From Candidatus Krumholzibacteriia bacterium (GTDB lineage Bacteria; Krumholzibacteriota; Krumholzibacteriia; LZORAL124-64-63): a DNA stretch of 54,644 nucleotides. The stretch lies in contig JAUVII010000005.1 of NCBI GenBank assembly GCA_030592845.1, positions 1 to 54,644 of the forward strand. The letters are read 5' to 3'. Of this stretch, positions 1 through 54,644 are shown in pieces (position 1 is the first letter of the stretch; every line of letters starts with the position of its first letter). The notes beneath the pieces were generated by a model. That model was not told where the DNA came from, did not search any database, and saw nothing but the letters and a program-made list of their open reading frames with translations. Made by a program: the position numbers and the translations under genes.

Positions 1-2023
1 CGGACGTCCCGTGCAGCAGAAGAATCGGCGTTGTGGGGCATAGTTTTTCCGGCCACTCGATGGGGGAGCGCGCGATCAGGGCTTCTTCTTTCACGTTCCA
101 GTAGTCGGGAATCAGCTCGGCATAGACAAAGGTCTCCATGTCGGGACGGTCCTCGATGGTGAACCGGCTGTCGGTCACCCCTGCCACGATGGCCGCGGCG
201 CGCAGACGGTTGGTCCCGGCCAGGGCCAGGTAGGTCATCAGGCCGCCGCGGCTGAAGCCGATCATGCCGATCCGCTCGGCGTCGGCTTCCTTGTCCAGGG
301 ATTCCAGCAACGGAATGAGATTGAGAACATCGGCTACCTCGGCGCCCCCGAATTCCTCGATACCCTCGGTGCCGCCGCCGTTGCCGCGGTACTGGCTGGC
401 GACCACCACGTAACCCCAGCTCGCGAACCTGGCCAACCGCAGGGCGACCCGCAATGGAGCGTTGGCGCCGAACTCCCGGTTGCCGCCCCGGTTGTAGATG
501 ATGCAGGGATGGGGGCCGGGCGTTTTGGGTTTGATGATGTGACCGACGACCCGCAGGCCGTCACTGATGTAGACCATGTCGTCGATTTCGACCTGGTCGA
601 GCCAGGCGTTTTGTTCAAGCGGCGAGCCGTCCGCGTCGAGAAGTTCCGCGGGGATCGCCATGGGCACACGGGAAATCAGCTGTCCATTTTCCAGGGGCTT
701 TGGTGTCAGCAGATCGGCCCGGTCCAGCACCCGACCGGCCAGTACGGTCTGGTGGATGTCCTTCAGATGATCAACATCCGTGCGGGGGTCGGAACCGAGG
801 ATCACCAGGTCCGCCCGTTTGCCTTCAGCGACCGCACCAAGTTCATCCCATCCAAAAACTTCCGCCGGGTTGCTGGTCGCCGTGGCCAGGGCCTGCCGTG
901 GATTATGCCCCACGGTGACGAGCCCCTCAAGTTCGTGGTGCAGGGAAATGCCGGGCATGGTTCCCCAGACGTCGGCGCCGCTGCCGGCGAGATACGTGCA
1001 GCCCGCCGCGAAATAACCGGTGTCCAGGGCGATTTCCGCCATGGCGATGGTGCGGTAGGCGGCGGCCTTGTCCGTGTCGAAGGAGTGCTCGCCGGTTACC
1101 GGGTCGGCCGGCCAGTGGATGTCGCGCGGATCGATGATGGCGGCGACGGGCCCCTCCCATGGGTTGCCGTGACCGGGCCGGTCCAGGTAACCGAGGCTGA
1201 GCGTGGGCAGAAGAGCCGCTCCGCCTTTGGCGATTTCGGATCCGTATGCTCGCACAGCTTCAGTGTCGGCGGCCAGGTCGGGCAGACTTTTGTAATAACG
1301 CCACTTTGGGCCGCCAAGGTCGTTGCTGAACGGTTCGTCGTCGATGCCCTGCCGCATTTCGTCCGACGCCAGGCCCAGCGAGTAGCGGGTGGTGTGCACG
1401 AAGGCATCCACGCCCATCGCCGCGGCGTCCACGTATTTGGTGCGGGCCAGTTCGCCGATCACCGGCATGCCCAGTTCGTGGGACCTGGCCACGATGGCCT
1501 GCATCTGGGTGGGGTCGATCCTGTACATCGCGAGCAGAACATCGGCTCCTTTGGCTTTTTCGGATTCGACGGTGGCCAGGAGTTCGGGCAGGGGGGCGGC
1601 TTCGTAACCCACCTCACCCAGAAAGCGGATGTGGGGCGAAGGATCCGAGTCCATGTCGAGCGGACCCCGACGCGTGCTTTCCACACCCACGATGGTGGTG
1701 ACGCCCATGGCGAGGTAGGCGTTGGCCTGGCCCTGGTGGTTCATTGCGGCGAAGCAGTCGATCAGGCCGGGGACGGCGAAACCGCCCTGGGCGTCCAGGA
1801 CTTCGATTCCCTCGGGAATGTCGATTTCGCCCGCGGGGCCGACGGTGCTGATTATTCCGTCTTTAATAACGATCACGGCATCTTCGATGTCGTTGGTCGA
1901 GGCGCCGCGGTCGGCCACGTCGATGACCGTGATGTTGCGGATGGCGAGGTCGTCGGCGGACCAGGCGGTGAACGCGCAGGACAGGACAAAACCAGCGGTC
2001 AGAAGGGTGATCGACAATCGCAT
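1..2023 (-). CDS. Secreted fusion protein: amidohydrolase-fold domain (degenerate metal site) + C-terminal S9/alpha-beta hydrolase peptidase; runs off left edge
   Basis: Not in the ORF track because it has no stop in the window. Manual translation from ATG 2023: signal peptide MRLSITLLTAGFVLSCAFTAWSA; 'VLDAQGGFAVPGLID', 'LGAVAEGKRADLVIL' (amidohydrolase); then in the same frame 'PCIIYNRGG', 'GYVVVASQYRG', 'RIGMIGFSRGG' (nucleophile GxSxG), 'PILLLHGT'. Confidence 0.85.
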   Translation of the reverse strand, partial: MRLSITLLTAGFVLSCAFTAWSADDLAIRNITVIDVADRGASTNDIEDAVIVIKDGIISTVGPAGEIDIPEGIEVLDAQGGFAVPGLIDCFAAMNHQGQANAYLAMGVTTIVGVESTRRGPLDMDSDPSPHIRFLGEVGYEAAPLPELLATVESEKAKGADVLLAMYRIDPTQMQAIVARSHELGMPVIGELARTKYVDAAAMGVDAFVHTTRYSLGLASDEMRQGIDDEPFSNDLGGPKWRYYKSLPDLAADTEAVRAYGSEIAKGGAALLPTLSLGYLDRPGHGNPWEGPVAAIIDPRDIHWPADPVTGEHSFDTDKAAAYRTIAMAEIALDTGYFAAGCTYLAGSGADVWGTMPGISLHHELEGLVTVGHNPRQALATATSNPAEVFGWDELGAVAEGKRADLVILGSDPRTDVDHLKDIHQTVLAGRVLDRADLLTPKPLENGQLISRVPMAIPAELLDADGSPLEQNAWLDQVEIDDMVYISDGLRVVGHIIKPKTPGPHPCIIYNRGGNREFGANAPLRVALRLARFASWGYVVVASQYRGNGGGTEGIEEFGGAEVADVLNLIPLLESLDKEADAERIGMIGFSRGGLMTYLALAGTNRLRAAAIVAGVTDSRFTIEDRPDMETFVYAELIPDYWNVKEEALIARSPIEWPEKLCPTTPILLLHGTS

Positions 2024-2156
2024 GAAATCTCCGAACTCGGTTGAGGGATGATGGCACCTTACGTCCATCATCAAAAAAACCAAAGTCGAATTCGGGTTTG
2101 GCCGGTAATTCCATCACGGAAATTTGAATGGCAGGGTCAGAGAATTATTGGGGGTT

Positions 2157-2177
2157 CACAAATTCAGCAGCACAACC
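2157..2177 (+). repeat. Degenerate solo copy of the MITE terminal repeat
   Basis: cacaaattcagcagcacaacc matches cacaatttcagaggcacaacc (14449-14469) at 18/21. Confidence 0.55.
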
Positions 2178-2280
2178 AAATAAATTGAAACCTTATGATC
2201 CCGATTCCGTGATAGAATCCGGCCAACATCCATCTTCAATAAATTCAACTGGTCCAATTACCAGAAAAAACGGGGTACTC

Positions 2281-3219
2281 ATGTCCGCGGTTCTCGAAGT
2301 CAAATCTCTGCGCAAGGAATTCGGCGATCTCACCGCCGTCGACGGCATTTCCTTCGACATCCAGGAGGGTGAGATCTTTGGCTTTCTCGGCCCCAACGGA
2401 GCGGGCAAGACGACCAGCATCTCCATGATCTGCGGCCTGCTCAAGCCCACGGCGGGAGAAGTGTTCGTGGAGGGCGTCAGCATCCTGAAAAATCCGCGCG
2501 AGGTCAAAAAAAGGCTGGGCGTGGTGCCGCAGGAAGTGGCGATCTACGAGGAGCTTTCGGCGCGGGAAAACCTGTCTTTCTGGGGCGGGATTTTCGGCAT
2601 GGGCGGAAGCAAACTTCGCAGCCGGGTGGACGAACTTCTGGAACAGGTCGGTCTTGAAGACCGCGCCAAGGAACCCACCAAGAATTTTTCGGGCGGCATG
2701 AAACGCCGCCTCAATCTAGCCCTGGGCCTGGTGCACGACCCCAAGTTGATCCTGCTGGACGAGCCCACGGTGGGCATCGATCCCCAGGCGCGGCACAACA
2801 TCCTGGACGTGGTCAAGGCGATCGTGGCCGGCGGCCGGACGGTTTTGTACACCACCCACTATCTCGAAGAAGCCGAAGACCTCTGCGACCGGCTGGCCAT
2901 CATCGATCACGGGAAGATTTTGTCCCAGGGAACCGTTGGTGAGCTGAAAACCCAGCTCGGTGAAGGCAGCCTGCTGACGGTGCAGGGCGATTTCCAGGCG
3001 GCGACCCTAAGCAAAGCGGTAACGGGTGTCGATGGCCTGATGCCCATCGAGATCGACGACAAACGCGCCATGCTTCTGGTTTCGCGCGATGGTCCGGGGG
3101 TCAGCCACAGTCTGGAAGGCCTGTTTTCCCAGGGACTTACCTTTGACGACATCACCATCAAGGAGCCCAACCTGGAAGATCTTTTCCTGAAGCTCACCGG
3201 CCGGGAGCTGCGCAATTGA
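2281..3219 (+). CDS. ABC-2 type exporter ATP-binding protein (LnrL/YfiL-like)
   Basis: Walker A GPNGAGKT, signature FSGGMKRR, Walker B LILLDEP, THY H-loop. Start moved to MSAVLEVK (ATG 2281). Confidence 0.95.
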   Translation: MSAVLEVKSLRKEFGDLTAVDGISFDIQEGEIFGFLGPNGAGKTTSISMICGLLKPTAGEVFVEGVSILKNPREVKKRLGVVPQEVAIYEELSARENLSFWGGIFGMGGSKLRSRVDELLEQVGLEDRAKEPTKNFSGGMKRRLNLALGLVHDPKLILLDEPTVGIDPQARHNILDVVKAIVAGGRTVLYTTHYLEEAEDLCDRLAIIDHGKILSQGTVGELKTQLGEGSLLTVQGDFQAATLSKAVTGVDGLMPIEIDDKRAMLLVSRDGPGVSHSLEGLFSQGLTFDDITIKEPNLEDLFLKLTGRELRN

Positions 3220-3256
3220 GGGCCCGGGTAGCACAGTCAGCCGAGGGAGGTTCAAC

Positions 3257-4507
3257 ATGTGGGTGTTGATCCGCAAGGACCTGCTCAGACGCTGGCGCAG
3301 TCCTCTGTCCACCATCGTGATGATCATTTTCCCGTTGTTCATGAGTCTGGCCATCGGGAGCATCAGCGGTGGGAGCGACGGTGGGTCCGAGTTTCCGCGC
3401 ATCAAGGTTCTGCTGCAGAACAACGATAAGGACGGCTTCCTGTCCAACGCGATCATGGGGTCGGCGGGACAGGGGGAGGGACAGGAATACCTGGAACTCG
3501 TGGAAGTCGGCGACGAGGGAACGGAATTGATGAACGAGGGCAAGGCCAGCGCCATGATCGTATTGCCCGAAAATTTCACCACCAAGGTATTCAATCGCGA
3601 ACCTGTCGAAATTCTGGTGGTGCGCAATCCGGCCGAAGGTATCAAGCCTGAAATCGTGGTCCAGGGCGCCGACGTGGTCGCGACCTATCTCGATCAGGGC
3701 GCGCGGCTGCTGGGCGAGGAACTGGGCATCATCCAGGTGATGATGGAATCCGAGAGCATTCCGGCCTCGGCCAAGGTCGGCGCGGTGGCGGCGGGGATCA
3801 CCACAAAGATCAACGGGGTGGAGAAATACCTGTTTCCACCGCTTGTGGAAATCGGCAGCGTCAAGGAAGACGACGAGGAAGAGGGTTCCAGTGGGGGATT
3901 CAGTGTTTTCGGCTACATCCTGATCATGACCACAGTGATGGCGATGATGTTCGTGGCCACACGGAGCATGGGGGACATCTTCGAAGAGCAGAACAACGGC
4001 ATGCTCAAACGGCAGCTCAGTACGCCCATGGGTATCGGTATGATCGTGGGCGCCAAAACGGTGTTCGGGGTGGTGTTCGGGGTCATCGTGCTGATGATTC
4101 TGGGGATCATCGGGTTTGTGCTCGGGTGGATTTCGCAGCCGGTTGATCTGTTGGCGGCGGTGCTGCTGGGGATCTCCTTCAGTCTGGCCGCCTGCGGGTT
4201 CCTGGCCCTTATATTGAGTCTGGTTAAGACCGAAAAACAGGCCGGGATCATGGGCTGGCTCGTGATCATGGGCATGAGCGCCATCGGCGGCAGCATGATG
4301 CCGATCCACAACATGCCCGCGCCTCTGCAGGCCGCGGCTCGGTACACAATCAATTTCTGGGCGGTCGACGGCTACACCCGGCTGGTCTATTCCGGTGAAG
4401 GGTTGAGCGACATCATGGGGAACATCGTCCGGCTGCTGATCATCGGCGCGGTTACCATCACGGTGGCCCAGGCCCTGCTTGTTCGTCGATTCCGGGAGGT
4501 GTCATGA
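3257..4507 (+). CDS. ABC-2 family permease
   Basis: N-terminal TM, large extracytoplasmic loop, C-terminal TM bundle, 'EEQNNGMLKRQLSTP'; RBS ggagg. Confidence 0.9.
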   Translation: MWVLIRKDLLRRWRSPLSTIVMIIFPLFMSLAIGSISGGSDGGSEFPRIKVLLQNNDKDGFLSNAIMGSAGQGEGQEYLELVEVGDEGTELMNEGKASAMIVLPENFTTKVFNREPVEILVVRNPAEGIKPEIVVQGADVVATYLDQGARLLGEELGIIQVMMESESIPASAKVGAVAAGITTKINGVEKYLFPPLVEIGSVKEDDEEEGSSGGFSVFGYILIMTTVMAMMFVATRSMGDIFEEQNNGMLKRQLSTPMGIGMIVGAKTVFGVVFGVIVLMILGIIGFVLGWISQPVDLLAAVLLGISFSLAACGFLALILSLVKTEKQAGIMGWLVIMGMSAIGGSMMPIHNMPAPLQAAARYTINFWAVDGYTRLVYSGEGLSDIMGNIVRLLIIGAVTITVAQALLVRRFREVS

Positions 4508-5682
4508 TGGGACGCATCCTGCATCTGGCCGTTCACGACACGAAGCTGTTCATCATCGCCAAGGAAAACTTCTTTTTCATGTTCCTGATGCCCGTGATGT
4601 TCATGCTGTTCTTCAGCACGATGCTGGGGGGCGGCGGGCCGACGGACGTGATGATCTCGCTGCAGGTGATCAATGCGGACGAGGGCTTCATGGGCGACAT
4701 CTTCCTCGATCAGCTGCGCAGCGAGAAGTTTGATATCGATCTGCTCACGACGGCCCAGGCCGATACCACTGATTATATCCGCCGCCTCGCCATACCCGCC
4801 GATTTTACGGCCAAGGTGCTGGCGACTGAGCAAGTCCAGCTGGATTTCATCAAGAAATCCCAAAGCAACATCGAATACGACGCGGCCGCGGACGTGAGTC
4901 TTCACCAGGCCCAGGTGGCGTTCCTGGGGGGCCTGATTCGCTGGGAACACCAGACCGGGGCCACGGTCACCGCCGCGGACGAGGGCCGGCTGAAGAAACT
5001 GATCGCCGCTCCGACCCGGGTCACGGTGGCCCAGACCCATGCCGGAACGGGACGTCCGGTGGCTTCGGGCGCGGGCCAGTCCATCCCCGGCATGCTCACC
5101 ATGTTCATGATCATGACGGTGCTGATCGGCGGCAGCCAGAGCCTGACGGCCGAAAAACTGCATGGCACTCTGGCGCGTCTGGCGACGACACCCATGTCGC
5201 GCGGTGAGATCATCATGGGCAAACTGCTTCACCTGGGCATGGTCGGGTTCGTGCAGGCCATGGTTTTAATGGCCGCCGGCCAGATGATCGGCGTGGTGGG
5301 TCTGTTCGGCATCGAGTTCACCTGGGGGCCCAACTGGTGGGTCGTGATGCTGTTCCTCGTTCCCTTCTCGTTTACCGTGTCGGGATTGACGCTGCTGTTC
5401 GGCGGTCTGTTCCGGACCACCCAGCAGGCCGAAAGTCTCGGCTGGCTGATCGGGATGATATTTTCGGCCCTGGGAGGATGCTGGTGGCCGTTGGAGATCA
5501 TGCCGCGCACCGCCCAGATGATCGGCTGGTTCACGCCGACCTACTGGTCCATGACGGCGTTGCATGGAGTGGTGACTTTCGGGCGGGGACTGGACGCGAT
5601 CGTTGGTCCGACGCTCATCCTGACGGTATTCGGTGTGCTGTTTGCCTGGTTGGGCGCGCGGACGCTTCGGGTGACGAGTTGA
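4504..5682 (+). CDS. ABC-2 family permease
   Basis: 'AEKLHGTLARLATTPMSRGEIIMGK', 'LGGCWWPLEIMP'; 4-bp ATGA overlap with the upstream permease. Confidence 0.9.
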   Translation: MMGRILHLAVHDTKLFIIAKENFFFMFLMPVMFMLFFSTMLGGGGPTDVMISLQVINADEGFMGDIFLDQLRSEKFDIDLLTTAQADTTDYIRRLAIPADFTAKVLATEQVQLDFIKKSQSNIEYDAAADVSLHQAQVAFLGGLIRWEHQTGATVTAADEGRLKKLIAAPTRVTVAQTHAGTGRPVASGAGQSIPGMLTMFMIMTVLIGGSQSLTAEKLHGTLARLATTPMSRGEIIMGKLLHLGMVGFVQAMVLMAAGQMIGVVGLFGIEFTWGPNWWVVMLFLVPFSFTVSGLTLLFGGLFRTTQQAESLGWLIGMIFSALGGCWWPLEIMPRTAQMIGWFTPTYWSMTALHGVVTFGRGLDAIVGPTLILTVFGVLFAWLGARTLRVTS

Positions 5683-5746
5683 TAGTTTTGATTATTTGAA
5701 CGAGAATCCGAGGTCAACCCCGGATTCTCACACCAAAAGTCAAAAC

Positions 5747-6685
5747 CTACCAGCCTTCTATATAGTAATAATCGAACTCTGAAAGCACGGTCTTGGTGAA
5801 CCCCCAGGCCTCGTTGTAGCTCAGGCCGCTGTCGTCGGGGATGACGATCTTGATGTAGAGCTCTTCGCCCAACCGATCTTTCAGGGCGCCCAGCCGTTTG
5901 AACATTTCGATGCGGGTAATCTCTTCCCACTGGTCGGCGTTGATCCCCTTGAACAGATATTGGAACTGCCCGTTATCCCGGCGGTATTGCACCGAGGCCA
6001 CCTGCTTGCCCATCGAACTGCGGGCGGGTCGCACCAGTTTGAGATATTTGTCTTCCAGGGACGAAAAATCCTGCCGCTGCCGGGCGAGAGCCATTTCCAT
6101 ATCGCCTTTTTCGTCGCTCAAGGTTAGCAGGGTGGCCTCGTTTTTTTCCAACTGGCTCAAGAGGTCCGCGATCTGCAGACTCAGTTCGCGGTTGGCCCGT
6201 TCGGCTTCGTCCCGAATGCCGCCGATCATGGCCTGGGCGCCTTCCAGCTCTTCTTCTTTTTCACTGAGCTGCATCCGGATGAGGCGGATGTTTTCCTCGA
6301 GTTCCCTGTTTTCACCTTCCAGCCGGGCGATGGCCGCGGCCTTGATGTCGCGGCTGGCCTCAAGGCGCTGCGCCTCGTCCGTCAGCAGGATGATTTCCAT
6401 GCGCGAACTGCGGATCGCCTCTTCGAGGTCGGTGTTGCGCACCCGCAGATCGGCCAGCACCTGGGTGTTGGAGGCGAGGTGGTGTTCGGCCTCGGCCTGC
6501 AGCTGTCGGCTCAGGCGGATCTGGTCGATGAGGTCGGCGTTCTTGATGATCACCACGACCATCGTCAGCATAAACACCATCAAAATGACGGTCATGATGT
6601 CGGTGAACGAGGGCCAGAGCGAGGTGTCGTTCGAGGACGACGACCGGTTGAGCCTCAAGTCGGGATAGCCGCGAAAATTGTGCAC
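5747..6685 (-). CDS. MotB/ZorB-like single-TM subunit with long coiled coil and ExbD-like C-terminal domain
   Basis: 'SLWPSFTDIMTVILMVFML' TM with the conserved Asp, heptad-rich stretch of ~170 aa, C-terminal 'YIKIVIPDDSGLSYNEAW'. No OmpA-like motif seen. Confidence 0.75.
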   Translation of the reverse strand: MHNFRGYPDLRLNRSSSSNDTSLWPSFTDIMTVILMVFMLTMVVVIIKNADLIDQIRLSRQLQAEAEHHLASNTQVLADLRVRNTDLEEAIRSSRMEIILLTDEAQRLEASRDIKAAAIARLEGENRELEENIRLIRMQLSEKEEELEGAQAMIGGIRDEAERANRELSLQIADLLSQLEKNEATLLTLSDEKGDMEMALARQRQDFSSLEDKYLKLVRPARSSMGKQVASVQYRRDNGQFQYLFKGINADQWEEITRIEMFKRLGALKDRLGEELYIKIVIPDDSGLSYNEAWGFTKTVLSEFDYYYIEGW

Positions 6686-6701
6686 AGGTCGCCTCCTTTC
6701 T

Positions 6702-7658
6702 TTACCGGTTCAGCCTGAATCCTTCGATCAAAACGTTGCGCAATTCGGCCAATCCGGCCAGGGACTCGTCCATTTTGTCGTTTTGGGTTTCCTGCCGGGC
6801 GATCATCTCGTTGCCCTGTTCCTGCCGGGCCCGGGCGGTGTCATCGATGCGATCCACCGCGCCTTCGATGCCGCCGAGACCCTGGCGCATTTCCGTGACC
6901 AAGGCGCGAACATCTTCGACAAGCAGTTTGGCCTGATGGTTGATGGTCTCGGTTTCGTAAGCGAAATCGGGGACCATGTACAACAGCGACGCGCGTTCCA
7001 GGCGGCTGATGACCCAGGTCTGCAGGTCGGTGAACCTGTGGAAAAAATAGGTGAAGAAGAAGTAGCAGACGATGGCCGTGGCCGTGGTGGTCAGGGCGGT
7101 GTTCATGCCCAGCAGCATCAGGCCCATGCCGGAGCCGGGAACGGCAGTCTGCAGCACGTCGGTCGCGCCGATCAGTGCAAAGATCAGCGAACTGACGGTG
7201 CCGAACACGCCGGTCAGGATCAGCACGTTGTTCACGAAGCGGGGAAACGAAAGATGCAGTGATTCGCCCGCCAGCATGATGGCTGAAATCGCGCCGTGGT
7301 CCACCGGGCCGCCGCCTTCGAACAGTTCCTTGATGGTGGCGTGGCGTTCGCGCAGCAAAGAGGGCTGATCGAATTCGGTCAGTACCTGATCAGTGGGGTA
7401 GCCCTCGGCGCGGCGGGCCATGAACTCGGTGATCTGGGCTTCCTGGCGTTCGTAGTGACGGACGCCGCGGAACAATTGCCAGACTCCCAGGGCAAACAGA
7501 ACCAGGATGACCCCATTAAGAATCAACGGCCGCGGATCGCCGAACAGAACGGCGGCCACCGCATCGATCTTCCACAGGAAAATCAGAACGGCCGTAATTA
7601 CTGCGGCCGCGAGTACGACTATCATCTGGATAAGGATTTGCCGGCTGCGTGGCGCCAT
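6702..7658 (-). CDS. MotA/TolQ/ExbB proton channel family protein
   Basis: Four hydrophobic segments with 'LILTGVFGTVSSLIFAL' and 'GMNTALTTTATAI' motifs; short coiled-coil tail. Confidence 0.85.
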   Translation of the reverse strand: MAPRSRQILIQMIVVLAAAVITAVLIFLWKIDAVAAVLFGDPRPLILNGVILVLFALGVWQLFRGVRHYERQEAQITEFMARRAEGYPTDQVLTEFDQPSLLRERHATIKELFEGGGPVDHGAISAIMLAGESLHLSFPRFVNNVLILTGVFGTVSSLIFALIGATDVLQTAVPGSGMGLMLLGMNTALTTTATAIVCYFFFTYFFHRFTDLQTWVISRLERASLLYMVPDFAYETETINHQAKLLVEDVRALVTEMRQGLGGIEGAVDRIDDTARARQEQGNEMIARQETQNDKMDESLAGLAELRNVLIEGFRLNR

Positions 7659-7818
7659 GCCTCTGCTTCTTTCATCTGGGTTGGAAAATCAGATCTGAAA
7701 CTATCCATACGATAGAGGAACCGGGGGGTTCCCGCATATGTGTTCGCATGGATATATATTATTCCTGCACGTGTAAATTCGCCAGCGGGTTATCTGAGGA
7801 CCATCTCTCCAAATCAAG

Positions 7819-7843
7819 CCAGACACAATTCCAAAGGCACAAC
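7819..7843 (+). repeat. Solo copy of the MITE terminal repeat
   Basis: ccagacacaattccaaaggcacaac vs reverse complement of 14312-14336 (ccagacacaatttcagaggcacaac): 23/25. Confidence 0.7.
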
Positions 7844-7892
7844 TGAATGTTTTAAGCGGTAAATGTCCCGGCGATGCTTTAGATTCGACCCC

Positions 7893-10004
7893 ATGAATCT
7901 TCGTGGATTAAACAACGACCGCCCAATGCTGATCGCGGCCGGAATCATGGGCGCCCTCTTCTATTGGTTCCGTTTCGGCCTGGGATTCCTGAACCCCACC
8001 CGCATCGACTGGCTGCTGGGCATGGGCGACACCGCCTTCAACCAGCTCGCCTGGACGTTTTTCCGATACGATTCCTGGCACTGGCCTCCGGGCGTGGTCA
8101 AAACTTTCATGGCTCCGGGTGGCACCACCATCGGCGTCACCGATTCCCTGCCCCTGCTGGCTTTTCCCTTCAAACTGATTTCTTTCATGCTGCCCGAGAC
8201 CTTCCAGTACGCGGGCTTGTGGCTGTTGATCAATCACGTTTTGATGGCCGTTTTCGCGATCCGCGTTACGGGAATGTTTTTCCGGCCTCTTTTGCCGCGG
8301 TTTCTTGCCGCCGGCGTCCTTGTTTTGTGTCCGGCCTGGCTCATCCGCGACGGTCATTTCGCGTTATCGGCGCATTGGGTCTATCTGGCGGCCCTGTGGC
8401 TGTACCTGAAACCGGCATCCGGCCAGGGCGGCCGACCCTGCCTGGCCTGGTGGCTGCTGCTTGCGGTGGCGGCCTGGATCCATCCCTACCCGGCGACTTT
8501 CACGTTCGGTTTTCTGGCCGCGGATCAGGGGCGACGCTGGTTTGTGGCCCGGGAAATTTCTCCCGCCAAGGCCCTGGTCACCCTGGGAGTCGGCGCGGTG
8601 GTGCTGGTCTTCATGTGGTCGATGGCGGGATTCCTGCGGATCGGACATCTGCCCATCGGCGATCTAAAAGATGACAGGCTCTGGCAGGCCGGTTTTAACG
8701 CGCTGTGGAATTCCCAGGGGCGGACCCTTTTATTGCCAGGGCTTCCGTTGGGAAACCGCGATGCGTTCGAGGGTTTTGTTTATCTGGGAGCGGGGGGGTT
8801 GCTCGCTGCCCTGGCAGCCGTTGCCCTGGGCGGAGGCAGGCGGTTGGGCGCGCGAATTGGCCGGCACTGGCCCTTGATGGTCATGCTGCTGGTGTGCGCC
8901 CTCTATGCTTTCAGCCCCCGCACAGATCTGGGCGATCAGCTGTTCCGGGCCCCGGCCCGGTTTCTGTGGCCTCATTTCTACGTTCTGGCGGTGGCGGGTT
9001 TGGCGGCTGTGGCCCGCTGGGGCCGACCCCGTCTGTCCCTGGCTTTGGTGGCGGCGATTTTTATGGTCCAGGCCATCGACCTGGCCCCGCTTTTCGACCG
9101 CAAATCCGCATACGATGCCCACCCGTTTGTTTCCCGGTTGCAGGATCCCCAGTGGCAGGTGGCGCTGGCCTCGGCCGACATGCTGTTGACCACGCCTTCG
9201 ACCACCGCGACAACTGTGTTCGAGGAGGATTTCATCGATCTGGCGATGCTGGCCCATCAGGCGGGCGTGCCGACCACAGCGGGATTCGCCACCCGCAGCT
9301 ACATGGGCGGCATGACGGCCGCCACGGATTTAACGCGCGCTTTCCTGTTCAGCGGCAGTCCCGACCCCCGGACGGTGGGTGTGATCCGCCGGTCCCACTT
9401 TGCCGAGATGTTCCCCGACTTCGCGGCAAATCTTCGCTGCACCGATCTGGATGGTTTTCCGGTGTGCTTTGCGCGCCGGGGTGGTTTCCAGCCGGAGTTG
9501 GAGTATCGGGTCGCGGCGGTCGGGCTGGCTGAGTTCATGGCTGCGAACCTGGACCGGACCTTGATTCTGGTGGGCAAGGATGACGCGCGAAACGCGCTGA
9601 CAAACGCAGCTGTCCGACTGCTTACCGAGCAGGGGTCCCGCATCGCCCAACTTCAAACCGGGGCTTCCTATGCGGCCATATTCGTCCACGGAAAACCGGT
9701 GTTCGAGCAGATGAACCCACAAAGTGCCATAGAGGTGACGGGCTTGCCCAACTCGGATCTCGGGCCGTTGAAAATCATGAGGGAGCTGAACATTACTTCC
9801 AGCGGGACGGCATCCGAAGCTTATGCCTCACTGCTGGTCGATGGCCGGGAAGTAATGTTCAACAGCGACGGTTTGAACGTGGCGGTGCTGGACGACGAAC
9901 AGAACGTGTTGGCCGTGGGAACCTTCGCCCACCCGAATTCTCTTCCCGATCTGGCCACGGTCACCGGCGGTTTGGTTTTTACGCTTGTCCCGGTCCAGCC
10001 CTGA
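7893..10004 (+). CDS. DUF6311-like polytopic membrane protein (probable GT-C glycosyltransferase) with C-terminal ILEI/GG-lectin-like domain
   Basis: 'WTFFRYDSWHWPPG...PGGTTIGVTDSLPLLAFPFK' N-terminal motif, many TMs, C-terminal 'LILVGKDDA...SYAAI...GLNVAVLD'. Start uncertain (7863/7893/7926). Confidence 0.7.
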   Translation: MNLRGLNNDRPMLIAAGIMGALFYWFRFGLGFLNPTRIDWLLGMGDTAFNQLAWTFFRYDSWHWPPGVVKTFMAPGGTTIGVTDSLPLLAFPFKLISFMLPETFQYAGLWLLINHVLMAVFAIRVTGMFFRPLLPRFLAAGVLVLCPAWLIRDGHFALSAHWVYLAALWLYLKPASGQGGRPCLAWWLLLAVAAWIHPYPATFTFGFLAADQGRRWFVAREISPAKALVTLGVGAVVLVFMWSMAGFLRIGHLPIGDLKDDRLWQAGFNALWNSQGRTLLLPGLPLGNRDAFEGFVYLGAGGLLAALAAVALGGGRRLGARIGRHWPLMVMLLVCALYAFSPRTDLGDQLFRAPARFLWPHFYVLAVAGLAAVARWGRPRLSLALVAAIFMVQAIDLAPLFDRKSAYDAHPFVSRLQDPQWQVALASADMLLTTPSTTATTVFEEDFIDLAMLAHQAGVPTTAGFATRSYMGGMTAATDLTRAFLFSGSPDPRTVGVIRRSHFAEMFPDFAANLRCTDLDGFPVCFARRGGFQPELEYRVAAVGLAEFMAANLDRTLILVGKDDARNALTNAAVRLLTEQGSRIAQLQTGASYAAIFVHGKPVFEQMNPQSAIEVTGLPNSDLGPLKIMRELNITSSGTASEAYASLLVDGREVMFNSDGLNVAVLDDEQNVLAVGTFAHPNSLPDLATVTGGLVFTLVPVQP

Positions 10005-10027
10005 GCTGGATGTTTTTGACGAATGAA

Positions 10028-10060
10028 GCCGCTCAGGGTGCAAATTGCACCCTGAGCGGC
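10028..10060. terminator. Perfect palindromic hairpin between convergent genes
   Basis: gccgctcagggtgcaa-a-ttgcaccctgagcggc (16-bp arms). Confidence 0.7.
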
Positions 10061-10109
10061 CTTAAAGATCAAGAGCAGGTCCCCCCGGGGGGCCTTCAAC
10101 CCGGCTGAA

Positions 10110-10547
10110 TCAATCGTAGGCCAGACGCGTTTCCCTATCAGACAATAGTTCTTTGAGATCATCCTGCGCGACCATCCCCGGCCAGGTTTTCAGATCCTGA
10201 TGGACCAGATGGTACTTCTCGGGAATCGGATGCGTACCCATGACCACTTCCATGCCGAATTTGCGCGGAATGAACTCCATAAAATAATCCAGATGGGGGC
10301 AGGGCGGATAGCCCACCACCAGGCCCGTGGCCAGGTGAACCACGTCGGCCCCGTTGTTCATCATTTCCTCGGGCGCGTATTCCACGTTGCCGCCGGGACA
10401 GCCCCCGCAGGTGGTGTAGCCGACGAGTTCGACTTCTTCGTCCTTGTAGCGCGCGAATCCACCGGTGCGTTCTCTCAGGGACCGAAGGCATTTTCCGCCG
10501 GCGCACGTATGGTACCGGTCACAGATGATGATGCCGACCTTCTTCAT
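10110..10547 (-). CDS. CGGC domain protein (predicted metal-binding)
   Basis: 'KVGIIIC...CAGGKC...VGYTTCGGCPG...CPH...VVMGTH'. Confidence 0.9.
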   Translation of the reverse strand: MKKVGIIICDRYHTCAGGKCLRSLRERTGGFARYKDEEVELVGYTTCGGCPGGNVEYAPEEMMNNGADVVHLATGLVVGYPPCPHLDYFMEFIPRKFGMEVVMGTHPIPEKYHLVHQDLKTWPGMVAQDDLKELLSDRETRLAYD

Positions 10548-10575
10548 TGTTTCCTCCATCATTGCGGGACAGCGG

Positions 10576-11010
10576 TTACTCCGGGTATTCCATGAATTTG
10601 GCGGACGCGGTGGCCAGAATCTCGCCGTCCTGGGTCAGCTCCGCGCCAAGGATGTGCAGGGTGCCGCGGGATTTTTCCAGCCAGCCCCTGACTGTCACCG
10701 GTTTGCCGATCAATACCGGTTTCAGGAAACGGACTTCGAGCCTGGCGGTGAGACCCGGGGTTCCGCGCGCCATCAGGCAGTTGGTCATGGCGCCGTCCAG
10801 AAGAGAGGAAACAACACCGCCGTGCAGGTAGCCGGGATAGCCGGTGAATACCTCGTCACAGGAAAAACTCCCAGTGACGGTGCCCGTCCCATCCTCTTTG
10901 AAATCCACCGCCAGTCCGTGTTCATTGGCCGCGGAGCAGACCCAGCAGTGGGGATGCCGCCGTGACCGGGTGGCTGCGTAATCGCCGGAACCGTTAGTGG
11001 TCGCAGGCAT
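10576..11010 (-). CDS. PaaI family thioesterase
   Basis: 'CWVCSAANEHGL', 'GYPGYLHGGVVSSLLDG', 'TARLEVRFLKPV'. Confidence 0.9.
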   Translation of the reverse strand: MPATTNGSGDYAATRSRRHPHCWVCSAANEHGLAVDFKEDGTGTVTGSFSCDEVFTGYPGYLHGGVVSSLLDGAMTNCLMARGTPGLTARLEVRFLKPVLIGKPVTVRGWLEKSRGTLHILGAELTQDGEILATASAKFMEYPE

Positions 11011-11332
11011 TGGAGCCGGCTCCGATCTCCCCGGCGAGGTAGCTGAGGGCCAGTGATTCGGGATCGAGAGAAGGCGCTCCCACGATCACCTCGACGCCAT
11101 GTTTGGCGAAAATTTGAATGGCCATGTTTCCCATGCCGCCGGCCAGCACCAGGTTGGCGCCCTGTTCCGCCAGCCAGGCGGGCAGCACTCCGGGTTCGTG
11201 CGCCGGGGCGTCGACGGTTTCATTGTTGGTGATTTTCTTTTCGTCCAGGTCCACATCGACCAGGGCGAAGTGTTTGCAATGTCCGAAATGCGGGTCGAGC
11301 TTTCCTTCGGAGACGGGAATCGCGATACGCAT
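10994..11332 (-). CDS. NifB/NifX family Mo-Fe cluster-binding protein
   Basis: 'RIAIP...PHFGHC..F', 'LAGGMG', C-terminal 'NACDH'. Confidence 0.9.
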   Translation of the reverse strand: MRIAIPVSEGKLDPHFGHCKHFALVDVDLDEKKITNNETVDAPAHEPGVLPAWLAEQGANLVLAGGMGNMAIQIFAKHGVEVIVGAPSLDPESLALSYLAGEIGAGSNACDH

Positions 11333-11335
11333 GGT

Positions 11336-12262
11336 TCATCCTTTCGAAATTGTCGGAAGTTTCGGGAGGGATTCGTTGGCCAAATGGCACTCAATCCCGT
11401 GCCAAATGGCAGTCATAACATGAGCAGCCTCACTTTGGGGAGCGAATTCGATCAGGCTGCGCCCATGAGCCTGGGCATCGTTCACCAGGGGTTCAAAGGG
11501 AATCTTACCGATCACGGGAAGATCCTTCTCGCGGCAGTATTCCTCGATCAGTGTGGTCAGCCGCGGGCTCAGGTCAAACTTGTTGATGCAGACCATGGCC
11601 GGCACTCGAAAATGGGCGGCCAGATCCACGATGCGCCGCAGGTCGTGAAGCCCGGACAAACTGGGCTCGGTCACCAACAGGGTAAGGTCGGCCCCGGTCA
11701 GGGCCGCAGTCACGGGGCAGCCGATGCCCGGTGGCCCATCCACCAGGATCAAATCGTGATCCGCACGTTCAGCCAGCCCCCGCGCCTGTTCGCGGACCTT
11801 GCTGACAAGTTTGCCGGAATTTTCCGCGCCCACATCCAGCGCGGCGTGCACCAGGGGTCCGAACAGGGTTTGTGATACGTACCATTCCCCGCAGCGCCGG
11901 CTGGGGAAATCGATGGCCTCGGTGGGACAGAACCGCACGCAGACCCCGCAGCCTTCGCACAGAAGCGGGTCGATTTCGTAGGTCACACCGCCACCCTGAC
12001 TCTCAATTTTATCGATGGCCGAAAACCGGCACAGGGCATGGCACTCGCCGCAGGCCGCGCAGTCATCCTGCCTGATTTCCGCCGTATGGCCGGCGATGAA
12101 CGGGGTGGTCTTTTCAATGACCGGATTCAATACCAGATGCAGGTTGGCGGCATCGACATCGCAGTCCGCCATCACGAAATTTTCGGCCAGGGAGGCCAGG
12201 CTCGCCACGACGCTGGTCTTGCCGGTGCCGCCTTTGCCGCTGCATACCACTATTTCCATCAT
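11336..12262 (-). CDS. MinD-superfamily P-loop ATPase with inserted 2x[4Fe-4S] ferredoxin (COG1149, Orp3/4-like)
   Basis: SGKGGTGKT, DCDVDAANL, CxxCxxCxxxC twice, ENSGKLV, DGPPGIGCPV. Confidence 0.92.
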   Translation of the reverse strand: MMEIVVCSGKGGTGKTSVVASLASLAENFVMADCDVDAANLHLVLNPVIEKTTPFIAGHTAEIRQDDCAACGECHALCRFSAIDKIESQGGGVTYEIDPLLCEGCGVCVRFCPTEAIDFPSRRCGEWYVSQTLFGPLVHAALDVGAENSGKLVSKVREQARGLAERADHDLILVDGPPGIGCPVTAALTGADLTLLVTEPSLSGLHDLRRIVDLAAHFRVPAMVCINKFDLSPRLTTLIEEYCREKDLPVIGKIPFEPLVNDAQAHGRSLIEFAPQSEAAHVMTAIWHGIECHLANESLPKLPTISKG

Positions 12263-13110
12263 GCCGTCACCTCCCGGGATTGCAGGGCCAGAAACAATTC
12301 AGTCAGGGCGTCGGCCACCTCGGGGTCGGCTTCGATGGCCAATCCTCCCTCGGCGCAGACCTCGGCCACCTCGCGACGAAATGGAATTCGAGCCAGGATC
12401 TCGACATTTTCCTCGGCGCAGAAATCATCCACTGGGCTTTGGAGGGTGCTGGCCCGGTTGATCACCACGCCGCAGGGTATACCCAGCTTTCTGGTCAGGT
12501 CCAGGGCCAGGGCCAAATCGTGCTGACCGAAGGGCGTGGGTTCGGTGACCAACAGAACGTAGTCGGCGCCGCGCAGGGTTTCGACCACGGGGCAGGTCGT
12601 TCCCGGGGGCGCGTCCATGATGACCCAGGGTTCGTCGCCGGGAACTCCCTTGACCGCCTCGATCAACGGCGGCACCAGGGTTTCCCCGACCCGCAGCAGG
12701 CCCTGGGTAAAGGCCAGATCGCCGGCCGTTCCGGTGGATACCTCACCCAAGGGTCGCTCGCTGGGAGTCATGGCCTCATGGGGGCAGACCAGCCAGCATC
12801 CGCCGCAGCTGTGGCACAGGTCGGCAAAGATCATGGTTTTTTCCGGCAGGCAGGCGATGGCGTTGAACTCGCAGAAATCGGCGCACTCACCGCAATGGTT
12901 GCACAAGTCGTGGTCGACCACGGGAATGGGAGTCGTCACCGACCAGGCCCTGCTGATGTCGGGCTCGAGAAAGAGATGGGCGTTGGGTTCTTCGACATCG
13001 CAGTCGCATAAATGGACGGTCTGTCCCGCCCGCGCGGCGGTCAGCGCGAGGTTGACCGCCACGGTGGTCTTGCCCGTCCCGCCCTTGCCGCTGGCTATGG
13101 CGATACGCAT
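12259..13110 (-). CDS. MinD-superfamily P-loop ATPase with inserted 2x[4Fe-4S] ferredoxin (second paralog)
   Basis: ASGKGGTGKT, DCDVEEPN, CNHCGECADFC, CHSCGGCWLVC, DAPPGTTCP, VTEPTPFG. Start moved to MRIAIA. Confidence 0.92.
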   Translation of the reverse strand: MRIAIASGKGGTGKTTVAVNLALTAARAGQTVHLCDCDVEEPNAHLFLEPDISRAWSVTTPIPVVDHDLCNHCGECADFCEFNAIACLPEKTMIFADLCHSCGGCWLVCPHEAMTPSERPLGEVSTGTAGDLAFTQGLLRVGETLVPPLIEAVKGVPGDEPWVIMDAPPGTTCPVVETLRGADYVLLVTEPTPFGQHDLALALDLTRKLGIPCGVVINRASTLQSPVDDFCAEENVEILARIPFRREVAEVCAEGGLAIEADPEVADALTELFLALQSREVTA

Positions 13111-13126
13111 ATCGGCATCAAGCCTT

Positions 13127-13486
13127 TCAGTGGCGGGTGATCCCGTCGGGCGCGGCCAAGGGTTCGAGGTCGCCGTTTCTCCAGGCATTCACGGCGTCGA
13201 GAACCGTTCCCTCGAATCCGGAATAGATTTTTACACCGCCGGCAGCCAACACATCGAACGCCTTGGGTCCGCAGTGTCCGGTCAGCAGAGCTTCGGCTCC
13301 AAACTCGATGACTTTCTGCGCGGCCTGGACTCCGGCGCCCTGGGCGGCTTCGGCCTGCTCGGAGTTGTCGGAAGAAACAAATGATTCGGACTCGGAATCG
13401 TACTGGATGAAATACCGGGCCCTGCCGAAGCGGGGGTCGACCCGGTCGGAAGGTTTCGGCCCTTCGGAAGTAATGATCAGTTTCAT
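13127..13486 (-). CDS. NifB/NifX family protein (Orange-protein-like)
   Basis: 'VDPRFGRA', 'AQGAGVQAAQ', 'LTGHCGPKAF'; RBS ggagg. Confidence 0.9.
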   Translation of the reverse strand: MKLIITSEGPKPSDRVDPRFGRARYFIQYDSESESFVSSDNSEQAEAAQGAGVQAAQKVIEFGAEALLTGHCGPKAFDVLAAGGVKIYSGFEGTVLDAVNAWRNGDLEPLAAPDGITRH

Positions 13487-13523
13487 GACGGCCTCCTGTT
13501 TCGTTATCGAATAAAATCAGTAT

Positions 13524-13559
13524 TTGACGTTTGGCTGTTTTGAGTATATGCTCATAACA
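13524..13559 (+). promoter_or_regulatory. Sigma70-like promoter overlapped by a palindromic operator between divergent genes
   Basis: TTGACG(13524)-N17-TATGCT(13547); imperfect palindrome tgttttgagtatatgctcataaca at 13536-13559. Confidence 0.65.
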
Positions 13560-13585
13560 ACAGAAAATCAACCTGGAGGATTTCC

Positions 13586-13969
13586 TTGCCCCGACCACAG
13601 AAACCACGCGCCGTACGTCACGATCCCGAAGTGGTTCATTTTAAACCCGCGGGAGTGCCCATGCGGCTGCTCCAAGAGGTGACCCTGGGGCTCGACGAAC
13701 TCGAGGCCCTGCGCTTGGCGGACCTGGAAAGCCTTTCCCACGAACAAGTTGGAGAGATGATGAATGTGTCACGGGCCACGGCGGGACGTATCCTGGCCGA
13801 AGCTCGTCGCAAGACGGCCGCCGCCCTCGTCCATGGGTGGGCCATTAGGGTGGAGGGCGGCGCCGTCAAAACAATCAAGGACGAAGAGGATACGATATGC
13901 GATCACCCGGGCCGCGGCAGGGGCCGCGGGCGGGGGCGCGGACGCGGGCGTGGTGGGGGCGGCTGCTGA
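13586..13969 (+). CDS. DUF134 predicted DNA-binding protein
   Basis: 'MPRP.KPR...FKPAG...DELEALRLADLE...MNVSRAT...ARRK'; GR-repeat tail; TTG start after ggagg. Confidence 0.9.
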   Translation: MPRPQKPRAVRHDPEVVHFKPAGVPMRLLQEVTLGLDELEALRLADLESLSHEQVGEMMNVSRATAGRILAEARRKTAAALVHGWAIRVEGGAVKTIKDEEDTICDHPGRGRGRGRGRGRGRGGGGC

Positions 13970-14013
13970 ACCGGTTGATCCGGAAAGAAACCAAAAGAAT
14001 TAGGAGAAATGAC

Positions 14014-14301
14014 ATGCCTGGTGAAAACAAAAGAGGACCCATGGGCGAAGGCCCCCGCACGGGACGCGGTCTCGGGCGATGCAACAACAACACCGAAACA
14101 AATGACACAAACGTGAACGATCAGCAGGACACCACCCGTGATTTCGGTCCGGGTCCGGGTCGCGGTATGGGCCGTGGATTTGGTAGGGGACCTGGAAGAG
14201 GCCCGGGCCGCGGGTTTGGTCGTGGGCCGGGACAGGAGCCAGGGCAGGGACCCGGACGAGGACCTGGCCGGGGCCGCGGATTCGGCCGGGGCAACCGCTG
14301 A
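14014..14301 (+). CDS. DUF5320 family Gly/Arg-rich protein
   Basis: 'MPG...GPMGEGPRTGRGLGRC' then GRG(P/F/M) repeats; RBS aggag. Confidence 0.8.
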   Translation: MPGENKRGPMGEGPRTGRGLGRCNNNTETNDTNVNDQQDTTRDFGPGPGRGMGRGFGRGPGRGPGRGFGRGPGQEPGQGPGRGPGRGRGFGRGNR

Positions 14302-14310
14302 GATATCATT

Positions 14311-14469
14311 GGTTGTGCCTCTGAAATTGTGTCTGGCGGAAACAACACCCCAGACATCAAAATGAGGGCCCCCCGGGGGGTCCTCTTTTTATTATTTGAT
14401 CATCTTTGCTGGATAAAACAGCCTTTCAGTGGGCCGCGCGGACCGGGACACAATTTCAGAGGCACAACC
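14311..14469. mobile_element. 159-bp MITE-like element with perfect 23-bp terminal inverted repeats
   Basis: ggttgtgcctctgaaattgtgtc (14311-14333) and gacacaatttcagaggcacaacc (14447-14469); no coding capacity. Confidence 0.7.
14364..14390 (+). terminator. Intrinsic terminator inside the MITE
   Basis: gagggcccccc/ggggggtcctc followed by a T run. Confidence 0.65.
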
Positions 14470-14568
14470 TAATCATTTGATTGAACCGGGTGGGGGGAGG
14501 TAGAATCCCCGACAAGTAATCCGCGTTCTTTTGAACGCCCCATTTCACCGACTGCCTGGAGCCCAACC

Positions 14569-15225
14569 ATGAGTCCCCATTCGCCCGAGAAGGATTATTC
14601 CACCGGCGAGGAAATCGCCCACGCCATCACCCACGGTCTGGGCCTGCTGTTGAGCGTGGCGGCCTGTTCGGTGCTGGTGGTTCTGGCCAGCCAGCGCGGC
14701 AACGCCTGGCACATCACCGGAGTGGCCGTGTTCGGGGCCACCCTGATCGTGCTCTACGCCGCTTCCACCCTGTACCATGCCATCACCCATACCAAAGCCA
14801 AGCGGATTTTCCGTTTTCTGGACTACTCGGCCATCTATCTGTTGATCGCCGGCACCTACACACCGTTTACTCTGGTGACTTTGCGCGGGGGCTGGGGCTG
14901 GTCCATGTTCGGCGTGGCCTGGGGCCTGGCCATCGCGGGCGCGATCGTGGAAGTGGCCACGCGCCGGCGGTACAAGTGGATCTCCATGGGTTTTTACCTG
15001 GGTATGGGATGGTTGATGTTGGTTGCGGTCAAGCCCCTGTACGCGGCGCTGGATACGCGGGCGATGATTTTTCTGGCGTTGGGTGGGGCGGCCTATACCG
15101 GGGGAGCGGCTTTGTACGCGCTGGGGAAATTCAAGTACCATCACGCGATTTGGCATGTGCTGGTGCTGATCGGGAGTTTTTGCCATTTCATGGCGGTTTA
15201 TTACTCGGTGATTCCGGGGGAGTAG
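14569..15225 (+). CDS. trhA: Hemolysin III / PAQR membrane protein
   Basis: 'EEIAHAITHGLG', 'YAASTLYH', 'DYSAIYLLIAGTYTPF', 'HAIWHVLV'. Confidence 0.92.
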   Translation: MSPHSPEKDYSTGEEIAHAITHGLGLLLSVAACSVLVVLASQRGNAWHITGVAVFGATLIVLYAASTLYHAITHTKAKRIFRFLDYSAIYLLIAGTYTPFTLVTLRGGWGWSMFGVAWGLAIAGAIVEVATRRRYKWISMGFYLGMGWLMLVAVKPLYAALDTRAMIFLALGGAAYTGGAALYALGKFKYHHAIWHVLVLIGSFCHFMAVYYSVIPGE

Positions 15226-15335
15226 GGGGTTTGGGGTCGGTGAGCAACATCACGCAAGTTTTTCAAACTGAAAATAAGGGATACCATACCGGAGGCCCCG
15301 GATGAAAATTAATGAATACCTTTCATCCTTACCCC

Positions 15336-16535
15336 TCAAGGAATCCGGTAACAGGTAACCGACATCGGCTCCATGTCCTTTTCCTTCCCCGTACCCTGTA
15401 CCCGGTTAACGGCGTCCCAATACCCCGCGATACGATAGGCCCGGTCCCCCGAGAAGAGCAGGCGGTCGCGGGTGGCGTCTCCCTCGCAAACGACCCTGAC
15501 CTGTTGTGCATAGAGGCCGTTCTCGTTGAATACATCGTAGGTGGCGAAGGTGCCGGCCTCCGCTTCCCACATCGAACGCGAAGTCAAACACCACACATCC
15601 CCGTTGTCGCGCACCATCAGATCAACCACAACCGGTTCGGTCTTGGCGGGAACGGCTTCGGTTCCGGGCATATGGTCGGCCTGTCTTTGGAGGATGCTGA
15701 ACATCCGGTCGTGTGCAAGCCGGTTCCGCGGCCAGGGTTTGACCGGAAGCGTCGCCGATCGCAGGAGTGTTCCTTCGGGCGCGAACCATGAAATCTCCAG
15801 CTCGTCGCGGGGGATGCAGACAACCACCGTTCCGTCGGCGGCTACATCCATGCGGGACCATACGAATTCCTGCCATGACTCGTGTAATTTGGCCTCGCGC
15901 ATATCGAAGGTTGCTTCGGCGTGCACATATTCCGTCAGCTTGTTGCCTTCGCGGTCGAAACGGGCCAGGAAAAAGCTCCGCGTTTGCACCGGCAGGTCGG
16001 GGTTCATGGTCATGATGGATCCGCCGAGCAGCAATGTTCCGCCAGCCTGCAGGGAACGGTGCAGCGTGGCAAATCCGCCCGGGGCGTCGTCGGTCTCCAT
16101 TTTGACGACGCCCGCGGGATCGCCGTCCGGGGTCAACATGACGAGTTGGCCGGGGAACATCTTGACCAGACCGAGAGTGCCATCGGAAAAACTCACCATG
16201 TCCCGCGGATTCGTCAACTCGCCGGGGCCTTCGCCGGAGTGACCGATCACGCGGATCACCTTGCCGTCAGGAGAACATTCCAGCACCTGGGACAGCTGTG
16301 AATCCAACAGCAGAATCCGGCCGTCGTCCAGGACCAGGACACGCTCAATCGTCCCGAGAAGCACATCGTCCTCGGACCCGCCAATGGTCCACAATGGTTC
16401 CAGTTCGATGGTCCTGGTTTCCTGCTTCGGTTTACTTTCATTATCGATTCGCGGAGCTTCGGCGCCCATCAGGTCGGCTGCCGGGACCAGGATTACGGTT
16501 GCTGCCATGGCGATCCAGAAAATGACGGCTCTCAT
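15336..16535 (-). CDS. Secreted 6-bladed beta-propeller (NHL-like) protein
   Basis: Signal peptide; 'LWTIGG', 'IGHSGEGPGELTNP', 'YDVFNENGLY'. Confidence 0.75.
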   Translation of the reverse strand: MRAVIFWIAMAATVILVPAADLMGAEAPRIDNESKPKQETRTIELEPLWTIGGSEDDVLLGTIERVLVLDDGRILLLDSQLSQVLECSPDGKVIRVIGHSGEGPGELTNPRDMVSFSDGTLGLVKMFPGQLVMLTPDGDPAGVVKMETDDAPGGFATLHRSLQAGGTLLLGGSIMTMNPDLPVQTRSFFLARFDREGNKLTEYVHAEATFDMREAKLHESWQEFVWSRMDVAADGTVVVCIPRDELEISWFAPEGTLLRSATLPVKPWPRNRLAHDRMFSILQRQADHMPGTEAVPAKTEPVVVDLMVRDNGDVWCLTSRSMWEAEAGTFATYDVFNENGLYAQQVRVVCEGDATRDRLLFSGDRAYRIAGYWDAVNRVQGTGKEKDMEPMSVTCYRIP

Positions 16536-16569
16536 GTTCGATCATTCCTTCTGACAATGGTTGAAAAAA

Positions 16570-16597
16570 TTGACACACCACCGGACAACTGTACAAT
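16570..16597 (+). promoter_or_regulatory. Near-consensus sigma70 promoter, probably giving a leaderless transcript
   Basis: TTGACA(16570)-N16-TACAAT(16592); ATG at 16604, no SD sequence. Confidence 0.55.
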
Positions 16598-16603
16598 GCC
16601 CCC

Positions 16604-18691
16604 ATGCGTAAATACATGGAAACTCTCCCAGCTGCTCTCCTGCTGGCGACCCAATTTTCATTGGCCGCCAGCCTGGAGATTCTCTACGGAAACCGGATGG
16701 AGTTCGAGTTCGGCTCGAGCACCTTCCTGCTCCCCATGGTAGCCATCGCCCTGGCGTTGACGGCTTTGCTCTGCCTGTTGGGGGCCGTCCTTCCGGCGGC
16801 CATCCGCTCCCGCTATATCGCCGTGGTTTTCGCGATCGGTCTTCTGGGCTGGATCCAGTCGAGTTTTCTGCGCGGCGACTACGGCCAGTTCACCGGCGAG
16901 ACCATCGATTGGTCGCGTTATACCTTAAGGGGATGGCTGGATCTGGTTCTGTGGCTGGCCGTCATTGCCGCCGCGCTGAAGTACCACCAGACCCTGCGCC
17001 CCAAAATCAGGTTCATCGCCCCGATGCTCGCCGCCCTCATCCTGGTGGGAATCGGCGGCCGCGCCCTGCTTGCTCCCGCCGAGGCGCCGCCCGCGGTTCA
17101 GGAGATCGATGCCGCTTCGCTTTCCCGGTTTTCCCACCGGCAAAACGTGCTTCATGTTCTCATGGACGCGTTTCAGACCTCTGTTTTTCTGGAGCTGGTG
17201 GTAGATGAGGAACTTGAAGACGATTTTGACGGCTTTACGGTCTTTCAGGACAACATCGCCGTTGCTGCCTATACCCACCTGAGTATCCCGGCGATATTCT
17301 CCGGGGAAACCTATGATGGGACCGAAACTCCCGCCCAATTCCACCGCCGCGCCCTGCGCGAGGGCGGTTTTCATCACCGCCTGTTTGAAGAGGGTTTCGC
17401 GGTTCATCTCATTCCCAAAATCCCCATGTATGGCACCGGCTACACCATGTACGCGAAAACCCCGGATCATTATGGTTTTTCGCGAACCGCCAGGATTCAG
17501 AAACAGGTTTTATTGCTTTATGATCTCGGTCTGTTCCGATCAAGTCCCCACTTTATGCGCCGCGTGATCCATAATGACGGTAACTGGCGCCTGACAGGAG
17601 CGGTGGGGGAACCCGTACAGGGTCTGAACATTCATCAGCGGGCATTCTTTTCTGAATACATCGCCCAAATGCAGGTCGTCCTGGATGAACCGGTGTACAA
17701 CTTCATCCATCTGATGCCCCCGCATGATCCCTTTGTAACCCTGCCCGATGGCAGCCCCGCCGGACGGGTACTCCCCAGGAACCGGGAGAACTACAAGATT
17801 GAAGCGCGCTATATCCTGCAACTGTTCGTCACCCTGCTCGAGCGTATGCGTGAATTGGGTATCTATGATAACACCCTCATCGTTCTTCATGCCGATCATG
17901 GGTATGGGCCTTTGGCCGAGATGCCGGGCGACACGCGCAAGCCGACAGTGCCGCGGGCTCACGCGCTTCTGGCCATCAAAAGATTTGGCGCACACGGCCC
18001 ACTCCGGATTTCCAACGCTCCGACAACGGTCGCCGATATCCCGGCCACGATTTTCGGTGAGCTGGGTCTCGAACATGAATATGCGGGGCAGTCGGTATTC
18101 GAGCTTTCCGAAAGACAGCCGCGCACCCGTATCTTCAACTCCTATTCGCTGGGCCCCGAACACAGTGGTGTCATTGAACGTTTCGAACTGGATGGCAGGA
18201 TTTACGACCCCAGGGCTTGGCACGCCCTCGGGAATCGTTCCGTTGACCTTGGCCGGCCCACCTACGCATGGGGGGAGTTGATCGAGTTCGGAGTGGGCAA
18301 TGACAGCGACCGCTACCTTGGTCACACCTGGAGCCCGGGGGGTGCCGCCGGTTGCAGGATCAATATGAGGAACAGGGCCACCATTTCCCTGAAGGCTTCA
18401 CCCAGCCGGGAAGAAGTGCGCGCCGTGTTTGAATTCCGGCCCCGTCTTCGCGATGGTGAGGAACGCCATTTCGGCATCCGTTTTTACAGCAACGGTGACT
18501 TTATCGGCGAGCAGGGTTTTGATCGGCCGGGGCCTCAGAGTTTCGAGTTCATCATTCCGGCAGGCAACGCTCCCAAAGGCAAAATGGGTCTGGAATTCGA
18601 ATTCCTGGATTATGATGGTGGTTTTCGGGGCGCTTTCGGGGCTCTCTGTTTGATTTCCATGCGGCTGGAACCGGTGCAAGGCAAGGACTGA
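16604..18691 (+). CDS. Membrane-anchored sulfatase-like hydrolase/phosphotransferase (LTA-synthase-like)
   Basis: About 5 N-terminal TMs; 'NVLHVLMDAF', 'YTHLSIPAIFSG', 'FIHLMPPHDPF', 'IVLHADHG'. Confidence 0.8.
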   Translation: MRKYMETLPAALLLATQFSLAASLEILYGNRMEFEFGSSTFLLPMVAIALALTALLCLLGAVLPAAIRSRYIAVVFAIGLLGWIQSSFLRGDYGQFTGETIDWSRYTLRGWLDLVLWLAVIAAALKYHQTLRPKIRFIAPMLAALILVGIGGRALLAPAEAPPAVQEIDAASLSRFSHRQNVLHVLMDAFQTSVFLELVVDEELEDDFDGFTVFQDNIAVAAYTHLSIPAIFSGETYDGTETPAQFHRRALREGGFHHRLFEEGFAVHLIPKIPMYGTGYTMYAKTPDHYGFSRTARIQKQVLLLYDLGLFRSSPHFMRRVIHNDGNWRLTGAVGEPVQGLNIHQRAFFSEYIAQMQVVLDEPVYNFIHLMPPHDPFVTLPDGSPAGRVLPRNRENYKIEARYILQLFVTLLERMRELGIYDNTLIVLHADHGYGPLAEMPGDTRKPTVPRAHALLAIKRFGAHGPLRISNAPTTVADIPATIFGELGLEHEYAGQSVFELSERQPRTRIFNSYSLGPEHSGVIERFELDGRIYDPRAWHALGNRSVDLGRPTYAWGELIEFGVGNDSDRYLGHTWSPGGAAGCRINMRNRATISLKASPSREEVRAVFEFRPRLRDGEERHFGIRFYSNGDFIGEQGFDRPGPQSFEFIIPAGNAPKGKMGLEFEFLDYDGGFRGAFGALCLISMRLEPVQGKD

Positions 18692-18707
18692 TCATCGGCC
18701 CCCGCCT

Positions 18708-19310
18708 TCAAAACCCCAGCCACAGCTGATAAACCCCAAAACACGCCAGAGCCAGGACCGAGAGGCCGAGGGTGGCCTTGTTGACCCGTGACCCGAGTTT
18801 TCGCGCGAAGGCGAAGAGCGTGATGAGCCCGGCCAGGCAAAAAACCATGGTGATGTAAAACCCCGCGATCAGCGCGATGCCGTGGGCGGGTGCCTCGCGG
18901 TAGCCCTCCAGAAGCAGGGGACCCATCACCAGGCTCCAGCCGAGCCAGGGATTCGGGTTCAGAAAGTTCACGGCCGCCGCCTTGAACAGGGTCTGGTGTC
19001 CCGCCGCCGCTTCGGGTATCCGATCCGGATCGAAGGAACGCCAGGTCCGGTAGGCGCCGTACGACAGATAGAAAAGAAACAGCGCCCCGCCGAAGTGGAG
19101 GATCCGGACCATCCCTTCGGGAATCCTGCTGAGAACCATAAGGGCGATCATGATGATGGGCGCGTCGCTGATCAGGGGCGCGAAAGAAGCGGGCAGCGTG
19201 CGCCGCCATCCCCGACTCATGGTTTCGGTCACCAGATAGGTCTGGAAGGGACCGGGCTGCACGGCCGCGGCGAAGGCAAAAGTTGCTCCCAATATGAGAT
19301 ATTTCCACAT
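18708..19310 (-). CDS. LysE family translocator
   Basis: 'QPGP', 'GGALFLFYL', 'VNFLNPNP'. Confidence 0.88.
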   Translation of the reverse strand: MWKYLILGATFAFAAAVQPGPFQTYLVTETMSRGWRRTLPASFAPLISDAPIIMIALMVLSRIPEGMVRILHFGGALFLFYLSYGAYRTWRSFDPDRIPEAAAGHQTLFKAAAVNFLNPNPWLGWSLVMGPLLLEGYREAPAHGIALIAGFYITMVFCLAGLITLFAFARKLGSRVNKATLGLSVLALACFGVYQLWLGF

Positions 19311-19442
19311 GGTGACATATTACCAAGAGAGGCCCAAAACAAGATATCAATCGTTCATTTCTGTGCTATTCTGATTCTGATAACCGAACTCAAAAGGGAC
19401 CGTGCGCGTATCCGCCATGGTAATCCCATTGCATAGGAGAAA

Positions 19443-21158
19443 TTGATGAAGCATTCCATGAAATGGCTGTTCCTGTTGATGATAACGGCATCAGTGGGGA
19501 TGCTGTTGCCCGCCTGCGGCAGCGACGACGACCCGACGGATCCCGGTGGCGGCAATGGAGATTCAACGGCTCCCAAAGTGACGGCGATCAGTCCCGGCGA
19601 CGGCCAGATGGAGGTGCCCACCAGCGGCATGGTGACCATCACCTTCAATGAGGCCATGAATCCCGACACCGCACAGGGCCAGATCACCCTGTCCGATGGA
19701 GCGATCCTCATGTTGACCTGGCAGGACGCCATGAACCTGGTGGCGGAATACCAGGCCTGGCCCCAGGCCACCAACGTCACCGTTACGGTGGGCACGGGCC
19801 TGACCGACGTGGCGGGCAACAAACTCGAGGCACAAGTCAGCGTTTCCTACTGGACCTTTGCCGAAACCCTGACGGTGATGGAATTCGCGCCGGGGGACGG
19901 CGCCGAGGGTGTCAACCGGGCGGCTTCCATCAATCTCCTGTTCTCCGAACCGATGGATGTTGCCAGCCTGGAAACCGGAATCACCATCAGTGACAACACC
20001 AAAGCCCTTCATCCCTTCACGGTCGAAGTGGTGGACGGTTACCGCTACATCCTCGATCCCATCGATCCGCTGGCGTCCATGGAATTGACCACGGTGACCT
20101 TGAGCACGGATGTCAGGACGCAGGGCGGGGACAATCTGGCCGGGCCCGTGTCTTTCAGTTTCACCACCAGCGATGTCATCGATGAAACCCCACCGACCAT
20201 CGAGAGTATGGACCCGCCGAGCGGATCGACCATGCCCACGGACCAGGACGTAGTCACCATCGTGTTCAGCGAACCGATGGATACCGAGAATTTTTCGCCG
20301 ACCATGATGAACGGGCAGTTCGCGTGGCTGATCAGCCAGGCCCTCGGAGATATCCAGTGGAACCCCGAAGGAACCGTGCTGACGGTGCCCCTGCCGGCGG
20401 ATCTGCCGCCTGGTTTGCCCATGAAGGTCGTGTTTGCCGGGTACGCCGATGCCAACGGTGTTGTCCAGCCCGAGGAAACGGTCTGGACCAGCACCGTGGC
20501 CGGCACTGCGGAGCCCTTTCCCGTATCCGACGGTTACCGCTACATGACCACGCAAACCTGGGCCGAAGGAGAAATCGGAAACTCCACTCCGACCGCTTCG
20601 GGTGAGGAATCGGTCTATTTCGAGTTCGCCGCGCGCGGGGGAGCCAATCAGTGGGACAGAAGGGAATACTTTGATCCCGAATACACCTTCCTCGGCTACT
20701 ACGATATCCTGGGCGTTACCGCGGCGAAGGTGGATCTGGCGGGCTTCGCGGAGAGTGAAGAAGGCGACAAGGTTCTTACGGAGACTTTCCTTTCCAATGC
20801 CCTGACCCTGGTCGAATTTCCGTTTGTCGCGGGAAACACCTGGTCCGGCAGCGCCACGGTCCCATTGTTCGAAGGCAATATCGACGTGACGATGTCCGGC
20901 CGGGTTGTCGGACAGGAAGACCTGCCATACGGCTCTTCCGGCGGCGGTTTCGAAATCGTGTGGACCGGATTGTGGAAGGTGGAAACGGAAGTCACCCTTA
21001 AAACCAGCGGTATTCTCCTCGGCACCGACAGCTCGGTATTCTGGTATGCGCCGGGTATCGGCCTGGTGCGGGAAACGTACCACGAGGAACAGGTCGAACC
21101 GCCGGGTGAAGAAGGTTGGTACGAGTACGACCGCTGGTTGTACATCAATCTGAATTAG
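19443..21158 (+). CDS. Lipoprotein with three bacterial Ig-like (Big_5) domains
   Basis: Lipobox LPAC; repeated 'D.T.P.V....P...FSEPMD' units; C-terminal 'WYAPGIGLVR'. Confidence 0.85.
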   Translation: MMKHSMKWLFLLMITASVGMLLPACGSDDDPTDPGGGNGDSTAPKVTAISPGDGQMEVPTSGMVTITFNEAMNPDTAQGQITLSDGAILMLTWQDAMNLVAEYQAWPQATNVTVTVGTGLTDVAGNKLEAQVSVSYWTFAETLTVMEFAPGDGAEGVNRAASINLLFSEPMDVASLETGITISDNTKALHPFTVEVVDGYRYILDPIDPLASMELTTVTLSTDVRTQGGDNLAGPVSFSFTTSDVIDETPPTIESMDPPSGSTMPTDQDVVTIVFSEPMDTENFSPTMMNGQFAWLISQALGDIQWNPEGTVLTVPLPADLPPGLPMKVVFAGYADANGVVQPEETVWTSTVAGTAEPFPVSDGYRYMTTQTWAEGEIGNSTPTASGEESVYFEFAARGGANQWDRREYFDPEYTFLGYYDILGVTAAKVDLAGFAESEEGDKVLTETFLSNALTLVEFPFVAGNTWSGSATVPLFEGNIDVTMSGRVVGQEDLPYGSSGGGFEIVWTGLWKVETEVTLKTSGILLGTDSSVFWYAPGIGLVRETYHEEQVEPPGEEGWYEYDRWLYINLN

Positions 21159-21167
21159 TCGATCCGG

Positions 21168-21199
21168 GGGCCGCGCTTTACAGGATGAGGCGCGGCCCT
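21168..21199 (+). terminator. GC-rich hairpin after the Ig-domain gene
   Basis: gggccgcgc...gcgcggccc. Confidence 0.5.
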
Positions 21200-21418
21200 T
21201 CCTCATAAACTGGCGTAACTCACATTAATGTACTATCGTTTGGCGCCTACCATCGGGATTCAGCCCGAAAGCGGTGAACAACAGGACCTCATTGTTATAC
21301 TCCGGGGTCACACCGCCTTTAGAAACTTCTCTTTCCCTACACTGTTGTTTGGGTCAGAACGTACGGCCGTACCGTGCAGGCGTCTGTCTGTGCGCATACG
21401 GTGAGGACTATTTTATTT

Positions 21419-22723
21419 ATGTCTGATTTCAATTCCAAAGCCCCGACCGGATTCGACCGGTTCGGGCTCAACAAAACCCTGATTCGCGGCGTCGCGGCCA
21501 TCGGTTTCGATTCTCCGCGTCCCATTCAGATCGAAACCATTCCCGCGGGTCTCGCCGGCCACGACGTGCTGGGCCTGGCCCAGACCGGGACCGGCAAGAC
21601 GGCTGCTTTTGCGCTGCCGCTTTTGGACCGGCTTCTGAGAGACGGCAAGCAGGGCCCTCGCGCCCTGATCCTTGCTCCGACCCGGGAACTGGCCAACCAG
21701 ATCGCCAGCGAAATCCGCGCCCTCGCCAAGTTCACCCGTCTGGAGATGGTCACCATTTACGGCGGCGTCTCGGCTTACAACCAGGTGCGGACGCTGCGCC
21801 AGAAAAGGCCAGAAATCATCGTGGGTTGCCCGGGCCGTGTGCTCGACCTGCTCGAGCAGGGCGTGCTCCGTCTCGACCAGATCGAAACGCTGGTGCTCGA
21901 TGAAGCCGACCACATGTTTGACATGGGCTTCTTGCCGGACATCCGCAAGATTCTGGCTCCGCTGCCAGCGAACCGGCAGAACCTTCTGTTTTCGGCCACC
22001 ATGCCGCGGGAAGTCCGCCGGCTGGCCGACGACCTTTTGCGAAATCCCCACGTGGTCGAGCTGGCCAACGCCGCGCCGGCCGCGACCATCGATCACGCGC
22101 TGATCATGGTTGCCGAGCAGCGCAAACGCGACCTGCTGGAACACTTTCTCAAGCTGGAGAGCTGCGATTCGGCCATCGTGTTCACGCGCACGAAACATCG
22201 TGCCCGGCGTTTGGCCGATCAGCTTTGCAAGGCGGGACATCGCGCCGTGGGGATTCAGGGAAACCTGTCCCAGGGTGCGCGTGACCGGGCCATGCGCGGC
22301 TTCCGTTCGCGCCAGTACGACATTCTGGTGGCGACGGACATCGTTGCCCGGGGCATCGACGTGAGCGGGGTTTCCCACGTGATCAACTTCGACGTGCCGA
22401 ACACGCCGGAGGCCTACACCCACCGTATCGGGCGCACAGGTCGCGCGGAGTTGGAGGGTACTGCCTGCACATTTGTCACCGGCAGTGACTACGGTTGGCT
22501 GCGGGCCACCGAGCGCATGATCGGCACGCCGATTGATCGCCAGCAGGTTGAAGGATTTTCAGCCGAGGCTGAGATGAGGTCCGAACCACGCCGCCGTCCC
22601 CAGCGGGGACCCCGTCATGGGGGGCAGGGAGGCCGACAAGGTGGCGGACAGGGAGGCGGAAAGCCGTCGGGCAACTGGAACCGGTCCGGGGGAGGGCGGC
22701 CCAGGCGGAGGCGCTCGGGTTAG
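21419..22723 (+). CDS. rhlE: ATP-dependent DEAD-box RNA helicase
   Basis: AQTGTGKT, PTRELA, DEAD, SAT, ARGID, HRIGRTGRA; RG-rich tail; start ATG 21419 after gagg. Confidence 0.9.
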   Translation: MSDFNSKAPTGFDRFGLNKTLIRGVAAIGFDSPRPIQIETIPAGLAGHDVLGLAQTGTGKTAAFALPLLDRLLRDGKQGPRALILAPTRELANQIASEIRALAKFTRLEMVTIYGGVSAYNQVRTLRQKRPEIIVGCPGRVLDLLEQGVLRLDQIETLVLDEADHMFDMGFLPDIRKILAPLPANRQNLLFSATMPREVRRLADDLLRNPHVVELANAAPAATIDHALIMVAEQRKRDLLEHFLKLESCDSAIVFTRTKHRARRLADQLCKAGHRAVGIQGNLSQGARDRAMRGFRSRQYDILVATDIVARGIDVSGVSHVINFDVPNTPEAYTHRIGRTGRAELEGTACTFVTGSDYGWLRATERMIGTPIDRQQVEGFSAEAEMRSEPRRRPQRGPRHGGQGGRQGGGQGGGKPSGNWNRSGGGRPRRRRSG

Positions 22724-22748
22724 CGCCTTGGTATCTTCTTCATCAAAT

Positions 22749-23057
22749 TTACTGTTTGGGGTCGCGAACCCTGAAAAGGAGAAGGTTCCGAACAAGGCCG
22801 CCGATAAATAAAACCACCGGGAAAACCGTCAGCGAATATAGCCCGGATATGACGGGCCACCAGGCTCGGTCGGGACCCGCAGACATGTCCTGGTAAACTT
22901 TGAGCGTCAACAGACCACACAGCAGAAGGCCAAATATCAGAACTGACAAGTTGAAATAAATAATTCGCCGTTGTTTGTCCCGCTTTGGTGAGAAGCGGAA
23001 AAAGGCCCATAGCATCAGCACTGATATCGGTACCAGAACCAGTAGTGCGAGAATCAT
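22749..23057 (-). CDS. Small 3-TM membrane protein (cassette-like)
   Basis: MILALLVLVPI... with three hydrophobic segments; starts just after an attC-like site. Confidence 0.75.
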   Translation of the reverse strand: MILALLVLVPISVLMLWAFFRFSPKRDKQRRIIYFNLSVLIFGLLLCGLLTLKVYQDMSAGPDRAWWPVISGLYSLTVFPVVLFIGGLVRNLLLFRVRDPKQ

Positions 23058-23071
23058 CCCTTTCCAGCTCC

Positions 23072-23169
23072 CTCTGTCGTTGGGTTCATCTGCAAGGGCG
23101 GTTGGCGCGGACTTGGCGCAAGCCAGGTGCGTGCCAAGCGGCTTTGTCTGATTCAAGCTCCTGTTCGCG
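23072..23169 (-). repeat. Degenerate attC-like site 1 (98 bp)
   Basis: Starts CGCGAAC 3 nt after the trmO stop; internal dyad; 53/63 identical to the site at 23661; R' core mutated (GACAGAG). Confidence 0.7.
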
Positions 23170-23172
23170 AGC

Positions 23173-23646
23173 TTAAATGAAACGACCATCAGATCGTCTA
23201 TCTGGCGCCTTCTTTTTCGCTTGATCAAGCCAGCCAGTGCGGATTTCTTCTTGAGGATCGAATTCCGGCACATACGGCTTGATGTCGAGTAGTGGTGTGC
23301 CATCCAGTATGTCTACGCCATCGATGTGAAGAACCCTGCCCTCGATCCTCTCGAGTCGTACGACCGAAAGGCCGATAGGATTGGGCCGCTTGGGTGCACG
23401 GGTGGCAAAGACACCTCGCATCGTATTATCCATGAACGGAACCACTCTCAACTTGAATCCGAGACTGCGGTGGAACAGATACAACAGGATTATGTGCGAG
23501 AAACCAACAAGGTCCTGCAATCCGTCCGCGTAGTCTGCGAGTACTTCGACCGATCCCTTGATGCCCGAAGCACCCGTTGGTTGGATCGGCATACCTTCCA
23601 TGTTGGTGAAAGGGCTGTGAATCGTACCGATCGGTGTGAACTTCAT
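23173..23646 (-). CDS. trmO: tRNA (N6-threonylcarbamoyladenosine37-N6)-methyltransferase
   Basis: 'PIGTIHSPF...PIQP', 'GVFATRAPKRPNPIGLS', 'DILDGTPLLDIKPY'. Confidence 0.93.
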   Translation of the reverse strand: MKFTPIGTIHSPFTNMEGMPIQPTGASGIKGSVEVLADYADGLQDLVGFSHIILLYLFHRSLGFKLRVVPFMDNTMRGVFATRAPKRPNPIGLSVVRLERIEGRVLHIDGVDILDGTPLLDIKPYVPEFDPQEEIRTGWLDQAKKKAPDRRSDGRFI

Positions 23647-23660
23647 ACTGTCCCCAGTCT

Positions 23661-23758
23661 CGTGAACGTTGGCTTCATCTGCAAAGTCGGTTGGCGCGGA
23701 CCTGGTGTCAGCCAGGTGTGTGACAGGCGCAATTATCAGGTTCAACTATTTGATAGAT
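23661..23758 (-). repeat. Degenerate attC-like site 2 (98 bp)
   Basis: Minus strand ATCTATC-aaatagTTGAACCTGA...TGCAGATGAAgccaac-GTTCACG, with a central cctgg/ccagg dyad. Confidence 0.72.
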
Positions 23759-23778
23759 TTCACCTCACACAGTGAATA

Positions 23779-24969
23779 CTACATTAAATGCCGAAAATAA
23801 TGCTTCATGTTGGCATCGTATTTCATGGCAAATTTATACATCCACTGCCAACGCATCAATCTTCTGCCCAGCAATGAAGGATGATTGGTCATTGCTTCTT
23901 CGAAATTCTCCCCATTAAAAATGTCTGCATACAACGTGCAACCCTCAAATTCTCGAATTGGCTTCAAGAATATGTACCCATCACAAATTGTCGCAAGAGT
24001 GAAATCAGGATAGCCCAAGCAATACCCAGACTCTCCACCCGGCAAATCACCAAAAGGCGTCTCGTGCGTATCGAAGCCCACAGGTGTATTCCCTAGCGAT
24101 TCCATAACTCGATCAATGGCGCCACCAACCGGATATGTGAATTTTGTTGATGCTAAGCTTTCCCAAGGCGAGTGCAACAGAAGAGTAAATGATTGTTCGC
24201 CGACTTTATCATGCAACAGATTTCCCAGGCGCTGCGGATTCTTTCCGAGCAGCTTCTTGTTTTTGCTGTCATATACAGGTTGGTGAAATTTAGTAAATGA
24301 GTGATTTCGCCCGCAATAAATCAGGGCTTTTTCATTGGGCGTCACGAATTCCTTTATGGCCACCGCCGCCATGAAGGGATCCGGCTCACCCCGGTACCAT
24401 ACAGACTGCCACAACTCAGGAGACATGTTGTCCTGGAGAACTGTCAAATTTGGGCGATATCCGAGACCAACAATTCGAAACTTTGGATCATCTGGATCCA
24501 AGGAGGAATTCAATTCCCAGGCAGCTCGATAAAGGTCCATATATTCAACGTAGCACCAGTACATTTTATAGCGGAACACCAGGCTACGAACCGCCTCTTC
24601 ATCATATTCTTGTGCTGTCACAATTGAATCAGCCTCTGACTGCAATTCGTAAGATCCAAACTCAATCCCAAGATTGTGGATTCCTGCTTTATACAGTCGT
24701 GGAATTAAGCCCTGCACAAAAATTACATCGTGTTTAACGCGGTGATATTCTCCCAGAATTACTATGTTGTGGTCTTCAAATTTTTCCAGGAGATAGTCCT
24801 CCGGCGACTCTCCTTCGGAAGCAATATAATGACTGAGAGCCGACTGGAGATTTTCGGACAATGAAGGAATAGGCTCCTTCATAACCCAGCTGTAGACTAG
24901 AGGTGCCATTGAAAAGAACAGAACCAGCACTCCCCAGGCCCACTTTTTTGTGCGTTTATCCCAAACCAC
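23779..24969 (-). CDS. EreA/ChaN-like (erythromycin esterase superfamily) membrane-anchored protein; lower GC
   Basis: 'IVILGEYH', 'LGIEF', 'IYCGRNH', 'CDGYIFL'; N-terminal TM. Confidence 0.65.
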   Translation of the reverse strand: MVWDKRTKKWAWGVLVLFFSMAPLVYSWVMKEPIPSLSENLQSALSHYIASEGESPEDYLLEKFEDHNIVILGEYHRVKHDVIFVQGLIPRLYKAGIHNLGIEFGSYELQSEADSIVTAQEYDEEAVRSLVFRYKMYWCYVEYMDLYRAAWELNSSLDPDDPKFRIVGLGYRPNLTVLQDNMSPELWQSVWYRGEPDPFMAAVAIKEFVTPNEKALIYCGRNHSFTKFHQPVYDSKNKKLLGKNPQRLGNLLHDKVGEQSFTLLLHSPWESLASTKFTYPVGGAIDRVMESLGNTPVGFDTHETPFGDLPGGESGYCLGYPDFTLATICDGYIFLKPIREFEGCTLYADIFNGENFEEAMTNHPSLLGRRLMRWQWMYKFAMKYDANMKHYFRHLM

Positions 24970-25002
24970 TAATCCCCTGCCCTTTTTCGAAGCGCCACGT
25001 AA

Positions 25003-25075
25003 AGCTAACGTGAATTACCCATACCCACCTATCGGATTATACGGCAAAAGTATGGGCATAAACAAAACGTCTTTG
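25003..25075 (-). repeat. attC-like site 3 (~73 bp)
   Basis: Ends cacGTTAGCT on minus; arms cccatac/gtatggg; R'' degenerate. Confidence 0.55.
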
Positions 25076-25144
25076 ATATCCATTCTTTTACAGGGATATC
25101 CAACCCGAAAAACCCGGACAAATTCTTCCTCGTCATCAGGACAT

Positions 25145-25235
25145 TTCTAACGTGAAGATTGGGTTGTGCGATGGTTCCAGGTGCGCTGGGATAAAAAATA
25201 TCATTGCGAAAATCGCCCCCAGGGGCACGTTTGAA
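25145..25235 (-). repeat. attC-like site 4 (~91 bp)
   Basis: Minus strand TTCAAACgtg...cacGTTAGAA; outer arms 10/11 complementary. Confidence 0.6.
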
Positions 25236-25400
25236 AAGACAATCTATTGATAATAAGTAAGTTAAAAATTGGAGCTTCAAACTGGAGCCTCTGTTATGTC
25301 GTTGATCCCTACGGTAGAATTGCCGGTGCGGCATGGAATCTGCTATCCCGAAACGAGCCCAAACAGCAGATTGAGCCAATTCCAAGGGATAAAACGAACC

Positions 25401-26495
25401 ATGTCTCGAATCCTCAAATTGTTATGCCTGTCCTGCTGCCTGCTGGCGGCTTCCTGCGGCCCTAAAGAAGCCGAAGTGGGCTGGGAATCGGTGGAATTGG
25501 GTACTGACGCCGAGTTTCGTGACGTCTTTTTCCTCGATTCCCAAAACGGCTGGATTGTGGGCAAAGGTGGTGTGGGGATCACCGGGGGCATCATCGGTCG
25601 CACCCGCGACGGGGGTGGGACCTGGACCTACCGCAGCGGCCTGATCGGGAAACGTCCCCGTACCAGATCGGTCGATTTGAACGCCGTTGTATTCGTCGAT
25701 ACGCTGCGGGGCTGCATCGCCGCGGGGGCGGGGACCATGATCACCACCACCGATGGCGGCGAGACCTGGGACAGGATTCCCCCGACGGGCCCGGTTTACG
25801 CGCAAAACAAGGACATCGATTTTGTGGATGATCGTAACGGATGGGTTATCGGCCGGCAGGGAGTACTCCGCACCGACGATGGCGGCGACAGCTGGAGGCG
25901 CGTCGACGAGGAGGAAAAAATGACAGGTGACGCTCTTGATTTCCTGGATCTTGAGCACGGTTGGGTGGTTGGGAAATTCGGTGCCGCCCACCGCACTGAA
26001 GACGGCGGAGTGACCTGGGAAAAAGTGGAGGCATGGGGAGATCTGGAAGGTCTCAGCGGAGACGAAATGCCCAAATTCACCTCGGTCCACTTCAGCGATG
26101 AAAACCACGGCTGGATTGCGGGCTACATTCGTGAATTCCCCGGTTTTGAACAGCACGATTGGGGGGTCATCATTCACACGTCGGACGGTGGCCGGACCTG
26201 GGAACATCAGCTGGACGGTGTCGAATCTCTTTTGAAGTCCATCAGGTTCGAAAACAACCGGCGCGGCTGGGCGGTCGGCTACAACGTCAACGACGGGACC
26301 GCACAAATTTTGGCGACCGAAAACGGCGGCGGGTCCTGGGAGATCCAGACAACAATCCATGGGGAAGAACTGCTGGCTTTGTTTGAACGAGACGGACAGG
26401 TATGGGCCGTGGGCGACAGGGTCAGGGAAAAGCCCCAGAGAATGTTCAGGCTAATCCCCGCCCTCGGTGTCGGGAAGTCCGGCGAGGTCCAGTGA
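25401..26495 (+). CDS. YCF48-related (BNR-repeat beta-propeller) lipoprotein
   Basis: Lipobox AASC; repeated 'F.D...GW.VG..G.I..T.DGG.TW'. Confidence 0.9.
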   Translation: MSRILKLLCLSCCLLAASCGPKEAEVGWESVELGTDAEFRDVFFLDSQNGWIVGKGGVGITGGIIGRTRDGGGTWTYRSGLIGKRPRTRSVDLNAVVFVDTLRGCIAAGAGTMITTTDGGETWDRIPPTGPVYAQNKDIDFVDDRNGWVIGRQGVLRTDDGGDSWRRVDEEEKMTGDALDFLDLEHGWVVGKFGAAHRTEDGGVTWEKVEAWGDLEGLSGDEMPKFTSVHFSDENHGWIAGYIREFPGFEQHDWGVIIHTSDGGRTWEHQLDGVESLLKSIRFENNRRGWAVGYNVNDGTAQILATENGGGSWEIQTTIHGEELLALFERDGQVWAVGDRVREKPQRMFRLIPALGVGKSGEVQ

Positions 26496-26966
26496 GTCGG
26501 TGAAGGCGAGTGAGGTCTTCAGGCCCTCGAATACGGCGTCCATCAACTCGAATTGGCCCTGCGCCATGTAGAGGGCCAGCAACGATTTTTCATTCATCAC
26601 GAATACGTATCGTTTGCGGTACTGGTGGCTGAGATGGTCCCAGGTATCGACTGCCCGGGCCGGTCTGCCGCTCACCTGGAAACTGTCGCGTGAGGCGGTT
26701 TCGCGCCGCCCGTCTTCCCGCAATTGGACCAGGGCCCGCTCGATGGCTTTGTCGATATTCCAGCCCATCCTGCCCATGTCTTCCACCGCAATGCGCTCGA
26801 AGTCCTTGCGGAACTGGTGCTTTTCGCCGGAGTCGAAATGTTCCCAGTCCGGCGGAACCATCAGGGATACGGCATGGGTCCCGACCTGGATTCGGGTCGG
26901 TTCCGGCTGGTCGCAGGCCGCCGTCAGGCTCAGGGTCAAAAAAAGCAGCCAGACCACGCGTCGCAT
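26451..26966 (-). CDS. Hypothetical lipoprotein (possible PsbP/DcrB-like fold)
   Basis: Lipobox TAAC; 'VSLMVPPDW', 'VSGRPA', 'FEGLKTSLAF'. Confidence 0.65.
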   Translation of the reverse strand: MRRVVWLLFLTLSLTAACDQPEPTRIQVGTHAVSLMVPPDWEHFDSGEKHQFRKDFERIAVEDMGRMGWNIDKAIERALVQLREDGRRETASRDSFQVSGRPARAVDTWDHLSHQYRKRYVFVMNEKSLLALYMAQGQFELMDAVFEGLKTSLAFTDSLDLAGLPDTEGGD

Positions 26967-27553
26967 CAGTGATCCTCCGCCGGTTGGAAGGTAACCGTTT
27001 CCACGACCCGCTCGAACAGGGGCAGGTTCACGGGCAGGCCCAAAAAGGCCGCTTCGAAAAGGTGGTCTTTTTTCAGGAAGTAATACTCGCGTCCGACCAG
27101 CGACCGTTCCGGCATGTTCAAGGTGAAGTCCAGACGGTAGGCCGGCATGCCGGCGATGGTATCGGGCACCATGGCATGCACGACGAAGCTGTCGACGGGA
27201 ACCGGCCAGCCCTCCGTGGATAACCTGGTTTCCTTAACCACATCATCGAGGGTGAAGGGTCCGCGGTGGCCCCTTTTGAGGCTCCGTTCGCCGACCTTGT
27301 AATACTCCGCAATATAAATGCGTTCCCCGACTGATCCCTTGTGGGTGAACCAGACGCCACGCAACCCGCCCTGGTTGTGCTTTTGACGTTCCCATTGGGC
27401 GGGCGGGGGCTGGAAGGTCAGGGGTATGACGCACCAGTTGAAGGTTTCCGCCGCAAGAAGGGGTTCCTTGAGGGCTTTCTTTTCCTGGGAATCACAGGCA
27501 AGAAAAACCGTCAGGATAATAAACAAGAACCAGACGCCGCGTGAACGACTCAA
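26966..27553 (-). CDS. Hypothetical lipoprotein (possible PsbP/DcrB-like fold)
   Basis: Lipobox FLAC; 'FQPPPAQW', 'IAGMPAYR', 'FERVVETVTF'. Confidence 0.65.
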   Translation of the reverse strand: MSRSRGVWFLFIILTVFLACDSQEKKALKEPLLAAETFNWCVIPLTFQPPPAQWERQKHNQGGLRGVWFTHKGSVGERIYIAEYYKVGERSLKRGHRGPFTLDDVVKETRLSTEGWPVPVDSFVVHAMVPDTIAGMPAYRLDFTLNMPERSLVGREYYFLKKDHLFEAAFLGLPVNLPLFERVVETVTFQPAEDH

Positions 27554-27568
27554 GGTGTCTCCTTCCGA

Positions 27569-29098
27569 TCAACCCGCCAGATACAACCCCGCCCCAGGTC
27601 CCAAAGGCAGGCCCCTCAACAGCCAGATCACCAGCAAAATCATCCACCCAATAGTAAAGGCCACCGAGTAGGGCAGCATGGTGGCGATGACCGTGCCGAT
27701 GCCGGCCTTGGGGTCGTACTTCTGGACGAAGGCCACGATCAGGGCGAAAAACGACATCATGGGGGAAATCATGTTGGTGGTGCTGTCCCCGATCCGGTAG
27801 ACGCCCTGCACCAGCTCGGGGGTGTAGCCCAGCAGCATGAACATGGGCACGAAGATGGGGGCCATGAAGGCCCACTTGGCCGAGGCGCTGCCCATGGTCA
27901 GGTTCAGCGCGGCGGACAAAATAATGAACGACAGCATCAGCGGGATGGGTCCCAGTCCCGACGCCTTCAATCCCTCGGCGCCCCCGATGGCCAGGATCAT
28001 GCCCAGGTTGGTGTACTTGAAGTAGGCCACGAACTGGGCGGCGAAAAACACCAGGACCATGAACAGGGCCAGGGTTTCCATGGATTCCTTCATGCCCGTG
28101 ACGATGTCACTGTCGCTCTTGAAAGTGCCGGCGGCAAACCCGTAGGCCACTCCGGCAAGCAGTCCGCCCAGGAAAATGAAGGTTACGATGCCGTGCATGA
28201 AGGGTGAGTGCAGAACACTGCCGGTTTCAATGTCCCGCAGGAAACCGTTGGCCGGCACGAGACCCCATACGACCACGCCCATCAGCAGCAGATTAACCGC
28301 GGCCGACCACCACAATCCCTTTTTTTCCGCAGCGGTCACTGGTTTCATGTCGTCAAACTGGTCCGGCTTGGGCCCTTCGTAAACCCCGAGCCGCGGCACC
28401 ACGATTTTTTCGGTGACCCAGGTGCCCAGGCTCGCGATGATGAAGGTCGAGACGAACATGAAGTAATAATTGCAGGCCGGAGTGATGGTGTATTCGACGT
28501 CGATGATGCGGGCGGCTTCCTGGGTGATGCCCGCCAGAAGGGGGTCGATGGTGCCCAGCAGCAGGTTGGCGCTGAAGCCTCCCGATACTCCGGCAAAAGC
28601 GGCGGCCAACCCGGCGATGGGGTGCCGGCCGATGGACAGGAAGATGATCGCTCCCAACGGAACCAGCAATACGTAGCCCACGTCGCTGGCTATGTTGGAC
28701 ATCACTCCGGCCAGGACGATCACGAAGGTCAGCAAACGGCGGGGCGCCGCGTGCACGAGCAGGCGCAAAGAGGTGGCCATCAAGCCGCTCTTTTCAGCCA
28801 CTCCGATGCCCAGCAGCGCGACCATGACGGTACCCAGGGGAGCGAAACCGGTGTAGTTCCTGACGGTGTGTTCCAGGATCCAGTGCAGCCCCGAACGGGA
28901 AATCAGGTTGATCGGTTCGATAATGGAGCCATCCTTGGGATGGATGGCGGTCACGCCCAATTCGCTCAACAGCCAGGACAAAAAAACCACCGATGCGGCC
29001 AGGATGGCGAACAGGGTGGCGGGATGAGGCAGGGCGTTGCCCACCTTTTCGATGGCGCCCAGGAAGCGGGGCAATAGTTGCGCGCGAGCGGTGGTCAT
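27569..29098 (-). CDS. abgT: AbgT family (p-aminobenzoyl-glutamate) transporter
   Basis: '[11 protein letters not shown]', '[22 protein letters not shown]', 'GSASAKW', 'YRIGDSTTN'. Confidence 0.92.
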
Positions 29099-29224
29099 GA
29101 AGCGGCCGGCCTTTCGGGAATGCGGGTTTGGGAGGGACCAACCGGATATTAGGCCAACCTCCCGGGCCGTAACAGTGATAACTTGGAGCGGTAGATAATC
29201 ACACCAGGTTTTGCAGGAGGATTT

Positions 29225-30091
29225 GTGACGGCGAAGATACATCCATGGACCCGGTTTCGGGTCCCGTTAATGTGGGGCCTGCTCTTGTGGGGGCTTTCCG
29301 AGTGCGCCCATGAAACCACCTTGACCAAGGCCGATCTGCGATTGTACGGCGACCTCGAAACAGGCGTGCTTCCGTCAGGTTCCGATTCCCTGCTGTGCGT
29401 GTCCTACAACATCGAATACAGCGAAAAACTGGACCAGGCCCTGACCGACCTGACGTCCGACCCCCGCCTCCTCAACCCGGACATCCTGCTGCTGCAGGAA
29501 ATGGACCCCGAAGGGGTGGCCTTCCTCGCCGAACGCATGGGAATGAACTACTTCTATTATCCCTCGTTCATCCATCCCCATCACGGCCGCCTGTTCGGCA
29601 CCGCGGTGCTTTCTCCCTGGCCCCTTGGGCAGCCCCAATCCATCGTCCTGCCCTATCCCAATCCCCTGACCGACAACCATCGCACGGCCCTGGCCGTGGA
29701 TATAGAGATCGGGAACCGGGTGGTGCGCGCGGTGAGCGTTCACATGTCCACGTTGATGATCGACCTGGAGGATCGCCTCGAGCAGGCGACCATCGTGGCC
29801 GACAGCCTTGTCTCGGACAAGGGAGCCGCAATCATCGGAGGGGATTTCAATACCGGGACACCCTGGGAAGTGGTTGTGTTTCGGCGGGTGGCGCGGAAAG
29901 CCGGTTTCAGGGAGGCGCGTTTCCAAGTGGAGAGGACCGCGCTGGGCGGACCTCTGGATATGGTCGGCTACCATTTGAACCTCGACCACATCTATTACCG
30001 GGACCTGGACTTGGTGGCCGCGGGGGTGTCGGACGACGCCACGGCCAGCGACCACTTTCCGGTCTGGAGCCTTTTCCGGTGGCGGAAGTGA
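29225..30091 (+). CDS. Endonuclease/exonuclease/phosphatase family protein
   Basis: 'SYNI', 'LLLQE', 'IIGGDFN', 'LDHIY', 'SDHFPV'. Confidence 0.9.
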
Positions 30092-30094
30092 AGA

Positions 30095-30343
30095 TCAGGC
30101 GGGGCTGGGTTCTTCTGAGGTGTCTTCTTCGTCCTGGTCGACTTCTTCTTCGGTCTCTTCGACTTCCGGCCAGGTCTCGGTCACGTTGCCGAATGCATCG
30201 ACCGTGATAATCGGCTTCACCACTTCTTCACCAGCGGCAATGGCAGCCTTGCGCTCGGCTTTGGCCAGGCGTTTGGCTTCCTTCTTTTTCTTCTTTTCGA
30301 GTTCCTTGCGGCGTTTCTCGTAGGAGAAATTGGATCGCGCCAA
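30095..30343 (-). CDS. Small hypothetical protein (basic N-terminus, acidic C-terminus)
   Basis: 'NFSYEKRRKELEKKKKKE'; RBS aagga; TTG start. Confidence 0.7.
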   Translation of the reverse strand: MARSNFSYEKRRKELEKKKKKEAKRLAKAERKAAIAAGEEVVKPIITVDAFGNVTETWPEVEETEEEVDQDEEDTSEEPSPA

Positions 30344-30529
30344 GTGGATTTCCTTTCGACGGTGAAAAGCGGGTTCGATGGTTTAACCCGGGAATTGTAG
30401 GTCTGCGGCAGGCTCAGGTCAATAAAGAGTCGTAGGCCGGACCCAATTCTGTTCATTAAACCCTTGAAGTATTAGTGTATTGTGGTCCCTGTTCGCACCC
30501 TCAAAGATTTTGGAAGAAACGCGAAAACC

Positions 30530-31030
30530 ATGGATTTTACCCCCTTCATCGTCTGTTCCCCCGGCGATCGGGCTCCCCGGCCACGTCCCATGAGTACTCC
30601 CGACGGCCTGGGGGATCGCATGCGAACGGCGGCTTTTGCCGAATTGCAGGCGATTGTAGCTTTCCGGTGGGCGGTGGATCAGTTCCCGGACGCCCCGCCG
30701 GCCCTCAGGGACAAATGGACCGCTCAGGTTGCCGATGAAACCCGTCACTACGAAATGATCTGCAGGCGCATGGGGGAGCTGGGTTTCGAGCTGACGGGCC
30801 AACCGGTATCGACCGCGCTTTGGGAGTCGTTGAAGGTGTGCACCACGGACAGGGATTTCTGCATCAGGATCGCCAGCGCCGAAGAGCGCGGCCGCCTGGC
30901 GGGAGTCCGGCTGGTCGATTACCTGGGGAAGTCCGACCCCGAGACCACGGCGATATTTCAGGAAATAGCCGATGACGAAGTGGCTCATGTCGCCCTGGCC
31001 GCCACCTTTTTCGATTGGGTGCCGGAGTAA
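30530..31030 (+). CDS. Ferritin-like diiron protein (DUF455-like)
   Basis: 'AFAELQA', 'DETRH', 'EERG', 'DEVAHV'. Confidence 0.8.
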   Translation: MDFTPFIVCSPGDRAPRPRPMSTPDGLGDRMRTAAFAELQAIVAFRWAVDQFPDAPPALRDKWTAQVADETRHYEMICRRMGELGFELTGQPVSTALWESLKVCTTDRDFCIRIASAEERGRLAGVRLVDYLGKSDPETTAIFQEIADDEVAHVALAATFFDWVPE

Positions 31031-31040
31031 TACCGGAATA

Positions 31041-32663
31041 TCATTTCTTTGAATTACGCCGGCTCAGGAACGTGTGGACCCTGCCGATCAGACGGCCGGG
31101 AGAAAACGGCTTGCGGATCAGATCGACGTCTTCCATGGCAAAGCCCTGTCTTTCCAGAACGTCGTCCGTATAACCCGACATGAACAGGGCGTTGAGCTCA
31201 GGCATTTCCAGGCGCAGCCGGGCCACCAGTTCGGGACCGTTCATGACCGGCATGATGACGTCGGTCAGGACCATGTCGAAGGCCCAGTCATGTTTTTCGG
31301 CAAGGGCGAGGGCTTCCTCTCCGGAGTGGGCAACCTCCACCTGATAGCCCTCTTTTTCCAGGGCCTTGGTGATGAGGCGGCCGGCGGCCTCGTCGTCTTC
31401 CACCACCAGGATGCGTTCATTCCCGGAGGCCCCGGGGCGGAATTCAGGTTCCCCCGACCCGGCGGAAGAGAGAGGTTCAGCCGATTCGGGCAGCAGGATT
31501 TCCAGGGTGGTACCGTGGCCCTCGTGGCTGACGATGCGGACATCGCCACCGCTCTGCTTGATGATGCCGTAGACGCTCGACAGGCCCAGCCCCGTCCCCC
31601 GACCCCTTTCCTTGGTGGTGAAAAAGGGTTCGAAAGCCCGGGCGACGACCTCGCTGTCCATACCCGATCCCGTATCCGTGAATTTCAGGGAAACATACCG
31701 GCCCATGGGCAAATCCACTCCGTTGGTGACCGATTTGATCCCTCGGGTGGTCTTGATGGTCAGAATTCCGCCGTCGGGCATGGCGTCCCGGGCATTGGAC
31801 ACGATGTTCAGGATAACCTGTTCCAACTGCCCCGGGTCCACCTTGACGGGCAGGGGGACACCGGCGGTCTCGAGGACCATTTCAATGTCCTCACTGATCA
31901 GGCGCCGGATCATCCCCGTCAGGTTACCGACCACCAGTTCGAGGTCGACGATTTCCGGTTTGAGATCCTGTTTGCGGCTGAACGCCAACAATTGCGCGGT
32001 CAGCGTGGCCGCTTTTTCTCCGGCCCGGACGATCTCCCGGGCATCCTCCAGAAGCTCAGGCTGGTCCGCCACCGAGTCCTTGATGAGTTCCGCGTAGCCC
32101 AAGATGGCCACGAGGATATTGTTGAAATCGTGGGCGATGCCGCCGGCCAGTTTTCCGACGGCTTCCATTTTCTGGGCGTGCCGCAGCTCTTCTTCCAGAT
32201 GCTTCCGTTCGGTTATTTCCCGCCAGGCCACGTGAAGGACATCGCGGCCCGCGAGGGGGACCGAGGTCAGCAGGACTTCCACCGGAAAAACTTCCCCGTC
32301 GGCACGCTGATGGTTCCATTCGAAACGATGGCTGCCTCGGGCAAAGGCGAGGGCCATCATATCGTTGGCTTTTTCAAAGGAAATCCGGCCGTCGGGTTGA
32401 TACTCCGGGGAAAGTTCGGAGGGGTGGGTCTGGAGCAGTTCTTCCCGGGTGGCGTAACGCAGCATCTTGACGGTGGCTTCGTTGCAGTCCACGAAAGTGT
32501 CGCCGTCGATGATCAGGTTGGCGTCGGCGGATCTTTCGAAAACTTCACGGTAGCCGGGAAGTTCGTCCTTGTTCTCGTACCTGGCAAGCAACGCCTGAAG
32601 GTCCTGCACCTGCCGGCGCAATCCTTCGATATCCGATGAGCACTTTTTATCGTCGTAGGGCAT
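31041..32663 (-). CDS. PAS-domain hybrid sensor histidine kinase/response regulator (CckA-like)
   Basis: '[10 protein letters not shown]', 'NARDAM', 'FFTTK..GTGLGL', receiver 'LTDVIMP'. Confidence 0.93.
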
Positions 32664-32884
32664 TGGGTCGCCTTGATTGGTGGACTGTTCCTATCCATGA
32701 TAAGAAGATCCGGGCGGACACGGCCACCGGAATTTTTTTCCCTGTCGCGATCATAAATCCAGATCGGCAAAAAACGGTATTAGTTGAGTTTTGAGGATAT
32801 TAATCCCGGCAAAGGGGTAGCCAGGCGAAAATTTAGGTATATTCCACAGCTAATCCGCCTCCTGAATGTACCTTATGCCCTTGG

Positions 32885-34291
32885 ATGACATCTTTGACCA
32901 ATCCTTCCAACAACCTGACCACCGATCCGATCCCGGTTCTGATCCGCAGGTTGGCGATTCCCTCGTCGGTGGGAATGTTCTTCAACACCATGTACAACGT
33001 GGTGGACACCTACTACGCGGGCGGTCTGTCGACAGAGGCCCTGGCGGCACTTTCCCTGACCTTCCCCATATTTTTCATTCTCCTGGCCATGGGCATGGGA
33101 TTCTCCACGGGAGCGACCGCTCTTATCGGTAACGCGCTTGGCCGCATGGACCGCGCCGAGGCCTCCCTGATCGCCAGCCAGGGGTTGATCCTGACCTTCC
33201 TGCTGACCGCCGTGGTCATGGCCACCGGGTTCACCGCGGCTCCTTCGTTGTTCCGTCTGCTGGGGGCGACCGACCAATACCTGGAACTGTGTCTCCAGTA
33301 TATCAACGTGATCCTCGGTGGCTGCGGAATAACCCTGTTCGTGTTCATGTTCAACGGGATCCTCAATTCCCAGGGGGACACCCATTCCTTTCGGGATTAC
33401 CTGATCGTGGCGACGGTGGCCAACATCATCCTGGACCCCTGGTTCATGTACGGTGGCCTGGGAATACCCGCGATGGGCGTCAGGGGCATCGCCGCGGCGA
33501 CGGTTCTGGTGCAGATGGGCGGAGTGATATTCCTGGGCATGCGCGCCCGGCGCACCGGTCTGATTTTCCGGTCCAGCGGCGCCCGGTGGCGGCCGGACCG
33601 CCGCGTCCTGCGCGCGATCATCGGCCAGGGAGTTCCCGCCAGCCTGAACATGATGACCGTGGCCCTGGGCATTTTCATCATCACCTACTTTCTGAGCGGA
33701 TTCGGCCAGAAGACCGTGGCGGCCTACGGGGCGGCGACACGCATCGAACAGATCGTTCTGCTGCCGGCTCTTGGTCTGAACGTGGCGGCCTTGACCCTGG
33801 CGGCCCAGAACGGCGGGGCGGGAAGGTTCGACAGGGTCCGCTCCACGGTCAGGTACGCTTTGTCGTACGGCGCGATCGTGATGGTGCTTGGCGCGGCCAT
33901 CGTATTTTTCGGGGCGGGTCCGTTGATGCGTTTGTTCTCCAAGGATCCGGAAGTCGTAGCTATCGGCGTCAGCTATCTTCGCATCGCGGCTTTTATCGAA
34001 CACGCCTACGTTTTCCTGTTCATCAACACGTCGCTGCTTCAGGGCTTGAAAAAGCCGGCGTTTGCCCTTTGGATTGGGCTGTACAGGCAGCTGATCATGC
34101 CCGCCGCGCTTTTCTATCTGGTGACCAGGGTATTGGACATCGGGTTGACCGGTATCTGGTGGGGAATTTTCGCGATCGCCTGGTCCGCTGCCATTGTGTC
34201 CATTTTCTACGCCAGGGGCGTGGTTGATAAAATGGCCCGGGTTGCGCCACTACCTGACGAATCCCCGGAACAGGAGCCTTCCGTTACATGA
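32885..34291 (+). CDS. MATE family efflux transporter
   Basis: 'LAIP...YNVVDTYY', 'NIILDPWFMYG...MGVRG', about 12 TMs. Confidence 0.92.
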   Translation: MTSLTNPSNNLTTDPIPVLIRRLAIPSSVGMFFNTMYNVVDTYYAGGLSTEALAALSLTFPIFFILLAMGMGFSTGATALIGNALGRMDRAEASLIASQGLILTFLLTAVVMATGFTAAPSLFRLLGATDQYLELCLQYINVILGGCGITLFVFMFNGILNSQGDTHSFRDYLIVATVANIILDPWFMYGGLGIPAMGVRGIAAATVLVQMGGVIFLGMRARRTGLIFRSSGARWRPDRRVLRAIIGQGVPASLNMMTVALGIFIITYFLSGFGQKTVAAYGAATRIEQIVLLPALGLNVAALTLAAQNGGAGRFDRVRSTVRYALSYGAIVMVLGAAIVFFGAGPLMRLFSKDPEVVAIGVSYLRIAAFIEHAYVFLFINTSLLQGLKKPAFALWIGLYRQLIMPAALFYLVTRVLDIGLTGIWWGIFAIAWSAAIVSIFYARGVVDKMARVAPLPDESPEQEPSVT

Positions 34292-35877
34292 ACCGACGCC
34301 GGACATGGGTTCTTCTGGCCGTCGTTTTGATAACGGCTGTTTTTGCCCTGATAGAGACACCGGTTCGCGGACTGTGGCCGCCGGTGGCCGCCTTGGCGGT
34401 GATCATCGTCACACGCCACGCGCTGTTCGGGTTGCTGGCCGGGGGATTCGCGGGGGCCATCCTGATCGCGGGCGGAAATCCCGTGGCCGCTTTTGGCGAC
34501 CTGTTCGCCGCCCACCTGTGGCCGAGCCTGCAAAGCAGCTGGAAAATCGGCGCCATCATTTTCACGTTATTATTGGGTGGTTTTGACGCCATTCTGGAGG
34601 CCGGGGGAGGCTTCGCGTCACTCATGGGCAGGATTGCCGGACATGGGGGCGACTCGTCCCGGCTTTCGAGCCGCAATCTGGAAACCGGCGCCGCGGGTCT
34701 GGGCATCCTCTGTTTTTTTGACGGGCTGGCCAACAGCATGGTGGTCGGCAGGGTCAGCCGCGACCTGGCCGACCGCGCCGGCACCGCCCGGGTCAAACTC
34801 GCCTACATCGTTGATTCAACTTCTTCGGCCGTGGCCTGCATCGCCTTCGTGTCGACGTGGATCGCCTTTCAGCTCTCGATGATCAACGAGGCCTACCTGC
34901 TGGCCGGCCGTTCGGTCAATCCCTACGAAGTGTTCCTGGAGTCCCTGCCCTACAATTTCTACTGCTGGTTTACCCTGGTTCTTTTGTTTGCGTCCATTCG
35001 CCAGAGATTTCATCCTGGTCCCATGGCTCGCTTTGTGGCCGAGGCGTTGGCCGCGGAAACAGATGGGGATGTTGCGCCGGTTCAGACCGAAAAGGCTGCC
35101 GCAAATCCGATGACGGCCCTGGCCCCCCTTGGCATATTGATGGCCTCGTTTTTTGTATTTTTCGTGGCTCTGGGCAGCCCGCGGCCGATTTTTCCCCTGA
35201 GCCGGGATAAAGTGGTGGCCGCCTTCGGGTCGGACTCCGGTCCGCTGGTGCTGGTCCTGGCCAGCGTGGTGGCGGTCCTGGCGGCGGGGCTCATGTTTCC
35301 CTCGCGCCAAGGCGGACGGTTGAAACCCGTTGTGCTGGCTTTCGGCTCCGGCGTGCGGACCATGGTCGGTCCCATTTTTATTCTTCTGGCAGCCTGGATC
35401 ATGAGCAGCGTCATCGGGGAACTCGGGACCGCGACCCTGATTTCACGTCTGGCCACCGAGACGAACACTTTGGCCCTGATGCCTTCGCTGACCTTCCTGA
35501 CCGGCGCGGCGATTTCTTTCGCCACCGGCACATCCTGGGGCACCATGGGCCTTCTGTTTCCCTTGGCGGTTCCCGCCGCTGCGGCCATGGGGGCCCCTGA
35601 TTCCTTTTTGGCCGTCATCGTGGCCGCGGTGTTCAGCGGGGCCGTTTTCGGCGACCACTGTTCGCCCTTCAGCGACACGACCATCGTCACTTCGATTTCC
35701 TGCGGGGTGGAGCCTCACGACCATGTGCGAACCCAGATTCCCTATGCCTTGATCACGGCGGCGGCCGCGGTGGGAATCGGTTTCCTGCCGGCGGGTCTGG
35801 GATTTCCGGCGATCGTTTCGTTGATTATCGGAACAGCTATATTGTTGATGCTGCCCCGGCTGGTGGGTAAACGCTAA
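34288..35877 (+). CDS. Na+/H+ antiporter NhaC family protein
   Basis: 'KLAYIVDSTS', 'SFATGTSWGT', 'GAVFGDHCSPFSDTTI', 'HVRTQIPYA'. Confidence 0.92.
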   Translation: MNRRRTWVLLAVVLITAVFALIETPVRGLWPPVAALAVIIVTRHALFGLLAGGFAGAILIAGGNPVAAFGDLFAAHLWPSLQSSWKIGAIIFTLLLGGFDAILEAGGGFASLMGRIAGHGGDSSRLSSRNLETGAAGLGILCFFDGLANSMVVGRVSRDLADRAGTARVKLAYIVDSTSSAVACIAFVSTWIAFQLSMINEAYLLAGRSVNPYEVFLESLPYNFYCWFTLVLLFASIRQRFHPGPMARFVAEALAAETDGDVAPVQTEKAAANPMTALAPLGILMASFFVFFVALGSPRPIFPLSRDKVVAAFGSDSGPLVLVLASVVAVLAAGLMFPSRQGGRLKPVVLAFGSGVRTMVGPIFILLAAWIMSSVIGELGTATLISRLATETNTLALMPSLTFLTGAAISFATGTSWGTMGLLFPLAVPAAAAMGAPDSFLAVIVAAVFSGAVFGDHCSPFSDTTIVTSISCGVEPHDHVRTQIPYALITAAAAVGIGFLPAGLGFPAIVSLIIGTAILLMLPRLVGKR

Positions 35878-36030
35878 TTCTAACCGATTTCATTCCCATT
35901 ACCGAAATATTCCGAACAGCCGCGCAGATGAAACGACATTAAGTTACAGAGTTGCACTGCTGAATCCGGGGGAGGGTTCATTCGGAGCTGTCTTCGCTTC
36001 GGCAGGCAACACAAGAAAAGGGGGGTCACT

Positions 36031-36816
36031 ATGAAACCGATTATTACCTGTTTTGCATTATTCCTGACTTTATCCCTCTTGGTATCCGTGGCTACGGCAG
36101 GCGTGGTTCTGGACCCGAACGATATCTCGTGGGTCACGGAGCAGGGTGTGGTCATCTTCACGCTCAACTTCTACAACGATGGGCCGACGCCGTCCGAGCT
36201 CCAGAGCGGGGAGTTGTTCGCGCAGGAATATGGGGCCTTCCTGCCAAACATCACGTCCATTGGTATCTTTGAAATCCCACCGATTCCGCCGGAAAGCTTC
36301 TTCGATGTGTCCGTCGAAATCCCTTACGATCAGCTGCCGCCCTCGGCGGAGGAGCGGTTCGATTGGGATGGTCCCTCAAAAAATGCCGTCTGTGCCAAGG
36401 ATTGGCACTGGGACGGCAACGTGGACGTGATCTGGGGAATCGGTCCACCCGCCGTCCAGTCCCACATCGGTACCATCCAGGTTTGTCCGGGTTACGGTGG
36501 GTCCTACATCCACCTCATCACCGGCTGCAACGGCAACACGACCTGGGCCTTCACGGGTGTGTGCGCGGGCTTCACGGTGAGCTTGCTGGATGAGACCTTC
36601 AACAATGCCCCGGCCGTCCTGCTGCCGGGCTTTTCCGGCTGGATCGCGATTTCAGCCACCGCGGGCACGGCCCTGGGAACGACCTGCTGCCTGACGCTCA
36701 CCCTGACCTGCAACGGCGTTCCCGTTCCGGTCAAGCTGTGTGCGACCACTTGTGACTGCGGACCGATCGAGACTGAAAACAGGGCCTGGGGCTCGATCAA
36801 ATCTCTATACAGATAG
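36031..36816 (+). CDS. Secreted Cys-rich hypothetical protein with C-terminal WGxIKxLYR motif
   Basis: Signal peptide; 10 Cys in the mature C-terminal half; ends 'PIETENRAWGSIKSLYR'. Confidence 0.8.
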   Translation: MKPIITCFALFLTLSLLVSVATAGVVLDPNDISWVTEQGVVIFTLNFYNDGPTPSELQSGELFAQEYGAFLPNITSIGIFEIPPIPPESFFDVSVEIPYDQLPPSAEERFDWDGPSKNAVCAKDWHWDGNVDVIWGIGPPAVQSHIGTIQVCPGYGGSYIHLITGCNGNTTWAFTGVCAGFTVSLLDETFNNAPAVLLPGFSGWIAISATAGTALGTTCCLTLTLTCNGVPVPVKLCATTCDCGPIETENRAWGSIKSLYR

Positions 36817-36846
36817 GATCGGATCCGAGGCCAAACCGGATGACAA

Positions 36847-36878
36847 AACCGCCGAAGGAGACAGCTCCTTCGGCGGTT
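36847..36878. terminator. Bidirectional hairpin between convergent genes
   Basis: aaccgccgaaggag-acag-ctccttcggcggtt. Confidence 0.75.
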
Positions 36879-36898
36879 CCGGTAAGGTGAGGATTGTC

Positions 36899-37585
36899 TC
36901 AGATCCCGAAACCGGCCATGACCGACAGGGTCTTGTTTTTGGCCGTAAGGTAGACCTCCTGCGTGCCCATGACGTACCGGACCTGCAGGCTGATGACCTT
37001 GCCTCCCGCGTCGATGTCGATCCCCCCGCCAAAAATCAGGCTGAAGTCCGTGGATTTGGAGGTGGTCAGCGTTTCATCGGCATTGAAATCGTTTTGGACG
37101 CCGCTGGGATACTCGGCATGAGTTTTGGCCGACAATTCGAAATCGACGGCGGGACCCAGGTAGAATACCGGGCGAACCGCACCGCCGGTAGGGATGGTCA
37201 AGGAGAACAGGAAAGGGATTTCCAGGTAGTCGACATTGTGGAAAAACCGGATCTCGCCCATGGGTTCCCCGTTTTCATCCGTGCCCATCGCCTTCATGAC
37301 GGCACCCTTGCGCGTGTAGAGAATTTCTCCCCGCCACCCCAGGTGACCGGCCACTTTCCCACCCAGGTAGCCTCCCGCGCAAAAACCGTTTTTGGGTTCG
37401 AACAAATCTTTGGAAGACCAGGCCGGGTGATAATCCCAGTCGCTGCCGTTCCACCCCACCAGCAGGCCCTTGTCGAGCTGGGCGTTCACCTTCACCGGCA
37501 GAAGACAAAAGAGGAAAAATATCATTAGTGAAACGGATATCCCATAACGACGCGACAAGCCGGTCCTCCCTGTTGGTGTGGTCAA
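36899..37585 (-). CDS. Outer-membrane beta-barrel (PorT/porin family) protein
   Basis: 'EILYTRKG', 'DYLEIPFL', 'YLGPAV', 'FGGGID'. Start uncertain. Confidence 0.8.
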   Translation of the reverse strand: MTTPTGRTGLSRRYGISVSLMIFFLFCLLPVKVNAQLDKGLLVGWNGSDWDYHPAWSSKDLFEPKNGFCAGGYLGGKVAGHLGWRGEILYTRKGAVMKAMGTDENGEPMGEIRFFHNVDYLEIPFLFSLTIPTGGAVRPVFYLGPAVDFELSAKTHAEYPSGVQNDFNADETLTTSKSTDFSLIFGGGIDIDAGGKVISLQVRYVMGTQEVYLTAKNKTLSVMAGFGI

Positions 37586-37615
37586 GATCGACCTTACACC
37601 AAATCCCCCAACTTT

Positions 37616-38722
37616 CTAGGGAGATCTGACCAGCATGACGCCCTTTTCCGTCCCGTCCTGACCGTTGCGCCGAAAGCCGACGGCGAAAATATCCCCGTTG
37701 GCCGCCTGATCGATCTGGAGAAGTCCGCCGGGGAAGGAAGCGATCTCCTTGCTTACTCCCTTCGAACTGCCGTGGACAAGATTGGCTTGGGTCTCTTCGC
37801 CCTCACCCATGCAGGCCAGGTAGATGCTGCCGTCGTCGGCGATCAGGATGTCGTTGACGCCGTGGAGCAGTTCGGGGTCGGGAAGGACCAGGTCGGCCCA
37901 CAGACCGTCAGCGGTGCGCTGGGCCAGGAAGGCCTTGGGCGACATGCCGCCGGCGCCTTCGATGCCACCCACGAAGATGGCGCCGTCATCGCCGAGGGCG
38001 ATACAGTAAAAGGTGCGGGTGGATGGCCCGGCGGTCCGGATCTTTTCCCATGGCGAGGAGGCGGTTCTGGTCAGGATGACCTGCAGCGTGTCGGCGCCGT
38101 CGTCAAAGCCGCAGGCGACGGCACGGTCGCCCAGGATACAGACATCCTGAAAGCCGGAATCGTTGGTTCCGGTCAGAGGCAAACCGTCAATATTCCAGAC
38201 CCCGGCTTCCGTGCTGGACCACAGGTCGCCGCCCCGGGCATAGCCACCGGCCACCATGAAGGAATCATTGCCGTCCACGGTGAACAGGCCTCGGGATGAA
38301 TAGGTTGTGTAAACGGGTTTGGAGGGTCTGAAGTCGAGAACGATGCCGGGATCACCGGAGTCCTGAATGCCAACCAGGACCGGACTGCCGACCGGGTTGA
38401 TGGAGATGTCGAGAAAAACAATGCTGGCGGAAATATTCGTAAGGTCGAACGGCAGCCAACCTCCATCGGCCTGCAGGCGGAAAAACTCATGGGTTATTCC
38501 CCAGTCCTTCCCGCCGGATTTCCCGAACACAAGACCCATTGCCATCCCGTGATTCCCATTGAAATCCACGGCCACAATCCGTTTGGAAGCAGGGGCGCCG
38601 AGGTCGACCTCACGCCAGAGTGGTGTGCTCGGGCTGACCGGGTCATCGTCGCTGCAGCCGGCGAGAAACAGAATCAGCAGAGCCAGGGACAGAAAGGTTT
38701 TCCGGAGGGCCTGGGGATTCAT
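37616..38722 (-). CDS. Hypothetical lipoprotein, likely beta-propeller
   Basis: Lipobox LAGC, 'SDDDPVSP', repeated beta-rich units. Confidence 0.7.
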   Translation of the reverse strand: MNPQALRKTFLSLALLILFLAGCSDDDPVSPSTPLWREVDLGAPASKRIVAVDFNGNHGMAMGLVFGKSGGKDWGITHEFFRLQADGGWLPFDLTNISASIVFLDISINPVGSPVLVGIQDSGDPGIVLDFRPSKPVYTTYSSRGLFTVDGNDSFMVAGGYARGGDLWSSTEAGVWNIDGLPLTGTNDSGFQDVCILGDRAVACGFDDGADTLQVILTRTASSPWEKIRTAGPSTRTFYCIALGDDGAIFVGGIEGAGGMSPKAFLAQRTADGLWADLVLPDPELLHGVNDILIADDGSIYLACMGEGEETQANLVHGSSKGVSKEIASFPGGLLQIDQAANGDIFAVGFRRNGQDGTEKGVMLVRSP

Positions 38723-38737
38723 GGTTGTCTCCACGAT

Positions 38738-39448
38738 CTACTTCTTCCGATCCTTCAACGCCTGCGATTTGGCTTTCCTGTATTCGCCCAGCAACTCGTT
38801 GGTCTGGGCTTCCACATTCGCCAGGTCGAAATTGTGCCAGTTGGCGGTCAGCTTGTCGTAGGATTCGTTGAGTTCGGCGGCGAGATCCCGGTCCTTGCCG
38901 TGGGTGTTTACGAAACTGCGGTAGCCTTTGATGATGTTGATCTTGTTGAGGACCAGATCCGCTTTCCCGGGTACCTCAGGCAAAACTCCCGATTCCTCGT
39001 TGTGGCAGAAAACGCAAGTGGCTTTGACCCTGGTCACGAAGATGAAGTCCATCTCCATGGCGCCGTGGCAGGTGGCGCAGTTGGGCGCCGTGCCGTCCTT
39101 CTCGAGAATCCGGTAGTGGTCGCTGGTGACAAAAGCGTCGCGCTGTTCGACATGGCACTGGCCGCAGGTCACCGGTATCTGGTCGAATTTGACCGGCTTC
39201 AAAACGTCGACGTGGGCTTTATCCAGGTCCCGGGTTTTTTCATCGCCGCCGTGGCAGTCCACACAGCTGAGACCCGCCACCCCATGGACCGAAGCGTCGA
39301 ATTCCGTGAAGTAGTTGAAGAGTTTGGGATGCTGGACCTTGAAGCCGGGGTCGTTGTGGCAGTCCATGCATTCGTCCCCGAAGCCGGTCGATGCGGTCAT
39401 CATGGCGAGGATGAAGATGAAAATGGGGAAAACCCGTTTGGCATTCAT
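38738..39448 (-). CDS. Periplasmic pentaheme cytochrome c
   Basis: Signal peptide; CMDCH, CVDCH, CGQCH, CATCH, CVFCH; helical C-terminus. Confidence 0.88.
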   Translation of the reverse strand: MNAKRVFPIFIFILAMMTASTGFGDECMDCHNDPGFKVQHPKLFNYFTEFDASVHGVAGLSCVDCHGGDEKTRDLDKAHVDVLKPVKFDQIPVTCGQCHVEQRDAFVTSDHYRILEKDGTAPNCATCHGAMEMDFIFVTRVKATCVFCHNEESGVLPEVPGKADLVLNKINIIKGYRSFVNTHGKDRDLAAELNESYDKLTANWHNFDLANVEAQTNELLGEYRKAKSQALKDRKK

Positions 39449-39564
39449 GATGGTCCCTTTCAGATAGTTACGACCACGAGGAACGTCTGCATATTCTATC
39501 ACATTTGTCCCACATGACATTAGAAACCCGATTTCGTTGGTGTTGGTTCCCGAAAACAGGTCGG

Positions 39565-39804
39565 TCAGTCGGGATCATCGTCGGTGAATGTGTAGGAGAA
39601 ATCAGCGCTCATCACATGGGGCAACTTCTGGATCTTCTTCAGTTTGGCGGTTTCGTCCTCGTTGCTGTCACCTTCGACCGTGACGACAATACGGCCAAGT
39701 TCGTCGCTGAAGTGGATGTCGCACAAACCGCTTTCGGTGAGACTGATTTTTACCGCCGCCAGGTTTTCGGGAAGAGTCTTGACCACGATGCTCGATATGT
39801 TCAT
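39565..39804 (-). CDS. napD: Nitrate reductase chaperone NapD
   Basis: 'MNISSIVVKT', 'GRIVVTVEG', 'VMSA'. Confidence 0.92.
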   Translation of the reverse strand: MNISSIVVKTLPENLAAVKISLTESGLCDIHFSDELGRIVVTVEGDSNEDETAKLKKIQKLPHVMSADFSYTFTDDDPD

Positions 39805-40118
39805 GCGGATTCTCCGGTCTGTGCTTCGGTTTTCGGACTTCTGACCACGATGGCGTTTGTGGGGCACACATCCACACAGTCGGCGCACAGGGTGCATCGA
39901 TCCAGAAGCACCCTGGGGTTCATCATGCCGACAAAAAAGAGGGCGTGTTCGCCGCACGCGTCCTCGCAGCGCGTGCAGATACCCTTGCCCCAGGCAATAC
40001 AGGCATCCTTGTCCAGAAGGATGTCCACGCCTTCGGGCAGAACGGCCGGTCGCGCGGGCCGTTCCCAGAAGTCGGAACTCATCAAACCTTTCAGCAGGTC
40101 ACGCCGGCTGCAATCCAT
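39801..40118 (-). CDS. napF: Ferredoxin-type protein NapF-like (short)
   Basis: 'SRRDLL', 'CIAW...CTRCEDAC', 'CTLCADCVDVCP'. Confidence 0.75.
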   Translation of the reverse strand: MDCSRRDLLKGLMSSDFWERPARPAVLPEGVDILLDKDACIAWGKGICTRCEDACGEHALFFVGMMNPRVLLDRCTLCADCVDVCPTNAIVVRSPKTEAQTGESA

Positions 40119-40127
40119 CGTCAGATC

Positions 40128-40700
40128 CTATTCCACACCCTCGTTGAGGATGTCCAGCAGGTTGGAGCGCTCCTTCTGCTCTTTGGCCCGGTAATAGGGC
40201 TCGAAAGTGTTCTCGACCAGTTCGCCGGTGTTGGCCTGGGGGGCGTGGCAGAGAGTGCAGTTGTAGTTGGCCGGGTTCAGCCCATCCAACTGCTTGTTGT
40301 TGCGCATGTCGTAGAGATGGCTGGCCGGCACCGGGGTCGCGCCCACATCGGCCGCTTCTTCGGGAAGGTGGCAGTCGGTGCAGGAATTTTCATCGGTGGT
40401 GATGGGCAACAGGCCGTCGGTATTGTGGGGGATGACCGGCGGCGCGTTTTCGAAAGCCCGGTTTCCCATTTGGGAATCGCCTGGATCCGGAGAGTCGAAG
40501 ACCGCCTCGGGGGTGCCGGAATCGTCGAGCAGGGGCTCGTTCCGGTAGCTCAACTCATCGTCGGTGACTTCCGTGGGCGGCGGCGGAGCTGGGGTTTCCG
40601 GCGGCGGCGGAGCCTCGGCGACCGGGGCTTCCTTGGCCGAACAGCCGGCAAGGCACAGCAGGGCGATCAACAGGCAGAGAGTGGACATTCTGGACATCAT
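40128..40700 (-). CDS. napB: Diheme cytochrome c subunit NapB (lipoprotein-type signal)
   Basis: 'RAFENAPPVIPH', CTDCH, CTLCHAPQ; lipobox LAGC. Confidence 0.93.
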   Translation of the reverse strand: MMSRMSTLCLLIALLCLAGCSAKEAPVAEAPPPPETPAPPPPTEVTDDELSYRNEPLLDDSGTPEAVFDSPDPGDSQMGNRAFENAPPVIPHNTDGLLPITTDENSCTDCHLPEEAADVGATPVPASHLYDMRNNKQLDGLNPANYNCTLCHAPQANTGELVENTFEPYYRAKEQKERSNLLDILNEGVE

Positions 40701-41521
40701 GAACCTCCCGATTCCAGTGACATGGCGTGTTTGCGATGGGAAAAAGACAAAGCCGCGTCGGGGCAGACCTCGATGCAGCGGCCACAGTTCGTACAGACTC
40801 CGTCAAGGACCGATCCGCTGGCCTGTCCCACCAGCTCGAGGATCTGGTTTTCAGGGCAGACCTTGAGGCAATCCATACAGCTGGTGCATTTTTCGTGATC
40901 GTGATCAATCCGCACCAGGGCGGTGCGACCGACCAATGCGTAGAAGGCGCCCAGGGGACAAACGTGGCCGCAGAAACCGTTCCTCTGGATCAACAGATCA
41001 AAAAGGAAAACAGCGGTCACGGCCAGCCAGCCGGCGCCCATGCCGAAGACAAGACCCCGCTGAAGCATTCCGATGGGGCTGATCGCTTCGAAAGCAGCCA
41101 CACCCATGATTGCGGACAGGACCAGGGCCAAACCCAGGATGAAGTAGCGGGCCGAGCGGCCGAAAACCCGCCGCGATCCGGTGCCCGTTTTGAAACGGCG
41201 GCCCAAGCGGTTGGCCAGGTCCGTCACCATGTTCATGGGGCAGACCCAGGAGCAGAACACGCGGCCGCCGAGCAGGGCGTAAAAAGCCAGGGTGATCGCC
41301 GCGCCGATCAGGACATCGGTCGCCAGCAGGCCTCCGGCGGCCAGCAACTGGATGACGGCGAACGGATCGGCCAGCGGCACGGTTCCCAGCACGACCGAGC
41401 TGCTGAGATTGCCACGCAGCACCGTCCAGCCCCACAGGTTGCCGCCGATCAGCAGCACCATCACCGCCGTTTGCACGAGGCGGCGGGCGATCAGGTAACG
41501 ATTTGTCCTGAGGCTAGTCAT
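40697..41521 (-). CDS. napH: Quinol dehydrogenase membrane subunit NapH
   Basis: 'GGRVFCSWVCP', 'CGHVCPLG', two ferredoxin motifs. Confidence 0.95.
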   Translation of the reverse strand: MTSLRTNRYLIARRLVQTAVMVLLIGGNLWGWTVLRGNLSSSVVLGTVPLADPFAVIQLLAAGGLLATDVLIGAAITLAFYALLGGRVFCSWVCPMNMVTDLANRLGRRFKTGTGSRRVFGRSARYFILGLALVLSAIMGVAAFEAISPIGMLQRGLVFGMGAGWLAVTAVFLFDLLIQRNGFCGHVCPLGAFYALVGRTALVRIDHDHEKCTSCMDCLKVCPENQILELVGQASGSVLDGVCTNCGRCIEVCPDAALSFSHRKHAMSLESGGS

Positions 41522-42290
41522 CCTGCAGGTCTCCGCTGTTCAGGTAGTCCAACGGGTGGCTGTCCAGTTCGTCGGCCGGGCCGGTGGTGCCGTCGATCCT
41601 GCTTTCGTCCCCTTCTTCCCAGCCTTTGACGTAGCTGTTGCCCACCCGGCCGAGGGCCACCTCCAATGGCAGAACAAAAATGGCCGCCTTTTCCACCACG
41701 CAGGCCCGCTCGCACAGGCCGCAGCCGGTGCAGGCATCGGGGTGCACCTTGGGCAGCAGCACGGCGTGCCGGCCCGTGCGCTCGTTGCGGGTGTGTTCGA
41801 TGGTGATGGCCTTGTCGAGCAGGGGGCAGGCCCGGTAGCAGGCATCGCAACGCAGGCCCCAGGCCGCGATGCAGTTTTCGTAATCCATGACAGCCAGACC
41901 GATGCGGGTCTTGTTCACGTCGAGAGTGCGGCCGCCATCATCACTTACCAGGCTGACATCCAGGGCGCCGGTGGGACACTCGGCGGTGCAGGGGATGTCG
42001 GTGCAGAGGTAGCAGGGAACATCTCGCGGGAGCAGGCGCGGCGTGCCGGTGGGCGCGTCGGTGCCGGGTCCCGCCAGGAACAGGGTGTCGTAGGGACAGG
42101 CTTCGACACAGATGCCGCATTTGATGCACTTGCCGAGAAAAACCTTTTCCGGCAGGGCGCCGGGCGGACGCAGGACCAGCGCGGCGGATTTGCCTTCGGT
42201 GACAAATCCGCCCCATACCACGCCACCGACCGCGGCGGCGGTCAAACGGGACAAAAAGCCCCGGCGGTCAATGCCCTTGCCCGCGGCCAT
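41514..42290 (-). CDS. napG: Quinol dehydrogenase periplasmic ferredoxin NapG
   Basis: Tat motif 'DRRGFL', 'LRPPGA', 'CIKCGICVEACPY', 'CDACYRACP'. Confidence 0.95.
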   Translation of the reverse strand: MAAGKGIDRRGFLSRLTAAAVGGVVWGGFVTEGKSAALVLRPPGALPEKVFLGKCIKCGICVEACPYDTLFLAGPGTDAPTGTPRLLPRDVPCYLCTDIPCTAECPTGALDVSLVSDDGGRTLDVNKTRIGLAVMDYENCIAAWGLRCDACYRACPLLDKAITIEHTRNERTGRHAVLLPKVHPDACTGCGLCERACVVEKAAIFVLPLEVALGRVGNSYVKGWEEGDESRIDGTTGPADELDSHPLDYLNSGDLQDD

Positions 42291-42296
42291 ATCGGG

Positions 42297-45077
42297 CTAG
42301 GCCCGGGTCACCTTGACGGCGCACTTCTTGTAGTCCGTCTCCTTGGAGATGGGACAGGTGGCGTCCAGGCAGACCTTGTTGATGAGCACGCGTTCGTCGA
42401 AGAACGGCACCATCACCGTGCCCTTGGGCATGGTGTTGCGGCCCCGCAGTTCGATGTGCACCTTCACGCGGCCGCGGCGGCTTTCGATCCAGATCGCATC
42501 GCCGTCGGTGAAGCCCTGCTCCGCAGCGTCGTCGGGATTCATGAAACACACAGCCTCGGGCACCGCGCGGTAAAGCTCGGGCACGCGCATGGTCATGGTT
42601 CCGGTGTGCCAGTGTTCGAGCACGCGGCCGGTCACCAGCCAGAACGGGTAGGTCTTGTCCGGCATTTCCGGGGGATCCATATAGGGCCGGAAGAAGATCT
42701 TGGCCTTGTTGTCGTACTTGACCTTGTCGCCCTTGTGGGGGCCCTTCAGGTCACCCGCGAGAAGCGCTTTGGCCGCGGGTCCGTAAAAGGCGAACTTCTG
42801 TCCGGGCGCCTTTTTGGCGACGTAGGAATCGTACTCGGCGTTGAAGCGCCACTCGGTTTCCTTGCCGTCGACCACGGGCCACTTCAGGCCGCGCACCTTG
42901 TGATAGGTGTCAAAGTCGGCCAGATCGTGCATATGACCCACGCCGAACTTACGGTATTCCTCCCACAGGTACTTGTGCACGAAGAACCCATAACCCTCGA
43001 AGCCCGCGACCTTGCGCTTGTCGCCTTCGGCCAGGGTGTTCAGGGATCCTTCGCCGATGGGATCGGGCCAGGTGTACTTGTGCGCGTCCTCGTTGTTGAA
43101 CAGGACGTCGAACAGCGTGTCGTCCGGCGAATAACCCATGGCCTGGGCGTCGGCCAGGACGTCGGGAAGAGTCAGCTTGTCGTTGATCTTCTGCTCTCCC
43201 CACACCTCCTTCAGGGTGATTCGCTTGGCGAACTCGAAGGCCTGCCAGATGTCGGGCATCGCGTCGCCGACAGGGGTGACCTGCTGTTTCCAGTGCTGGG
43301 TGCGGCGCTCGGCGTTGCCGTAGGCACCCCACTTTTCGAAGATCATCGCGCTGGGCAGGATCAGGTCGGCCACCTTGGCGCTGATGGTCGGGTAACCGTC
43401 CGAAACAACGATGAAGTTGTCCATCTCGCGCGCGGCCTTGATCCAGTGGTTGGCGTTGGCCGTGTTTTGCCAGGGATTGCAGACCTGCACCCACGCCCAC
43501 TTGATCTTCCCGTCCTCGATGTCCCGCAGCAGCTTCGTATAGTGCGAACCCGGCTTTCCATTGAGGGTTTTGGCGGGCAGCTTCCAGATTTTTTCGCTGA
43601 ATTCGCGGTGTTTGGGATTGGCCACAATCAGGTCGGCGGGCAGCCGGTGGGCGAAGGTGCCCACTTCGCGGGCGGTGCCGCAGGCGCTGGGCTGTCCGGT
43701 CAGGCTGAAGGCACCGTTGCCGGGCTCGGCCTGCTTGCCCAGCAGCAGATGCACCATATAGGCCTGTTCGTTTACCCAACTTCCGCGCGTGTGCTGGTTC
43801 ATGCCCATGGTCCAGTAGCTGACGACCTTGCGGTCCTTTTCCAGATAGTGGTCGGCCAAGGCCTGGAGCTTCACCTTGTAGTCATCGAGGGATTCGTCGG
43901 GGTCGCCCTTGGACAATTCGGCCACGAAGTCCAACGTGTAGGGTTCAAGGCCTTTCTTGAATTCCTCGAAGCCGATGGTCCAGTGGGCGAAACAATCCCC
44001 GGGGGCGGTGTGTTTCATCTCCATCGTGTCACCGGCCTTGTAACCGAGGTAGGCGAGGGTCTTGCCTTCGGCCTCACTCAGTACCTTGCTGAACTGTTTG
44101 TTCATGGTGTCCAGTTCGATGGCGGCATATTTGGGGTTGTTTTTGTCTTGCCGCATTCCATAGCCGAGGTCGGTGTGGCCGGTCGTGAATACGGTGTTCT
44201 GTTCGATGAACTCCTTGTCCATGGTCTCGGGCCGGTTGTAGACGATTTCATTGGCGATGTAGTTCCAGATCGCCAGATCGGTCTGCGGTTTGAAGATGAT
44301 CTCCATGTCGGCCAGGTTGCTGCAGCGGTTGGTGTAAGTGGTCAGGTTGATCAGCTTCACCCGGTCGGGGTTGCTCAGCTTGCGGTCGGTGATGCGGGAC
44401 CAGAGGATGGGATGCATCTCGGCCATGTTGGCGCCCCACATCACGGCCGTGTCAGTGTATTCGATGTCGTCGTAGTTTCCGGACGGCTCGTCGATGCCGA
44501 AGGTCTGGATGAAACCCACCACCGCGCTGGCCATGCAGTGCCGGGCGTTGGGGTCGAGGTTGTTGCTGCGGAAGCCACCCTTGACCAGCTTGGACATGGC
44601 GTAGCCTTCGTGGATGGTGTACTGCCCGGAGCCGAACACGCCGATGCCCGTGGGGCCCAGTTCGCCGTAGGCTTCCTTGAACTTGGCGGCCATCACGTCG
44701 AAGGCCTTGTCCCAGCTGACGGGTTTGAACTTGCCCTGTTTGTCGAACTCACCCTGCGCGTTGACCCGCAGCAGGGGCTGGGTGAGGCGGTCCTTGCCGT
44801 ACATGATCTTGGCGTTGAAATATCCCTTGATGCAATTCAGCCCACGGTTCACCGGGGCGGCGGGGTCGCCCTTGACCGCGACGATCTTGTCGTTGCGCGT
44901 GGCCAGCATCAGCCCGCAACCGGTTCCGCAAAAACGGCAAACCGATTTGTCCCACTTCCAGCCTTTTTCGGTCTCCTGGGCCTGGGCCATGGCCGAGGCG
45001 GGGATCTTCATGCTGATGGCGCCGGCGGCACTGACCGCGGCGGCCTGTTTGATGAAATCACGACGAGTGAGAGCCAT
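42297..45077 (-). CDS. napA: Periplasmic nitrate reductase catalytic subunit (long, 926 aa)
   Basis: Tat 'TRRDFIK', CRFCGTGC, '[11 protein letters not shown]', '[16 protein letters not shown]', 'TGRVLEHWH', '[11 protein letters not shown]'. Confidence 0.98.
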
Positions 45078-45369
45078 GGCAAACCTCTTTCAGCTTCAAG
45101 GCGGGAATCCCCAGATTCGATCTAGGGATTTAAACAATTCAGAACCTGGATGTAAAGGTCCAAATTAAAGAAATAACAGGTATATCTCCTTAGTGATCAA
45201 TATGTTATGAATATATTTCCAATAATGAGAATCAATTTTATCCTGGATTTGGGAAACAATTTCGGGCACTTTTCGAGAATACCTTGTTAAATGGCGATAC
45301 CCCTGAACTTTGGCGGTCGGAACCTGGCTGCCGGAGCATTATGGGATTCGAAACAAGGGGGACTTCCAC

Positions 45370-46032
45370 GTGAAAAAATCCTGCCTGCCTTTCATGGTCC
45401 TTTTTCTTTTTCTGTCCGGCTGTCTGACCTCCACTCCCTTCCAGTCCGCCCGGGTGGTCGAACCGGGCCAGCAGTCGGGATCGGTTACGTTGCAGAAAAG
45501 CGTCGATGCCAAGGAAAGCCAGGACTACAGCTGGTACATGATGGAATTCGGCGGGCGTTTTCCGGTGGCCAACGGAAGGGTGGATTTTTCCGTGGGCGGG
45601 GCCATCATGGCCTTTCAGAGGAATGGTGAACTGGGGGGCATCGGGGGGATGCTCGGACTGGGGACCAAAGTTGAACTTTTGCAGGATTTGCTGGCTGTCG
45701 AAATCCCGGCGCGCCTGATGTTCGCCGGCGAGAACACTTTGGAAACCACCCACCTCTATCCGCGGGCCATCCTCTCACTGCCGATTTCGCAACTGGTGGA
45801 AATCAATCTATCCCACACCCGGTACGTGTTTTTTGAAGAGACAGGCCTGGTTCCCTACGCCTTTTCGGCGGGACTGGCCATTGGCCGCCGGGGCGGTAAT
45901 ATCATCAGACCGGAAATCGGAATCCTGGTTTTTCCGGAGGGTCATAATATTCTGCAATTCGGCATCGGGTACACGCCCGAAGCGCCGAGTTATTCTCCCA
46001 AAAAAGATTTCGAAGAGGGTACGCCATACTAA
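45370..46032 (+). CDS. Hypothetical lipoprotein (beta-rich)
   Basis: GTG start after ggggga; lipobox LSGC; 'FQSARVVEPG'. Confidence 0.7.
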   Translation: MKKSCLPFMVLFLFLSGCLTSTPFQSARVVEPGQQSGSVTLQKSVDAKESQDYSWYMMEFGGRFPVANGRVDFSVGGAIMAFQRNGELGGIGGMLGLGTKVELLQDLLAVEIPARLMFAGENTLETTHLYPRAILSLPISQLVEINLSHTRYVFFEETGLVPYAFSAGLAIGRRGGNIIRPEIGILVFPEGHNILQFGIGYTPEAPSYSPKKDFEEGTPY

Positions 46033-48770
46033 TTGATGTCGAATTTTTCAATGTCCTCTTCAAACAGGGGACCGGTGGCCGTGAAGACAAAATTTCCGGG
46101 GTCGATGGCCCACCGGGCCAGGGCATTGACCTCTTCGGTTTTAACCATGGATATTTCATGAAGAGGTTTCAGGGGAATATCCCCAAAGGCCGCCAGGTGG
46201 CGGAGAGATCTCAAACCGGATTCATGGTCACTGAAATTACTGATGGCCCACCCTGATAAATCAAGTCGGGCCCGGGCGATTTCATCGTCGTCAAACCCCG
46301 TTTCCATGATGCGGGCGAGTTCATGGCGAGTGCAGGCTAAAACGACGTGTGACTGCCCCGGTCGGCATGTGACGGATATCTCCCACATCTGATATCCGGT
46401 CGATGAGTAAACCTCCGCATCGACGGAATAGGTCAGACCCTCCTGTTCGCGCAAACGGTCGGTAAGGATTTGATTAAGGGCGCTCTCCAGAACAAGTGCG
46501 GTAATTGTCGCCTGCGGGCCTGATCGGGGCTGAACCAGGGGGAAGGAAATATCCAGCATGACATCACCGCGGGTCAGGTCCGGGATTACCTTGCCGTGTA
46601 TACCCTGAACCATGGCCTCGGGCAGCTCAACGGGCTTAGCGGGCCGCCAGGAATCGTATTGGCCGAAGGTCCGGTTCAGAAGGGGTTTTACCTTGGCCAG
46701 GGATTCTCTGCCCGCGACCATCAAAACGAGGTTGCCGGTTTCCTGAAAATAGTCCTTTTGAAGGTTGACCAGATCCTTGTAATTGAGCTTTTTGAACTTT
46801 TCCGGCTCAGGGGCCCACATACCGACCGAGGGGTGATTTGACCCGAATATCTGTTCCCTTCTCCAGGCGCGGGCTTGGAAAATCTTCCGGTTGCGGGTTT
46901 CCCTGAGGTACTCTTCGCCCCACCGGATTACCGAATACCAGCGCATGCTGTTGAACTCACGGCTCGCGACTCTTTTGTCCACGGCTTTGATGATGCGCTC
47001 GACTTTATCCACGGAACCCTGCGCGAAAAATTCCGAATTGTTCCACCCCAGACGAAACTTGAGATCGTAAGGCAATTTTCTGGGGGGCAAGTCCCGATCC
47101 GGGTCACGTTTCTGTTTGGGGTCGTAGTTGACGACCAGGTTGAATATCCGTGTAATGCCCGGCTTTTTTCCGGGACGCATGTCCTTGATCCCCTTGAAAG
47201 AGCGGTAACCGGCCATGGCCCAATGATCCGAATCCGGGATCAGGAGATGGAAGACGGGAATACCGTTTTCCAATTCGTAGCGACTCAACTTGATGAGATC
47301 GGCCTCGCCGTAGGCCTTGAGCACGGGTTCGATTTCCGTCCGGGTCAGGCTGGCCAGATTGGATTCGGCTCCCATGGAGCCGGTCGCCTGTGTGGTTTTT
47401 GCCATGCGAATGGTCGCGGGCCTTTCCGAATCCCGGCCATGGCTTACCCCGACGACGGCCAGGTCGGGGTGGATCCATTGCCCCATAAACCGGTTGAATT
47501 CCTCGGGGCCCGTGTTTTCGAGGATTTTTCTTATTCGGCCTATGGTCATGTATTCATTGCCGTTGACCAGCGCGGAGCCAAGTCCGATGGACATTCCGGG
47601 GTTCCGGCGGGTGCTCACCAATTCATCGACCGCGTCCTGGATTCGTTTCTGGAATACCTCCGGGTCCCCCAATTCAAGGACCATTTCGGAAATGCCCTTC
47701 CATTGATATCCCATACTGCGAAGGCTCTGTTGATCGGGATCGAATTCATAGTAGATACGGCCCCAGTGATCCTCGTTGTTGGTGGAGGGGCGGCTATAGG
47801 AATACCGGGAAGTCAGCATGACGATTGCTTCACCCGGCACGCTCCGGGCATGAAGACGCAAGCCGGATTTTTCCATGATATGGGGCAGGACCCAGACCAG
47901 GGCGGCGTCATAATCCTCCTTCAGGGAAACACGGAAAGCGAGACAAAGCTGGAGGCCGGTATGTTCCTGAGAGTCAGTAATGATTTGGGCCGCGGCAACG
48001 GGAGGATAGAGAGGGGTCTCCTGGAATACGGTAACATTTGGTGGACCGAATCCGAATATCCTTTCAATATCGGCCAGGGTTTTTTCTGGATCCAGAGGCC
48101 CTTTGACCACGATGGCTGATCGTTCGGGCCGGATGTGGTTCTCCTGGAAAAGCAGGAAATCGCCCACGCTGATTGCCGCGACCGTCTCCGCGGATCCACC
48201 CACGTCACGGCTGAAGGGATGTCCGGAGAAGCAGGCATGAAAAACGGATTCCAGGAATTCCTGGGTGGGGGGCAGACGTTTTCGCATGGCCAATTCTTCG
48301 ATGACCACCCGTTTTTCCCTTTCGAAGCTGAGGGAATCGGTGGTTACTCCCCGGATCCGGTCCGCCTCCAACTCAAGGATCTCAGGCAGGAATACAGGCA
48401 GGCATTCGGTGTCGAATTGCATGAAAGCGGAACCGGTGCGGGCATTGCGGTAGGTCGAATACAGGGTCTGTTTCCGGATCAATCCCCCATCGGGATGGTT
48501 GAGGCTGCTTTCGGTCAGCAGATGTTCGGATAAATGGGCCAGGCCCCTGAGGCTGTCCGGCTCAACAGCACTGCCGGCTGCATAGAAGACCCCGACCCTG
48601 ACCAGCGCCGCGTTCGGCATCGACTTGACGACAACCTGTATTCCGTTGTCCAGGGTCTTGCTCAGTTGGACGGATTCCGTGGGAAGGGAATCGGGCAGGG
48701 ATTCCTGCGGTATGGTTTCCCCAGCATTGAATAAAATTATAATCAGGGCCGTACTAAATATTTTGGACAT
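46029..48770 (-). CDS. M16 family (insulinase-like) zinc peptidase
   Basis: 'TLDNG', inverted zinc motif HLSEH, 'EKRVVIEE', 'LREQEGLTYSV'. Confidence 0.88.
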   Translation of the reverse strand: MSKIFSTALIIILFNAGETIPQESLPDSLPTESVQLSKTLDNGIQVVVKSMPNAALVRVGVFYAAGSAVEPDSLRGLAHLSEHLLTESSLNHPDGGLIRKQTLYSTYRNARTGSAFMQFDTECLPVFLPEILELEADRIRGVTTDSLSFEREKRVVIEELAMRKRLPPTQEFLESVFHACFSGHPFSRDVGGSAETVAAISVGDFLLFQENHIRPERSAIVVKGPLDPEKTLADIERIFGFGPPNVTVFQETPLYPPVAAAQIITDSQEHTGLQLCLAFRVSLKEDYDAALVWVLPHIMEKSGLRLHARSVPGEAIVMLTSRYSYSRPSTNNEDHWGRIYYEFDPDQQSLRSMGYQWKGISEMVLELGDPEVFQKRIQDAVDELVSTRRNPGMSIGLGSALVNGNEYMTIGRIRKILENTGPEEFNRFMGQWIHPDLAVVGVSHGRDSERPATIRMAKTTQATGSMGAESNLASLTRTEIEPVLKAYGEADLIKLSRYELENGIPVFHLLIPDSDHWAMAGYRSFKGIKDMRPGKKPGITRIFNLVVNYDPKQKRDPDRDLPPRKLPYDLKFRLGWNNSEFFAQGSVDKVERIIKAVDKRVASREFNSMRWYSVIRWGEEYLRETRNRKIFQARAWRREQIFGSNHPSVGMWAPEPEKFKKLNYKDLVNLQKDYFQETGNLVLMVAGRESLAKVKPLLNRTFGQYDSWRPAKPVELPEAMVQGIHGKVIPDLTRGDVMLDISFPLVQPRSGPQATITALVLESALNQILTDRLREQEGLTYSVDAEVYSSTGYQMWEISVTCRPGQSHVVLACTRHELARIMETGFDDDEIARARLDLSGWAISNFSDHESGLRSLRHLAAFGDIPLKPLHEISMVKTEEVNALARWAIDPGNFVFTATGPLFEEDIEKFDIN

Positions 48771-48905
48771 GGTTGATCTCCCCCCGGATCACGCCCGCCA
48801 AACCCCTGAAATTCAGTAATTCAATGAAATTCCAGGGGAAACAATCTATTATTTAGATGCAATCAGAGTACCAATCCATCCGGATCATCATACCGGAGGC
48901 TACCA

Positions 48906-49574
48906 ATGAATATCGACATGAATCTTTTTCACCGCTTGTTCCGCGCCCATCCGTGGCATGGGATCTCCATCGGGGATGATGCGCCCGATGTCGTGAACGC
49001 CTACATCGAGATCGTTCCTTCCGATACGGTGAAGTACGAACTCGACAAGCCGACGGGGCATCTGAAGGTCGATCGTCCACAGAAATTTTCCAATGTCTAT
49101 CCAACCTTGTACGGGCTGATTCCCCAGACCTATTGCGGTAGTTCCATCGCCGAGTTCTGTATGCAGCAGACTTCCCGGACCGATATCGTGGGCGACGGCG
49201 ATCCTTTGGATATATGCGTGCTGACCGAAAAGGCGATTACACATGGGGACATCCTGCTACCGGTCACGCCCATCGGCGGACTGCGAATGATCGACAGCGG
49301 GGAAGCCGACGACAAGATCATCGCGGTCATGCGGGGCGATGCCGTCTACGGTCATATGCGCGACCTTCACGAGTGCCCGCCGGCCCAGATCGATCGCCTC
49401 AAACATTACTTTTTGACCTACAAGGACGCGCCGGGGGCCCACCAACGGGAAGCCGAGATTTCGCATGTATACGGGCGCGAGGAAGCGCACGAGGTGATCG
49501 AGCGCAGCCGGAAGGACTACGCGGAGAAGTTTGGTGAGTTGAAGAAGCTGTTCGAGAGTCTGAAGACCAAGTGA
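48906..49574 (+). CDS. ppa: Inorganic pyrophosphatase (family I)
   Basis: 'HPWHG', 'KYELDK', 'YGLIPQTY', 'GDGDPLD', 'GEADDKIIAV'. Confidence 0.95.
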   Translation: MNIDMNLFHRLFRAHPWHGISIGDDAPDVVNAYIEIVPSDTVKYELDKPTGHLKVDRPQKFSNVYPTLYGLIPQTYCGSSIAEFCMQQTSRTDIVGDGDPLDICVLTEKAITHGDILLPVTPIGGLRMIDSGEADDKIIAVMRGDAVYGHMRDLHECPPAQIDRLKHYFLTYKDAPGAHQREAEISHVYGREEAHEVIERSRKDYAEKFGELKKLFESLKTK

Positions 49575-49656
49575 AACAACAACTGTAGAGAAAATAACAT
49601 TCCCTCATGATACAATTCCGGCTCGATTCACGAACCCGAATCATGTTTCCATAATA

Positions 49657-50961
49657 TTGATTCCACGAAAGGTCATCGTGGCGGACCAGGCGCGCGTCAG
49701 AAAATATTTCTTCCTGCACATGCGGCCCAACCGCCTTCCGGCCGCCACGCTCCGCTATACCCACACTTTCGGCCTGGGCGGCATGTCCGCGGTGCTGGTG
49801 ATCCTGTTGATCCTGACCGGCGCCCTGATGATGCTGGCCTACGAACCGACCCCGGACCGAGCGCATGATTCGATCATCGGCCTGCAAACCGAAACCCTGT
49901 TCGGACCCTTGATCCGCGGCCTCCATTTCTGGAGCGCCAACCTGCTGATCGCCGTGGCGCTGCTGCACCTGCTGCGCGTCTTTTTTACCGGAGCGAAGGA
50001 TGGACCGCGAAAGCTCAACTGGGTGATCGGGCTCGTTCTGCTGGCCTGTGTGTTGGCGTCCAACTTCACCGGCTACCTTTTGCCCTGGGATCAGCTTTCA
50101 TACTGGGCGGTGACCATCTGCACGGGGATGCTCGGCTACGTGCCGGGCGTGGGCGGTTGGTTGCAGGAAGCCGCGCGAGGTGGAAGCGTAGTGGGGCCGA
50201 CCACGCTCATCATCTTCTATACACTGCACACCACGGTGGTGCCGGTCGTTCTGGCCGTGCTCATGGGATTCCATTTCTGGCGGGTTCGCAAGGCGCGCGG
50301 AGTGGTAGTGCCGCGGCAAGCTGGTGAGCCCGCGCCAGCCGATCCGGAATTCGCGCGCGGATGGCCCGATCTCATTCTGAGGGAACTGGTCGTGGGTACG
50401 GTGCTGGTGGCGGTGGTGATGGTGCTGGCGATCTTTTTCGCACCCGACCTGGGAATACCCGCCAACCCCGGCATGAGCCCCAACCCGGCCAAGGCTCCCT
50501 GGTACTTCGTGGGCTTCCAGGAACTGCAGATCCATTTCCATCCCGTGTTTTCGATCCTGGTCATTCCCCTGGTTGCGGTGGCCGGTCTGATCTGGTGGCC
50601 GTACCGGCGTCGGGAAGTCGACCAGACGGGAGTGCTGTTTGGTTCGCCGACCGGTAGAAGGACCGTCGGTATTGCCGCGGTATTGGGGCTGGTCGTTACG
50701 CCGCTTTTGATCGTCGCCGACGAGATGTGGCTGCAGACGACCGCGTGGGCGCCGTCGGTCATCAGCCATGGCTTGTTGCCTTGTCTTGTCCTGGCCGCGG
50801 TGGTGGTTGGGTTCCGTATGGTCCTTCGCAAACAATTGAACGCTACTCGTGAAGACGCCGACCAGGCCGTATTTGTCTTGCTGGGAGTGGCGTTCGCGGT
50901 TCTGACGATAACGGGTGTTTGGTTCCGGGGCGCGGGGATGGCCCTGGTCTGGCCGTGGTAG
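49657..50961 (+). CDS. Cytochrome b (b6-like, fused to subunit IV-like part, extra C-terminal TMs)
   Basis: 'GLHFW...LLHLLRVF', 'NWVIG', 'TGYLLPWDQ', H-x14-H, 'AKAPWYF'. Start uncertain. Confidence 0.9.
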   Translation: MIPRKVIVADQARVRKYFFLHMRPNRLPAATLRYTHTFGLGGMSAVLVILLILTGALMMLAYEPTPDRAHDSIIGLQTETLFGPLIRGLHFWSANLLIAVALLHLLRVFFTGAKDGPRKLNWVIGLVLLACVLASNFTGYLLPWDQLSYWAVTICTGMLGYVPGVGGWLQEAARGGSVVGPTTLIIFYTLHTTVVPVVLAVLMGFHFWRVRKARGVVVPRQAGEPAPADPEFARGWPDLILRELVVGTVLVAVVMVLAIFFAPDLGIPANPGMSPNPAKAPWYFVGFQELQIHFHPVFSILVIPLVAVAGLIWWPYRRREVDQTGVLFGSPTGRRTVGIAAVLGLVVTPLLIVADEMWLQTTAWAPSVISHGLLPCLVLAAVVVGFRMVLRKQLNATREDADQAVFVLLGVAFAVLTITGVWFRGAGMALVWPW

Positions 50962-50977
50962 AAACAGGGAGCAGCGA

Positions 50978-51490
50978 GTGAGCGATATCGATTCAAAAGA
51001 AACCAGGGAACCGGATCTTCCCCGGCGGAACTTCTTCCGCAAGGCCTGGCTGGTGCTGGGCGCCTTGGCCACCCTGCAATTCCTGTGGATCGGTTTCGAT
51101 ATGCTGCGCCCCCGCAAACGGCGGCGGCGGGACACGGCAGCCGGCACGATCTACACCGCCGGTCCCGTGGAACGGTTCGAACCCGGCTCGGTGACCGCGT
51201 TTCCCGCCGGGCCGTTCTATCTGGCGCGGCTGGCCGACGGTGGTTTTCTGGCCTTGAACCGCACCTGTACTCATCTGGGATGTACGGTGCCCTGGGTCGA
51301 AGAGGATCAGCAGTTCGCCTGCCCCTGCCACGCCTCGGTGTTCGATATCACCGGTGAGGTACTGAGTCCACCCGCCGACCGGGCCCTCGACATGTATGCC
51401 GTCAGGATCGAAAACGGGATAGTGAAGGTGGACCTCAGCGGAGTCATCAAGCGGCAGGGATTTGAAACCGCGCAGGTCACCATGCCATGA
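50978..51490 (+). CDS. Rieske [2Fe-2S] protein with Tat signal
   Basis: 'PRRNFF', CTHLGC, CPCHASVF. Confidence 0.93.
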   Translation: MSDIDSKETREPDLPRRNFFRKAWLVLGALATLQFLWIGFDMLRPRKRRRRDTAAGTIYTAGPVERFEPGSVTAFPAGPFYLARLADGGFLALNRTCTHLGCTVPWVEEDQQFACPCHASVFDITGEVLSPPADRALDMYAVRIENGIVKVDLSGVIKRQGFETAQVTMP

Positions 51491-53565
51491 GCAGGGATCT
51501 TCAAAGATGGCAGATCATTGGCTTAAGCGCCTTGGCGGCGATCGTACTGCTGATCCCTCTGTATGTTCTGCGCGCCGGTCGTGAAGTGGCCCCCCCGTTG
51601 ACCAAGGCGTCCCCGACCTATGTCGGCCGCAACGAATGCCGCACCTGCCACGAAACCGAATTCCAGTCCTGGCTGAACAGCGACCACGACAAGGCCATGG
51701 ACGTGGCTGCCGACAGCACAGTCCTGGGCGACTTCGATGACGCGGTTTTTTCGAGCAAGGGCGTAACTTCACGTTTCTTCCGGCGCGATGGGAAATTCTT
51801 TGTCCACACCGCGGGCCCCGGTGGGAAAATGGGCGACTTCGAGATTGCCTACACTTTCGGCCACGAGCCCCTTCAGCAGTACCTGGTCCCGTTTCCCGGG
51901 GGCAGGTTGCAATGCCTGACCATCGCCTGGGATACCGATGACGACCGCTGGTTCGATCTGTATCCCGACGCCGATATTCCCCATGACGACTGGTTGAGTT
52001 GGACCGGCGGCGGCCAAAACTGGAACGGTATGTGCGCCGAGTGTCATTCCACCGATCTGAAAAAGGGTTACGATCCCGAAACCCGGACCTTCAACACCAC
52101 CTGGTTCGAAATCGACGTCAGTTGCGAATCATGCCACGGCCCCGGATCCGGCCATGTGGAGTGGGCGAAAATCCAGCCCATGGCGCGGCCCGAGGTGGAT
52201 GATTACGGATTGGCTGTGCCCACGGGCGACCTGGAAACGGTCGAACTGGTTAATTTGTGCGCGCCCTGCCACGCGCGGCGCGTCATCCTGGGTGACTACG
52301 ACCACGCCGATCCCCACCTGCTGGAAAACATGGTCCCCACGACCCTTGACCAGGGTTTGTACCACGCCGATGGGCAGATTCTCGACGAGGTCTACGTCTA
52401 CGGATCCTTTGTGCAAAGCAAGATGTTCGCGAACGACGTGAGTTGCCGTGACTGCCACGACTCGCACAGCCTGAAACTCAAGTTCGAGGGCAACGATCTG
52501 TGTCTGCAGTGCCATCTGGGGGAGACCTACGACAATTACGACCATCACTTCCACAAGAAGATCCACGAAGGCCAGCCCAGCGACGGCGCCCTGTGCGTCA
52601 AATGCCACATGCCCGAACAGGCTTACATGGTGATCGATGAACGGGCCGACCACAGCATCAGGGTTCCCCGTCCCGATCTCAGTTTGAAGACCGGCAGTCC
52701 CAACGCCTGCAACACGACGGATTGCCATGGCGACAAAACGGTCGCCTGGTCGGTGGAGCATTATGAAAAGTGGTACGGCCTGGCCAGGAAGCCCCACTAC
52801 GGCACCACCCTGGCTGAGGGTCGCGTGGGCACGCCGGAAGCCCGGGACGACCTGATCCGGTTGGCGGGCGACATGCTCTATCCGGCCATGGTCCGGGCCA
52901 CGGCGCTGTCGCTTCTGCCCAACTATCCTTCGCCCGAAAGTACGCGTGCGTTTGCCCGGGCCCTGGCCGACGAGGACCCTCTGGTTCGATACACCGCGGT
53001 GAACAACGCATCGGCAGCCACGGGTCAGGAATTCGTGGATCTTCTCGCGCCTCTTCTCTTCGACCCGGTCCGGTCGGTTCGGATCATGGTTGCCTCACGT
53101 CTGGCGGATGCCCCGGCTGAAATGCTCAAACCCTACCAACTGGAAGCCCTGGCCACGAGCCTCGCGGAATACGAGGTGGCGATGGCTTACTCCCTCGACT
53201 TCTCGTTCGCGGGGTTCAATCTGGGCAACCTGTACGCGCGGATGGGTGAAGCGCAAAAGGCCGAGATGTATTACCGCACGGCCATCGACATCGACGGACT
53301 CTTCATTCCCGCCCGGGCCAACCTGGCGGTCGTGCTGAATTCCCTCGGCCGTAACGAAGAAGCCGAAACCCAGCTGAAGGCGGCCCTCGAGGCGGAACCC
53401 GAGGCGTACGATCTGGCCTATTCCCTGGGGTTGCTGCTGGGGGAGATGGGAAAATACGAAGAGGCCGAAAAATACCTGGCCATCGCGGTGGAGGGTATGC
53501 CGGACCACGAGCGCGCGGCCTATAACCTGCAGCAGATCAGAGACTATCTTCGGAACAGGAAATGA
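51487..53565 (+). CDS. Membrane-anchored multiheme cytochrome c with C-terminal HEAT and TPR repeats
   Basis: 7 CxxCH plus 1 CX4CH (CNTTDCH); 'LADEDPLVR' HEAT; 'FNLGNLY', 'YSLGLL' TPR. Confidence 0.9.
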   Translation: MSRDLQRWQIIGLSALAAIVLLIPLYVLRAGREVAPPLTKASPTYVGRNECRTCHETEFQSWLNSDHDKAMDVAADSTVLGDFDDAVFSSKGVTSRFFRRDGKFFVHTAGPGGKMGDFEIAYTFGHEPLQQYLVPFPGGRLQCLTIAWDTDDDRWFDLYPDADIPHDDWLSWTGGGQNWNGMCAECHSTDLKKGYDPETRTFNTTWFEIDVSCESCHGPGSGHVEWAKIQPMARPEVDDYGLAVPTGDLETVELVNLCAPCHARRVILGDYDHADPHLLENMVPTTLDQGLYHADGQILDEVYVYGSFVQSKMFANDVSCRDCHDSHSLKLKFEGNDLCLQCHLGETYDNYDHHFHKKIHEGQPSDGALCVKCHMPEQAYMVIDERADHSIRVPRPDLSLKTGSPNACNTTDCHGDKTVAWSVEHYEKWYGLARKPHYGTTLAEGRVGTPEARDDLIRLAGDMLYPAMVRATALSLLPNYPSPESTRAFARALADEDPLVRYTAVNNASAATGQEFVDLLAPLLFDPVRSVRIMVASRLADAPAEMLKPYQLEALATSLAEYEVAMAYSLDFSFAGFNLGNLYARMGEAQKAEMYYRTAIDIDGLFIPARANLAVVLNSLGRNEEAETQLKAALEAEPEAYDLAYSLGLLLGEMGKYEEAEKYLAIAVEGMPDHERAAYNLQQIRDYLRNRK

Positions 53566-53592
53566 GCGTTCCGGTTGGCGGCGATGGGGGGC

Positions 53593-53913
53593 TCAGCTCC
53601 AGTCCGCGCCGCCGCCAAAGGCCTGAACCTGGTCGTAGAGCCCGGCGATGCGTTTGACCCCGAGGTCGGTCAGTGCCTGTGAGAGGCGCTGGAACTCTTT
53701 GTTGCGCACGCAGGCCAAAAAGCTGTCGGCATCGGTGAAGCGACCGTGGTTTATCAACGTCCGGGATTCTTGCCGATTGCGGTAGAGCATCGACCCCAAA
53801 AAGCCCTCTTGGCCTTCCATGAAATCGCCGACGGCCTTCCACGCGACAATGGCCTCATCCTCTTTTCCTTCAGGCAAAGTGATTACGTTAAAGAAGGTGT
53901 GGTGTTCGCTCAT
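53593..53913 (-). CDS. Antibiotic biosynthesis monooxygenase (ABM) family protein
   Basis: 'FFNVITLPEG', 'FMEGQEGFLGSMLYRN', 'LINHGRF'. Confidence 0.8.
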   Translation of the reverse strand: MSEHHTFFNVITLPEGKEDEAIVAWKAVGDFMEGQEGFLGSMLYRNRQESRTLINHGRFTDADSFLACVRNKEFQRLSQALTDLGVKRIAGLYDQVQAFGGGADWS

Positions 53914-53929
53914 TTTCTTGTCCTCTTCG

Positions 53930-54067
53930 CTAGAATTGATAATTCACCTCAATGCGATGATCGCCATCGGCATAGTCAAGCTTTGTCGTCCAGTTGGCAA
54001 AGTATCGAACATTCATCCTGGGATTTATCTGGTAACTGACAGCGGCCACCAGCCCCATTTTTCGCAT
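53930..54067 (-). pseudogene. Probable 3' remnant of an outer-membrane beta-barrel gene
   Basis: 45-aa frame with alternating beta pattern ending 'RIEVNYQF' (C-terminal Phe); no signal peptide. Confidence 0.4.
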
Positions 54068-54146
54068 TGGTATCCAATACCCCAATGTGCCCGGAACCGC
54101 AGCGCAACGCATCGATCTTGCCGGACACGATTTCAAAGGTTCAGCC

Positions 54147-54644
54147 CTATGCCTGAGGCTCAGCAAATCCCAAACTCGCCGGGACAAAAAGATCTTCGAC
54201 CGTGAGTTCGCGGCTACAAAGTCCCTGTTGATGGGAATATCTGAACAACGCTTCCAGGGTTTTAAGATTGGCATCGATACCGTAGGAGTAGTAGTTGTTC
54301 CCCATCAATGCCCGGGTCTCATCGAATTCCTGACCAAACCAGGGAAGTGAGTCTTTAAGCCAGGCGGCTTTGGCCATGTATTCAAACGCCATCTCTTTGG
54401 ATTTCGAGTAAGCCTTGAACACAGCCTCGATAAGCCAGGGATTTTCCTCCACGAGGCTGTTTTTGACGGCCACTGCGTGCATGATCGGGAAGATGCCTGT
54501 TTTTGAAAAGTAGCTTCGCTCCGTCGATCGATAGTCAGGAAAGAGGCGCCCCACCTTGGGGTGGCCCTCGATATAAGCTCTGGGCTCGCCGGCATGGAAC
54601 ACGGCATCAACCTCACCGGATTCGAGCAAATCGGATTCATCCCG
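54147..54644 (-). CDS. 4,5-dihydroxyphthalate decarboxylase-like / periplasmic-binding-protein-fold protein; 5' end beyond window
   Basis: 'LLESGEVDA', 'RLFPDY', 'TGIFPIMHAVAVK', 'YGIDAN'. Confidence 0.8.
   Translation of the reverse strand, partial: RDESDLLESGEVDAVFHAGEPRAYIEGHPKVGRLFPDYRSTERSYFSKTGIFPIMHAVAVKNSLVEENPWLIEAVFKAYSKSKEMAFEYMAKAAWLKDSLPWFGQEFDETRALMGNNYYSYGIDANLKTLEALFRYSHQQGLCSRELTVEDLFVPASLGFAEPQA

Follow-up and report, generated by a model that had tools for sequence, protein, structure and literature searches.

What do two adjacent genes on the minus strand of a Candidatus Krumholzibacteriia bacterium contig encode, and do their products form a motor? This is the question raised by the window analysed here (the whole 54,644-nt stretch of DNA), in which a sequence-only reading had singled out the pair, denoted A and B below, as an orphan ion-driven motor of an uncharacterised class. 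In current databases both products are labelled 'hypothetical', and A sometimes carries the generic name 'MotA/TolQ/ExbB proton channel family protein'. Flagella, the import of nutrients, the integrity of the envelope, gliding and defence against phages all depend on ion-driven 5:2 motors, and past new motor architectures have each revealed a new use of rotation. We consider it reasonably likely that A and B, as its two subunits, represent a hitherto undescribed family in the ion-driven MotAB/ExbBD/TolQR/ZorAB superfamily, in which the axle would also serve as a trans-periplasmic transducer. The features on which the proposal of a new class had been based, namely the fold, the aspartate helix, the coiled coil and the tip, were borne out, and a full-text literature search found no paper describing the A-B architecture.

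The gene pair and the channel-type subunit

Gene A (6702-7658, minus strand; 318 aa, ATG start, TAA stop codon at 6704-6702) is followed by gene B (5747-6685, minus strand; 312 aa, GTG start), both identified as open reading frames with their translations. On direct reading, the 16-nt spacer between them (6686-6701, minus strand) contains a ribosome-binding site, AGGAGG (6697-6692), located 6 nt 5' of the GTG of B, so that the coordinates, the spacer and the binding site all agree with the two-gene operon with a 16-bp gap that had been described. For both A and B, full-length homologues number in the hundreds, which shows that the pair is no product of chance. Between the stop codon of B and a convergent ABC-2 permease gene, direct reading further reveals a hairpin (5702..5729, no strand assigned) with 9-bp stems, GAGAATCCG and CGGATTCTC, and a 10-nt loop; it looks like a two-way terminator and is absent from the output of the consensus scan.

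Subunit A contains four membrane helices by hydrophobicity (approximately residues 8-30, 44-63, 141-165 and 179-206), along with a ~75-aa insert on the cytoplasmic side and, at the C-terminus, a helical tail of ~110 aa. A Foldseek search started with the AF2 model of A (pLDDT 74.5) identifies ExbB, TolQ, PomA and ZorA with prob 0.96-1.00. In the VIA search with the same model, rows 1-23 are all ExbB, TolQ or ZorA chains with Z 10.9-12.9; the best match is the ExbB chain 5sv0_F (Z 12.9, rmsd 4.5 Å, 205 aligned), and the TolQ chain 8vlw_B and the ZorA chain 8qyy_A are detected with Z 12.1 and 11.6, respectively. These matches of the predicted model support the assignment of A to the ExbB/TolQ/ZorA/MotA fold. 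At the sequence level, the Pfam profile PF01618 (MotA_ExbB) matches A over residues 142-215 with 16.0 bits, below the gathering cut-off of 22.9; among four distant relatives of A, three also fall below it (22.0, 22.3 and 18.4) and one is above (23.8), and a genome-wide search with this profile recovers 7 other genes and not A.

The Pfam match spans most of the region that contains the two most conserved membrane helices, residues 139-206 (7041..7244, minus strand), which hardly vary either among 30 close relatives or among 77 members of the family that represent several phyla, and which probably line the pore. This region includes the signatures GVFGT (150-154) and MNTALTTT (185-192); accordingly, the channel motifs G-x-F-G-T and T-A-L-x-T-T (TALTTT, 187-192) noticed in the initial inspection are located in the most conserved blocks of the protein. 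The cytoplasmic C-terminal helix (residues 237-318; 6705..6950, minus strand), modelled by AF2 as a helix over 237-313 with pLDDT 54-77, ends in G-F-R-L (313-316), a tetrapeptide that is at least 95% conserved across the 77 family sequences. The very long tail of ZorA is indeed missing in A, in which ~110 residues follow the last membrane helix; a search for longer relatives of A found none, which is weak evidence.

Four predicted membrane helices are also present in MotA, and the MotA alignments to A include the first helix (model range from residues 12-15). Together with the presence of FliG in this genome (FliG_C match at 139 bits), these features could be taken to indicate that A and B form an alternative flagellar stator. 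However, the MotA and PomA chains score only Z 8.3-9.3 (MotA 9.3) compared with 11-12.9 for ExbB, TolQ and ZorA; B, in contrast to the axle proteins of MotAB/PomAB, has no OmpA-like wall-binding domain; and there are no flagellar genes near the pair in any locus. A flagellar role is thus highly improbable.

Membrane helix, stalk and head of subunit B

Subunit B consists of a cytoplasmic N-terminus with the conserved residues D9-L-R11, a membrane helix with an aspartate, a coiled-coil stalk and a TolR-like head (AF2 model with pLDDT 78.7). The membrane helix (residues 24-47; 6545..6616, minus strand; WPSFTDIMTVILMVFMLTMVVVII) starts with the WPSFTD motif (24-29) that the sequence-only reading had pointed out, and its conserved aspartate, Asp29, is invariant in the alignments; of the 150 best cluster representatives, 133 contain the exact WPSFTD. 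The PADLOC profile ZorB1 matches residues 14-80 of B (E 3.7e-7), and a PDB profile search identifies the ZorB-type chains 8vvn_B (7.4e-4), 8vvi_A and 8qyd_F over residues 14-72, so that among the defence profiles and solved structures this region is most similar to the N-termini of ZorB. These results support the presence of a MotB/ZorB-type aspartate helix. The OmpA-like peptidoglycan anchor of MotB-type proteins, also reported as missing, has no Pfam match in B at E <= 1. The NCBIfam profile for the PRK09039-type 'peptidoglycan-binding protein' (NF006543) matches residues 14-192 of B to positions 7-174 of its 350 with E 1.4e-7; however, the score is 31.7 bits against a cut-off of 305 bits, the match ends before the head, and the family is named for wall binding whereas Pfam identifies no such domain in B.

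The helix continues into the stalk (residues 48-218; 6032..6544, minus strand). In the AF2 model, residues 27-215 form a single continuous helix, with block pLDDT of 84-95 over 31-190 and 79 over 191-200, and hydrophobic positions between residues 50 and 215 recur with a period whose maximum is at exactly 3.5 residues. Prediction of two B chains together yields in-register parallel contacts over residues 24-218 with a median score of 0.49 compared with 0.00 for the best of 3 controls, and three runs share at least 95% of the contacts with partner pLDDT of at least 78, such dimer predictions being easily passed by coiled coils. In the calibration of the dimer score, 20 of 30 solved one-chain pairs attained the mark, as did 1 of 23 solved single chains, counts that apply to B only roughly because a custom alignment was used. 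The helix rise is 0.148 nm per residue, and ~171 residues from the end of the membrane helix (~48) correspond to ~25 nm, which matches the earlier estimate of ~170 aa and about 25 nm. Thus, the predicted models show the folds of both subunits and a parallel coiled coil, and the N-in topology adopted by homology would place the stalk in the periplasm.

The length of the stalk is variable across the family. The distance from the aspartate to the RPARS motif ranges from 123 to 484 residues among the 127 of 150 representatives that contain both anchor motifs, and it varies in heptad-compatible steps: 110 of these 127 representatives fall into two mod-7 classes (91 and 19), as do 40 of the 52 distinct spacings (chi-square p 4.6e-12). 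Within the bacterium's own lineage, by contrast with this family-wide range, the spacing is nearly constant: among 113 close homologues carrying both anchors, 109 have a value of 190. According to PMC11946911, the distance from the inner membrane to the wall in E. coli is ~9 nm; therefore a 25-nm stalk would overshoot the wall. PMC9389320 places TonB-dependent receptors more than ~20 nm from the inner membrane. The longest stalks in the family (484 residues, ~70 nm) would be unable to stand upright in the periplasm, so spanning the periplasm cannot be the whole rule.

A shaft of this length invites comparison with GldL-GldM, where, as described in PMC9389320, GldM forms an 18-nm shaft and the dimer of the inner subunit extends into the periplasm. 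Conceivably, A is fixed and the coiled coil of B spins to drive an outer-membrane gliding or secretion apparatus: like GldM, B would be the inner subunit with a long dimeric periplasmic extension, an axle that itself carries the output, and the near-constant stalk length in its own lineage is compatible with this. Nevertheless, this interpretation appears improbable. In none of 80 loci is the pair linked to genes of the GldK/N, secretion or gliding type, and no gliding or T9SS genes are present among the neighbours scanned by Pfam, whereas GldLM belongs to large gliding and secretion operons; the four-fold variation in stalk length is hard to reconcile with meshing to a fixed outer ring; there is no known element to hold A still; and the GldM shaft is composed of four globular domains rather than a coiled coil. 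No sequence match to GldL or GldM was seen, and their chains are also absent from the fold-match lists, a weak negative that does not exclude the fold.

The head (residues 219-312; 5750..6031, minus strand) shows a TolR/ExbD-like topology, beta-beta-beta-alpha-beta-alpha over residues 228-303 of the AF2 model, and contains the family-wide motifs RPA (219-221), GK (226-227), LY (276-277), SGLSYNEAW (286-294) and DYY (305-307). A VIA search with the head ranks the periplasmic domain of TolR, 2jwk, first among 48,161 chains, with 74 of 74 residues aligned at rmsd 2.3 Å over residues 226-306 of the model and with Z 8.8, just above the stated background of Z 7-8; E. coli TolR, 5by4, is at rank 8 (Z 8.1, rmsd 3.2 Å, 88 aligned). 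Sequence methods do not detect this relationship. The Pfam profile PF02472 (ExbD/TolR) has no match in B at E <= 1 and in the long family member P0364 gives 24.3 bits against a cut-off of 25.4, limited to the membrane helix; hhalign of 14 heads against the 7 ExbD/TolR proteins of this genome yields a probability of 0.2%; and Foldseek with the whole model of B finds nothing at E <= 0.001, with TolR not listed. Hence the ExbD/TolR-like tip initially proposed stands as a structural likeness of a predicted model and not as a sequence match. The prediction for two B chains contains no confident contacts between the two heads.

Distribution and genomic context of the pair

Relatives of B are present in at least 546 species-level genomes, including Krumholzibacteriia, Desulfobacterales, Zetaproteobacteria and sulfur-oxidising Gammaproteobacteria; at least one cultured organism, the iron oxidiser Mariprofundus ferrooxydans PV-1 (Zetaproteobacteria), carries the pair. 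The description of the pair as 'orphan' holds, then, with respect to partner genes but not with respect to family, which is widespread. In the best 80 loci, drawn from Krumholzibacteriia, Desulfobacterales, Desulfuromonadales, Zetaproteobacteria and Gammaproteobacteria, a match to the A profile is found in 80 of 80. A is directly upstream of B on the same strand in all 77 loci in which B is whole, B being cut by contig ends in the remaining 3; the same order is seen in 10 of 10 loci of a smaller set. A and B are strictly linked across phyla, and there is no conserved third gene: no other non-overlapping family is encoded in more than 16 of the 80 loci. The neighbours are housekeeping genes of the ribosome, replication and respiration. 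No known partner gene adjoins the pair in these 80 loci, and at the locus itself, as first observed, Pfam and PADLOC identify no adjoining flagellar, TonB/TolA or Zor partner genes.

The strict adjacency also bears on the possibility that the pair is not a motor, but rather supports the envelope structurally as a strut or spacer, or acts as an ion channel under regulation, with the stator-like core kept only as an anchor. Rigid coiled coils of periplasmic length are akin to molecular rulers, A is below the Pfam cut-off, and no energy-consuming partner is visible, all of which would be compatible with such a role. Yet a mere anchor does not need a five-fold channel subunit encoded next to it in 77 of 80 loci, that is, in all those with both genes whole. 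Furthermore, conservation across phyla is strongest in the aspartate, in the helices of A that are rich in Thr/Asn and in the membrane core as a whole, which argues that ion coupling is under selection. We regard the strut or channel explanation as quite improbable.

The distribution of the pair is patchy: of 86 genomes sampled from the bacterium's own family, 19 contain it, as do 9 of 80 genera in the phylum that was sampled and 40 of 101 genomes of the class of Mariprofundus, many of the genomes in these counts being incomplete. Such patchiness fits an accessory function. It could also be expected of a Zorya-like envelope sensor, with the head anchored to the wall or outer layer, the ring of A turning, and the output directed into the cytoplasm, where the C-terminal helices of A and their GFRL tip would act on effectors encoded elsewhere, for instance in phage defence or stress signalling. 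The membrane helix of B that is closest to ZorB, the ~80-residue C-terminal helix of A beyond the ExbB-like core with its conserved end, and the family-wide conservation of the cytoplasmic N-terminus of B are all compatible with a sensor of this kind. Several observations make it unlikely, however. A and three of its distant relatives match no ZorA profile and 0 PADLOC families overall; the tail of A comprises ~80-110 residues versus ~500 residues (70 nm) in ZorA, according to PMC11946911; and B lacks a peptidoglycan-binding domain by Pfam. Neither Zorya effectors nor any flavour of a defence island were detected in the window or in the 80 loci, and PADLOC analysis of 13 neighbouring ORFs yields no Zor match, only generic matches of the ABC-ATPase and P-loop kinds. 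No copies of the pair were found in 72,556 plasmid and 50,697 phage records, and the housekeeping neighbourhood likewise speaks against a defence function.

A candidate motor with a trans-periplasmic axle

By analogy with the known members of the superfamily, the motor that we favour would have A5B2 stoichiometry, with five copies of A arranged in the membrane as a ring that encloses the paired helices of two copies of B. The path of the ions would involve Asp29 in B together with the Thr/Asn-rich helices in A, and this flow would turn A5 and B2 relative to each other. Beyond the membrane, the B dimer would continue as a rigid two-stranded coiled coil, in register and ~25 nm in length, which is roughly the width of the periplasm, and would bear at its end the small TolR-like head with invariant surface motifs. 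We infer that the head is the working end and that the pair has an envelope role: the head might engage a partner located at the outer membrane, immediately beneath it or at the outer face of the wall, the partner gene lying elsewhere, and motor turnover would do mechanical work on this partner for an envelope-maintenance or transport task.

The new element proposed from the models is the axle, a B dimer that is itself extended as a periplasmic stalk with a TolR-like head. B would thereby unite roles that are divided in the Tol and Ton systems, the axle of TolR/ExbD and the trans-periplasmic arm of TolA/TonB. A more far-reaching possibility, which we put forward tentatively, is that the pair represents a third means by which proton-motive energy crosses the Gram-negative envelope, a one-piece machine in which the ~25 nm coiled-coil shaft of the axle dimer turns or pulls an outer-membrane target via the head, with no arm of the TonB/TolA type, and the stalk evolves in whole heptads such that head and motor are kept in phase. 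If true, a motor could deliver force across the envelope without such an arm. The family stands apart in that the long element is on the axle and in the periplasm and linked partner genes are not needed. It is tractable, with two genes, an obvious inactivating site in Asp29 and a natural series of stalk lengths from 123 to 484 residues, and its definition would correct annotation in hundreds of genomes.

Comparison with the known systems places the pair closest to TolQ-TolR and ExbB-ExbD in the predicted fold of A, in the N-terminal aspartate helix and TolR-topology head of B, and in the gene order, A then B. Unlike these systems, B includes the additional coiled coil, compared with 135-180 aa for the TolR/ExbD proteins of this genome as called, and A is longer by one membrane helix at the N-terminus and by one further helix at the C-terminus. 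TolA/TonB, TolB and Pal genes are not linked to the pair among the neighbours scanned in the 80 loci, whereas canonical ExbB-ExbD-TonB clusters are present elsewhere in the same genome (7 MotA_ExbB, 7 ExbD and 8 TonB_C matches, the last on other contigs and several of them beside canonical ExbBD genes). With ZorA-ZorB (PDB 8qyd, 8vvn, 8vvi), the pair shares the helix region of B, the fold of A and the presence of a C-terminal helical extension in A. In ZorAB, by contrast, the wall-binding domain of ZorB is joined with no intervening linker (PMC11946911). In the pair, the long element belongs to B and would lie in the periplasm, and the head resembles TolR rather than OmpA; ZorC, D, E and F/G genes were not found beside the pair.

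The TPH-vWA axle proteins (PMC12204202) provide a further parallel. In these proteins, too, a trans-pore helix with an aspartate is fused directly to a periplasmic working domain, the protein replaces TolR/ExbD with only a TolQ-like gene as partner, and force transduction by turning inside the pentamer has been proposed. The head of B, however, is TolR-like, with no vWA domain detected by Pfam; a single B gene, predicted to form a homodimer, contrasts with the mostly heterologous pairs of TPH-vWA proteins; and the B family possesses a long canonical coiled coil. The TPH-vWA proteins follow the same design logic but belong to a different family.

The gene pair and its neighborhood

Gene A (6702–7658, minus strand; 318 aa, ATG start, stop TAA at 6704–6702), encoding a putative channel subunit of the MotA/ExbB/TolQ/ZorA type, is followed 16 nt downstream by gene B (5747–6685, minus strand; 312 aa, GTG start), and the spacer contains AGGAGG 6 nt before the GTG of B. 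A hairpin with perfect 9-bp stems, read from the sequence, is located at 5702–5729, 3' of the B stop, where B and the ABC-2 permease gene converge and just ahead of the end of the transporter operon to which the permease gene belongs. The hairpin resembles a bidirectional terminator, with no clear T run and no entry in the consensus scan list. Upstream, A is flanked by a divergent gene for a 713-aa DUF6311 membrane protein. The spacer signals, the hairpin and the divergent and convergent neighbors thus identify A and B as a self-standing two-gene operon, as the sequence-only reading had proposed. A look-up of RNA data lists no holder. In a cold-seep metatranscriptome, one contig of 203 nt aligns with 6752–6953, in the 3' part of A, with 7 differences; it is not counted as evidence of A expression because it may represent DNA carry-over or a relative, and the material is too little.

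Relatives of the pair were located by tblastn in ten loci from the window's phylum and by profile searches in 80 loci, the best of a one-genome-per-species scan with B. The A-then-B order is the same in all ten loci of the phylum. The A profile matches an ORF in each of the 80 loci, and B is whole in 77, always directly downstream of A on the same strand; the remaining 3 are cut by contig ends. All-against-all clustering of the 4189 ORFs of these loci reveals no conserved third gene. Clusters present in 52, 43 and 28 loci were rejected as candidates, being shadow ORFs on the strand opposite A or B, and the largest real family, a 2OG-Fe(II)-oxygenase-like gene, reaches 16 loci, all gammaproteobacterial.

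The neighbors of the pair are ordinary and vary by lineage: an ABC-2 transporter, DUF6311 and Fe-S proteins in the window; YaaA, a chalcone-isomerase-like protein, MeaB, lactate dehydrogenase and PPK2 in other Krumholzibacteriia; rpsF, rpsR, rplI and dnaB in Mariprofundus ferrooxydans PV-1; HemN, 2OG-Fe(II) oxygenase, MlaC-like protein, TerB and RNase D in Gammaproteobacteria. The oxygenase-like gene (~180 aa) immediately precedes A, at ~760 bp and in the same orientation, in 16 of the 39 gammaproteobacterial and unassigned loci (L075, L079, L081, L082, L084, L086 and 10 more), where it is part of a longer conserved block with the order DsbD_2, sigma-54 activator, DUF2244, HemN, A, B, MlaC-like, TerB, RNase D. 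An ABC-F type ATPase (two ABC_tran domains and ABC_tran_CTD) is encoded one or a few genes from B in PV-1 and two Krumholzibacteriia genera (loci L088, 8948–10903; L032, 9732–11525; and L037, 3970–5586, the last within three genes by the ORF calls); this nearness may be a coincidence.

Two other parts of the window deserve mention. A run of six ORFs (118–396 aa) with no Pfam match, at 22749–27553 on the minus strand just after a DEAD-box helicase gene, falls in the lowest-GC part of the window (0.50 at 24001–26000 vs ~0.59 elsewhere), and a 511-aa ORF with no Pfam or PADLOC match is located at 509–2044 on the plus strand, upstream of the ABC-2 transporter operon.

Predicted structure of the channel and axle subunits

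Subunit A matches the Pfam MotA_ExbB family weakly (residues 142–215, E 0.01, 16.0 bits vs a cut-off of 22.9), and a genome-wide search with this family recovers 7 other genes and not A. A PDB profile search with A returns coiled-coil noise on the tail alone (best E 0.12). The AF2 model (pLDDT 74.5, built from 30 homologs) nevertheless has structural matches: Foldseek pairs it with ExbB, TolQ, PomA and ZorA with probabilities of 0.96–1.00, and in VIA, a structural alignment search against solved chains, rows 1–23 are all ExbB, TolQ or ZorA chains. The matches to ExbB (5sv0_F, Z 12.9, rmsd 4.5 Å, 205 residues aligned), TolQ (8vlw_B, Z 12.1), ZorA (8qyy_A, Z 11.6) and MotA (6ysl_F, Z 9.3) have Z values so close together that A cannot be assigned to a single branch. 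By hydrophobicity, A has 4 membrane helices, a cytoplasmic insert of ~75 residues and ~110 residues past the last membrane helix, including a helix at 237–313. The ExbB, TolQ and ZorA alignments start at model residues 23–41, so that the first hydrophobic helix of A (4–29), covered by the MotA alignments alone, is an extra one. The most conserved part of A consists of two helices with GVFGT (150–154) and MNTALTTT (185–192); across 77 sequences drawn from several phyla, conservation of the C-terminal G-F-R-L (313–316) is 95% or higher.

In subunit B, residues 24–29 read WPSFTD, with an invariant Asp29 in the membrane helix (24–47). The region 14–80 matches the PADLOC ZorB1 profile (E 3.7e-7), and the N-terminal region also matches solved ZorB-type chains (8vvn_B, 7.4e-4; 8vvi_A; 8qyd_F). 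These matches invite comparison with a Zorya-like sensor whose cytoplasmic output would run through the GFRL-tipped helix of A. This explanation is unlikely: PADLOC has no match to A, matches B at the ZorB N-terminus alone and detects no Zor effectors in the vicinity, and no longer ZorA-like forms of A were found among proteins of 558–2000 aa, which by the search tool's own statement is weak evidence.

The AF2 model of B (pLDDT 78.7, built from 25 homologs) consists of a single helix, 27–215, followed by a strand-strand-strand-helix-strand-helix arrangement over 228–303. The hydrophobic periodicity of the helix is exactly 3.5 residues. Prediction of a complex of two B chains gave a score of 0.49 (median of 3 runs) vs 0.00 for the best of 3 controls; 95% or more of the contacts are common to the runs, partner pLDDT is at least 78, and the confident contacts are in register (119–119, 122–122, etc.) from residue 24 to 218. 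When the tool was calibrated, 20 of 30 proteins known as pairs of one chain attained this mark, as did 1 of 23 known as single chains; these counts apply to B roughly because its own alignment was supplied. The prediction supports, short of demonstrating, a parallel two-stranded coiled coil for the stalk; the two heads make no confident contact with each other in the model. Counted from where the membrane helix ends up to residue 218, the stalk spans ~171 residues, or roughly 25 nm.

For the head (219–312), a VIA search with the B model among 48,161 solved chains ranks the TolR periplasmic domain 2jwk first (74/74 residues aligned to 226–306, rmsd 2.3 Å), with a Z of 8.8 that is slightly over the stated background of the tool; E. 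coli TolR, 5by4, is found at rank 8 (Z 8.1, rmsd 3.2 Å, 88 aligned), and the other top rows are long coiled coils aligned to the stalk. Foldseek with the whole B model finds nothing at E <= 0.001 and does not list TolR, its best rows being YqgF and integrase-like cores (E 0.05–0.2). Pfam ExbD does not match B, hhalign of a 14-head profile against the 7 ExbD/TolR proteins of the same genome yields a probability of 0.2%, and an ESM Atlas search with residues 216–312 returns no usable match, so that sequence kinship of the head to ExbD/TolR is unsupported. Given these negative results, the head resembles TolR in predicted fold and context, with no similarity that can be detected in sequence. Motifs particular to this head and shared across the family are RPA, GK, LY, SGLSYNEAW and DYY.

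The length of the stalk was followed as the spacing between the Asp of WPSFTD and the RPARS motif at the base of the head, in the 127 of the best 150 representatives (top cluster representatives of an HMMER search with B) that contain both motifs, the other 23 being excluded. The spacing varies between 123 and 484 residues, and its commonest value, 193, occurs in 24 representatives. With the 190 residues of the window protein as reference, 91 spacings are 3 mod 7, 19 are 0 mod 7 and 17 fall into the other five classes. With each distinct spacing counted once, 40 of 52 belong to the two main classes (chi-square p 4.6e-12, which overstates independence because the representatives are related). 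Of 113 close homologs with both motifs, 109 have a spacing of 190, 3 a spacing of 158 and 1 a spacing of 183, one heptad less. The spacing of 158 reflects a clean 32-residue stalk deletion (query residues 125–156) seen in a sub-lineage of close relatives (P0104, P0107 and P0108; 280 aa) and at locus L048; this deletion takes the spacing out of the mod-7 class of the window protein and into that of most family members. Such classes are the prediction for a continuous coiled coil linking two fixed elements, and accordingly the spacing says that the stalk is a rigid structural unit. Heptad spacing alone cannot distinguish between torque transmission and mere reach. A spinning shaft like GldM, described in PMC9389320 as an 18-nm shaft, is a little less probable than the Zorya-like sensor; a passive strut or channel is quite improbable. 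The longest stalks of the family, at ~70 nm, could not stand upright in the periplasm.

Relationship to known motors and proposed function

By fold, aspartate helix and gene order, the pair belongs to the motor superfamily, and it departs from the defining features of ExbBD/TolQR, Zorya, MotAB and TPH-vWA. In contrast to ExbBD and TolQR, B has no Pfam ExbD match, A is under the MotA_ExbB cut-off, and the pair has no TonB or TolA link; in contrast to Zorya, A lacks the long tail and a ZorA profile match, B lacks the wall-binding domain, and the pair lacks effectors; unlike TPH-vWA proteins, B has no vWA head. A spare flagellar stator is highly improbable: B, unlike MotB, has no OmpA domain. Elsewhere, the same genome contains 7 MotA_ExbB, 7 ExbD and 8 TonB_C matches and a FliG, and, these genes being separate, the pair exists alongside the canonical Ton/Tol and flagellar systems and does not replace them. 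The nearest published idea is in PMC12204202 (section 8), which uses computation to predict axle proteins of the TPH-vWA type next to a lone tolQ-like gene. Full-text searches of the available library turned up no architecture that combines an aspartate helix, a coiled coil and a TolR-like head. An mBio survey of MotAB relatives mentions non-flagellar homologs "with unknown function", and the word "coiled" is absent from its main text.

Distinctive of this family are an axle that itself bears a rod of periplasmic length and a conserved head, and the lack of any other genetically linked component. A paper on Zorya puts the distance from the inner membrane to the wall in E. coli at ~9 nm (PMC11946911), and a review of 5:2 motors places TonB-dependent receptors more than ~20 nm away from the inner membrane (PMC9389320); by these figures, a 25-nm rod would extend beyond the wall as far as the outer-membrane region. 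For this reason, we favor as the probable general picture a one-piece transducer in which B joins axle and reach, with the head as its working end. By homology, an A5 ring would enclose B2, and ion passage via Asp29 would drive relative rotation of A5 and B2. B would thereby unite an axle of the TolR/ExbD type with a reach of the TolA/TonB type, and its head would act on a partner encoded elsewhere.

Distribution of the pair

A word-based search at E <= 0.001 matches B to 1042 proteins and A to 290; the matches listed all lack Pfam domains, and their informative source names are all Krumholzibacteria. Within the window's phylum, B finds a match in 21 of 201 genomes, its own included, and in 8 of 125 genomes that are at least 90% complete; with its own genome left out, 19 of 86 genomes of the window's family and 9 of 80 genera of the sampled phylum have one. 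A one-genome-per-species scan with the B alignment yields at least 599 pattern matches, at least 546 of which encode a B relative. The best 80 of these loci come from Krumholzibacteriia, Desulfobacterales and relatives, Desulfuromonadales/Geobacteraceae, Zetaproteobacteria, including the cultured PV-1, and many sulfur-oxidizing Gammaproteobacteria. In the class of PV-1, 40 of 101 sampled genomes have the pair. Among 1.84 billion cluster representatives searched exhaustively with HMMER, 510 match with E <= 0.001, of which 421 reach <= 1e-10 and 240 reach <= 1e-30; the best 150 of the 510 are 148 to 604 aa long, and 145 of them contain both the N-terminal helix and the head. The PV-1 proteins (the pair WP_009851500 / WP_009851501) are named "hypothetical protein" at NCBI, and some A records "MotA/TolQ/ExbB proton channel family protein".

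The absence of any tblastn match to B in 72,556 plasmid and 50,697 phage records argues against a mobile element. One carrier record is titled only "uncultured bacterium". All labeled carriers are bacterial except locus L118, a typical A–B pair titled "uncultured Halobacteria archaeon", which is probably a mis-binned or mislabeled contig.

Follow-up and report, generated by a model that had tools for sequence, protein, structure and literature searches.

A two-attC satellite cassette array beside a repeat remnant in a Krumholzibacteriia genome

Between rhlE and a YCF48-like gene, the window (the whole 54,644-nt stretch analysed here, which is contig C80 of genome G000, 3.7 Mb and 82% complete) carries a small satellite cassette array, a two-attC CALIN. 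This array was probably built in trans by an integron integrase (IntI) that used a secondary GTT site next to the remnant of a repeat. We predict the array to be immobile, one crossover triplet having been lost from each attC. The block holds three minus-strand genes: one for a ChaN-family (PF04187-like) protein of 396 aa (23779..24969), trmO of the tRNA m6t6A37 methyltransferase family (157 aa, 23173..23646; cassette 2), and a gene for a predicted membrane protein of 102 aa, here called gene 3, with no attC after it (22749..23057). Their GC3 values of 0.47, 0.58 and 0.58, against 0.77 in rhlE and 0.70 in the YCF48-like gene, bear out the first-pass annotation's description of three co-oriented, low-GC minus-strand genes.

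That annotation also placed the array behind rhlE. The DEAD-box helicase gene rhlE (plus strand, 21419..22723) does adjoin the block, but at the array tail and with an intact C-terminus that is native by comparison with 5 relatives, and the array head faces the gene for a YCF48/BNR-repeat protein, which is divergent from it (plus strand, 25401..26495). The array junctions are spanned by single contigs in sequencing runs X1 and X3, which are possibly the source samples and hence not independent. The rhlE neighbourhood differs in 5 relatives, and upstream of the YCF48 orthologues both relatives compared (G004 and G007) have other neighbours; because no empty-site allele was seen in these comparisons, we can only infer the insertion point and the order of insertion. 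An inverted top-strand insertion at the rhlE stop, with CTAAC at 22723-22719 as the leftover R'', was rejected because rhlE ends natively in 5 relatives, one of them sharing GTTAG, and the word falls within a local hairpin. Positions 22600-25500 gave no Rfam match and a sigma-70 promoter scan of the minus strand gave no site above threshold; a TATAAT is present by eye in site C, described below.

attC sites and cassettes

A covariance model (CM) trained on 27 sites of relatives, none of them from G000, and covering one attC family, identifies two minus-strand sites of 98 bp: A (CGCGAAC...GACAGAG, 23072..23169, 71.9 bits, E-value 3e-20) and B (ATCTATC...GTTCACG, 23661..23758, 55 bits, E-value 8e-15). 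Both scores are far beyond chance, and the rest of the window yields nothing better than E 0.2, save the reverse strand of A. A heuristic attC scanner recovered family sites as well, but gave false positives and was excluded from all counts. Sites A and B are identical at 68/98 positions overall and at 53/63 in the best window; this last figure, the boxes, and the lengths of 98, 98, 73 and 91 bp first given for four candidate sites were all reproduced. The attC family shows compensatory changes in 18 of 31 pairs, a covariation score reached by 0 of 500 shuffles. Folding favours the bottom strand both for A (-24.7 versus -11.2 kcal/mol for the top strand; z -3.9) and for B (-15.2 versus -9.0 kcal/mol; z -1.8), the minimum-energy fold of B being without an L box. 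Lying 589 bp apart on one strand, the two sites make this a CALIN as commonly delimited (at least 2 attC less than 4 kb apart), here by a custom CM.

attC A begins 3 nt past the trmO stop and attC B 20 nt past that of the ChaN-like gene. Each attC belongs to the gene that precedes it (B to the ChaN-like gene, A to trmO, none to gene 3), which corrects the earlier assignment of sites to the following gene. The trmO cassette starts with GTTCACGA and its attC with TCGCGAAC, so that R'' and cassette start are complementary at 7/8 positions, and the attC predicted for its circular form has a canonical fold of -28.9 kcal/mol; for the ChaN-like cassette the corresponding match is 5/7, or 6/7 with the intact allele. 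In A, R'' is intact, (T)CGCGAAC, and R' reads GAC in place of GTT; in B, a single substitution at 23753 has turned the AAC of R'' into ATC, and with its R', GTTCACG, the trmO cassette begins. Neither site thus combines an intact AAC in R'' with GTT in R', and since A is without GTT and B without AAC, the R box is mispaired in each folded bottom strand. Judged by sequence and predicted fold, A and B are genuine but decayed attC sites, and the first-pass reading of a CALIN-type array with damaged R boxes stands on these two, the triplets being broken in both.

The first cassette (minus strand, 23752..25009) runs from G/TTAGCT through the ChaN-family gene to the R'' of attC B. In run X5, an assembly from another study, one contig aligns to 23718-25011 at about 96% identity (54 differences) and continues past that match with 39 nt of the bottom strand of a family attC; therefore the ChaN-like cassette also follows a different attC, and the boundary is the G/TT at 25009. 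By this comparison the ChaN-like unit is a mobile cassette that moved in the past and is bounded by G/TT at 25009. The plus-strand letter at 23753 is T, giving an intact AAC, in X5, X6 and one X3 contig, and the window's letter recurs in X1 and the main X3 contig. The protein itself has no direct Pfam match and no PDB match; PF04187 (ChaN) is found in 108 of its 120 homologues and the atlas clusters agree. At metagenome locus L087 a truncated ChaN-like homologue (66% identity) has half an attC of this family nearby.

trmO, which the annotation had named together with an EreA/ChaN-like gene as cargo, scores 136 bits against TIGR00104 (cut-off 93) and is the only copy found in G000; the ChaN assignment holds through the homologues. 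Among 29 trmO loci scanned in the family, one (G139) has attC on both sides and 2 others gave one hit, and several close homologues retain the same leader and tail with no detectable attC. At loci L204, L207, L209 and L210 the cassette leader and an R''-like tail are kept across the family, the attC being present in G139 and largely lost in G156, G159 and G166. As sequences, these homologues form an apparent domestication series.

For gene 3 the CM finds no attC downstream. Its 28 homologues lie in many cases on short contigs, and none was found in the 207 class genomes, plasmids and viral contigs searched. The status of gene 3 as a cassette is uncertain; it could be resident here, or a cassette of older date.

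Integrase, main arrays and satellites

G000 encodes one intI (318 aa, contig C214; TIGR02249, 456 bits; catalytic motifs present), which ends about 380 bp before the contig end. The window was rightly described at first as free of intI, there being neither the gene nor a remnant on the 54.6-kb contig; the label of fossil integron has to be given up, because with an intact intI on C214 the window array is a satellite and not the fossil of a lost system. The search for further copies that the annotation proposed places the 98-bp attC family on 10 contigs of G000, mostly behind low-GC3, cassette-like genes, a HigBA pair among them, and not in the REP-like, non-cassette contexts that had been named as the contrary outcome. 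The best of these copies have perfect GCCTAAC and GTTAGGC cores and the canonical bottom-strand hairpin with two extrahelical bases, and at the C158 site the bottom strand folds at -36.6 kcal/mol versus -25.0 for the top. A HigBA-type toxin-antitoxin cassette with a perfect attC stands isolated among host genes at L004:6029-6752 (G000:C158).

In three relatives (G001, G016 and G012) sites of the same attC family stand in tandem right behind an intI of the same orientation, and in G001 R'' complements the preceding core 7/7 in 5 of 5 cassettes. Gene pairs of toxin-antitoxin type, short genes judged from their translations, lie directly downstream of intI in G004, G109, G110 and G008 (L297, L287, L292 and L295). 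Both crossover triplets are intact in 57/60 intI-linked main-array sites versus 17/43 satellite sites (5 of 11 full-length sites in G000 and 12 of 32 in relatives); the main-array figure is biased upward, since those sites are top-scoring hits and their neighbours and the CM was trained on intact sites, and the counts leave out partial sites, locus-edge sites and relatives' arrays that run off contig ends. In the well-assembled genomes G109 and G110 satellites lie more than 100 kb from the main array, so dispersal is not only an assembly artefact. In G005, murA is followed by intI; in G003, a decayed attC with cassette-like genes comes straight after murA (L198/L084), and this locus is possibly an integron that lost its intI.

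Under the trans-insertion that we favour, an integrase encoded elsewhere would have inserted cassettes at a secondary GTT site near 25009, beside the remnant of a repeat that we call F2. Successive cassettes would have stacked at the head with the newest nearest to it, in the order gene 3 (if it is a cassette), trmO and the ChaN-like unit. The change from AAC to ATC in B and the GAC at the start of unit 3 would then unpair the R box in the bottom-strand folds, so that excision by attC x attC recombination should be much reduced and the genes should drift toward domestication. The GTT at the head fits the GWT crossover of attG sites, but the GAC that forms the R' of site A is off that consensus, a point against the secondary-site model.

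The array head and the F2 repeat

Two further sites had been listed as attC-like and of a second type: C (73 bp, CAAAGAC...GTTAGCT, minus strand, 25003..25075), where the first cassette starts, and D (91 bp, minus strand, 25145..25235). The claim of four sites of two types survives for A and B; C is the array head and D is mostly F2 repeat. C and D do share an ending, as had been stated; the shared TTCAC/GTTAG is a 10-mer that occurs three times in G000, the third (TTCACGTTAG, on C343) being a gene end. The head region between the two GTTAG cores (minus strand, 25010..25144), which includes site C, is not a family attC. Neither C nor D is matched by the one-family attC model, and their dyads are no better than those of shuffled sequences (bottom-strand z -0.04 for C and -1.29 for D), the top strand of C folding better than its bottom strand; the folding check first suggested came out in favour of A and B and not of C and D. 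The upstream GTTAGAA core at the end of D (minus strand, 25145..25151), 10 nt outside the terminal-repeat fragment of F2, possibly served as an earlier insertion point.

The F2 remnant (plus strand, 25162..25240) comprises the terminal-repeat fragment GGTTGTGC, a GATA-N5-TATC dyad and a poly-C/poly-G hairpin, and retains only 8 nt of one end. There are 54 F2 loci in G000 by nhmmer, with BLAST matches on many other contigs, and F2 is often found inside 150-400-bp elements with the terminal repeats GGTTGTGCCTCTGAAATTGTGT. Two further members of this terminal-repeat family lie in the window, one with both ends at 14312-14468 and another at about 7740-7845. The same terminal repeats bound an IS-like element of about 1.2 kb with a transposase-like gene (G000:C143:5810-7037; C49, about 1145-2375; L146:1801-3031), present in two copies in G000. 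Its protein of 350-370 aa has a Cys-rich N-terminus, an HTH and an acidic motif and no Pfam transposase match; the element may resemble IS1/IS1595. By eye, no target-site duplication is obvious at the flanks of F2-family elements. If a MITE is defined by inverted repeats at its ends that recur on an autonomous element of the same genome, the F2 family is one. MITEs reportedly flank and move a whole class 1 integron in work by Gillings et al. from 2009; the present case is alike in that MITE-like repeats are physically tied to integron parts, and differs in showing a single repeat remnant at the head, with no paired ends around the block.

Apart from the window array, which was excluded from this count, seven arrays of G000 have a head that can be seen. 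In three of them (C332, C165 and C265) F2 immediately precedes the first cassette, and at the heads of the remaining four (C158, C89, C187 and C125) it is not found; no head is visible in C344 and C238. As a base rate, F2 is present in 39 of 1031 G000 intergenic regions (p 0.002), and it lies beside 5 of 154 low-GC3 genes with no attC (p 0.003 versus array heads), figures that rest on crude gene calls and small n. Congeneric arrays have F2 at the head in at least 3 of 10 cases by profile hits, two weaker cases being uncounted, which gives at least 6 F2 heads among 17 other satellite arrays versus a base rate of about 4%. Along the array strand, F2-headed arrays have the order hairpin, dyad or GATAT-like word, then G/TT, and four of them (C332, C265, G001:C163 and G004:C375) have a GTTAG behind the repeat that is complementary to the first R'' at 8/8 positions.

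These heads raise an alternative that we consider unlikely, namely that F2, spread by an IS transposase, is a preferred landing pad (a pseudo-attI or promoter donor) at which satellite arrays are seeded, and not at random GWT sites. In the same doubtful scheme, a transposable repeat akin to the intI-attI spacer would scatter pseudo-attI landing pads through the chromosome, a single integrase would build many satellite arrays there, and R-box mutations would fix useful cassettes such as trmO as ordinary genes, the repeat thus guiding the passage from integron cassette to core gene. Besides the enrichment at heads and the transposase-like gene with F2-type terminal repeats, this reading is favoured by the true intI-attI spacer of G001, which contains an F2 terminal repeat, a degenerate hairpin and a GATA-N5-TATC dyad (L059:10520-10620, G001:C87), and by an orphan attI-like site heading a cassette array in G007 (L196:3790-3830, G007:C73) that is identical to the G000 attI at 19/27 positions in register; no intI was found in G007, which is 89% complete. 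It is opposed by the facts that only 5 of the 54 F2 loci in G000 border an array, that attC was found within 1.8 kb at 0 of 72 terminal-repeat loci in other genomes (5 of the 72 having the F2 core), that satellites of genus g2 have no F2, and that most heads are unlike attI, the motif built from intI-linked attI sites matching neither C nor D; repeats and cassettes may also merely gather in the same tolerant AT-rich gaps. The landing-pad reading refines secondary-site insertion in trans and does not exclude it.

Site C also bears on an improbable alternative, in which the block was formerly the head of a full integron, with attI and the first cassettes, and either lost its intI or was moved by rearrangement, C being the original attI. 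In this lineage intI precedes attI in the same orientation, a position that the F2 remnant occupies in the window. Of the last 12 nt of site C, 9 agree with the G001 attI; with 1881 contexts as background p is about 0.002, without correction for the 11 heads, and over 27 nt the agreement is not significant (p 0.09). A head segment matches the G001 intI-attI spacer at 19/23 positions, a weak match (p about 0.016) that is not colinear. Against this stand also the missed attI motif, the contig being without an intI remnant and site C without an adjoining intI, and the ten separate loci, which are unlikely all to be former integrons. For the trans-insertion that we prefer, the array-building integrase need not be the resident C214 enzyme and may be another, because site C is nearer to the end of the G001 attI than to that of G000's own. 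By our judgement site C is attI-like with a probability somewhat short of even, a plain secondary site and a decayed second-type attC being each less probable than that and equal to one another.

Less probable again is a four-site array that counts both C and D as decayed attC sites of a second type: at C a TTTATGCCCATAC / GTATGGGTAA dyad stands before GTTAG at an attC-like spacing, and a long dyad around an F2 hairpin heads the C165 array, but the CM and folding results for C and D speak against it, the R'' of C is not complementary to the GTTAGAA of D, C has no homologue in 207 class genomes save one 29-nt match, and D belongs to the 54-locus repeat family. The C165 dyad (L006:4027-4125) is 99 bp long and near-perfect, with GCCTAAC and GTTAGCA ends and the F2 hairpin inside, and may be an attC-repeat hybrid.

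Known systems and implications

Insertion at secondary sites is among the origins of CALINs given by Cury et al. 2016 (PMC4889954), who place half of CALINs on the same replicon as an intI. The window array resembles the CALINs described there in its two same-strand attC 0.6 kb apart with no intI nearby, and in its small unknown cassettes with IntI encoded elsewhere in the genome (mechanism ii); it differs from that description in the occurrence of ten loci in a single genome, the largely broken triplets and heads enriched for a lineage-specific repeat. Loot et al. (10.1101/2022.09.11.507474) show insertion at GWT secondary sites and suggest domestication by attC loss. With the SALIN/attG systems of that account our array shares cassettes that lie outside the integron platform at GWT sites; it departs from them in the successive cassettes stacked at one head, in a possible target bias towards repeats, and in decay by point mutation of the R box besides attC loss. 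In Treponema-type chromosomal integrons intI is transcribed toward attI (PMC3607928), and in the complete integrons of the relatives intI likewise precedes the array and shares its orientation; the lineage and attC family are others, and the window holds a satellite only.

In the literature we found nothing that pairs trmO with an integron, matches for Krumholzibacteri and integron that, judged from their listings, concern other topics only, and, among titles and abstract openings, no title on repeat-headed CALINs. Possible targeting by the repeat is the only part of our account that goes beyond known biology, and we rate it as a tentative proposal with the balance of probability against it.

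For the questions of how CALINs arise and whether the cassettes in them are fixed, this lineage offers a natural series. A cassette that is mobile in one population is found mutated in another, the main arrays are intact and the satellites decayed, and trmO ranges from attC-flanked to attC-less. If the repeat does guide the landing of cassettes, CALIN formation would be targeted and not random.
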